Shown here one piece after another: positions 1 to 64,000 of a DNA stretch of 64,000 nt (position 1 is the stretch's first letter; every line of letters starts with the position of its first letter). The notes beneath the pieces were generated by a model, which saw only the letters and a program-made list of their open reading frames with translations, ran no database searches and was not told where the DNA came from. Both the position numbers and the translations under genes were made by a program. Origin of the DNA: Dimorphilus gyrociliatus (lineage: Eukaryota > Animalia > Annelida). The stretch is taken from NCBI GenBank assembly GCA_904063045.1, contig CAJFCJ010000026.1, positions 226,964 to 290,963 on the forward strand. The letters are read 5' to 3'.

Positions 1-130
1 AAATCGTGTTTCCATTCTTACCTCGTTCAAATTAAACAAGCCAAAGGAGAAGGTCGAATTGTAAAGTGTCTAGTTGTATTGACATTGAACTTACTCGTAG
101 CACTGTCACATTACGTTTATTTTAAATCAT

Positions 131-1231
131 TTAATAAACTCTATCAGGATTTTCTAGACGAGTCTTCTTGGCGTAGCCCAGCTCAGCTCCTCCAGACATT
201 ATTATGTCGATACCAGTACAAAAAGAACCCTCGGCAGCTAAATATAAGCAGGCCTCTCCAGATTCTTCGACAGTTCCAAATCGACCCAAGCATTGAGCTT
301 CAGCACCTGATTGTAGAGCAGCTTTTGCATCACCACTCATTTCGGCAGATGATTCCCATAAAGGAGTTAGAACATTACCGGGAGAAAATGTATTCACCCT
401 AACCCCATGTGCAGCCTCATCTATGGCTAAAGCTTTACTCATAGATGTAATTGCACCCTTCGTTGCACAGTAGGTTACAGCCCCACTCTGGCCTACAATT
501 TGAAACCTTAAATGTTTCGTTGGGTCAAAACTCGAATACTAACCCATGACTCCAACCAGACTGGACACATTAACAATACTGCCTTTCGTTTTCCGTAAAT
601 GAGGAAGAGCATATTTAGACACCAAGAAATAATTCACCACGTTCAAATTTAAAAGGTCACGAAATTCGTCAGCAGAAAAATTATCAATTGGCTTGTGAGG
701 AGGATCTGGAGGGCGTTAAAGGGAGTTTCTAGAAATGATAAGGATAAAAACTTAAACCTTACGAGTTCCAGCATTGTTTATAACACAATCTATCTGACCA
801 TATTTTTCAACAGTCTTTTTAATAAGGTTCTGAAATTATTAGAAAATGTTCACATTATATAATTCATTTAAAGAGAGGAAAACCTTTCACCTTTATATCA
901 TCCTCTTTTGTTACATCACACTTTATGTAATAAGCTTCGCCTGGTCCTTTAGCATTTAATTCTTTTTCCAGTGCCTCACCTGCATTATCTATAATGGCAG
1001 TATGTAGAAATGTGCCTGATAAGAATATTATATTTATACATCTGTTTTATCTTACCTCCTCTCGCACAAAATACAACTTTAGAACCATGTTTTACTGAAA
1101 AATAACTTTGATAATTAAATCTAAAATTTTTTTATTGCGTAGAACAGACCAAAAACTCGAACACACCCTTCTCCAATTCCCATAGATCCTCCTGTAACAA
1201 TAGTAACTTTTCCTTCGTATCTAAGGGTCAT
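131..1231 (-). CDS. HSD17B14: Short-chain dehydrogenase/reductase, 17-beta-hydroxysteroid dehydrogenase 14-like (6 exons)
   Basis: Manual splice from ATG 1231 gives MTLRYEGKVTIVTGGSMGIG (TGxxxGIG Rossmann motif), then INNAG, HPPHKPID, VNVSSLVG and YCATKG (YxxxK catalytic motif). The last exon includes ORF 131..442 with SGGAELGY, typical of HSD17B14. All introns are short GT-AG. Confidence 0.9.
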
Positions 1232-1509
1232 TTTCTTTCACTTTAACTTTACGTTTTGCTACTATATTCCACAATAGCGGCCTCTCGTCGAATTCATCAC
1301 GTGACATCATCATAATCAATTATTATTTTTTAAAGAAATAAAATGTAAAAATTTTCTTCGATATTAAATTTAAACTAATATAATTGTAAACTTATTAATA
1401 AGTTTTTAGTCGAGAAACATTCAAGACACTAAAAATATCTGCGGAGATGATAAATGGACGTGGCTAGCAGACTACACAAACGTTAAATTCTACTCTAATC
1501 TATTTAAAA
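1232..1509. promoter_or_regulatory. 278-bp bidirectional promoter between HSD17B14 and OSBP, with E-box ATCACGTGAC at 1296-1305
   Basis: Divergent ATGs lie at 1231 (-) and 1510 (+). The palindromic CACGTG core is read directly from the sequence. Function is inferred. Confidence 0.6.
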
Positions 1510-3843
1510 ATGACGAATAACTCGTCAAATGAACACGCAGGATACCTGCAAAAATGGACAAATTACATCAAAGGTTATCAGAAAAGATGGTTTGTTCTTA
1601 AAAATGGCTTACTCTCATATTATAGGTAAGATATCTATTTTTAAAAAAAATATTTGCTAATCTAAAATCTTTTTAGGAGCCCAGACGAAGTTGACCAGTC
1701 TTGTAGAGGTAAAATTAACTTGAAAACGGCAGAAATTCGAACAGATCAAGTGCCACTCAACTTTGCTGTATCAGGAGTTCTAACGTTTCATTTAAGAGCT
1801 TTGTCGGAAGTTGAGAGGCAAAGATGGGTAACTAAATTAGAATTGGAGAAAAGGAATGCTATAACTCTTGAGGACTCCGAAGATGAGGATTTAGAAATTA
1901 GTTCTAACAACAAAACAGATATGGAAGGAATTTTCAATATCGTAAAGACTTTAGAGCAAAAGATGTCCGACCTAGACACTCGGGAAAAAGTAACAAAAAA
2001 GCATGTAACATCTCTGCTAAGTTATATACACGAAATTGAAAAAGACTTAGAAAATAAGGACCAAGTTACAATTCTCTGCAAGGAAATAAACAATTCATCA
2101 ACGATTTTGAACGTTTCATTAGCTGCTGTAATAAAAACTTGTAATGAGCTCATAGACAATACCAAAGCTCATGATAAAAGATGGGAAAAGTTATTTAATT
2201 CAGAGCAGGAAAAACGTCAGACATTGGAGGTGATGCTAGAACAGCTCGCTCAACAACACAGAGAAATGGAAAAAAATACTTTTAGGGTTTTGAATGACTC
2301 TAACAGTTCACGTCAGAAAAATAAAAAGGATCCAAATGCATCGGACTCGGAAGATTCGGATAATGAATTTATGGATGCACTGGAGGAGCCACAATGGCCA
2401 GATGTAGTTGAAAAGAGTAAAAGTTCCGACTCTACTGTAAAACAGCATGTTAGAAATGGAAGCACTGATTCCGAAGGCTGGATGAAGAGAAGCATATCTC
2501 AAGTAAATAAGTCATCAAGAATTCGTCGATCAAGAATCCCAGATAGACCAAATTACAGTCTTAATTTATGGAGCATTATGAAAAACTGTATAGGAAAAGA
2601 ACTTACAAAAATTCCAATGCCTGTTAACTTTAGCGAGCCGCTGTCTTTCCTCCAACGTCTTACTGAGGATTTCGAATATTATGATTTATTAGATCATGCT
2701 GCTAACTGCAATGACAGCTGTGAACAAATGGCCTACGTAGCTGCCTTCACTATATCTTCTTACGCTAATACGTCAGGACATAGAACGGGTAAACCATTCA
2801 ACCCCCTCCTCGGAGAAACTTTTGAAGCAGATAGAAGAGAAGATTATGGATGGCTTTCGATTGCAGAACAAGTTTCACATCATCCTCCAAAGTGTGCCCA
2901 ATACGTAGAGGGCAGAGGATGGCGCTTTTGGCAAGAATTTACAATGTCATCCAAATTTAGGGGGAAATATTTACAGATTATACCCCTTGGAATAGCCCAT
3001 TTGGAATTTCCTGAAACCAAGAACCATTATACTTGGCGGAAAGTTACTACGACAGTTCACAACATTATAGTTGGTCGATTATGGGTGGATAATCACGGAG
3101 AAATGGATATAAAAAATCATACAACAGGGGATTTATGCCATTTAAAATATTCTGCTTATTCTTACTTCTCCAGGGAACCTCCTCGAAAAGTAACTGGTGT
3201 TATCAACGATGTTGCTGGCGAGACAAAATTTGTCTTACGTGGACTGTGGGATGATTATATTGAAGGAGCTAAGGTTCTGAATACCACGCAAAATCGAGAA
3301 AAAACTGTTTTCGAAACTGGCAAGCATAGAGTTTTATGGAGACGACAATTATACCCAGAATTGGAAAAATGCTATAATATGACAAAACTGGCCATTGAAT
3401 TTAATGAAATGGAGGAGAATATAGCTCCAACAGATTCAAGATATCGTCAAGATCAGCGAGCTATGGAAAATGCAGACTGGGATAAAGCAAACCAAATAAA
3501 AGTAAAACTGGAGGAAAAGCAAAGGGCAGCTAGAAGACAGAGAGAAGCTGCTGCAGCTGCAGCCCTTGCTGCAGGTGAGTTGAGAGATTTTTATCTTTAA
3601 ACATATTTTTTATTTTCAACTATGAAAATGTTACACTTTTTCTGCATGAAATATATATTCTCTTACCTTAATCTAGGTAAAGAACCAGAACAATGGAAGC
3701 CTCGCTGGTTTAAGCAACAAAATGATCCATACTCGGGTGGGGATATTTTCATGTTTACAAATGAATATTGGGACTGCAAAGAAAAAAAGGATTGGTCAAG
3801 ATGTCCAGATATCTACTTATCAGAAAAGGAAATGCAGATGTAG
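1510..3843 (+). CDS. OSBP: Oxysterol-binding protein (PH domain, FFAT-like motif, ORD); exons 1510-1625, 1677-3574, 3677-3843
   Basis: The PH domain starts [33 protein letters not shown]-like [12 protein letters not shown] is present, followed by [25 protein letters not shown], signature EQVSHHPP and C-terminal [21 protein letters not shown] junctions are in frame. Confidence 0.95.
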
Positions 3844-4253
3844 TCGTCGAAAAATGATTATAAACGCTAGTCATTGATCATGTTAACATTTAATATCATT
3901 AAATTTGTATGTTAGATTATTTGAAATTTGCATTCCAACACAACAAAATCCGAAAGGTATATATCAAAATATATTATGATATTCTCAAATGTATATCTAT
4001 TTACATATTCATATCTAAATGTTAATGTGTGTCGCCAGGTACTATTTTTCCTCTTAACTTGGATCGCATACATTTAAAGCATGTAACGATGAAATTATTA
4101 GTAATTAATATGTGGTGCTTCCCAACATAAAATTGCTCAATAAGTCAAATAAATTACGTTTAAGTAACATTTTGTGTTCTACGTGTATTGGAATACAAAT
4201 ACTTTTAAAATAAAAGAATAAAAATTACATATAAAAACAATAAACCTTTTATA

Positions 4254-4263
4254 ATCACGTGAC
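4254..4263. promoter_or_regulatory. E-box ATCACGTGAC about 90 bp upstream of the kinesin ATG
   Basis: Same 10-mer as at 1296-1305, again in a promoter-proximal position. Function is inferred. Confidence 0.4.
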
Positions 4264-4354
4264 TGAAAGCAGAGACATCTGGTGGTAGCAGACACTAATA
4301 TGTCGGCCTAGATTTGTTTAACTCGTGTCTTAACACAATTATTCCGTCCAAAAT

Positions 4355-7300
4355 ATGTCAACTCAAGAAGTAAAAGTAAAAGTTGTTGTTAGAGTAAGTA
4401 TGAATGATATCAGAGTCAAAAGAAATCTATCTTTGTGCTGATCGTTAGGCTCGTCCCTTGCTTCCGAAGGAAAAATTGGCTGGTGAACAATCCTGTCTGA
4501 AGATTGATTCACCAAATCGTATAGTTGTAGGAAGAAAAGAGAGTTACAATTTTGATCGAGTTTTTCTTCCAAGAGCCACTCAACAAGAAGTTTACGATTA
4601 TACCGTAAAACCTCTCCTAATAAAATGTCTTGAAGGCTATAATGTTACTGTATTTTCCTATGGCCCAACTGGCTCTGGAAAGACCTATACGATAGGTGGC
4701 TATTCTTCAACGCAAGGAGAGGATGAGCGAGGTTTAATTCCTCGAGTTGCTGAAGATATTTTTATCAAAATAAATGTAAATATGCAATTAATATTTAATC
4801 AATAAACATGTGAAAATCGAATACAGGAAATAAAAGGTCGTAAAATATCAATTAAAATATCATATCTCGAAATTTATAAAGAAGAATTACGCGACCTCCT
4901 CGATTCTTCAATGGTAAAAGATATACTAATTCAAGAAGATGACAAAGGATCAACTATCATTAAAAATAATAAAGAAGTTTCTTGTAAATCAGCAGCAGAG
5001 ATGGTAAACTTGCTTGAAGAGGGTGAACGCAATCGGCAAATAGGTGCTACTTCTTTGAACGAAATGAGCAGTCGATCTCATGCCATCTATATTGCTACTC
5101 TAAGTTAGCCGTTCTAAATTGCAAATATATACATACATTATATCGTTATGATTATTTTTCCTTAGCTCAAACATGGAGTAATCAGATTTTGAACGATGGA
5201 GATGAAAGTCGAATGGAGCATACATTAGAATCGAAATTTCATTTTGTCGATCTAGCCGGTTCAGAAGGACCTCGTAAAATGGAGCTCTCCGCTGAGAAAA
5301 TGAAAGGTTTTTTTTTATAATAGATAATAATTTTCTTGACTCTTATGAATTTTTTAGAATCCATCTTTATAAATAGTGGACTCTCTAGACTTAGTAAAGT
5401 CATCACGGCGTTAACAGATAAAAATTCGTCCCATGTCCCTTATAGGGATTCAAAGATTACACGCATTTTGAAAGATTCGCTCGGTGGAAAAGCTCAAACA
5501 GTTATGATTTGTTGCATTAACTCATCATCTAAAAACATGGATGAATCATTAAAAGCTTTGAACTATGCAGCCAGGGTAAAGTTTATGATTTTATCCCATC
5601 TCATACTTGATTTGTCTTTGTTGCTTTTGTAGGCTGCAAAAATAAAAAACAAACCTGTTATTAATAAAGATGCCCGAACAGTTAAGATTGAAGAAATGGA
5701 AAGTGAAATAAAGGTTTATTTGTTTAAGCAGAGACTGTAGACGTAATACTTTTTTTCTTAATTAGCTCTTGAAAGAAAAACTGTTCAAACAACAAACGTC
5801 GTTTACAGAGGCGTCTTCCGTTGACGATCAATACGTTTCAAAGTAAAATTCGGAAATTTTTTATCAAATTTATATAATACCTATTCGTCATTTAAAGGTT
5901 GGAGAGGGATGTTTCAAATTTAAGAGATATTTGTAAAAAAGCCTATCAAGCGATTACAACCTTTTCCAACGATCCATCATTTGACAATTCTTCAATTAAA
6001 TTGGCCCAGGAATGGCTTGAATCATACGAAGAAGTAAAATGTAAAGATTTTGATGACCCAATGGTTCATGATTTGAAGGCGGAAATCAACAGAGTACGTC
6101 TTTGAAATTAAATTTTCGATTTATCATTAAATTAATTTCTTTATAGCTTGAAAAAATTGTCAGAACTGATGAGAAACTCTTCGCTAATAAAGTTTCAGAA
6201 TTCGACGAATTAAATGAGCGTATTAAGCTTTTGGTAAGGATATATTAGCTATTATCTAAAAAATACAATGCTATATCAACAGGAGGTAGAAAACATGAAA
6301 CTGCTGAAAGAAAAAGAAAATATATCTTCTCAATTGCATGAACAAGTTTTAAGCAAACATCCTGTTGACCTTGTTGAATTTTTAGATAAAAATGCAAGCC
6401 AGAGCCAAGCTTTTTATAGGGCGCAATCCGTACCAGCACAAAGACTAGCGCAAGCAGGAGGAAACCGACGAGTAAATACAAGTCCTAACTTGCACACAAC
6501 AAGAATATTCGAAGGCTTCTGCGTTCGTAGTCAGATTTTGTTGAGTAGAGTCGAAGATGAGGATGATGTGAGACAGCCTGAATTTGATGAAGATGACAAT
6601 AATCCTCAGACGCCAATCAGCAGGTGGGAAGATACTTAAAAATTAATGAATTTTGAAATTCATTTTAAAATTTCAGCAATTTTGAACGTCACGGTCGCTC
6701 CCGAAGCACATTCAAAGTAACAAAGCCGAAGAACATTCGAAATGTTGCATCCAAAATACCAACTGCTATGAAAAGGGGCTCAGGAGATAATGAAGCCGAA
6801 AAAGAAATTAATAAAATTAAAATGTCATACGCAGAAAGAAAAAGGAGAATTAATGTTAGCGATAAGGAAGTTACTACATCAACTAAGTTATTGAAAGATA
6901 TTGCGACGGCTATTGAGTATGTCTCTTGTAGACGTTACATTTTGTATAATATACTAAATCTATTATCCACAGTTTAAAAAAGGATTTAATTAAATTCATG
7001 AAGGGGGCTCAAGAAGTTTCACGAAGTAGAAGAGATTTCGTTGAAATGAAACTCGAAGCCTTAGTCGAGGTTTTTTTAATTTCATTGAATTATTTTTTAT
7101 TTAAATGAGATTATCATTAGGAAAGAGATCAATTAATCTTTGATACTAAATTATACGAAAAAGAATTTAAAGAGCTAAACTTGGAAGAACAAGCATCGAA
7201 ACAATCTTCGTAAGAAATTATTTATTACCTAATTTTTTCTCCAATGAAAATATTAAAAATCAACTTTTTATAGAAAGAAAAATGACATCTTGGACAAAAT

Positions 7301-8982
7301 AAAGGGTCTCACTAAGAAACGTCAAGATTTTGATGATGCCCTAAAAATAGCTATTAATCGGAAAAATAAGTAAGTTGGAGCGATCATTAAACACAAAAAT
7401 ATCAACATTTATTAAAAGTTGTTGCAACATTTATTTAATTAATTCTGATCAGAATGGAAACACTAGAAAGTACGGTTCTTAAAATGACCTCGGAACAACA
7501 CAATTTAAAACAGCATGTCCAAAATGAAAGAGAAATAAGAAGAAAGATTATGGTACATTTTTCTAATTAAGAAAATTTAAAACACTAAATATAAAAACTA
7601 AATTAATTAGGATGAGCTTATGGCTGATGAAAAACGTTTAAAGGAATTAGAAAAAAAAGTAGGCAAGACCATCGAAGATCCCTTGGCGTAAGAATTTATT
7701 CAAATGATAACAATGAAAAAGTCAATAAATTAAACCTGATTTTTTTTTAAAGGAGAAACGGCAGAGTTTTGGAAAAAATGCATTGGTTAGACTTTTGCGC
7801 TCGTGAGGTTGTTGCTCAAAAGAAAAGAGAAGATGATTTACTTGCTGAAATAATCGATCGTGATAATATGATAGCCAAGAGAGAGAGTCTCTTGACTGAG
7901 AAAGGAGAATTAGAATTGAAAAAGATGCGTCATAAAGCCATTGATCAGGTTGTTTTGATAAATGTTGTCTTATTTTTACTTAACGGTTTACGTGATCCAA
8001 CTTATAGAATGGAATATTACTTCAAGAAAAAAAAGAACGGAGCTCATCATCTCCTGATGATTCAGAAAGGCAAATCTCTAATTAGCATAAATATACCTTA
8101 TTTAACTTATATTACTTTTATAGAATTGTAGACATTGATGATGCAATATCGGCGATTGACTCTACTTTAGCGTATAAAGATGAAATGATTGAAAATCATA
8201 AAGTAAAAATTAACAAATGGAAGTCAAACTGGGTAGAGTATTTTCTTCTAATTTTCTTGAATGTTTTTTTTTTATACAAGCTCTTTTTACAGTCCGAGAA
8301 AACTCTACAAAGTAGATTAGGCGATCTTAACATGGAAGAATCAAAATATTTGTTACGGTATTATTTTGAAAGAGTTATATTTTTATTACAAAAGCTAGAC
8401 TGGCTTCATAACAACAATGAACATATGAGCGTAAGTTTTTGTATTTTTATCTCTATATTGTAATAAACTAATGCTAAATCCAACATCAGATAAAGATTGA
8501 AGAGTTAGAAGAAGGGAAAATTTTGAAAGAAGGTCAACTTCAAGCTTTAATTATTGAAACAGAGAAGAAGCTAACAAAGATACAGAAAGATTATGAAATT
8601 GAAATTTCAGTAATATATAAATTGGTCTAATAACCTTTAATTATTTACATTTCCTATTTACATTATTTAACAGGTTTTAAAAAGGCAAATGAATAGTGAA
8701 TTGGAAAAAGCTATGAAATACGAGGAAAAGTAATATTCGAATTTCTTTGTTATGATTTAATTTTTTATTATTTTTATTAGATTAAAAAATGTTATGGGTG
8801 ATCTTTATTACTATAAACAACTAAGTCGGCAATATCGGAAGAAATATGGTGAAGTCAAGTTAACTGATAGTCTTGGAGAGGAACAAAAATCCGTTCGAGT
8901 ATCAAAAAAGAATGTGCGACAGCTGAATGACGCAGAAATTAAACTTCGCAGATCTTCAGCCAATTCGATTGACGATGTTTAG
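4355..8982 (+). CDS. KIF27: KIF27/KIF7-like kinesin (N-terminal motor plus long coiled coil), many short introns
   Basis: Spliced motor motifs: [61 protein letters not shown] and [19 protein letters not shown]. The C-terminal [15 protein letters not shown] resembles KIF7/27 tails. KIF27 versus KIF7 orthology is not resolved, and the internal coiled-coil exon boundaries were only partly traced. Confidence 0.8.
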
Positions 8983-10578
8983 TTTAATGAAAAAAGAGAT
9001 TTTTTTATACGAAGAATTATCTAAAAACTAGTCGTAACAAGTTTAAGATCTTGGCGAAGGGATTATTTTTCCAGTCGAATAGGGAAAATAAAGAGAAATA
9101 TGTTTTATTAATATTATTATTATCATTTTATTATTATTTTATAAAACAACTCTCACACCAAATTCGATAAAAATAACATAATTGAATAAAATTTACCAAA
9201 AAAATGTACAAGCATAAAGAAAACTTGTGACTGATCGTATATAAACAGCAGTCGTTCGATGATGTTGTATACGAATACAGATAAAGATACACCACAATAT
9301 GTTTATATTTTATCACCAGCTGACTTTGCTGGCGACGAACAAGGTAAACTTTATTTCTTTGTTAACGCGGCTAACGTCTCGTCACAAAAAAAATAGATTT
9401 GGAAAATAACGTAATTTAAGGGAAAAAATAAACGAAAAACTCGAAAACTTGCATTCAAAATCAGTCATTCGTGCGGCTCGTTCAAAACCATGCATACAAA
9501 TTGTTATGACTAGAACAGGATCGACTAGACCGTGGCGATATGGTGGAATGTTTGAGATATGTAAGTAGAAGCTGGCGCCTGAACAGTGTGAATATAGTGA
9601 ATCGTTGGCGTAGATCGGACCTGGAATGTTGTACGAAAACGGAAGAGTGTGGCGCTATCACAGAAAAAATCGTCATCAAGTGCCATATACGCCACGCACC
9701 ATTTGCATATATATACCCATATTTTAACTATACACAAAAGACAGTAGCCACATAGTTATGTAGAAGACATACATACATTCTAGCACAAATATACGCACTT
9801 ATTTGTGCGCGTATGTTTGTGCATATTTAGAACCACTGCTTCTGCTTCATTTTAAATAAAACATGACGTTCCTCTCTTTTGCATAAAAATGTTTCTTTCT
9901 CAGAAAAATACTGAACAAATTAACATTATCTTCTATGTGCAACGAGGACGGCGCTTGTAAATTTATTGCGAAGGGAATGATGAGGAAGAAGTGAGGAAGT
10001 GCTACTAAATACGTGTGAAATGACGGTTAATATTCTATTGTCGCCACTTTCCTCCCTCCTTGCCTCCCTGGTGCAAAAAGACCGCCAGAGGGAATGCATG
10101 CATAACGAACACGTACAAACCGATTCATTCCTCCATTTTCTCTTTCATTCATTCCATATCATTCCCTCTTTCACTCCATCAGTCTTTCATTTCATAACAT
10201 ACAGAAATTTCTATACTCGTATTCCGTAGAAACGATTGCATAATGCACTAAACAATAGTATGGTACATAAAATCGTTTTAAAATATTGTACATTGCTGAA
10301 AATAAAATGCCAACAATTCGATAAAACACTTGAATAGAATGATTGAAAAGAGACAGCCACCTCATTATAGCGTGTGCAACAATAAATAAAACAAACAAAA
10401 AAGACAATGTATATGTACAAGAATGGCGTATTTGTTTGTTAAAATTCATTTTGTTATAATTATGTGTGTATATATAGGTCAAAAGGTTATAATTGAGACA
10501 GTAGGCGACTAGTATCGCGTGGAATGGCTCGCTGAGCGAGTGGACGGATGGAAGAGAGAAAAAAAAAATAAAATAGTG

Positions 10579-11015
10579 TCAGGCGCTGGTGCTATGGTGT
10601 AACAAGTCGCCGCCCTCCGGAGACCGATCACGTTCTATTCCTCCTCCTGCTTCAACGACGGCGGCAGTACAAGGAGAACCGTGAGAATGATGCTGGGCAT
10701 GTGACGGTGGAGGTGCAGATGCTGTAGCAGCGTGTAAGTTCGAACTACCCGCGCTGCTTCGATAATTGTTGCCCAGACCGTCTTCCCACTTATCAAGTGA
10801 ACGCCTTCTAGCATTCATGAAAAAGTTGGCGACGGTTGTAACGCTGAGACCGAGTTGTTGAGCAATACTGGCTTGCATCTCCTTCGACGGCCGTTTTGTC
10901 TCCTTGAATACTGCATGTAGCGTCCTGCGTTGTACTTCATTGAAGACAAAACGAGGCTTTTTCGTCTGTTTCGTTGGCGGATTGCAGTGGGGCTCAATTT
11001 CTTTGCGGTTGCACG
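10579..11015 (-). CDS. onecut: Onecut terminal exon 2B (distal homeodomain exon; alternative in-frame acceptor at 11090)
   Basis: Acceptor tgtttacag|CG is phase 1. It encodes ACNRKEIEPHCNPPTKQTKKPRFVFNEVQRR...NFFMNARRRSLDKWED...STSA*. Exon 1 + 2B = 1569 nt (522 aa). Confidence 0.85.
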
Positions 11016-11885
11016 CTGTAAACACCAAGCACCAGTCATCATCTATGTCATCTAGAATATGTACAGCTTTGTTTTGTTTTTTGTTTTGTTCTGTTTGTAA
11101 AAAGAAAAAGAAAAGACCGTCAATTCTGGTGCACTGGGCCAGCACTATGGTGGTGCTGTTGCTGCTGCTCAGCAGCTTCGGCCGCTATTGTATCATTACA
11201 GGCCGCCTGCACCACGTCGTTGGCATCAGTGTACTTATCAAGGGACCGTCGTCTAGCATTCATAAAGAAATTGGCGACTGTCGATACTTTTAGACCGAGT
11301 TGTTCTGCAATTGTTGCCTGCATCTCTTTTGACGGTCGCTTTGTTTCCTTAAAGATTGCCATTAGTGTTCGCCTTTGAATATCGGTGAAGACTAAACGGG
11401 GTTTTTTCGGTCCCGGTATCTCGGCTTTTGGCATTTCACTGTCCTTGCGTTTGCAAGCTGTATTAGAAAAAAGGAGAAAACCAACGAGTTAGTGAAAAAT
11501 TGTCGATTTCGAATCTCCAACGATCGACAATAGTTGCAGGCAGCATGCACGAACGTGCGCGTGCGATAATGACGACACACGAGGGAATGGACCGTCACCA
11601 GAATTTTGTAGAGACCATGCCACAAACAACAAGCAACTTATAAATGGGTATATTCGGGCATCTATAAGGTAGATAAACTGAAAGAAAAATCACTAAGCGG
11701 TTAACAGTTGTTTTTGTTCACTATACGATCAAAACTACTACGCGACCGTGTACATAGGCCCAACGACGTGCACCATCATCATGAAGATTTAGAGTCATTG
11801 TAAGCACCATAAACCACCACCATAGTGGGCTAGCATGCATTATTTTTAGAATCTAATAATAATAAATATATATATATATATATAC

Positions 11886-11921
<36 letters not shown>

Positions 11922-11928
11922 GCATATT

Positions 11929-11959
<31 letters not shown>

Positions 11960-14900
11960 TGATAGATAGATAGATATAAAGTATAATTATACAGTAATGT
12001 ATACTGCATATGCATATATTTACAGATTTATGTATGTATGTATGTATGGAATTTTATAAGAACAAATGCAATAATAATCGTGATAAATAAACATTTAATA
12101 GAAGCTTTTTTTATGCAAAAAAAAATCGTAGTTTGAATTTAACCGAGTGCTAATGATCCTATTTTTTACAGCAATGTTCACTAATAAGTTGGAAGTTTAT
12201 GATTATATCGCCCATATTGAATACCATAGTTAGATATTCCTTTAAAATATGTATTACTGTTGTTATGTTGAGGGTAGTCGTCTCGAAAACGTATTTACTG
12301 ACCACATAATTTCTCAACACGAACATATAGTATATATTTTACGTAACAAAGGGCAGTGAATAGCTAATTATATTATTTATTACGTTAACCTTATAATTTA
12401 GTAATTTTAGCTCTCGACAGAGAAATTTTAAAAATAAATTGTAGTTGTTAAATTTTCGATCAACACCTGTTGAGGACAAAGAAAAGGGAAATATTTTGTC
12501 TTTTATTTACATTTCTTCTTTTCTTTAGTAGTTCTAGAATTGGTATTACAGATTTGTAACTAGATGCAGTTGGAAAGTAAAAAAACTAGATTCAATTATA
12601 TATTAGAGCCTTTTGTTATGGCTTCTATATAGCCATTGAATAACACATAAAAGCGTCTAATCTCTTAGTTTTTGGCAAGCTTAAACACGATCATCAACAA
12701 TTCTTTCTAAAAATTAAACACTGACTTTTTTCAGTCAAGAAAATTAGTTTCCTCTTTTTAAAACGAAATTAAAGAACCTATTAATATTGGACAAGAGTGG
12801 TGTTGCTATTGACTGCAGAGAGACCAGAGGCGTCTTGATTGAAATGTATACTAAGTAAAAGATATAGAAGAAAGAAAAAAATTCTGTATAAAAAAAATCA
12901 CATCAGCGAGATCGCGTTCCTCGTAGTCAACGGCTACGAACGACAACAAACCCAACTGTGAAAGAATAAATAGAGACTGAAGCTGTAATTTTTGAACGTT
13001 GGGCAGGTGAGAGAAACGCTAGCGTCTGTTACTGTGGGTTCTCGTCGCTCATTACGATCGCCTTTGATGGCACCATGATACGCTTAATGAGCGACTGACC
13101 TCCTACAGAGTACCAAAGCGCTGGCGAACGAGTACATCACGGCCTAAAGTTAGCAGCGTCTAACCAACGTGTAGACGCTTTCCCCGCTCATTTCCTGCGC
13201 AGAGTGCACGCATCGCAGCTGTAAAACAATCGATATGTTCGATATGTTTTGGTTTTGAGGCAATCAATGGTGCCAGCTGACTGTCGTTTATCAGCTTAAT
13301 AACAATCACAAAACTACATTCGCCCAACCTCAAAACGCCTCAATTACTAGCAATTGGTGCAAACGCACCATCAGACTGGCGCCATTAGACGCTTGTTGTC
13401 CTGACAACGCTTGTAAACATTGCCCGTTAAGCTTATGAAAGTATGCTGATTCAGTAGCGGCAGCGGCCAACTTTTATTGTAGAATATTGTTACATTGCAT
13501 GTATTTAGCTATAGCGTTGTTTTGTTTATTGTATACGTCAAATATAGACTTCTATGTCATTCTTCTTGGTACATTCAATTTTTAAATTATCATTAAAAAG
13601 AACAAAGGCAATAAAACGATAATCGCAAATTTTTAACGGTTAGCGGAATTCTAAATATTAACGCATATTCTACTCTATTTTCTGTAAATTTTAGATTATA
13701 ATAAAGCTACATAAAAACATGACATCGCCTTATTTTATTATTGAAAACGTGCGAGATTATTATGATTATTCAAGCTATTGGCAAGCGCCAACAGTCAGTC
13801 TATTGTGCGCGTACAGTTGAACTATTGCAGTAGCCATGGCGTTCAAGCGCACCGTCATTGTGTTTCAACACGGGCGCTCACGCAAAAATATATTACGGAG
13901 GGGGGCCCCGTTTTTTCGAAATGCAATTAACGTACGGTCGAACATAGCCATTCCATTTTAAATTCTTTGTCTATAACACGTGGTGCCAGCGTCGCCGTGC
14001 ACCGTTTCACTATTAAACAAAAAGAAAAAAAAAAGCGTCAGACTGCGCGATGCATCGTGGCGTGACAGCTGTTACCAAGCCAGCCGTAACAGCAGAAACA
14101 GCAGCAGTAACAGCAGAAAAATCGGTAAACAATTCAAAAACAACAGTAATACCGCGACCGGTTTTGAACAGCAGCAAACATCAGCAAAACAACGTCCAGC
14201 CGAAAGGAAATTGCGATTTTCAAGGTGGCTACACTCGAAAATGAAGTAGCGCCGGTTCGGAGCATATTGCTCGCGGACAAATACAACTTCAAGTATACGC
14301 AGCACACATGCATACAGAATTTTAATAAGGAAATTCAAGTAGAATAAGGAAACCGTCCTCGCCGTGACGAAGAGTAGCCATGCATGCCGTATTTTTCCTG
14401 AAAGACGCGCACAAATCGGATGGTAATTTTCTTAGCGTTTCGCCTCAATCCCAAATCTCTCATCATATTTGTGCATTGCGTCTCTGGCGATTGTCGCACC
14501 CACTTTTACTAGACGGCATAGGCGCACCCGTTATCAGACGCCACAAGGGCCAAATAGCAAAAGTTGGCCGTCTAGATAAAGCCAAACTGGTGCACGTAAG
14601 CAACGAGATAGACATGCAGAGGGCGGGTGGCAACCGTTTAACAGGCGAAGGGTGTGTCCAGTCTATAAAGACCGTGACGAAGATTTAGACGGTTTTTAAA
14701 GAAGCGAGATTTTGTAACAGTAAAATCTTGGTATTTTTAAATATTATAACGGAACATAAATAGGTCGCACCAAGTAGATTTACACAAAAGGTGGCCTTTC
14801 TCGTAGGCGCAGTTACGTTTCAACATGCCCCGTTCCGGTTACTGCTTGTTCGACGCGCAAACTTTATAATCTAGACGCGTTTTTTCCCTGATATTCCCTT

Positions 14901-15106
14901 TATCATTAGCACTCGATTAAATTCGATTTGTTATTACTTGTACATAGGCTTCAACTTATTCACCTTAATAACTAAATATAAATTTAAGCCCATACATTTC
15001 TAACCTTCATGTACACATACATACTCACAAATTTGCATAAATATATATATATACTTAAATATAAATCTATGTATCTATATTTATACATATATATATATAT
15101 ATACAG

Positions 15107-15137
<31 letters not shown>

Positions 15138-16406
15138 AATTTATATATATATATGATATGTGGAATATAATGAATGTATGTATAAATATAAGTTCAGGAT
15201 AATAATAAATATTCTACAGAACTTAATGAGAGAGTAACTGTTGTAAAAAAAGGAGAAAAGCTTACTAGACTTACCAGCCAAGCGCAGAGCTGACATCCGC
15301 TGAAACTCTGGTTCTTGAAGCCATTTCCACATACGACGAAAAGTTTCACGGCCTGATTTCAGCTTCGACCACGGTTTAGGATTGCGTAACAGATCGGATA
15401 GAGTGCCTTGAGATCTACACAGAACACGCTGAGCAAATACAGCTTGAGGAATACTATAACGCTTCAATTCGCTGCTAATCTTCTGCGCCAATTCCTTCGT
15501 ATTAATCTCCTCCATGTCGTGCTTACCGTCGAGAGCTCCCCGCTCGCGAACCGGCGACATGGGCGAGTGGGCGGCGTGAGGAGAGGGCGTAGAACCGTGC
15601 AAACCGTTAAGGTGCATCATTGAGGTGTTGGGCGAATGCATTCGCGAGCTGCTAGTAGGCGAGCCGATTCCGGCTCTTGAGTATTCATAGACGGAATTTG
15701 GCGACATCATCTTCGGCTCAGGTTTTGGTGACATGATGCCATTATGTTGGCCATAAGCGGCCGCCGTACTGTAAGGAGAGGGTCCAAGTGCTTGAGGTGT
15801 TTGGTGGGCGGCATAACCGTTTGAGGCCATCATCACATTAGCGCTCATACCCATCATGTTAGATAACTGAGGTTTAACATCATAGCGGGCGTAAGCTGCT
15901 GATGTATTCATATCTACCATTGTATTCGACATAAGACTAAAACCAGATCCGCTCATATTTGGCGGTGAGGCTCCATGTCCAGCGGCAAATTTATCGCTCA
16001 CCGTCGAAATCGGAGGTAAAGGTTGGAGTGGAGTAAGAGTAGCGTAGCTGTTTGCCGACACGGCCTGATGATGATGATGGTGGTATGATGAGGGACTCAT
16101 ACGTCCGTTCAAAGTATGATAAGTTGCCGCTTCGGGAAGAGATCGGTAATCGCTGGCGTCGATCATTGCAGACACCGTTGAGGAATTACTGCCGTTCTGA
16201 TTTGTAGTCGCAGACACTGAATTAGCTGTAGCAGCGATGCCTTCCGATCGTGAAATGCTAGGCGACAGTTCGGCCGCATTCATTAAATCCTCTTGCTGCT
16301 GCTGCTGCTGTTGCGGCTGCTGACTGGCGGATGGTGGTGTGCTACCGCCAATACCGCTCGTGTCGCTGCGGATGCTTTGCTCTCCACCGCCGTTTTCCAT
16401 CGTCAT
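10579..16406 (-). CDS. onecut: Onecut (HNF-6 family) CUT-homeodomain transcription factor with two alternative homeodomain exons
   Basis: Exon 1 has a poly-His tract, the STP box YATLTPLQPLPPISTVSDKF and the CUT domain EEINTKELAQKISSELKRYSIPQAVFAQRVLCRSQGTLSDLLRNPKPWSKLKSGRETFRRMWKWLQEPEFQRMSALRLA. Two downstream exons each encode the ONECUT-type homeodomain with FFMNARRR. Confidence 0.95.
11120..11457 (-). CDS. onecut: Onecut terminal exon 2A (proximal homeodomain exon)
   Basis: Acceptor ttttctaatacag|CT is phase 1. It encodes ACKRKDSEMPKAEIPGPKKPRLVFTDIQRR...NFFMNARRRSLDKYTD...VHQN*. Exon 1 + 2A = 1470 nt (489 aa). Confidence 0.9.
11866..11976. repeat. Compound microsatellite, (TA)n followed by (GATA)n, in the Onecut intron
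   Basis: Directly visible tatatata... run, then gatagatagata... Confidence 0.9.
15040..15155. repeat. Imperfect (TA)n microsatellite near the Onecut exon 1 donor
   Basis: Directly visible TA runs. Confidence 0.85.
15275..16406 (-). CDS. onecut: Onecut exon 1 (N-terminus plus CUT domain)
   Basis: The first ATG is at 16406 (the ORF track start at 16415 is a GTG). The phase-1 donor CTG|gtaagt is at 15275/15274. Confidence 0.93.
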
Positions 16407-17906
16407 TTTCGGCACGGCTACCGATCGATCGATTTATACTTACTCGATAATAATTTACGCGTCTTTTTACTTCTATCAACGCGCCGATCTCGGATTGACG
16501 AGCGCCTATTTTAGCTAGATACAAGCTATTTTCTATACAATTTAGCGTCCATGTTTATACAGCTGCGTATTAAATGCTGCGCAGTGTTCGATTTGCGCAC
16601 AAAACATTTACAATGCGCATGTCCGATAGTGCTGCCACAATAAAAACTCCGTAACCTTCGTACATTTACGCGTAAATCGAATTTTCGACCGATCGAAAAA
16701 AAGGCGCGCTTTTTCTTCTTTATCTCTTGCTCTTTGTTTTTTTTCTAAATTTTACTATTGCAGTTTTAGATATTGTCTATGTTAAAATACAAATGCAAAT
16801 TTAAAAAGCACTGACTACAGAGGGCGTACTCTGTCGGTGTATCCAGCGCTGTTACTATGTGGCAAAAAAGGGGAGTTAGATATAGTTTTTGTTACTTTGA
16901 AAGAAAAAAGTAGCATCTTCAAAGCGTTTATTACTACTACTAGCTGTCCTGTAGTAAAAAGAGTATGCCGCGCCACCGACGTAATAATATAGGAATTCGA
17001 TACGACGCGCGCGCTTATATCGATATTTTTTACGGCCGGGGCGACTTTCGACGAACGCATGCCAAGTAGGCTCGAATAAGTCACGGATGAGAAGCTTCAT
17101 CGCACCTATGGGACGTTTAATCCGATGTCCTGAGACCAGACCGAATGTGTGACGAGCATTGCGCGCGCGTAAGTGACGAAATCGATAAATAAAGCGTCGG
17201 AGACGACCGTGATTGCGCTAACTGCGCAAAAGGAACTGCGGACTGATGAAATTTGTCGTGCGACTGCATCTTCTTTTTATATGCATTTATATACTGTTAT
17301 ATAGTACAGAATTGGCTGCACAGTAGCACTTTTTCATCACCTCTATTTTCTTGTATTACTTACAATTCTCTTAGTTTTTAGCATCCAGAAATAACAACAA
17401 AAACGCTCTATATATATATACAGTCTATATATTTATACTTGATACCAAAGTCATAAAATGCGTAAAGAAAAGTATATAATGCTTGTATAAGTGTTCGTTC
17501 AATTAATAATAATTAGACCGCCCATACATTGAAAGTCAACGGTAGTATTATGATAAAGATATTCATTTTTTTTATTGTCAGAAACATACTGTAAAATTGT
17601 AAAATAAATTTAGTTCATACGTTATTATATTCTTCAATCAATAAATAAATAAATATAAACGTATATACTATGCATATACAAAAGTGAGAATTGAATGTAC
17701 ATTATATAGATTTCATAGACGACATTAACCTAGTAATATTCATATAAGAATATAATTTCTTTCTAATTCATGTAGCTCTACTTTTCTTTAGTCTATCGCA
17801 GAATGTGATAGAGAATGAAATAATTCGATAATGGTCCTACATAGGAACAGTCGGCTATTGTCGGCCTAATCTTCTTTCGACGAGGCCGTGACGGGTCAAT
17901 CCGGCG

Positions 17907-17914
17907 TGACGTCA
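17907..17914. promoter_or_regulatory. CRE-like palindrome TGACGTCA in a GC-rich patch upstream of Onecut
   Basis: Exact CREB/ATF consensus in the sequence. Function is untested. Confidence 0.3.
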
Positions 17915-20900
17915 GAGCCGTATTCACGGGGCGTCAGAAAGGAGAGACGTCGAGCGTTTTTTCGCTAATTTTCAAAGCGTGTCGAAACGCGTTTTAGACG
18001 CCGCCGGTTGAACCGCAAACAAACAACAGACGACTCGAATTCTGCTCGTCGATCGGCAAACGGCTATTGTCTAACGCCATTTAGCTAAGCTAACAAAAGC
18101 TCGCAATTCGAACTGCGAAACGTGTGAACGGCAGGCCTTCGCCGCCGGGTCCGAACGGCCGCTTGTTTGCGTAAATTGTTTGCAGAGTTTGTCGAGCGTT
18201 TGTCGTTGATTAGCCGGTAAACGAGGCGGTGATGATGCGGTTGAGATTTACGTTCTCGTCCACATGTAACTCGAGCTAAGTCGGTTATTGATAATCGTCA
18301 CCATCCATCAAGTGACGGCGTAAGGTGCCTGGCTGCCTACTTGCGTACTTCCTTCCCTCTTCCAGGCGTTTTCCCTTCTCTCTCGGCCCTTTTATAGGCG
18401 TTATACAATACCATAATATTGCATATTGTATATTCTATATACTCATTGTTCTTTTGCCCTTGCCAAACTTGCCATCATTCATCAACCTCGTCACGGACCG
18501 CTGAGTGTCTACCGCAACGGGGAGCGCGTGTTTGCGTGGCCGTAATTAATCTCCTGTATACGTATACCTTGCCTATTCGGAAGAGAGTTTGTTGACCGAA
18601 TCTGATCGGAATATTTTCAGACAATCACAGCATTGCGCAGATTTCCCTAACAATTCACTTATGAAATATTCACCTTACAATCGCGCATCATCGGTCGTAA
18701 TTTCATATAATTTACCCTGCTTTCCGACTTTTTTTGTCCCCCATAACTTGGTGCATTTATAACTGGGCGCCTGCGGCGTCTAGAAAAACGCAATTATTCG
18801 TAAACGCCTGATTTTATCTCCAATTATCGCGTCGCCGACACGTTTATACCTGCAAACCGCCGCCCACAAAGACGGCCGCCTCGCGATGCGCTCTTGATTG
18901 AAATATATGGCCGAGCAAGTGGCAATCGATTCGACCGTAATCGACTGTCGATGTCATGGCCCGCACATATACAGTACTGCATATACTCTATGCCGTTTTT
19001 AAAATAGAATATGGGATGTATACAATTTTTTCCCAATGTTTGCACAGTACAATATATTTCAAAAAACAAGCGTCCTGAATTTTGTTGTTTCATTTTTTGA
19101 AGAGGAGGAAAAATCTTCATACAACAATTGACTAATCAAGAAATAAGGAAAACGGCTATGTGAAAAACGTTATATCCAATTTTAAAAAAGATATGCAATA
19201 CTGAGGGAAAATATTTGTTAACGTTACATTTGCCTGCTAAGGGGAAAAAAATATTTTTCAAACTTGGAAAAAAGAAAATACTGCCGTTTATTTGTGTCGT
19301 GTATGTAAAAAGGTGGTTTACTTCGATCAGCAAACGATGCGACCAACGATCGATCACGTTGTTCATTTCGTCAATGATCACGAGAGTTTGTTGTGTTGAT
19401 CGTTCCAACTTCGATCACAACCGTGTTGCGCTCGAACTCCGATCGAAGTAAGTCGCTCTGTTTATTGAGGCTCGAATTAGTTTATAAGATAGTGGCAAGA
19501 GTCGCGCTAAAAGTTCGCCATATCAATTAAGGCGTCAATACTCCCTTAAACGATGTTACGATGTCTGATTTTATACAGTGCATGTCCTTATCAAATATTT
19601 TTACGAAGAGTTACTGATAACTAACAATCAAAACCATACTGAATGTATTTCAATTTATCATATATAAATATGTATATGTGTACTTCATCGAACAGTGCAC
19701 GGACATTTCATGGCGAGTTTTTCCGTTAGGAGATTATTCTTTTATTTCTTCTGCGCCTTTCATCAATTATAATACTGGAATGGATATAGGCTCTTATTTT
19801 ATTTTATAAATGTACTCCTTCTACATTTTGCCCCTTTATATGAACATTGAACTCTTACAAAGGTTCACATTTTAAGGGTCGTTTCTATGGTATTAGAGCA
19901 TCATTTAATGAAACGCGCCGCCCCTAATGAAAAGGGTACTCCTGGTTTCTCATAATTTCTAAGGTGACGGTGGCTTTCCTTAAATCAAAGTAAAGCGGTT
20001 GCAATGGCGAGAGAAATCACGTTTTATTTAGCATAAAATCGATGTTTAGTGTTAAGTATAGACGTCGTATATCGAACTGGTGAATCGACTTTTTGACAGC
20101 TGTATATATTCATGTAAAAGTATATATGTGTATGTGTCCTAACCTACTCTACTGTGAGGTGATAGGTATAAAGTGTTCAGGGAAGTATGATGCAGAACGA
20201 GTCCTGCCCATGACACTTCGGAAATGATTCTGCTGCACACGGCTTGACCAGCGGCTAGTCTATGCTTGATTGAGCAGGCGCTGTTTAAGAAGGGTGAGAG
20301 TTGGAGCAGGTGCCGTTTAGCGGTGTCAAATGCTCGGCTTAGCGCCCGAACGACGCTTGCCTCTCTAATGTAGGTTCTGTGTTGAGATGTCGGACGCTTG
20401 AGAGATGAGACGAGCTCCTCCTCCTTTCCCAATCTTCAAATTTACTTGCTAGTATTTAAGTATAGGCTATTCAGAGTGGTAAATGTCTTATTTTACTGGC
20501 CAATTTGTTTGTCCGTAGTCCCAGAGATAAAATAATCAATTGTGATTTTAAATTGATATGAAGTATATTTATTTCTTTAAATACAGACTGTATATCCCTC
20601 TTGGATATACGCTTTGCAGTAGCACCCAAGTGCGTGCGAATAATACAATCTGACCATCCCGCTGCGCTTCAAATGGTGGGAAGAGAGTCAGCTGCGCAAA
20701 GGTGGCCCGACTCGGACACGCTTTCTTCTTCGCACTCCTTATACCCTTGTCTATAACTCTTTTCTTTACCCGTCTACCACTCTATATACCTATATTCTAG
20801 AGCACAATCGATGTTACATCTTTTGTATTTGATACATACGCAGCATATAATACATGGACAACACGCGTGTGCTGAAACATGTCCTTTCATTTATTGTATG

Positions 20901-23900
20901 TAACAATATGTAAACTATATACTCTCTTTCACGTTAGATGCATAATAAGCATTTACTTCATTCAAACCAATTACACCAAGAATTGTACCATATGCTTAAT
21001 ATATTAGAACCTCAATTTCATTAGGATACAAATTCATATATGATATAGTTTCTCCAATGTACCTAGTAGAAAGTAGACTTGGTCATTGCCTCTTCATATA
21101 ATGCACATGCTTCAAAGAACAGTACGAGTAAAAGGCGATTGTCGTTATTCACTTAATAGCCTCTTGTATCGTCTACGTGCTGTAACGCTTCAATTCACAG
21201 CCTCCCATTGTAAGGTGTGCCATTTGCAAACACCGTGCGACGCGTTCATGTGTGCTCGTTTGCAGTTGCTACACCACACAGCAAATACCTTATTCCTCCT
21301 TTCGCTTTCTTACCCGACATCCGTAATAACATGCTTCCGTGTAATGGTACATAAAATCTCACACAATCTTACGAAGGCAGTAACGCCCACTGCTTCTCTT
21401 AAACAGATTATTATCACAATTGATACGGGGAATCGGAATTAGTGGTGACGGTGCCCTTTGGCTCACTTATTTGCAATTAAACTTGGATGATTCCTAATTG
21501 TGTAGAAGATGCTGCGATGAAGAAAGGGGATAAGGCAACCGTCATGGTTATTGGCTTACAAAACTAGAGTAAAAACAAGCTAACTGTTGCTCTTCGCATT
21601 GATCTTCAATCACAGTCGATGCACTCTTCTGTACACCGAGCGCGGTTATATTATTTAATAATTTCTTTATATTATTTCCCCCTTCACTTTTTCTATCTGT
21701 CCAAGAAACTAGCCAGTAATGGAAGATACGCTTTAAATATCATTCCGTGTATAATGCTATACGCAGTAATACACGTCATGCACGCATTACTTGTTACGGT
21801 TATTTAACGAAAATGAACGTTGCGCAAACGTTCGTTTAGTCGTTACTATTGATTAATATTTATCGTATATTCGAGTGCAATAATTGGCAATTGCCCTCCA
21901 CTGACTATAAAAAGTTATTCCCTCCCTTGTAGTTTATTTCCAAACTTGACAGTGAAATGAAAATTACGGGCGCATGCATATGTTGATGATCGCCTATTAA
22001 TGTCGTATAATGTCCGTTCATTGTGTTTAGTCTGCATTTATTACGACGCTCGTTAGGCGTTCGTCGGCAACGGCGCAAAGTTTGCCAACAGATCGTATAT
22101 AATCCTTCGCAAACTACGTAGAATTTTATCGGTTTGCAAGTACATATAAATTTGTGTATGCATAGATTCGTGTGTTCGTGTGTGTATACATCGCGGGCTG
22201 TAATTATCGGATGAATTATGAGTACTAATTACTTGTATGGAGATAGAGCTGATAAGTTATGCAATTGTTCATCATACACGTGTATACATGAGCGTATAAT
22301 GTGTACGTATCGTTTTTCGAACGTAACCAATTCACGCTTTTACGCTCGTTCAATTTTCGTTTCTGCTGTTCGATTTGTCTCTCTCCGACTTGCTGTTTGC
22401 CACTCTGAAAAAACTTCAGGCCTATATTAACGAATGTGCTTTATAGTTTCTTTTGTAGCGCGTATAGCTTTTGTTGACATTAACTGGAGGCTGTTTGTCG
22501 TAGATGAGCAAACAAGGTCGAAAACATACGAGTGCGTCTTGATCAATATTTCCTCCACACATATACACATACACATAAACTTATACTGTATACCGCATAT
22601 CTATATATACTCTGTATATAGAATAACGCTTATACATTTATAAATTATATACTTTTAATTTCTATACTTAACAATTATATGGATGTAAATGACATGTTTC
22701 TTTAGAGTTAAACGTATAGTGCAGGTTATATGGGTTTGCCCGTATACGTTAAAGTATGTACACAGTGCAGTTTGTTAGTGTTCTTTTACTTTAAGTAATG
22801 ATTAAACTTATTAAAAAATTTAAAGAAATAATACAATTAATTAATTCAAATATTTCCTATTATTGCGTTTAGATTTCATTGATTTATCTTAATTTTTGCT
22901 CACGGAAGAAATATAGCAGATGTTTGCCAAGATTTTGCAGAAGTTTTCTGGACAACAACTGATAACTATGATGAAATTTTTATCCTAAAAATATCTTTAA
23001 ACCATGTGGTAAATAGGAAAAAAATTGATTTTCTTTTTTTTTTTAATTTTTAAACATTCAAGTTGAGTTAAGGTTAAACTTCATATAAAATAGCTAGAAT
23101 ATCTAGGGAAAATATAAAGTATATACAATGTTATAGCTATATGCATAAGCCTAACAACATTTGTTGCTGTGAAAAGCCGGCTGTCACATTTGTTCAAGCT
23201 GTTGACATTTGCCGCGTGCATCTTGCTTCGTTTAATGGCCGACAGCGTGGCGAGAGCCGCTTATATAACAAAAAAGATGAATTGAAAAATAATACATACT
23301 TGAAAAGAAAGAAAGAAACAAAAGACATTGAACGGAAAAGTACGTAAAAGAATAGGCCTAGGGCTAATTATTCTCATCGATAGTCGCCAATAGATCAAAG
23401 GATCATCGGACGCTCTATGCATTCAGTTTTTTTCTGTGCGTTTTAATATAATGCTGGGAGCTTTTATGACGAACTAGTCATTGCAGCTTCAGGGGCAGGA
23501 AACGTGAAGGGTTTTGGGATTATTTTTTATAGCTGTTCGGGCACAATCCTCCACTGGAAATGGCTACAACGAATTCGGGAAATTGTGGAGAAAATCGCTT
23601 GTGAATAGCTTAGAAAATCAGAAAAATTTCAGACTTTTAGATTTTTAAATGAAACTACAAGCAGAAAATTAAAAAATTCGTATACTGTATATATATATAT
23701 ATATATAGAGTAGTGGGTAACGATTTCCATTAATCGGAAATAAGCTTGCTACACCTCTCGCCGACACCCACAGTTTCGTCTTATCGGCGCACGACGAACC
23801 GGATATAGGTGGTGCTTCAATATGTTTTTGATGCGCAAATTTGATTGGTGAGCGATGTGAAAGAGCATTGTGCGGACGAAGGCTTATCGTACAGGCGTGC

Positions 23901-25144
23901 GACTATTAAAAAAAGTCAATTGAAACTAAGTGATCGATGTCTGTAACAAAGTGCGCTTTCGATTAAGCGGGTGCGGAGTATATTGATGTGCATCTGCCAG
24001 TTAAACTTAATTTTTCTCTATGTCTAATCTTCCCCTTCAAAATCCAACATTAACTCTCTTGGGCTTCTATAATTAACCTTATTCGCGTGCTGCAAACTGC
24101 CCTTAAACAGGCATCTCGTTTCCTTCGCATCTATATACTTGTAAAAGCAAGGCAAACGCAATCAGCCATAGCGCAATTCACATAAAAGCGATAAGTAGAT
24201 AAAAGATGTGAATTTGATGATGCTATCGCCTTTGGCCGTCTGCTCCTTCCCGCTTTTAGCTCAAGCGCAACGTACTTGAAGTTGAAGGCGACGCATATGT
24301 TTGGCAGCCGGCGTTCAATTGTATAAAGCAGTAAAGCCGTTATTCAAGTGTCAAACTTTTATATTGCTGACTGCAAAATTCACCGCTGAACATATTGTTT
24401 TCAGTATTTGTTCAGGTGGTCGTCAAAGTTGGCTGCTGTGTTCATGCACGCGCCCCACGTGCGAATCATACGTTTCAAAGTAATATTCATAGATTATATA
24501 ATCTAAGGAGACGTGCGAAAAAAGTAGGCCATTTATAGATTTCAGTTAGTCGTTTGCGCGGGTGGAATCGAACGCTAGAAAGATTAGAATCGGATTATTT
24601 TCTTTTTTCTATTCAATTCTTTCAGTCGGTTGAAATATTAGTCTCATTGACAAGCAATTCTAACGAATAACAAGTTAAAGTTGGCGTTGTACTATAAGTA
24701 GCTCCATCTGTTGGCGAACAGGATTACTTGATTCGAATTTTAGAATGCAGGTACTAAAATATTCATATCCTATAGATGGCTCCTGTGACGTGGAAGTTTA
24801 TGATGATATACATTGACCACCAGGACTGATTTAAGAAAATTTTTTAATGAATCAAATGATTATGTTCGAAAATACAGTTAAGTTATTGTTGTACCGAACA
24901 ACAATACTAACTATGCAGTCACTCACTTTTCCCTTATGACTTTACAAAAGTTATATTGTTTATGAATGAAAATTGAAGTGAATGGTAAAATAATCGAAGA
25001 TATCGATGATTTAGGGCCTATCCCTTCGATCGATCAGACGTGTACCAGCAACATTTGTTTACCAGCTGAGAAAATGGCGCCGAAACAATTCTGCTTTTCC
25101 AGTTAAAAACGCAGATCTTCGTGTTGTTATGAAGTAAATTAACA

Positions 25145-27891
25145 ATGACCGAGCCGATTATATGGGAAAATCAAAGATTAGAAGTTCTTCACGAATTGGG
25201 CAAAGGTGCTTGTGCAATAGTTCATCTGGTTAAACATGAAGGAAATAAGGAGTAGGTCTTTTAATCATATTTATAAAACGTTCTGGATATATAAATATAT
25301 CTTAATATTTTAGACTTTATGCTTTAAAGAAAATAGAATTGGATGAAAGCCGCAAAACAAGAACTAAAGATGCTGTTGTTAAAGAAGCCAAGTAAACGTT
25401 TATACGAATATCGATTGATACATTTCATTAACTAAGTTTCCCGTTACAGTATTATGGCCACACTCAAACACCCTCACATAGTTACTTATCGTGCTTCTTT
25501 CTTTGATGCTAATGAAAGAAATTTATTCATAGTTCTTGTCAGTACCACAATGTATAAAATGTAAATTGAATCGATTTTTCTTTTCTTTCGTTAGGATTAT
25601 TGTGATGGTGGAACTCTTGACGATAAAATTCGGGAAGCGGTCAAGGTAAAATAAATATTAATGAATTTTTAATTTATTTGATAAGTATAAATAATTTAAT
25701 TTTAACAGAATGAACAAAATATTCCAGAGAGAGATGTACTCCGCGTCAGTATATCCGAAAGACTCTATTATAAATCATATATTTCTTTTTTAAAACTCTT
25801 ATTCGCTTATTATGCAGTATTTTTTGCAAATCACGCAAGCATTAAGGTTTTTGCACTCTCACAAAATTCTACATAGGTCAGTGTAAAAAATTCAAAGTAT
25901 TATCTTTGAATTAATAATTATTCTATTAAAAAATTATCCCTTCAGAGATGTAAAGTCATCGAATGTCTTTTTAAATCGTTCTGCGTCTACTTGCAAACTT
26001 GGTGATTTTGGTATAGCGAAAATGATGAATGAAACTATGGATAAGGCAAGTACATGTGTTGGCACTCCTTGCTACTTGAGTCCAGAAATGTGTCAAGATA
26101 TACCTTATTCATCGCAATCAGACATTTGGGTAGTTTACTTAGATTATTCTCATTTAAATTACAGAAATACTGTTTTTTTTATGTAATTAGGCACTTGGAT
26201 GTTTATTATATGAGTTATGCGCTTTGAAACCAGCATTTGACGCTCATAATTTAATCTCCTTATTTTACAAAATTGTTCAATGTCAATATGAGGTATGTAT
26301 CATAGCTTACAGATTTCTTTTACATCATTAACTTTCTTTAAGCCGATCCCCAAATATTATTCTGATGGTTTACGAGAGGTACTTGACAAAGTATTAACTA
26401 AAATTCCAGAAGAAAGGCCAAGTGCTAAAGCTATATTATCTTTGCCGTTCATCAAAGAAGAATTAACAAAATATATTGATAATTTATCAATAACATGTCA
26501 ATCTCGAGGTAGAAAAGATAGACCAAATACTTCTCCGCCTAACAATGTTGATCCTAATGCATTTCGAAGGCGAGTTGCCTCTTGTAAAGGTGTTTTTGGT
26601 ACTATTCGAGAAGAGGAAAGACCTCAAAGTTCACTTTCTACAAGTGAAACGTTAAAATTATCACAAGAATACGAGGGAGGTAATGATGCAGAAGATGAAG
26701 ATGATCCAGATGATACGTGGAAAGGAGCTGCTATGGAAGGTGCTGTCATGGATGGCAGTATGTCTTTATCACCAACTTCTAGCTCTGATCTCGGATCTCA
26801 CACTCCTTCTCCTCATCTTACTCCTCGTAAACTCCAACATCCACCTCAAATTCTGCAAATGCAGCTGCCCTCTGGTGGAGAATCACCACGAGATAAAACC
26901 CGTCAGAAGGGCAAGCTGGCGCCGCTTTTAAGCAAACCAAACATAAAAGATGAAAATAAGAAAGTTGGGGAAATTTCCATAAAAGGCAAGGGTGTTACAT
27001 CACCACCACTTCGTTCGACAAAGTCTAATTTACAAAAAAGTGTTGATTTGCCAACTGTCTCAGTTTCATTTGCCACGGAATCTAACATAGTAAATGCTAC
27101 CGATTGTTATTCTGACGATTTTGATTCGGATAAAGAAGGAATAGAATCTTGCGAAGAAGGTTTACATTGGCGGGCGGTTTTTTCTTTAAAACTTATGCAG
27201 GTTTATTTGTTTCTAGACATACCGGAAGAGATATCAAGCGGAGAACAGCTGTTAACTACCAAGTGCCTGAGAGCCACATCATACTGCTCTAGCAATTACG
27301 GTACTGCACGAATTTCATAACTGTATTATGAAATTATGTTTGTAATTTATTATCAACAGCTGACATGAGTGAGATTCCAGAAGATATTGCAGATGAATCA
27401 AATGAACAGTTTAGTATTTATGATAATGACTTCGAAGAAGATATAGACGAGGACGTAGAAGAAGTTTGTTTTCTAGAATTTGAAGTTAAGTTTGTAAAAT
27501 TCAGTCTCTTTCAGATAATATCTGTTGCCAAAGACGTTTGCCGTATTAAAGAAGAATCTGATGAAGAAGATCAAGTAGTTTTCGGAGACGGAGAGGATTT
27601 AACATATTCTCTTTTACATGAGTGAGTATAATGACTGATTTATACGAACAGTTGTTTAGCCTAACTTTTAATAGACAATGCAAAACGGCTTTGGGAGAAG
27701 AAACTTACAAGACGGTCTGCAAATTGTATCAAAAGAATTTCGAAATTGAACCAGCGTTAGTAAATGTAATTCTTTTAACAAAATTAATATTTACAACCAT
27801 ATAAAACTTACCATGCAGCAAATTAGAAGGTGTGGTAGGAAAGGAGAAATTACAACCTGCATATCTGATGGGTGCTATAATGAGAAACTAA
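25145..27891 (+). CDS. NIMA-related (NEK) serine/threonine kinase with acidic, low-complexity C-terminus; multi-exon
   Basis: Manual splice gives LGKGACAIV, YALKKI, VVKEAK, LKHPHIVTY, DYCDGGTL, ILHRDVKSSNVFL, KLGDFGIAK and [29 protein letters not shown]. The stop TAA is at 27889-27891. The NEK subfamily is not resolved. Confidence 0.9.
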
Positions 27892-28953
27892 GCAGTTTTG
27901 AGAATGAAGAAAAATTGAAAGGTTCCGGGTCTTCTCTGAATGTATAACAAGATATGTGAAGTATCTCCACAACTATGAAATCTTTAAATGAAACAGAATA
28001 ATATTTTTGCCATACTTAGCGATGTATTGTTATTATCAGTCTATACTCGTTTTGAGTGAACAAACTCATTTCAAAGTTCAGTAATACAAACGTGCATTAT
28101 AATATAAATGGTCACAACGTATCAGCCGACTTGGCGCTTGTTTTTTATATCTGTTGGCACATGCAGATATACATCATAAGTTAATCTGGTGCATATGAAT
28201 ATTATATTAAATTATATACTCCTTACTTTCTTCAACCCTTATTATAATGCTTCAGGTACTATATGTATATATACAAATAGAATATACACTTATGATATTT
28301 GTAGGTTTATATATACTGCATATAGTTTACATATATATATATATAAACCTACATATAGTCTAGATACACAGAAAACATATATACATTTTTATATAGTCAA
28401 ATATATAATTTTGGGAAGTGTCGTTCTAGAATATGGCAAGAAATAATTATATATCGAATATTGTTGAACAAAAACCAGGACGTCTAATATAACTCTAAAA
28501 AACAAAAGAGACACACGTTCTTACAATGCATTGAATTAAACACTTGTTTGGTCAACTTTGAGCAAAGCAACAAGATACAAAAAAAGAAACTTTTTCATGT
28601 CAATAGGATAAATACAATCTTTAAATTTATTAGAATGAGACAAAATTAAACACTTGGAGAAATTTTTCAGGAAAGCCCTGAAACGTTGGATGTGTTACTA
28701 CGGTATACTGTAAATACCTCTCACACGCTTTCACTCTTCTAAGTTTACTTTAATTATACGTGATTACATATAGATAATAACGTATTGTTTCAAGAGTTCA
28801 TAAGGTTAGTTAGACAGGCCAGTATACAAAGTTCATAAAATTAGTTAAATGCTTGAGGCATCTGAAGCAGCATTAGAGTTTTAGAATGAGCGATTTAGGC
28901 GCTTAGAGGCTATCTGCGTTTGTAGACATTCCATGTTTCTATTTTTTGTTATT

Positions 28954-31900
28954 TTAGGAATTTGCCGTAACAATCGCAGGCGTCGTCATGTCAGCGGGAG
29001 CATCGCTATCGCTAGTTGTAGAAGGTTCGGGCGAAACAAGATCGTCGTCGTCAGATGAAACTACAGAGCCAATACTACCGCAAGTTTCGACTTGTTCTCC
29101 TGTTCCGGCTACTGTTGCAGTTGGTTGCATCATTATGGTGGATTGAGGGGGCTCAACACCTCCTACATTGAGTAAGGAGGCTGTTGGTGGAGCATTATCA
29201 GCGTACCACATTCTACGGACTTCCTGTCGTCGAGATTTCATAAGAGCTTTATATTCCGAGATTCTCAATTTTTTCCCATCCACCATACAGGTTCTTTTGG
29301 GACGAGGTCTGTAACGATAATCTGGGTGCTTTTCCATATGGAGTTTACTTAGACGAGATTGTTCCTCATAATATGGCTGCTTCTCGGCGTTTGTCATTGC
29401 TTTCCATTTGGCCCCTGGTGTTCAAAACATTGGTAAAATGTATGATTACTACAGTATAACCATAGATGGCGTTAGTGTCAAAACAGTAAACCTACCTAAT
29501 ATTTTGGAAATATTGGAATTGTGCATGTCCGGACAAGCTTTTAGAATTTTCCTCCTCTCTTCACGAGCCCAAACCATGAACGCATTCATAGGTCTCTTCA
29601 CGTGCGGCTTACTCGAAGCGGGATCGGCAGTATTTCCAGAGGAAGAGCCGTTCGACGCATTATTCCTCTCTTTTGGTGGTCGTATGATTTTAGCTGAGGT
29701 TAACTTTGCTGCGGATTCATTATGACCATTCGAAAGCGCCGATGCCGAATCGACAGAAGGCGATAAGGCGCTAAGAGGAGGAGGGGGAATCATAGTAGCC
29801 AAGTAGGGTGAATGGGCCGTAGAATAAATCGAGTTTAGTGCCGGGTATATGGCAGCTGAAGATAATGGGGGCGCTATGATGGCCTGTTGTTGTAGTTGTT
29901 CTGGAGGACTAGCGCGTGGGGAAGAAGACTTGGGAGACAGTGAAGGATAAGCTCTCTTCATTAAATTTGCGATATCCGCCGCCGCTGATGCCGCCGTTTG
30001 ACCTCTCACGTTCGAGTGAGCGGGCGGAGGGTGAAGACCAACGATCGTATCTAGAGGAGGAGGTCGGGAAGTGACACTAGGTGGCAGTACTTCAGTTGAA
30101 GTTACAGCATTGGCGTCGTCATCCGATTTACACTTGGTTAAATTGAGCGGAGCATCGAGCGTCAGAAGCGGCTGCTGGTGATGCTGGTGATAGTCGGCAC
30201 GAGGCGTAGAGAAGGAGAGATGCGGCGGTGGCGGCAATGGCGGCTGTTGGGTCGGTTGGGTCTGTAGTCCGTATAGGGTTGCTGGGAAAAAATGTTGCGA
30301 AAAGAGGGCAGCCGGTGGAAAACTGGCAGTGACGCTCTTTCTGTTACTGTGCGCTGTAGGAGTGGAAGAAAAGAAAGTGATAGTTTTCATCGAGTCTTAA
30401 TATAGTCGATGTGCAGATGCACGCTTCAACGAGCCAAAACGTTCTGCCACTCTTATTCTTATATTGCATTTATATCTTATAAAGAATAGCGCAGCGGAGA
30501 GCAGCTGTATAGATGCGGTAGGGCAACTATTCGCGTATGCAATCTGTACACCAATATACAGAAGAGAATAAAAGAAAACAACAGTCTATTGTTCTTTTTC
30601 TTGTGTAGTACTATACTGTACACCGGTAATAGTTCAACTAGCAGGTCTGCTAGTTGTGCCAGATTTCGAAACGGCCCACTGCGCACGCGTATATAAGCGA
30701 GTATATAGCAGGTATATACGCTTATATACGCGCGCCAATTTACAGGCGGGCGAATGCTGTGTTTCTATTTTGGTCGCAGCTAGAAAACGAACGCGTGCCG
30801 GTTGGTGTACTGCAACGGGAAAAGAAAATGAAACATCTGCGCGCTCCTATATATGACACGAAAGCAAGAAAACGACTATTCTATCCTTTAAAGGAAACGG
30901 CCAATTCTTCATCTTCTAATCACTGACGCGCACCAACCGCCTATAGACGCGCTATGCTGCATGCACAATCAGCAGACCGTCTTCGACCATCAAAGGTGCG
31001 TGGCAATGGCAGCGGAGGAGACAATTGGCCGCTGCTAGTTCTATTGCCTAAAGGCGGTTTGACTAGAACGAGAGAAGGAAAATGTCAGCGGTGTCCGAGA
31101 CTAGCCTCGTTAGTTGCGTAGCCCGGTTGCACAGAGACGCACAGACGCCCGGCGGTATAAGAAAAGAAGGGAAGATAAGCCACGGAGCGAGCGTCACATT
31201 CATTACGCAGCGCATTGACAAAATTTGACAACTGATCACTGACCTGGTGCTTCGAGATCGGTTGCTCGTTGTACGTTATTATTCCTTCCTTCGATCTGTT
31301 TTTAAAAAATTAGTTGGTAAAAAAAGTTGTGGTAGCAAATTCATGCATTCATTAGATCATAAGCTTTCCGCGCCACCTTTGCCTGACCTCAATCACAATA
31401 CGCGCCTAAACTAAACGCCTCATTACCGCATCCATCATTTGAGGAGAGCATGGGCAAAGCCGAGAACGATGAGCGTCAAATCTCCTCGTTGTCGTCGTCG
31501 ACAAGCCCGCTGCCGCCACCGTCGTCGTCAGCAGCAGCAGCAGCAGCAATCTTGCGGTCAGTGCAGTAGGGGAACGGCGGCGCTCATTAGCGGTGCACAG
31601 GTGCGGACAGAGAGATCAAAGGCGCTGCAACGGACGTGGCCCGCCATACAGTCGACGTGACGCACCAACGACTCGAAGCGCGGTTACGCATACATATATA
31701 TATATATATATATATCTTATATAGATATATACAGTATATATAAATTTATATATATATACGTATACATAAATACAGCACATACACGTGCATATATTCATTT
31801 TCTTCTCTGTAGCGCATGTCACCCACACAAAATTTATAAAAATATACGCACTTATACAATAAAACAAAGCGCCGACAAATGCAGTTGGCGCGAAAATGGT

Positions 31901-32712
31901 GCACGAGTACCCTTCTCGTAATGGCCGTCGGTGCATAAACACGCGTCGACCGATGTGTCCTGGCGCTCGGGGACAGACGCGCCGAATACAAGCCGTCTTC
32001 AAAGAAGAAAGGGTCTGAAAGCCCGTGTGCGTATAAATTTCAAAACAATACGCAGGAGTATAGAATATATACACTACGAGGCAAAAGTGAATGCTTATAC
32101 AATATACGGTATGCACATATACAGTATACATATATTAGAATATATATATATATATATATATATGGTAGTAATATGACTTATAAATAATATAAAATAATAT
32201 AACTACTACTGTAAGTATATATATATAATTTCTATACCTGCATTATTTTGAAAGAGATTATATTATATTGTCCGTTGCGGAACGCCTATATCTAAACGCC
32301 AATAATCGTCTAAAAGACTTACGTGATTCGGCGGTGAATTGAGCAAACGTTGTCGAACGCTCTGCAAAGTGGCTATAGCTTCGCCAAGCCGCTGTTCGCG
32401 ATCTTCTAAAGTCATCGCCTCATCTTCTATGGCCAATGCTTTTTTCACAGTCTTGACAACATCCTCCTGTGAGTTCTCGTTCCCTATGCTGGCCAACAGT
32501 CGTTGTTTCTTACTCGGTACTACGCAAGTTACACCCAAGTCCGCCTCCGCTTCCGCTGCTTCGATCGATATGGACGTCTCTGAACCACAATCTTCCTCTT
32601 CGTCTTCCTCCTCTTCTTCGACAAGCATTCGCTCTTCACGCTTCGGGCGGCAAACCGTCTGCTGTTGCTGACGTAGCACCTTAGTCGGAGTATTCTTTCG
32701 TTTCGACGACAT
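28954..32712 (-). CDS. SoxD: SoxD-group HMG-box transcription factor (Sox5/6/13 ortholog); exons 32712-32323, 30353-29496, 29414-28954; junction between the first two unresolved
   Basis: The HMG box [79 protein letters not shown] is followed by the SoxD-specific [22 protein letters not shown]-terminal MSSKRK, a coiled-coil segment [23 protein letters not shown] and a PLNLT motif are also present. Confidence 0.92.
31692..31760. repeat. Imperfect (TA)n microsatellite in the SoxD intron
   Basis: Directly visible TA runs. Confidence 0.8.
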
Positions 32713-35188
32713 ACTGCTGAATTGCAGGCAATTGTTAAACTCTGACTGCCTAGATCGGCAAACAAGACGAACAATAAGAAAGTTATGCGGCGCGTCTTCA
32801 CCGTGCAAATAGCGACGGATCGCACGAAAATGGCATTGTCAGATCGAAGTTGAATGGCAAAGTTGGCCGCCGTAATCGAATTGTTCGCGGACGGTGACAG
32901 TTAGAGCCGGAGGGCGGACAGAGAAACTGGCCGGCGACAATCGTTCGGAAAATTGGCTTAGGATTCCTAGACTATGTGTTACTACATTTCAAATAATTTT
33001 TAACGGGAGAAAGTCGTTGAGGCTGTGGCGTGAAAATTAATCGCGTCTGCGCGTTTCTTTTCGAAACCACTTTCGCCAAACGCCTCTCTTATGTCATTGT
33101 TTATCATTAGGACGCGCAATATAAGCGCAACCCGCCTTCGCTCTTCTTTTCTTTATTCATACCCTCCGCCAACAAGAAAAAACAATAAGTTTGGCAAAGA
33201 ATTCCTATACACATACCATGCACATTAATCTACACACTCGAAAATAAAAGACTACCTACCTATATATACATATAAAGGCAATAAATATATGTATAAATGT
33301 CCTACAGAAAAACTTTATCAGGGGACAAACAGAAAGGTTGTTTGTCAAACGCCACTTTCCAGAGCATCAGAATCGGCCAAGAGCATTGGGCGGCGAGTGA
33401 AAGGCAAAAGATGCGCACGCCGTCTACACACATACAATGCTCCTATTTTTTTTTCCGCTTGATACCAGGTGGCGGCCTAGTATCCGTCTTCTTATCATGG
33501 CGTCGACTCAAATTACGCAATTGACGGCGTTCAGTTAGATTCTAGAGAGTTTAACACAGTTCATGACCGTCTAGTTCCCACAACAATTTAAGATTAGAGG
33601 AAGATTGATTAGCAACCGTATATCATAATATAATATATAAACTATATTCGTACATCATACATATTTCATATAGTGTATATGTACATATATATGTATATAT
33701 ATTATATAAATTTATATATACATATATACTGTATACATATTCTAGAGAGTTATTTTATGATTATATTTTGGAAAAAAATTGTAAACATTAATAACAGAAG
33801 ATGTACATCTAAAGAGCAAATGACTATTTAAACCAAATTCTTACCCCTCAGTACGTTTACAGATGAATGTATATTTACATATATATGTAATATACTTATT
33901 TTACAGTGGATCTAGAACAAACATGCACATATATAACCACACGTATAGTATAGAGACGCCAACGAACAAGAAAAACCTTTCAAACATGAAAGGCGTCGAA
34001 CGATGAGCGCTTTGAAACAATACATGCAGACACGCCCGAAGCGTCTAAAAAAGTTTTCCTGTCCCTCTTTTCTATCACAGTTCTACGTATACTTGACTAT
34101 ATGCTAAAGACGCAATTGGTAGTCAAAAGACACGGTGATTGGCAAGCCTCTTTGCCGAGTGTTAGTCATCTAAATGCTAATCTGAGAAATATATACGGTA
34201 TAGGTATGGCATATAGGTTAGTATTAGACCATTAGTATTTACTTGGCACATTGTTCAACAATAGAGATGGTATAGTATTCGCAAATTAATTACATCCAAA
34301 GTAACAAAAAAAACTATAGAAACTACAGAATCTACAGCTGCGTGTCTGCTAAAAGAGTATTGTTATGCGCGCGAAAACAATCAATTTCTCAAATCGATAT
34401 TCGATTTTGGATAAACGAGGCATTTTTGCGAGATTAGAATTATAGGAAGGGGATTTACGAATAGAATAAGTAGAAATAACGACACCTCCTAAAAACAAAA
34501 GCACCAGCATTCCTTTTATTCTGCTATCGGTTAACGGGCGATTGCTGCGAACTACGTTGACAGTTCACAGATGCTCCCTTTCTCGCAGCCCCTGAGCCGC
34601 CCGGAGAACACAGCTCGTGGGAATCGGCGATCGCCACTCAATCACGTCGACGAACGCTCAAATATTCGCGCCGCTTATGCATTATTCGCGAAACAATCGG
34701 CGCCGATTGTGTCAACAGTCGAAAGCAGCTCAATCATTATTCATAAGTGCGGAGAGAGAAGGAGTTGGCATGGTTCGGACTCAGCTGTAGTCTGCCCATT
34801 CTGCAATCCGCCGGAGACCGACGCTAAAACAAGTCAAAATTAAGCGCGCACCCTACTTCCATTCCCCCGTTACATCAATAAGTAACGTCTGCAAGCGTTC
34901 CGGACGACGATGAGAGAAAGAAGCCGGTAAAAAAGGCGGTATACGACAGAATACATTCGATTTGTTAGGTTTCACCAGTTGAACGATTCCCCACGCATTG
35001 TCCCAACCACGTTCCGACGGATGGATATGGCGACGTCGACGACGACGTCACAGCTGCATCTCGACTTCATTCTACCTAATCCAATTGTACGGGCGGTGAG
35101 CGGCAAACATGAAAGACGTCCTCTATAATCCGTTCGCTCGCAAGTGCGTCGTATATGCGTTCCATCTGCACTAGTCTTTTTCAGTAAT

Positions 35189-35213
35189 ATCTATCAATCT
35201 ATCTATCTATCTA

Positions 35214-35246
<33 letters not shown>
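35189..35246. repeat. (TCTA)n tetranucleotide microsatellite upstream of SoxD
   Basis: Directly visible ctatctatctat... array. Confidence 0.9.
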
Positions 35247-35247
<1 letters not shown>

Positions 35248-35751
35248 GCTTCCCGTCTCTTTTTCTCTCTCTTTTGTTTGAAACTTATTTTTCATTCTTC
35301 TGTGGAGAGCTTTGGCTCTCTCACACTCTCTTTTCTCTTTATAAACGTATAATTATATTTTCGGTCGGAGAGCGATCGACTGATCAGAATCAATAAAAAT
35401 GGCATAGCAATTGATAGAAAAAATCATGTACTCATACATATACAACTAACAAGAAAAATGGTCAAGGTATAAATAGAGGATGTAAAGATAAGAATAAAAA
35501 ATTGAAAGAGAAATAATGCGATCTATCCAACTAAATCGATAATGATTTCAGAGTGTTGTTATACCTGGCACCCACGCTATAAACAATTTGCAAAATCGCG
35601 AGCTACAGCAATCATCGCCAATCGGCACCGCCAATTGACGCGCTTACGCGTCGCGCATCTTGGTCGGGACGCATCTTCTGCGGACGGCAGCTGGCGTTCG
35701 TTCGATATTTACTATTGACAAACTCACAAACTCGCAAAACTAGAGGCCAGT

Positions 35752-35753
35752 TA

Positions 35754-35794
<41 letters not shown>

Positions 35795-35812
35795 CTGTCT
35801 TTATATATATAA
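35752..35812. repeat. (TA)n microsatellite
   Basis: Directly visible. Confidence 0.85.
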
Positions 35813-38800
35813 ATATATAAATTTTAAATTTCGTAAGACAGTCAATCTATACGATACTCACCTATGACTTTGTAGATACTCAAACGTCGACTAAAGACAT
35901 AAATATAGAAGTCTAAATTTGTACGTATAGGTAACGACTAAGTGTTTTTATATTCGGAGTTCAATTGTCATAGAGATTACTGCCAAACTTATATAATCTG
36001 CGCTGTATATATATTATAAACAATGTACCACACAATGCCTATATATAAACGTATAATATATATATATATACACTAATATATATTGTACTTTCGGCGCTGA
36101 GCTTATTTAAAAGCGGTTTTAAATGTTTTACAATTATTAATTTATCTCAAGGAATAAATATAATTATTTAATACATGTAGGTTTGATAAATTTCTTCATA
36201 TTTACTTTCTTACATTGAGTATGTACTGTATAATGGAGTATATAAATATATATAATTATATATACGTACGTATAACGCTAAAGCAATAGTCAATACGAAG
36301 CAGATGCTAGTAAATTTTCAATTGATGTCTATTCGAAAGAATAATAGGCGTTTCGCGCCATCTTTGATTTGTCGTAATTTATTGCTCGTCGACACCTATA
36401 GGAATATTTATCTATATATATTGGGGCACGAAGGGACATATAGGAAGGCGCAATCCATTTGCAGTGTTTGCGACGAGAATAAACGTCGCGGAGGCTAACT
36501 AAATCAAGAATCAGGCTACCAGATGAGGCGCGATCGTGCAACTCGAAATATATCACTTATTTAGAAAAAACTTTTCTTTGGGAAAAGAAAAGAAAAAGTG
36601 TAGAGAAAAAATAAAAACAGTCTAACGATACCTTAACGCGATAAACGGCGCTGCTGCATCGCCGAAACGGCTCGCTGCGGCAAACAAACGGGGTCAGGCC
36701 GAGTTGAAGACATGTATGCCGTACGAGATGCCGATAGTTCCTGATAGCGCCACCTATCACCCACCCGCGTACCGCCAATTGCAGCAGCAACTCAACAAAA
36801 ATCAAAGCGTAGCGCGCACCATTATAATGGACACAATGAAGGGCCTTATTGATTAAGGCACGAAGGGTGGAGAACGTTTGGAGAACAATTTGTAGTTAGT
36901 ATGTATAATGTATTGAGTAGTGAACGAAGAGCAGAAGTCGCATCATAGCCGTATCATATGTATCTATTACTTTAATTTACTTATATGTATTACCTACGGC
37001 GCTTTTTCTATGTCGTCGCGTCGTTTTACTCTAATGCGACGAATTATTTTATATAATGTATTATAAAGATTATACTTACACCAGGTAAGACCAACTCTCC
37101 TTCATAATGCAATCGAGTAGTTTGAAAAGGCAGTGTCGCTTTCTGTATAAAGAAAATAGCAGTTAAAGAAGCAACATACCACAAAGAATGAAATCAGAGG
37201 AACCAAAAGGCATGAAGAATGATTACAACGTGACTTTAACGCCGTCATTGACGCTTAGGTGATGCAAACGATAGACATGGGACGGTATAAGGGCAAGCCG
37301 CATCATCTAAATGTGGTCTCACGTGAGAGCCGGATTATAATGGCTCGTTACGGTGTGCCGCCCCCGGGGTCACTAGCACAAAAAACACCAAAACAGTAGC
37401 CAACTGCAATTTTTGTAAAAATTGAATTGAACACGTCCACTTCTTAACAAATATTAAGGTTTTAGCTGGGTAATATATGTTTGGTTCAAAGACTATTGTA
37501 CAGCCCAGTATAAGTCAGAGATTTCACATCTCTAACGCTAATATTTTCCAGCCACACTTTCACATTTCCACAAAACATGACAAACGACGACTAGCTGTCA
37601 GACGTTAATTGCTATCGCGCTATCTGCCCTGGCCCAACGCCATAATTGACTATTTTCTTCGCATTAACGCCGTCGCCGAAGACGGCCACCTACACGTAAT
37701 GAATTGAGTGACGCCACGCCAACGACGTCGAGCTAGCGCACAAACGAGTTTTGTCATAGTCCAATCAACGTTACAAAGGGCTTATCTGCATATTCATTGT
37801 TTAACGTCAGAATTGTTGGATCTTACCGTTGTGGAGATTAATAATTAAATTTATGTAGTAGGATATGTAGATATATCTAAAACAATCTATAGAGTAGTCG
37901 GAACAGTCCTTTTCTCCTTCCTCTGCTTTCAGCAACGTAGGCGGACGGCAGCTGCGCGTGAGTAAGCAAAATAGAATTGAGAGTGACAACAATGCGCCTG
38001 GCCTGTACGCGATTCTTCTTTCTCTAGATCTAGCTCACTAGTTCTCTTTCTTTCTGTTATGCGTATTGCTGCAGTCTATTGACAATTTGACACCCTATAT
38101 AAGATCTCCAACAATGCACCAACCAGATCCGGATAGACGTCGGTGGCGAGCCGTTAATGCAGCCCAAATCACTGTTATGTGCGTGCAGACCGTCATGTAG
38201 CGTCCCCTCGAGACGGCCGCACCACTATTACGTACTGTGCCGAGCGTGTGCAATTGCGGGCTACGGCGAGATGCCGACGATGCCGACGACGCTCGATCAA
38301 TCGATTATTTCGCGGAGTTTTCGCTTAACGCCAACTTTGACCCGTCGCTCGCAAAAATCTCCGCTACCTCCCAAGGGACTTATGCAACAAAGGCACAAGT
38401 CTTCTTTCTTGTAGATAAGCTAATGCGATTGTGCGCCCTCTTTTGGGACCCACGAACCGTCGCCTCTACCGTCCTTCTTTCTTCCCTCACTGTCTACTCC
38501 CCTTTATCCACTCTTTGTTAAAAAATAACAAGACAATTCTCGTCTAACAGCTGAATCAAAGATTAGCCTCGTATACTTGGCGAACGAGTGCAACCTTTAC
38601 CTCTCTGGGGACGTCTCTTGCCACTTTGAACGCCCTAACCTTTGACATTGTTTTCTTATACGATTACGGCGCGACTTTGCTTCTTCAACTGTCCACGGCC
38701 GCTAGATGGCGATTATAATATATAAAAAAACAGACATTTCTCCATTTTTTATCATTTTCAACCGTAAACTGCGTACAAATAAATATAACATATAAATGTC

Positions 38801-39544
38801 AATTTTCAGCAAAATCTAAATGTACATTTTCATACATACATTAAAAAACTCTGCATCTTTGAGCACTTCATATAATAAAAGACAATGTCGCCGTTTTTGC
38901 TTAAAGCGCACTTTGCGGTAGAAATACATCATTCATAAAAATACATATGGCATGACGAATATCGCAATGATGCGCACGAGAAGCACGAGAAACTCTCAAT
39001 AACAGTGCCAAAAAATTTACATTCGTATATCAAACAACAAAGATTTTTTGGCTATTTTATAAAATTTACATTTTAAACGGCGGTAAAACTTATACTCTCA
39101 CCTATGAAACACTGAAAAAATATTTCTTCTGATCTTTACATAAGCAAATGCAATAGGATTAAAAGGTAATAAGAAACTGTCATTGTTCCATAGGTCTTTT
39201 ATGGCAAAACATTTCAGTATTTTCGCTAGGCTCCAACACTGCAGATGGCGTCACAGTCAAACACCATCATTGGAAAATAAATAAGCATTGGAACAAATCA
39301 TTTTATACACAAAAACGTTTTTTTTTAAAAAATATACTTACACCATTCTACTTAACGAACACAATTCAATAAACAAGAAAATGTTTGCTGCCATTTCTAA
39401 ACAGTTTATTGTTAATTCATGCACCAGCATAAGGCTTCGATAGCCCAAGCGATGATTTATTTTATTGCCCTATCCTGAGTGTTGTATACCAGCATATTAC
39501 ATTCAAAGAGGCATCTCATCGTTTACTTCTCAAGCGATTTTGCG

Positions 39545-41032
39545 TCAGGAATGAGAAAAAAGTAAGAAGTTGCCGAACTTGGACGGACTCGACATTACAG
39601 CAGGCTCGTTCTTATGATTTTCTAACTGTGAGAAAAATATAACAATTACATATAAAGACCTTGTGAAAGATTAATCGAAAAACCTTGTTGTCAAAAACAT
39701 CATCTGCAGCTGATAACACAGCAGCATCTAACAATTGGTCATTGTCCAATTCGTTGAGGAGATCGTCGTTGGCTTTCGAGTCTAAGGCTGTATTACCCAA
39801 AATTCTTAAATCATCCTGAGTTAGTTGGGGTGGTTGATCCGGTACAGTTTTGATGATAGTAATGGTTGGTGCTTGCTTAATTACATTATTATTATTCACT
39901 GGTAACGAAACAGTTTGACGAATTGTCAGTTCGCCGTTGATTTGAGAACGAGGGGACGAAGGACAACCAGCTTTTCCAGCTTCAATTAAATCCAGAATAT
40001 CTATCGGGTGATAAAAAAATTAATTTTTCTTTTCTTATAACTTATTGGTGATATACCTGGGTTGGACATGGATTTTTTAATGGCAGCTGCATCCTTTTTC
40101 CTCCACTTTGCAATTTCATCATCCATTTTATCTGCCTTTTCAGGATTCAATCCCCATAAACAACCTTTCTTATTTGCTCCTGAAGAACTGCTAGTAACTT
40201 TAGGATTATCGAGTTTCTCAAAACATTTGTTCAAGGATAAATTATGTCTAACAGAATTCTGAAAAAAAACAACAAGTTATTAAAGAAATCAATAATAGGA
40301 CAACAATTAACCTTCCAGCCATCGGGAGCAGTTTTGAAGTAAGGAAAATTTTCACTGGAAAAATATTTAAAATTAAGATAAAGTTGGTGAATGATATTAT
40401 AAAACTTACATCATAAAGTTATATATTTCAGATACGGGCAGTGTTCCAGTATCACTGTTCTTTAGGGCCAATGCTATTAAACAACTGTAAGAATATAGAG
40501 GTTTAGGATATTTGTTCGGCTTTTGAGCAATATTAATGCTAGTATTTGTGATAGATGGAGACGGAGTAGGATTTCTTGGTTTCGTCGGCATAATATCATT
40601 CAAGGACTTGGATGATGGTGAATTTCGAACGGACGGTCGAATATAGTTAACAGGCTGAAGACGCTGTGGTGAATTATTGTTAGTAGTACGAATAGGTTGA
40701 GAGTGCGTTGTCGTAGGAGATACTGTTGATGTTGAAGTTGATATAGATGTGGAAGATGCAATGGTGACTGGATTAAGGCGAGGTGATTTTGAAGGAGATT
40801 GAGCAATTGGCATTCCGGTTTGAGGGTTAACCAGAAGATTCGGATCCGAATTCTCGAGTACAGTCTCTCCTAAATCATTTAACCAGTTCGATTGCGGGAA
40901 TTCTGTCGATGAGTCCCAAATATCGCTCGAAAATTGGCCATCGCAAAACGCTCCCGCTTGAATATCATCTTCAATCATGTCCTGTAGAGAAACAACCCTA
41001 CTACCTTCAGCACCAGGAACAAAGTACTCCAT
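39545..41032 (-). CDS. FoxN1/4: FoxN1/4 forkhead transcription factor (5 traced exons; a further upstream exon near 41100-41240 is possible)
   Basis: The spliced forkhead domain [61 protein letters not shown]...[27 protein letters not shown] matches the FoxN1/4 class. The last exon is LENHK...FSHS* with TGA at 39547-39545. The true start codon is uncertain. Confidence 0.9.
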
Positions 41033-44000
41033 TCTATTGACTGAATTATATTGTGCATCCGATCAGTTCATATTACGAAACCAATACGAACACATAGTAA
41101 AATATAGTTGGTAGTACTAGGCGTAGTAAAACAGTTGCAGGCCTTCTGACACAAAGCTTTCGCAAACGTTTGAATCGTCTCACGTTCATTGGACGATTTA
41201 AGAACTATACTGTCGATGATTGGTTGGGTCGCCATTTTTAAATAAAAATGGCCGAATACAGGTACATCGTTAGAACTGTATATCATATAAATGAGAAAAT
41301 CTTAAAATTCAACGAAGACGATATAAAATAAAATAATCATTATTTGATTCATTGATTGGGATATTTATCTTTTTTTTCGATCATTTCCCGCGAAAATAAA
41401 ATGTTTTGCCGCCATATTGAATTAATTATGCTAAGAAGTGTTTATGATTCGAACAAGGCATCTCTTAGGGGTGTCGACTTTAATTATTTTATTTTTTTGT
41501 ATCTATGTTATTCATATTCGACATTATTCATAAAATTATTGCATTGATAGTAAGCATGGGCTAGGCTCAATAAAAACAGGGTTCCTAATACTTAAATAAG
41601 AATTTTAAATTTACTTTTATAACGGCTAAGTTTTATTAGAAGATACGATTAAATTGACTTGAAAACTAAGTTAAATTTAATAATTTTGATTTTAACATTT
41701 TCAATGATAAATCTTTTCAAACGCACTTTTAGAAATTTTATTGAATACGGAAGATATTTAAATTAAATTCTTATGTTTCAATAACAGTGAAAATAACCCG
41801 TCAGATGGCACCTCTTCTGCTATTATGTGGACACAATATATGTTTAACTTTCACTAAATAACTTTAAGATTGTCTCCATAATCTAAAAATTTGGAAAATT
41901 TGTAGTAATACAATGCAAAAAGTCGAAAGATTTTATATCAAAAGTTCGATTACTTTAGAAAAATTATTTTCTTTTATAAATTATTTACGAATTCTGTTTT
42001 AACGAAAGACAATAAAAAAATATTGAAAGTTAACTTTTACGAAGTTTTCGGTTTGCTACAATTTACTCACGTCTACCAAAGTTTTTTTGTAAAGGAGAAA
42101 AGAAATCAATGCATAAACTATGCTTCAATAATTGATGTCATATTAGCTCTCAGAGTTGTTGCGGTTTACATTTAAGAAAAAGAAGTAATACTTTGTAGAT
42201 ACTTAGAATTACTCTTCTGTTTTTTTTTAGTCTTTCGATTATGGGTTTTAGCTTTGGACGAACATGGGAAGTATTTATTATAGTTACTAATAGTTAAAAA
42301 AACCGCCACTTGATGGCGTCAACATAGTATTCAATTCAAACTTCATATGCGACGTTCTTATATTCTTTCATGTGGTGCCATCTTTCGGGGCATTAAATAG
42401 ACTAATCAGCCTATTTAAAGTTTTCGTTAATATAGATTATTTTACACGGAATGTTAGCATATTTGAGATATAGACAAAAATCCTTATTGTACTCTATTTT
42501 TCTAGGATAGTAAGAAAAATTATTAATCATTTTTTTATGTTCAATTAGTTATTTAATTAATGCATCAAAATTACTTGAAAAAGTAAAATAGTTGTGTTCA
42601 TATTATTATCAACAAAGGACGACATTTATTACATTAAAGATTCAATTCATATTAATATAAAACTGCACAATGTACGGTGTCTCCCTCTGTTTTTTAAGCA
42701 CTTTAAATGTTTTCATTGTCCAGTTTAACGCATTCTTTAAGGTTCATTCTTGGTTGGAAATTTTTTTTTGGTACCTTTGAAATTCTTTATTTCATTACTT
42801 GAAAAATAAAAAAGAAATCCGTGACATTTAAATTGACATGTTCTCGTCAAAGAAAGAGCGGACAGAGAAGATGAAAGTTGTTCATTTCTTTTCTTTTTCA
42901 CTGGCTTTGACAGAATATTTTAGTAGAACATCTCGTTACTTTTTATATATACATTTAGGAGTATAAATTGATAAATACTTTATAATAATATTGGCTCCTA
43001 AAAAAGAAAAAAGTTAGATCCTATTTCGTACAGAGTATTAGATGACATTTGATTAGGTGAAATTTATTATAAAAAGTTCATTTGGTTGAGCTTTTATCTT
43101 GATATGTAAACAACACTAGAATTTAGTTCTTGCTAGAATTTGTATTATTGACGCTTTAAACAGTTTCAGCAGTCTTAAGAAAGAGACACAGTACGAGAAA
43201 AGAGCGGGAGAAAAGTAGCAGGTGCTGTTGCATTAAACTTGCGCACTGCGCTTAATTGGTGCTGGCACAAGACACGGCCACCTTTCACTGCGCCTTAATT
43301 ATGCATCGACTGCATTAAGCGCTAAGCGGCGCCATCTATGAAGGAAGACTGTAAAATAAAGAAAAGAAGGAGAAAAAAATGCCTTCGTGGACTCGATACG
43401 GCGCCGATGGCGTATAATTAAAGCGGCGTCTAATAAGCGGGAATATGGGTAAAATTGTAGAAAATTTCGCTTTTGGGCCTAGAGCGAAAAGAGACGCCGT
43501 AGCGCTAATGACGCTGGCGTCCGGCACCAGGCGCGCAACATCCATCACCATTATAAGACTGGCGAGAGAGTGAGTGAGTAAACATTGACAGAAATGACAA
43601 GGGCACTAGCATGTTCTCTTCTACAGGTTAGGCGTCATCATGCCAGCCATAGTCATGCAAACATCCAATTTAGGGCTATATGATATCGTTATGCTTGCTT
43701 AACTTCAACGTCAATATATTTTAGTAAAGGTTCAGCATAGATACAGTATACAGTGCACGGTTTGTAAAATCATATAATCTGCATACTATATCTAACTGTA
43801 AGAAAGGAAAAATCACCAAGTCAACAAGCTCCAGTAGACAGGACAATAGTGAGCAAATCACGGCTCAGCGTTATCGACGTGTCAATCAATTTTTTTCGTC
43901 TTTTTATTTTTCTTTTAACATTTTATAGATCTCATGTGAGATTTTCTGCTTGAAATATATTCATTTTCTATTTAAAACATCGAACAGTAATTGCCTCACG

Positions 44001-44797
44001 GGTCTCTAGCGTGTTGAATATATGACAAACTACTTGGTAAACAGACGACTGACAGTTGAACGGCATGTCGGAAGGTGCAAATAAATACGACCGCAATATT
44101 GACCGTCGGTTTTCGTACACAAGCACTACCCCGTTCTGTAGAAGCCGGAAATTAAGGGTTTTCTTTGCATTGTAGGTTGGTGGGGAGTGAGGAAAGCAAC
44201 GTGTATAGTATATATTCTGTATCTTGTATATTATATGATCAAGACATATATGGTATATGACGATGGTATGTGCCTTTGTGGCTTACTGGCGCCATCACCA
44301 TTACAGCGATTGATATATAGAGATAAGCTAGCACGCTATCGACCGGAAAAGCCGTAATGCGGTGCATAGACGTATAGTGTGTGGAATATTGGGCGCTCTA
44401 CGGGACCACCCAAGCGCATAAAGTAGCGGTCATAGTTGATTGTCTTGCAGGGTTTAATGCACATCGTCCACCATATATCACGCTTTTTGACTATCTAGTC
44501 ATTCTAGTGGCAGAAAAAGTCGCCTCCACGAATAGAATCAATGTCAATGAGCAATAATCGGTATCTCAGCTTGCCGTCTTTAATGTTCAACAATGCGTGC
44601 TTATTTGCAGCAGTAGACGCCAGTGGCACTGACGCCGAAATCACCCCCGCCAAGTTATTGGTCATTACACTGGCACCGTGCAGTTGCAGTGCAAATAGCG
44701 TAAAATCAGCTCGCTGCTAATCAGTTAGAGCATGTACTCGCTACTCTGTAATGTAGTCGTATTAATGCGATTCGAATACGGTACAACGCTTTTCTAC

Positions 44798-44811
44798 TGA
44801 TGACGTCATCA
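44798..44811. promoter_or_regulatory. Perfect 14-bp palindrome TGATGACGTCATCA (extended CRE/ATF site) between FoxN1/4 and Tbx2/3-A
   Basis: Read directly from the sequence. Function is inferred. Confidence 0.35.
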
Positions 44812-46135
44812 AAGGAGGACTACATATTCTAAATTAGAAAAAGAAGGAAAGAAGAGAAAAAAAGAAGTTTGCATAATTCCACCTATTTTATACTCTTTGA
44901 TCAGGGCGTTCGATAGAGCACGCAGAAATCAGATCGGCTTAATTATTTTTTGCGCTCAAAACAATCGCGTTTCTTTGGTGTTCTATCGAGTGCGCGCTCG
45001 TGCAGATGGTGCATGCCGCCGCATCTCATATCCTCCTTATACCATATCATATCTGCAGTGTAGATTTATGCAATGAAAACTATTCTTTTATTCATATTCG
45101 ATTCTTGTATATATAGTTATTTCAATTTATATGATAAAGATATAATGTATATTATATGTATCTCAATATGAAGACGAAACAACAAGCATTTGCCAAACTT
45201 GCCGGACGCGTCTGTCAAGCGCCAACTGCTACCAATCCATCAGAATGAGTTTTTGGTAGGAAACGAAAACATGCAGAATGCCTGTTAAAATGTTCTTAAT
45301 CATAATCGTTTCTCCTACAATAATTAAATTATTTGGGCCTTCCAAAGTCAAATGATTTTGGAAACGTTTTCAAATCCGACCTTAACCAATCCTATTAACT
45401 GAGATTTAAATCATAAAATAATTCATTGTAGCATTCCAAAATTGTTAATGTAACAATTTTTTTTATCATACCTATGATATCGCTATATATTTACAAGTTA
45501 ATGGAATATGTTTATTTTTACGGGAATTATTCAACTCTTCTTGAAACGATACACCTTCTTTTCTCATGTATTGTGTGAGATTTCAGACCTGCATAGCAAA
45601 CAGGAAGTTTAGTTTATAATTGCTTCCTAGCCGGAAGTTTCTAGAAAAAAAGGACATGCGTATTGATCAAAAGTTCCATTGTTCAAAGAAGGGGCTTTAT
45701 TAATGGGCTCGTTCGCGAGTGTGATGCATGCGTATATGGAGTTTTCCTTTATGCATTTTTTGCGTTAAAACGTTCGTGAGAGGCTGAAAAAAGGAGAGTA
45801 GAAAGGAGAGACGGTCTCAGAATTTTGATTGAGCTAATATCGGCTGAAGACACGGTCGAAGAGCTATATACGTTTTCATATTTACGACGGCATCATCTGG
45901 GGAGAAGGCGTCCGAAGCTGTAACGCTGAGATAGCTGCGTGTCAATCTCTTCTCCTATCGTCTCTTCTCCCTTGCCGATATTAAACGTCTGCGCTATATA
46001 CGCTTCATTCTGACAATTTTTTCTTTTTTACGCAATCACCGATAATCGGTCGAACGAGAAAATAAGGCGAATTAGTCGCGGTCAATACTAACTATTCACT
46101 TCAAAGCAACGTCAAATGTGAGTGACTGGTGCGTG

Positions 46136-46150
46136 CGACAGTTCGGCGCC
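46136..46150 (-). promoter_or_regulatory. Candidate BMP/Smad activating element GGCGCC-N5-GTCG
   Basis: The minus strand reads GGCGCC GAACT GTCG, matching the Drosophila Mad/Medea activating element consensus GGCGYC-N5-GTCV. Confidence 0.45.
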
Positions 46151-46913
46151 AACGATTTCGCCATTTCACTTCTTTTTTCGACTACTAACAAATAAAACTT
46201 CTATAATACTTTATAGTTTTTTCGTAGATATACGGAGCAGTTGAATTATTAGAATCCGTAAATAAGAACTTTTATGACATATTTGTTCATATTCTATCTA
46301 AATATAGAATGTCATATTTTACGCATTCGATTTTTTAATACTAAATAAAGATAGATACATGCACGCACGCGCCTAGACACGCGCACGCTATTTTATTGTT
46401 CGTCGTCTTCGACATTGACCTAATTTTGGCGAGTGACGCTCGTTCGAATTAGAATCATTAAAGACGTGCATAGCCGATTATATTGGCTATAAATTGCAGT
46501 ATATAAGGTTACATCGTGGAGCATGCAGTGCAGAAATTAGCAATATAGGTGAAATATAAAATACTGAAAGTGTATATCGCTGACCAAACGCTGATCATAA
46601 GCGCCGCCCAGTTTCTGTTTGCTACATACACCTGCACGGAATGTAGGCCGTCATAAACATCACTTAGTTCTATCTGCCTCAAAGCGATAGTTTAGCGCTA
46701 CCTCAGGTGGCGCTGTGCACACCAAACTTGTTCTGAGCGCCTTGCAACGCGGCGCCTTGCAACTCGCTCACTTGGCACGTTGATTGGATGACTGCCTACA
46801 ACTTGCCGGCCCAATCAGCACTGGCAACACTTTGCCTGACAAACCAAACAACTTGACTCTACAGCAGCGTTTCTTTCCTCTTCTGTTCTACATATTTCTT
46901 GTAGAAGCAAAAA

Positions 46914-49900
46914 ATGATATTACCGTCATCTACTTCTACAGCATCTCCACCTCCCTCTACTACCCAGGCTCTACCCCAACCTTCAAGTCGTTTACCGATA
47001 TACGCAGCTCCCTTTATGCTTCGGTCTAATTCTGACTATAGCATGAGTAGTCTACTTGCACCTTCGGTTTTTCCTACCGCCAACTATGCCAATCTACCCC
47101 CTGGATTAACATCACTACCAATTCCAGCAAGAACCTCCGCCGACCTCCTGTCCGCCCAACATTCTTTCCATCTTGCTCGTTCTTTAAATCCTCCTCCGCC
47201 ACCCCCACCTTCTCACTTACAAGCTCCTCGAGGTGTTGTAGAACCAGAACAGGAAGTACATGATGATCCAAAAGTTGACCTGGATTCTAAAGAATTATGG
47301 GAGCAGTTTCATCAGTTCGGCACAGAAATGGTTATAACAAAGTCCGGCAGGTATGTAAATGTCAAAAATTCTTCACTTTTATAAGCATATCTCTGTATAC
47401 AATCGCAATGATAAAAGTATAATAAATCCATTAGAGAATTTTCCTTCACCTGACCCATTTCGTTGTTGCGAAATATTATCGCCAGATGGTAATTTAATGT
47501 GTATAGGCACCTACACAGATTATAGAGAGCCGATTAGCTTTCTTGAATAAAGTGCGTCACCTTTGCAGAATATAGGCGTGTATATTTTAATCGTGCGTGA
47601 AAAATTGCGGTATAAATATACAAATTATTAATGTCCCATACACATGTACATACTCACATATGCGTAAAAAATGTTACTAAAAAGAATATATATATATATA
47701 TATATATATATATTCGCCTCCATGCATAAGTGGATCTTCTGTAAATATTTACGTGTGGAAAATATATGCAATAATACACTCTCGATCATATCGACTGAGC
47801 CGCTTTTGGCGCCAACTCTGATGGCCAGACGGCACAGTAACAATAGCTTTGAGGTCAGAGCATTGTTGAGAGCACGTAGCAATAGAAAGCGATAATTGAT
47901 TCTGCGTTCGAAAATGGCTAAGCGCTTGTATAAGTCTCTACTATTCTGCTTCATTCTACTCTTCCTCAGTAGTCTTTGCATGTTTTTTTTTCTTGTACTT
48001 TTCTTATGTTTAAGTATAAAATTATTTTTTTATCCTACTGTTTAGAAAGTTCAAAATAAAACGTGCTTATTCCTGTCTCAAAATATATATGCAATGTAAT
48101 TCACATGAAAAACATAATGGAGTAATTTCATTACGTAATTCATACGCGCCGCTTTCAGTTAGAAGACTTCTCCACCGACAGCTTAATAATGCATGCGTGC
48201 ATGCATTTGACTAAGTCTATTCACTTATTTGTATTGTTCTTTTTGTGGCTATTAAGATCACATTATCTTCTCTATATTTCTATGTGTTTATTAAGAAAGA
48301 AAAACGAATCGACGGCTGACCCGTTGGTTTTTTCGACTCTCCCTTAAATATGATGTCCAGGTGCGGCCAGGTGCCGAAGCACTGTCATTAACCGACACGC
48401 AACATCATTTTTGATATTTGATCTCGTATTTAATTTCTCATGCACTTCAAGTGGCTCTTTTTAGCGCCACAAGGTGAAGTTCGTAAGTTTTTAAGGCTTA
48501 TTGACAAAAAAAAAATATAAATTAAAAACCAATTTTTGATGTCTTATTCGTGTATGAAAAAAGTGTATCTGAACATGAAACATATATAAATAAACATAGT
48601 AGACTCACTGAGCGGACTTCATACGCGCGTAGGCGACACGTATAATTCCCACTCCTTTTATCAATTACACCTTTCCTTACTATTGCATTTAGTATGATTA
48701 ATTGCGAGAAATTGAAATAAATATTCGTATATATTTCAGGAGAATGTTTCCGCCGTTTAAAGTCAAAGTATCTGGTTTGGATAAACGAGCAAAGTACATA
48801 CTCCTAATGGATATTGTGGCAGTGGATGATTGCAGATATAAATTTCACAATTCGAAATGGATGGTAGCTGGAAAAGCAGATCCTGAAATGCCAAAAAGAA
48901 TGTATATTCATCCAGATTCACCAGCAACAGGAGAACAATGGATGCAAAAACTTGTATCTTTTCACAAACTTAAACTAACGAATAACATATCGGACAAACA
49001 TGGATTTATAAGTGTAAGTTATAGATATGTAGGAAGATTTTTAAACCTTCATTAAATGAGTTTTGTAAATGCGATGTTGTGCATTCATCTTGATCATATG
49101 GGAAAGTGCATGTGTACATCCTTAGGGCTATTTGCTTTTAAGCCGAGATCCAATGTCGCATTTACGGTTGATAATAATTAGGAAAATTCGTTGTTTACTA
49201 TTATTAGGTCATACGCCTTTTAAGTTATCCTTAGCGCATTATTAAGCAATATTTAGCCATGTCTTGAGTTTACTATGAATTTTTTACGTTATTATTACGA
49301 GAAAAGATTTTTAGAAACATACAAGAGATAAAATATTAATCAACGACTGACACTCATTTACCGTATATCCGTTAAAAGTCAACCGGTAGTTTTTAACATT
49401 TAGGTTAGCACGTTCATTTTATAAGACAAGTATTGACTTGGTTCCTCATTAAAAGCCCAAATTAAAATGGAAAGTCGAGTGACGTTTTGCTGTAAAAAAA
49501 TAATAAAAATGGAAAAACTGTTGAAAGTAAAGATAATTTAAATAAAGGATCATTAACAGACAAGAGCGCTAATCTTCTCAAATACTAATCGTAAACGTCC
49601 GCACGTCCCTGCTTAATGTTTAATCTGACATTTAAACGAATTACATGTACACGTAAAAGTGTGTTCCCACGAAAAAAAATTGCTTCGGGCGTAAAGTATT
49701 GTTTACCGACATTATAATGGTGGTGAGTGTATATGCCTTTGTGTATGCGCTTTTTGAAGATATCAAAGGAATGTATATATGTGGTCCCTATACATATACC
49801 TATATATTTATTATGTATTGTATACTCAGATAAAGCATAAAGAAAACATATATTTGTAAGAATAAACATAAATTAACATATCCCCGCATTGCACATCTTA

Positions 49901-51556
49901 TTATAAAATTTTCATCACTAAAGTCATCTTTTGGCTACTTAAAGTAAAAACTAAGAAAAACCACGTAATATTTTCATCTCAATATATAAAGGTATTCAGA
50001 CAAGAGTACATTTGCTATCTATACTTTTCAATTTTCATTTCTACAATGCTTTCAGATTTTTAATGGTTATGTATTATTTACAAGTTGTTTTATTTTTAAA
50101 CCGAAACAGGTCATTTTGAATTCGATGCACAAATATCAACCCAGATTCCACCTGGCAAGGGCAAACGACATCCTCAAATTACCCTACTTACCATATTCGG
50201 AATTTCGTTCGTTCGTTTTTAAGGAAACTGAATTTATTGCTGTTACTGCATATCAAAATGAAAAAGTTAGTATCTTGTATAAAATATATAGACAGTTCTA
50301 TTTGACATAAGCATGTGATGCGCAGATGGCGTTACGGAACGCTATGAAACAAAGGAGATAATTAGTGTGCAGGTGTACAATTTGTTTCAGTTTCGTCTGT
50401 AGACGGAATTAAATACTTACGTAGATAGTTACCTTGTGGAAAAAAGTAGATTGAAAGAAATTTTACCTTCGTTTATTTTGTGTATCGGCGAAGGTGATGG
50501 ATGTAAGGGCTTAAGATTTCTGAAGGAGATACGTCAAAAAGCTTTCAAACAAAACCATTGTCCGTTAAAGTTTTCGCTGTTTCTTATACAGATTACTCAA
50601 CTAAAAATAGATCACAATCCTTTCGCGAAAGGTTTTAGAGACACTGGTAGTGGTAGGCGTGAGAAAAAGTAAGTTATAGTTAATGATAATTTTGGGAATT
50701 TTTTTAAAATTGACTTTAAAAATTAAGGCGATTAATGATGCAACAAACGTCAACATCAACCAATAGTGCAACAACTCCAGTAACGTCAAGTACCGTTGTA
50801 CCAACAACTGAGGCAAGCGACGAAGATGAAGAGGATCAAGAATGTTCAGAAATTTCAGTTGTTGACGAGAAGCCACAAGAGAGCTGCTCTTCAACGGTTA
50901 AAGATGAAGACAGGAACAATAACAACAATCAGGGCGACTCTTCTGATGAGTCATGTGAGAATGGAGTGGACGATAGCGGAGTGGTGAAATCATCCCCCCA
51001 ATCAACAACTCCTCCCTCTCATCAACAAAACCCGTCTAACAATCTACATCAACATACTCAACAACAACCTACGAGTATGTTACCGTATTTGTATGGACCA
51101 GCCGCAGCAGCAGCTTTGGGATTATACTCTTCAACAAGCGCTCTAAGTCATCTATCTAATATCATGTTCAATGCCCATCATGCACACTTGATGGCGGCAG
51201 ACATGCCTCATCTCTTTAATTCCTCCCTCATCCCCCCTCATCCACTTTGGGCGCAGTGTAACACAGTCGACGTAAATTCTATTCTCGGAGCATCTTCAAC
51301 TACCTCAACTTCTTCCTCTCCTTTTCATCGGTCCACAAGATTTTCGCCTTATCCTCTCTTAAATTTAAGAAATTCAACAGTAAACCGATCAATGTCTCCT
51401 GAACGCGCTCCCTCCAACGGCTCTATAGAATCGGTTGCAAACGAACCAATTTCGTTAACATCCAAAAATCCAACAAGCGAGTTGAAGAGTATTGAGAAAA
51501 TGGTTAACGGTTTACATGATCAGTCAAAAGCGTCAAATCGTGACAGTTCCGTATAA
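46914..51556 (+). CDS. Tbx2/3: Tbx2/3 (omb) T-box factor, paralog A; exons 46914-47350, 48740-49013, 50110-50265, 50592-50668, 50728-51556 (590 aa)
   Basis: The T-box reads [91 protein letters not shown]...[22 protein letters not shown] and C-terminal [13 protein letters not shown] motifs are present. Exon lengths sum to 1773 nt. Confidence 0.95.
47686..47712. repeat. (TA)n microsatellite in Tbx2/3-A intron 1
   Basis: Directly visible. Confidence 0.85.
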
Positions 51557-54500
51557 TAGTCCTTACTTTATACTACTAAGATAAAATTTAAATTAGGTGC
51601 TGGCACGTTCATGCAGTTGAGATGTATATGATATGTATATTTACAATATGCTTTATAATTGTATATATAAAATATACATGTACAGTATATATCACAGATA
51701 TAAGACAAATTACGGAGTCAGAACAATTTGTGCCAAGATTACATATTAATATAAATGTATCATAAAGAAGGAATAGTCAATTTTTCAGCTTTATTACGGT
51801 ATGCGAATGAAATCAGTTATATTCACACAGTATACAGAAAAACGGTATTTATGATGTGAGCTATGTAAGATAAGTAAAGTGGAACTATTTGGGTCTATCA
51901 CTCTATTTAGTCTTTTTTTATGTTAAAGCGTGTTTCTCTTAAAATGTACACATTGTATGATATTTATAATGACAACATGTTTTGCTTCTAGTGACGATCT
52001 TATTTATATTGTACCAGAGCCATAATCTTACACCGTTTAGCAAGTATACCTATCACATGTGTACACAAATTGTTAGTCACGAGAATGCTATATGTGCTGT
52101 ATTTTTGTTTCCGTTCAAATGGAACTTGCTTATAATTTTTTTGACAATCTATTCGTGCTTATGATAAATAAAATATAAATAAAAAATTCATAAAATATGA
52201 ATAAACATGTTTAAGTACTTTCAATATTTTTCCGCATTTTATGCATTACGATGTTTCTAAAGTCTGTAAAAGATGAGTAACATTTTTTTCTAGCAACCGA
52301 CGCTGAATTAGGTAATGCTGCAAAGTGGTCGTAAAGGCGCCATTACATTGAACAAGGTGTTTTTATTGTATTAACAAGAGACGAATGTCTGAAGAAAAGT
52401 GGTGTTTTGAGGTTTGCGCACAGGATCGATATCGTATTGAGGTATGTGTATTGAGAGTTAGAAGTCAATTCGTTTTGAGTATGTACATTCTGAAGGTGTG
52501 CTCTCAGGCAGCTAGGCGCCAGTCGGGTACTTCATTTGACGTGCTGTTTATACAGGCTATATAGGGGCGACTCTTTTTTTCATTTGTATATATATAGATG
52601 AGAAGATTATGCAACTTCCCACTCATTGAGAAAAGCGACGTTTATCAGTCAGGGAGATCAGAGACGTCTACTTTACGTATTATCAGCATCGTAGAGTTTC
52701 CTTCTATCAAGTTGCTTCAAGTTTCTTCTTGTCTCGCGTGAGGAGGAAATCCGAGTGACGTGGTGTGTGGCGCTTGGTGCCCTGCTGCTAAAATGCCGGT
52801 ATCGCACGGGTGGTGAAAGTGGCCTCCCGCTGGGTCCTAGCGAGCTCCCGATGAACAATCACCCGTTTCTTTCAATTTTTACAGTGTAACTGCGCGTGCG
52901 CTGGTACCTTCTTATCTAATTCTTTGTTGCTCTTTCTTTCTAAGCATTTGTCGACCTTTTATCTTTGAATTTTTCATTTTATTTTAAACCAATTAGTAAA
53001 ACGTCTCGAAATTCCGTTGTCGGTACATATTATTTCTGATTCAACGAGCACTTGACAGTGTTATGCCAACACGTTTTCGCGCCAGCTGCGCAAATTCTAT
53101 ATCGAATAACGGTTGCTTGAAGTTATACTGTTATATACGTAAGAAGTGTTAGCGTTCGATAAAAGAGCGTTGATTTGCTGACAAATGTCATCAAAAGCCG
53201 TTGTGGTAGCAGCATGCTAATGGTGCTCAGCAGCGCGCTCAGTTAGCAAAATGTCAAGTAGTTTTTAATGCATTTTACATACACAAATACACATAAAGAT
53301 CTTTTAAGAGTAAGATTTCCATACTATACATTTTTAATATAGAGATACTTATGGTACACAGTAAAGGGAAAATATTCTTATTTAACTTGAAGCATTTACG
53401 TATGTCGTACATGCAAATAACCTATTTTACTATCTCACTTTTCATTTATGGCTTCAAGCTAGTCACGCTCCTTGGCGTCAGTAAACGTTAATTATACACA
53501 TCCGATAATATTTCATTAAGCAATCTCGAACGAAGAGGTGGGAGGAGCCGTCATGTTTGACAGTTCGTAAAACAGGTGAGATGATCCGCGTGGGCGTTCG
53601 CCTTTGTTTACATACAACAAAGGCAGGAAACATATACTCTTTTATTCTAGAAAATGAGTAGGAAAGTTTTACTTGATGTATATATACTCACCAGAACGTA
53701 CAAACATTGGGCAAACAGAGGACTTTACAATGACAGTGCGGGTGGACGTCGCACTTGGGAACTATCCATTAAGAAAAGTCTGACGATGATGTATTACGTT
53801 ACTACTTTGCGCACGTGTATAAAGCAGCATGTAATTAACTTGCCATAGACTATATACATTTTCTTCGTCACATTAATTTTCCCATCGGCGTTTATTCTGT
53901 GTTTGTTTATGCACAGGGATAGATACAAAGAAAGGGGAGGAGGGAAAGAAAAAAGTATATAAAGAAAAGCGCTTAAGGAAAATCAATGCGAGTGGCGCGT
54001 TGCAGTTTTGCAGTTTTCTCTTGTTCCGTGATCAAAGCGTTAAAGAGTCGAGGCGGATTGAGCGTACCACCTGTATCGGCTCAAAGGATTTCGTGAAAAG
54101 GCGCGGGCGCATGCAACGATTTTTTCACTCGCTATAGTAAGCGAAATAAATACCATGCATCTTTGTAAGGAGATTGTTGCATTTGTTCTGAAGTATCTAA
54201 TGATAATTTATTAGCAAAGTTTTTCATTTAAATTTGATGTACGAAATTTTATTAAAGCTCTGTGAAGAAATTTTCTCCTATTTATCCATTTTAATGAATT
54301 TTTTATGGAATCTATAGTTTTTAATTATTTAGTAAATATAAAATAACACATTTTGTTTTTAGAACACTGTGAATGACGTTGCAAAATTATCAGCAATTAC
54401 AACCATGTATAAAATTGCGCATTAGTATTTGAAATGTTACAGCAAAAACTACCACTAGCCAGCCATTACTCTCAGAATGTAGCGACACAGATAACAAGCT

Positions 54501-55546
54501 AAAAACTCTCTTCTTTTCCCTTCCAAGAGACTTTCAGATTCCTTTTGAAGCTGTTTGGCCAAGCTTCACTCTACCGGGTTGACTACGTCACGTCACACCC
54601 TCATTAAGGCACCGTTGGCATCATGCTCATCATTACAGCATGAGTGGTAGGGAAAGTGTAGAGATCAAAGCTTTTCGGAGCTTTGCCCGGTCAAGTACCG
54701 ATGCGTCGTCTAAATGCGGTTACTAACACCATGGTGCTCGTTATCCGCAATAACTAAATCTCCTGCCTTCTGTACTAAGGGTAAAGAGAACAATGGGTAC
54801 TTCTCAAGTGTCTTACCTAATCGCCAGCGAGTCACACAAACACTGATATTGGGTGCTTATATCAGGCAGACACAAGACGAAAAGGAGAAAGAAATAGAAA
54901 ATGGACAGAAGTATAAAATCAGACAATCGCCTCGTCAACGGACACCAACTGCGTCTTTGAGACTTCAACCAACCTCGTAATACACGTTTAGTCTAAAGCA
55001 GTAATAACTTATCTAATCCACCAGGGATCTCCTCTCTTTCAAAAAGCGCCATCTACTAGAATGAATTGTAACCTACTTACAAGGGAGCGTCGCGCTCTCT
55101 AACCAGCATTCTAAAGTTCATACTAAATTTGACATTACCGTGACACATTTCGCGAGCACTTACAAAGCCGATTTGCGCGCCAAGTTCAACATTAGAGCGA
55201 CTTTTTTGTAATTGACTACTATCCCTAAGCATATAACGAATCGGAAGTTCAGAACAATCGACAGTTTTCTCTTTAATTCTTAGTCAAACAGGTGACTAAA
55301 TCCTGTCCGTCTGCTACTCAGCTACTACGAATTGAATGAAAAACAAAGCAAACAAAACAATTGACGCGACGTGTACAGACCGTTCATTAACGCCCATCGA
55401 ATGACAAGCGAGTCATTTAGACGGTCTGCTCAATTTGCGTTCGCTTATTATTTCAATGATTACGATCTGCAAAACACGAAGGAACTCGATAGGTGGTGCT
55501 GAAAGATTTATTCCTAAAGTAAATCAACTAATGCACGTGCCTGCTA

Positions 55547-55600
55547 GTATATATATATATATATATATATAATAACATATATAATTTATATATATACATG
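55547..55600. repeat. Imperfect (TA)n microsatellite between the Tbx2/3 paralogs
   Basis: Directly visible. Confidence 0.8.
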
Positions 55601-56487
55601 TTTACTAATATATATTACGTTATATACTTCACATTCAATATACATTTATAGCTCAATTTCTAAACTCTCATTCTAAAAAAATATGTACTGGCATATAATT
55701 TTATATGAAGGGTGTATACAAATTGCATATAATTTGTATATATTTGCAAGTAATAGATTTTAGCGCAAGCAAGAATATTAAATAAGAGCCGAAGTAGCAA
55801 AGTGAAATAAATCGAGGAAAATACTGCCCCAGGACATCGACAAACGACTACAAAGTGACGCTGTCTTCGCCTATAGGTCTAAATATGTACATGTAAGACT
55901 TCAACTACCATTACTAATAACAACAATATATTCGATGAAACTGACGTAATCGACTGTGTAGTGGCGACAATAGACCGTCATTATCGGCGCCGCGGCCCTT
56001 TTTTTCTACTTCTCAACGTGTTAAAAGTCGATAAATATGGCTAAAGAATTGATGATAAAAGTTATCGATGCTTTATAGAATTTGCGATAAGCTGTATATT
56101 TATGCTTAATAGCTCGTCCGCCTGTCTAAGTGGGCAGATAAGCTGCATGGCGAAGAGATTAGAATAAAATTGTGCCAAAACAAATGGCGTCAATCATTGG
56201 CGAGTTGGCGTTTGCTGACAAGTGATGAGGTTTTGACCGATGGTCATAAGAGTGTTGGCAGAAAAGAGACTGAGCATATAGTTGGGTAATACTGAAAGAA
56301 AGGATAAAGAAAGAACTGCTCTGGCTGTAATATATTATCTCGTAACCATGTGCAGAACATAATTTAGTATAAGATAAAAAATAAACACATATAGTACAGT
56401 CTGTAAAACTGTATTTTACCATTTTACTATGTACATTAATATGCATGAAGCTTTGTTTCTCTATGCTCGGGCATTTCATTGTGCAAA

Positions 56488-56670
56488 GGCGCCAGGCTGG
56501 CGCCACTCTACTTAGCTGTCGCGCCCGCAGTTGCATAGTACGCACCTGAGGCGAGAAGTCTGCACCAATGCGCTAGGCCACAGATCCTGTCATTTGGCGC
56601 CTACACAACACCCTTTTCGCGCAACTTCTATCTGGCGCCGGTCTGTCGATGAAGCCTTTTGGCGCCACGC
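56488..56670. promoter_or_regulatory. Cluster of five GGCGCC (Smad1/5-type GC) sites 350-530 bp upstream of Tbx2/3-B
   Basis: GGCGCC occurs at 56488, 56499, 56596, 56634 and 56663, including GGCGCC-N5-GGCGCC and GGCGCC-N5-GTCG arrangements. Confidence 0.55.
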
Positions 56671-57015
56671 CACAAATAGAAAACAGAAAAGAAGAAAGAG
56701 TTTGAAAATGTCAGTAGTTTACAGATATATCCAAGATCGGGCCTTTTTTACATCTCTTTCCCTTAGCTAAATTCTAGATGATTTTACTTTGCCCCCCTTA
56801 TTTGTAAAGATATGACAAGCGTTTCTTCAGAGGCTCAACTGTAAAAGCGCTCCGCCTACTTTCTTAATGCTCATTGGTTGTTACCTTTTTGACTGACCAA
56901 TCAACTAAGTTATCACGCGCCGTTCGCCGCGAGAGGTGTCGAACGCTAGTGCAGTCAGTGAATAAGTGTGTTTGTGGTTGTGCCTTGTGTGCTACAGAGC
57001 AGTGAGTAGAGCTTG

Positions 57016-62532
<5,517 letters not shown>

Positions 62533-63712
62533 CGATGAACGTTAATTGATATATCAATAACATACAGTATGTTTATACATCATGTGTGTTATTTTATCTA
62601 TATTGTATATAGATATTTATATATACAATCTAGCTAGTCATCACGATAATATTTATAGATATAACGCGTGTGACATTAACTTAGCTTACGTTTTCTGCAA
62701 AGGCGAACTGTTCAAATAAGTAATTGGTGCTTTCCTGTGTGGTTTGAGAATATTTAAAATCTATGCAATGTCAACAGATATCTGAACGTCTGATTGTATT
62801 ATGCATGTGTAAAAATGCTCGTGTATACTATATGTACATACCATACACAGAATAATTTATACTAAAGCTTTCGCACATTGATAATATATTGCTATATATG
62901 CACTGAGTGAATACTGTATTCATTAAACGATACAACTAAATTATCTGGTTTAAAACAAAGAGATTATTATCGTTCATTTTGCGCCTGATTTAATAGAGAA
63001 TATAAATGGTAGTCCCTTTATTTAACATTTTTTTCAAAAAGTAATCACAAATGAATCGGTCGAATATCATTCTGATTACTTCCGATGTCCATAAACTTGA
63101 ATATCGTTATTACCCCACAAGCCTTCCAATTTACTCTTGAAGTGTTTTCTTCTCATCTGAAACCTTTAAATAGAAAAAAAATTTTAAATTAATTTTTTAT
63201 TATATAAATAACTCTATGTACACAATAAGAAAATCGTTAGCAGAATGTTGTTTATTTTTAAATATAGACTTTTTTGGAACTTTGATTTTCAGTTATAATT
63301 TCTGACAGATACTCCTTGTTTAGAACAAATAACTGAATAGAAATTTATATTAAGAAGTTATAGTCAAAACTATTAGTTATAAATGATAGCTTATAACTTA
63401 AAATATAATAATTGAAAATACAAGAGAGATATTTTTTGTCATGATAAAATGTAAATGCTGTTCATTTTAAAATTATAGGTCAGTAGTAATGACGTTTTCG
63501 ATCAGTTTATCAGCTATTTTTTGACAAGAAAGGATTCAAAACTTAGCCAGTCTTTCATATCAAAGTAATAATATCAAAAATTAAAAAAAAATTTATTGAG
63601 ATGAGTAGCATAGGGAAGAAATAGAGCAGACCCGTTGCATTGACGTATTCTTTTATATTGATTTGAATTGAAATTTTACTATTGCAACATATTAGTTTCT
63701 TTTGATCATAAA

Positions 63713-64000
63713 ATGTTTCGATACAATATTTTAATTTTACTGTTAATTTCTTCGATTGCAATAGGTTTGTAAATTACTGTATTAGTTTCTGTGGAACTAA
63801 TTAAAGTCAAAATAGGAGAAGATTGTAAACAGGGTAGCTCTTTGGATATTTGCTCAAGGACCATTGAAGGAAACTTTTCAAATGCTTCGACCTACTGCAG
63901 TTCTCACGGATATGCTCTTCTTGAACCGAGAAGTCGAGAAATATTAAACAAAGTATACAAATTTAATATAACGAATTTTTGGCTGGGTGTAAAGTTCGTT
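63713..64000 (+). CDS. Secreted C-type lectin-like domain protein (5' part; runs off the window); exons 63713-63764, 63816-end
   Basis: Signal-peptide-like MFRYNILILLLISSIAIG, a 51-nt GT-AG intron in phase 1, then EDCKQGSSLDICSRTIEGNFSNASTYCSSHGYALLEPRSREILNKVYKFNITNFWLGVKFV. This fits the CTLD pattern A-x-x-x-C...L...S...FWxG. It is not in the ORF track. Confidence 0.65.

What the first reader, a model, noticed from the sequence alone, without database searches (positions are those of the whole stretch)
10579..11457. Onecut gene with two tandem, diverged, intact homeodomain exons: swappable homeodomains on one CUT domain
Seen: one CUT exon ends in a phase-1 donor (15275). About 3.8 kb downstream are two exons only about 100 nt apart. 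Each starts with a phase-1 AG, encodes A-C-(K/N)-R-K, a linker and a full ONECUT homeodomain, and ends in its own stop. By my manual count the homeodomains differ at 11 of 59 residues, all outside the recognition helix (TVANFFMNARRRSLDK is identical). About 23 of the 48 conserved codons differ synonymously, which argues for an old duplication with both copies under purifying selection rather than a pseudoexon or haplotype artefact. Each copy keeps different ancestral residues: A has RLVFTD; B has LHA, QQL and DKW. Linkers and C-terminal tails are unrelated. There is no room for a second CUT exon between them and no AATAAA in the spacer, so isoform choice is probably by 3' acceptor competition, with 2B becoming 3' UTR when 2A is used. 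Established: canonical Onecut genes have one CUT domain and one homeodomain. Inference: exon duplication creates two Onecut proteins with different homeodomain N-arm, linker and tail from one promoter. I am not aware of this being described for Onecut but cannot search.
Basis: partly seen in the sequence, partly recalled or inferred. Interest (0 to 1): 0.9.

Follow-up and report, generated by a model that had tools for sequence, protein, structure and literature searches.

The report
Annelid Onecut gene with two alternative homeodomains
The Onecut transcription-factor gene of the tiny annelid Dimorphilus gyrociliatus has one CUT exon followed by two intact, diverged homeodomain exons, and the same exon pair occurs in distantly related annelids, so one gene can probably make two different DNA-binding proteins.

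Summary
The window comes from Dimorphilus gyrociliatus. On the minus strand, a CUT exon ends in a phase-1 donor at 15275. It is followed 3.8 kb downstream by two homeodomain exons, 2A (11457-11120) and 2B (11015-10579). Each has a phase-1 acceptor just before a C-K/N-R-K motif and its own stop codon.

The duplication is not specific to Dimorphilus. The 2A-type homeodomain (…IAEQLGLKVSTV…DKY) forms one well-supported clade. Other spiralian phyla in the sample have a single canonical homeodomain.

Exon A differs at 1 of 59 residues between Dimorphilus and Paralvinella despite saturated silent sites. Exon B evolves about seven times faster but is still constrained: 5 synonymous and 0 non-synonymous changes between two Dimorphilus lineages. 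Intron-free transcript contigs from other species join CUT to an A-type or to a B-type homeodomain.

I obtained no read-level splice evidence for Dimorphilus, because the single read-laying run failed. Alternative use of 2A and 2B there is therefore a strong inference, not a demonstration. GenBank splits this gene into two models. I found no published description of the arrangement.

The parts
15275..16406 (-). Onecut exon 1. The coding sequence starts at the ATG at 16406-16404. The CUT domain is at 15512-15276. The exon ends with the first base (G) of a split Ala codon.
   Evidence: Pfam CUT at E 1.9e-34. 100% match to DgyrCDS13633.
15269..15274 (-). Phase-1 splice donor GTAAGT. It reads GTGAGT at the same position in the second Dimorphilus lineage.
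11458..15274 (-). Intron of 3817 nt, about 58 times the genome's median intron length. It contains blocks conserved between the two lineages (about 14100-13800 and 13500-13300).
   Evidence: Median intron length of 66 bp from PMC7854359.
11458..11495 (-). Acceptor region of exon 2A. It has a CTAAC branch-point consensus at 11492-11488 and a tract of 80% pyrimidines, ending in CAG.
   Evidence: Identical in the second lineage apart from positions further upstream.
11120..11457 (-). Exon 2A, the A-type terminal coding exon. It encodes (A)CKRK, a 12-aa linker, the homeodomain (11407-11231) and a 41-aa tail ending GPVHQN, followed by TGA.
   Evidence: The A-type clade has 99/95 support. The C-terminal P/G-x-[QH]-N motif is conserved. 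Between lineages there are 3 synonymous and 1 non-synonymous change.
11016..11119 (-). Spacer of 104 nt between the 2A stop and the 2B acceptor. It has no poly(A) signal and is identical in the second lineage. It contains a strong in-frame alternative acceptor (AG at 11092-11091, with the exon then starting at 11090).
10579..11015 (-). Exon 2B, the B-type (canonical-derived) terminal coding exon. It encodes (A)CNRK, a 13-aa linker, the homeodomain (10962-10786) and a tail beginning DKWEDGLGNNYRSS, followed by TGA.
   Evidence: Between lineages the homeodomain has 5 synonymous and 0 non-synonymous changes, and the tail has 5 of each plus an in-frame 3-nt deletion.
9943..10578 (-). Probable shared 3' UTR. 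The only AATAAA is at 9967-9962. The first 300 nt are identical between lineages, and conservation breaks down at about 9900.
   Evidence: A 1406-nt Logan contig ends about 19 nt after the AATAAA (its DNA could not be retrieved).

Best explanation
This is the single Onecut gene of Dimorphilus gyrociliatus. It carries an ancient annelid pair of alternative last exons, each encoding a complete ONECUT homeodomain.

Shown:
- Both exons have phase-1 acceptors that match the phase-1 donor of the CUT exon.
- Both are intact and under purifying selection.
- The A-then-B pair, with the same acceptor positions and separate stop codons, is conserved in other annelids.
- In other species, transcripts join CUT to an A-type or to a B-type homeodomain.

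Inferred for Dimorphilus:
- Splicing 15275 to 11457 gives CUT-HD-A. Translation stops at 11120, and the mRNA runs on through exon 2B as 3' UTR to the only poly(A) signal at 9967-9962.
- Skipping the strong 2A acceptor and using the weaker 2B acceptor (11015, or possibly 11090) gives CUT-HD-B.
- The two proteins share the CUT domain and the recognition helix. They differ in the homeodomain N-terminal arm, helices 1 and 2, linker length and C-terminal tail. They would therefore most likely differ in how stably they bind DNA or in their partner proteins, rather than in the core DNA site they recognise.
For: Anatomy and phases.

Divergence of the two copies: dN 0.13, dS saturated.

Comparison of two Dimorphilus lineages:
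- The intron is 9.8% diverged.
- 2A has 3 synonymous and 1 non-synonymous change.
- The 2B homeodomain has 5 synonymous and 0 non-synonymous changes (P about 8e-4).
- Both exons together have 14 of 20 changes synonymous (P about 2e-5), plus an in-frame indel in the 2B tail.

Conservation of the pair: the A-then-B tandem with phase-1 acceptors occurs in Paralvinella (L006), ERZ26052287 (L007-9), GCA_029979725.1 (L011) and JAAUYG01 contigs (L018, L019).

Rate difference: the A-type homeodomain of Dimorphilus and Paralvinella differs at 1 of 59 residues but 47 of 177 nucleotides. The B-type differs at 16 of 59 residues.

Phylogeny: A-type sequences form one clade with 99/95 support.

The 2A stop is a real C-terminus: A-type tails end in a conserved P/G-x-[QH]-N-stop, including the Dimorphilus GPVHQN-stop.

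Transcripts in other species: the intron-free contigs L010/P0073 (CUT plus A) and L014/P0106 (CUT plus B).

Against stand-alone translation: the in-frame ATG at 11434 is ATA in the sister lineage, and 2B has no upstream in-frame ATG.

Shared 3' end: there is a single AATAAA, 611 nt after the 2B stop, and conservation extends to about 9900.
Against:
- No spliced Dimorphilus Onecut protein is in the 5.8-billion-protein database.
- A junction pattern found nothing in JGI metagenome contigs.
- The CUT-plus-A and CUT-plus-B transcripts come from two different unnamed species, so alternative use within one species has not been shown anywhere.
- The published annotation models a CUT-only CDS and a separate two-homeodomain CDS.
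- Low divergence across the whole 11700-9950 block (spacer 0 of 104, UTR 0 of 298) means that part of the conservation of exon 2A between lineages could be regional rather than protein-coding.
Confidence: 0.7

Rival explanations
1. Only one of the two exons is joined to the CUT exon in Dimorphilus. The other exon is kept for another reason, for example as a homeodomain-only product from an internal promoter, or as conserved 3' UTR or regulatory sequence.
For: There is no junction evidence. The whole terminal block, including non-coding parts, is highly conserved between lineages. The 2A acceptor is much stronger than the 2B acceptor (80% against 52% pyrimidines). The GenBank model starts a CDS at 11840.
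Against: Changes in the 2B homeodomain between lineages are all synonymous (5 to 0), and the 2B tail has an in-frame indel. 2B has no in-frame ATG. The ATG in 2A is not conserved. The phase-1 acceptors of both exons are conserved across annelids. CUT-plus-B and CUT-plus-A mRNAs exist in other annelid-like species.
Confidence: 0.13
2. 2A is an internal exon. A donor in its tail (T|GTAATG after 11200, phase 1) is spliced to the 2B acceptor, giving one protein with a CUT domain and two homeodomains.
For: A phase-compatible donor exists at 11200/11199, and joining it to 11015 keeps the reading frame. The GenBank 305-aa CDS fuses both homeodomains.
Against: The C-terminal motif and stop position of the A-type tail are conserved across species, including Dimorphilus. 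The A-type mRNA L010 ends at its own stop and continues into 3' UTR. The GenBank model has an implausible N-terminus that starts in low-complexity sequence. No ONECUT protein with two homeodomains appeared among the sequences retrieved.
Confidence: 0.07
3. The GenBank annotation is right, and these are two separate genes: a CUT-only gene that ends after a 53-nt mini-intron (…RLAVL*), and a downstream homeodomain gene.
For: Annotation DgyrCDS13633 and its neighbour. A similar AG|TTCTKTAG also follows the donor in the second lineage.
Against: The region just after the donor is the least conserved part of the locus (42-63% differences). In the second lineage the corresponding mini-intron would be only 36 nt. 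Every other Onecut joins CUT to a homeodomain at exactly this phase-1 position. The annotation weighted ab initio models where transcripts were lacking.
Confidence: 0.05

Closest known systems
Canonical ONECUT genes (vertebrate HNF-6/ONECUT1-3; mollusc, nemertean and brachiopod Onecut)
   Same: One CUT domain. A homeodomain with F48 and M50 (NFFMN). A phase-1 intron immediately before the A-C-K-R-K motif. A DKW…GNNNRES-type tail, which is retained by exon 2B.
   Different: Canonical genes have a single homeodomain exon. Here, and in several other annelids, a second complete homeodomain exon (A-type: E36, K41, Y60, with its own tail and stop) sits just upstream of the canonical one.
HNF-6 alpha/beta and spiralian Onecut linker isoforms
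   Same: Alternative splicing between the CUT and homeodomain regions changes how the two DNA-binding domains are connected. Mollusc and nemertean RefSeq isoforms differ by linker micro-exons. A possible in-frame acceptor at 11090 would add 25 aa in a similar way.
   Different: Those isoforms keep the same homeodomain. Here the whole homeodomain, linker and C-terminus are exchanged.
Meis/Homothorax alternative homeodomain exons (C. elegans unc-62 HD isoforms A1/A2; Capitella teleta Meis exon 9 tandem mutually exclusive exons)
   Same: A tandem exon duplication gives alternative versions of a homeodomain on a shared upstream domain (PMC4448998; PMC3140891).
   Different: It is a different homeobox class (TALE). 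Those cases involve internal exons that encode part of the homeodomain, with 5 aa differences in Capitella. Here complete homeodomains sit on alternative last exons with separate stops, differ at 11 of 59 residues, and have unrelated tails.
C. elegans ONECUT cluster (ceh-21, ceh-39, ceh-41)
   Same: Tandemly duplicated ONECUT homeoboxes at one locus (PMC4448998).
   Different: The source lists them as separate genes. Whether any share a CUT exon was not checked here.
CUX1/CASP
   Same: A CUT-class locus in which alternative 3' exons give products with different C-terminal halves (PMC10515288).
   Different: CASP lacks DNA-binding domains altogether. It results from a gene fusion, not from duplication of a homeodomain exon.

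Membership tests
ONECUT class homeobox gene | A single CUT domain upstream of the homeodomain | tested here: met
   Pfam CUT at E 1.9e-34 on exon 1. Only one CUT match was found in the locus by tblastn.
ONECUT class homeobox gene | Divergent homeodomain with F48 and M50 (…NFFMNARRR…) | tested here: met
   Both 2A and 2B carry TVANFFMNARRRSLDK. Pfam Homeodomain at E about 1e-11 to 1e-12.
ONECUT class homeobox gene | One homeodomain per gene | tested here: not met
   Two complete homeodomain exons lie 104 nt apart. The same is seen in Paralvinella and other loci.
Alternative last exons arising from tandem exon duplication | Adjacent homologous exons with the same acceptor phase, each compatible with the upstream donor | tested here: met
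   The donor and both acceptors are phase 1. This is conserved in four other loci.
Alternative last exons arising from tandem exon duplication | Both copies maintained by purifying selection | tested here: met
   dN/dS between A and B is 0.04-0.13. Between lineages 14 of 20 changes are synonymous, and the 2B homeodomain has 5 synonymous to 0 non-synonymous. Across species, A differs at 1 of 59 residues with saturated dS.
Alternative last exons arising from tandem exon duplication | Both exon choices seen in transcripts of the same species | tested here: inconclusive
   Read laying failed. CUT-plus-A (L010) and CUT-plus-B (L014) transcripts were found, but in different unnamed species. None was found for Dimorphilus.
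Alternative last exons arising from tandem exon duplication | Separate poly(A) site for the upstream exon | tested here: not met
   There is no poly(A) signal in the 104-nt Dimorphilus spacer. The only AATAAA is at 9967-9962. Paralvinella has ATTAAA and AATAAA in its 807-nt spacer.

The most novel reading that the evidence does not exclude
Annelid Onecut genes have carried a switchable homeodomain for roughly the age of the clade. It consists of a very highly conserved, annelid-specific A-type homeodomain exon and a fast-evolving descendant of the canonical exon. The two are used alternatively on one CUT domain from one promoter, giving two transcription factors with different DNA-binding stability or cofactor use. 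In the compacted Dimorphilus genome the pair has shrunk so far that exon B lies inside the 3' UTR of isoform A.
Probability: 0.55. Interest if true: 0.7.

Novelty: new variant of a known kind. Interest (0 to 1): 0.62.

Why it matters
Onecut factors are conserved regulators of neuronal, retinal and endodermal differentiation. They are treated as proteins with one CUT domain and one homeodomain.

A conserved pair of exchangeable homeodomains would be a natural experiment on what the ONECUT homeodomain contributes. Recent structural work argues that it stabilises CUT-initiated DNA binding allosterically (PMC11490551).

The pair would also change how annelid Onecut genes are annotated and counted. 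Homeobox surveys and annotation pipelines currently split the two exons or fuse them, as seen for Dimorphilus and Paralvinella.

Finally, it is a clear case of tandem exon duplication with very unequal evolutionary rates in the two copies.

Tried and rejected
- **Read laying.** No read or contig layout was obtained.
- **Junction pattern search.** A pattern covering both junctions (exon 1 to 2A and exon 1 to 2B) found nothing in JGI metagenome contigs.
- **Protein searches.** Searches with exon 1, 2B and 2A found no spliced Dimorphilus product. The GenBank 305-aa CDS did not appear either.
- **Reconstructing the 305-aa model.** Intron enumeration gave five equally possible exon chains, so the exact annotated structure is unknown.
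- **Owenia fusiformis.** No homeodomain lies within 10 kb downstream of its CUT exon, so the duplication could not be dated at the base of Annelida.
- **Patella caerulea.** The look-up failed, so no mollusc locus was inspected for a hidden A-type exon.
- **ESM Atlas search.** It was uninformative about taxa.
- **Linker micro-exons.** No homologues of other species' linker micro-exons were found in the 3.8-kb intron.
- **Mis-assembly.** Rejected, because independent contigs show the same arrangement.
- **Recent or lineage-specific duplication.** Rejected.

Full report
**Identity of the locus**

The exon-1 ORF matches DgyrCDS13633 of Dimorphilus gyrociliatus at 100% identity (GCA_904063045.1, contig CAJFCJ010000026.1). 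The gene lies on the minus strand. Exon 1 runs from the ATG at 16406 to 15275. It encodes a low-complexity N-terminal region and a CUT domain (Pfam E 1.9e-34). It ends ...GCT G|GTAAGT, which is a phase-1 donor.

**The observation**

After a 3817-nt intron there are two exons, separated by a 104-nt spacer.
- Exon 2A (11457-11120) follows a CTAAC branch-point consensus and a tract of 80% pyrimidines.
- Exon 2B (11015-10579) follows a weaker tract of 52% pyrimidines.

Each exon completes an Ala codon. Each then encodes C-K/N-R-K, a short linker, a full ONECUT homeodomain and a tail, and ends in its own TGA.
- 11 of 59 residues differ.
- 23 of the 48 identical residues use different codons.
- Nucleotide identity is 74%, with dN 0.13 and saturated dS.
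- The recognition helix is identical in the two copies.

Independent contigs from a second Dimorphilus lineage (SRR23372228, SRR23372229 and SRR23372216; 90-96% nucleotide identity) show the same arrangement. A mis-assembly is therefore excluded.

**What other spiralians have**

Thirty full-length Onecut proteins from molluscs, nemerteans and a brachiopod all carry one homeodomain: KKPRLVFTDIQRRTLHAIFKETKRPSKEMQATIAQQLGLEVTTVANFFMNARRRSLDKW, followed by a .DDNGNNNRES tail. Their isoforms differ only in linker micro-exons. Exon 2B keeps H17, QQL, DKW and the GNN.R.S tail, so it descends from the canonical exon. Exon 2A keeps the ancestral N-terminal arm but has E36, K41 and Y60.

**The main new result: the pair is old**

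A search with exon 2A returned dozens of homeodomain ORFs that share exactly the 2A-specific residues (…IAEQLGLKVSTV…DKY). One is from the terebellid Paralvinella palmiformis.

In Paralvinella (L006) the A-type exon is followed 807 nt downstream by a B-type exon. The same A-then-B tandem occurs in several unnamed assemblies:
- ERZ26052287 (L007-L009, spacer 571 nt);
- GCA_029979725.1 (L011, spacer 360 nt);
- JAAUYG01 contigs (L018, L019).

In every case each exon has an AG acceptor two bases before the C-K-x-K motif, which is phase 1, and its own stop. Two other groups of contigs carry an A-type exon with no B-type exon within the 3-10 kb retrieved.

In a maximum-likelihood tree of 83 homeodomains, the A-type sequences form one clade with 99/95 support. 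That clade sits inside the unresolved spiralian Onecut group. Dinophiliformia is placed as sister to Errantia plus Sedentaria (PMC7854359). The pair therefore predates the last common ancestor of Dimorphilus and Paralvinella.

**Selection on the two exons**

Across species:
- The A-type homeodomain differs at 1 of 59 residues between Dimorphilus and Paralvinella, despite 47 of 177 nucleotide differences.
- The B-type differs at 16 of 59 residues (dN about 0.21 against about 0.03).

Between the two Dimorphilus lineages:
- The intron is 9.8% diverged.
- Exon 2A has 3 synonymous and 1 non-synonymous change.
- The 2B homeodomain has 5 synonymous and 0 non-synonymous changes (P about 8e-4 for a synonymous-site fraction of 0.24).
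- The 2B tail has 5 of each, plus an in-frame 3-nt deletion.

The one non-synonymous change in 2A turns the in-frame ATG at 11434 into ATA. Exon 2B has no in-frame ATG upstream of its homeodomain. Neither exon therefore looks like a stand-alone ORF.

A-type tails end in a conserved P/G-x-[QH]-N-stop, and Dimorphilus has GPVHQN-stop. The 2A stop is therefore a genuine C-terminus. This argues against a CUT-HD-HD fusion made through the phase-compatible donor at 11200.

**Transcript evidence**

For Dimorphilus there is none.
- No spliced product is in the protein database.
- A junction pattern found nothing in metagenome contigs.

From other, unnamed species there are two intron-free contigs, most simply mRNAs:
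- L010/P0073 (SRR19644540) encodes a CUT domain, a linker and an A-type homeodomain ending …VVPQQN-stop.
- L014/P0106 (SRR24204647) encodes a CUT domain and a divergent B-type homeodomain.

These show that both exon types are joined to the CUT exon somewhere in this group. They do not show alternation within one species.

One lead remains unverified. A 1406-nt Logan contig from SRR31984834 starts inside 2A and runs through the spacer and 2B. It ends 636 nt after the 2B stop, about 19 nt past the only AATAAA (9967-9962). This is what a polyadenylated isoform A mRNA carrying exon 2B in its 3' UTR would look like. However, its DNA could not be fetched, and I could not confirm that the run is RNA.

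**Mechanism (inferred)**

The 2A acceptor is strong and the 2B acceptor is weak. The spacer has no poly(A) signal. Conservation between lineages extends from about 11700 to about 9900 and then collapses.

The simplest model is competition between the two acceptors, with a shared 3' end. The 104-nt spacer is perfectly conserved between lineages. Paralvinella has poly(A) signals between its A and B exons, so there the choice could be coupled to polyadenylation.

The recognition helix and the ONECUT arginine pair are the same in 2A and 2B. The homeodomain is reported to stabilise CUT-initiated binding allosterically (PMC11490551). I therefore expect the two isoforms to differ in binding stability or in partner proteins rather than in the core DNA motif.

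**Annotation**

GenBank splits the gene into two models:
- a CUT-only CDS, which ends …RLAVL-stop after a 53-nt mini-intron;
- a 305-aa CDS that starts in low-complexity sequence at 11840 and fuses both homeodomains.

The annotation pipeline fell back on ab initio and protein evidence where transcripts were lacking. The region just after the donor is the least conserved part of the locus. Paralvinella's annotation likewise lists two small homeodomain-only genes.

**Novelty**

Full-text searches found no description of paired Onecut homeodomain exons. The closest precedents are:
- the alternative homeodomain exons of Meis/unc-62 in C. elegans;
- the tandem mutually exclusive Meis exon 9 of Capitella.

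I class this as a new variant of a known kind. It is real, conserved and apparently undescribed. The central functional claim, that both isoforms are made in one animal, still needs junction reads.

Noticed in passing
window 15214-15274: GenBank ends DgyrCDS13633 with a 53-nt mini-intron followed by V-L-stop. A similar AG|TTCTTTAG also follows the donor in the second lineage, but there the intron would be only 36 nt. This is probably an annotation artefact, although a truncated CUT-only isoform is not excluded.
   Followed up: partly
window 13800-14100 and 13300-13500: Inside the 3.8-kb Onecut intron there are blocks with 0-3% divergence between the two Dimorphilus lineages, against an intron-wide 9.8%. 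They are candidate intronic enhancers. They show no similarity to linker micro-exons of other species.
   Followed up: partly
window 10279-10578: The first 300 nt after the 2B stop are identical between lineages (0 of 298), more conserved than the 2B coding tail (5.4%). This is a strongly constrained 3' UTR.
   Followed up: no
L002-L005 (SRR23372228, SRR23372229, SRR23372216) and runs X1, X2, X11-13: A second Dimorphilus-like lineage, 90-96% identical at the nucleotide level, appears in unrelated sequencing runs, including coral and marine metatranscriptomes. It is probably an aquarium-dwelling cryptic species or strain.
   Followed up: partly
L021-L045 (JGI Ga0056…, Ga0049…, Ga0209… contigs): One unnamed host group carries two distinct A-type homeodomain paralogues (…AIFKETRRPNKDMQATIAEQLGLKVS…LDKY and …AIFCETRRPNKEMQTMIAEQLGLKVS…TEKY). 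No B-type exon lies within the contigs. This suggests gene duplication and loss or relocation of exon B in that lineage.
   Followed up: no
L051-L055: In some metagenome-derived genomes the canonical Onecut homeodomain is itself split by an intron of about 270-430 nt between LGLEV and TTVANFF.
   Followed up: no
L006 10001-11436 (Paralvinella palmiformis): The public annotation lists the A and B homeodomain exons as two separate small genes of 110 and 122 aa. This is the same kind of mis-annotation as in Dimorphilus.
   Followed up: partly
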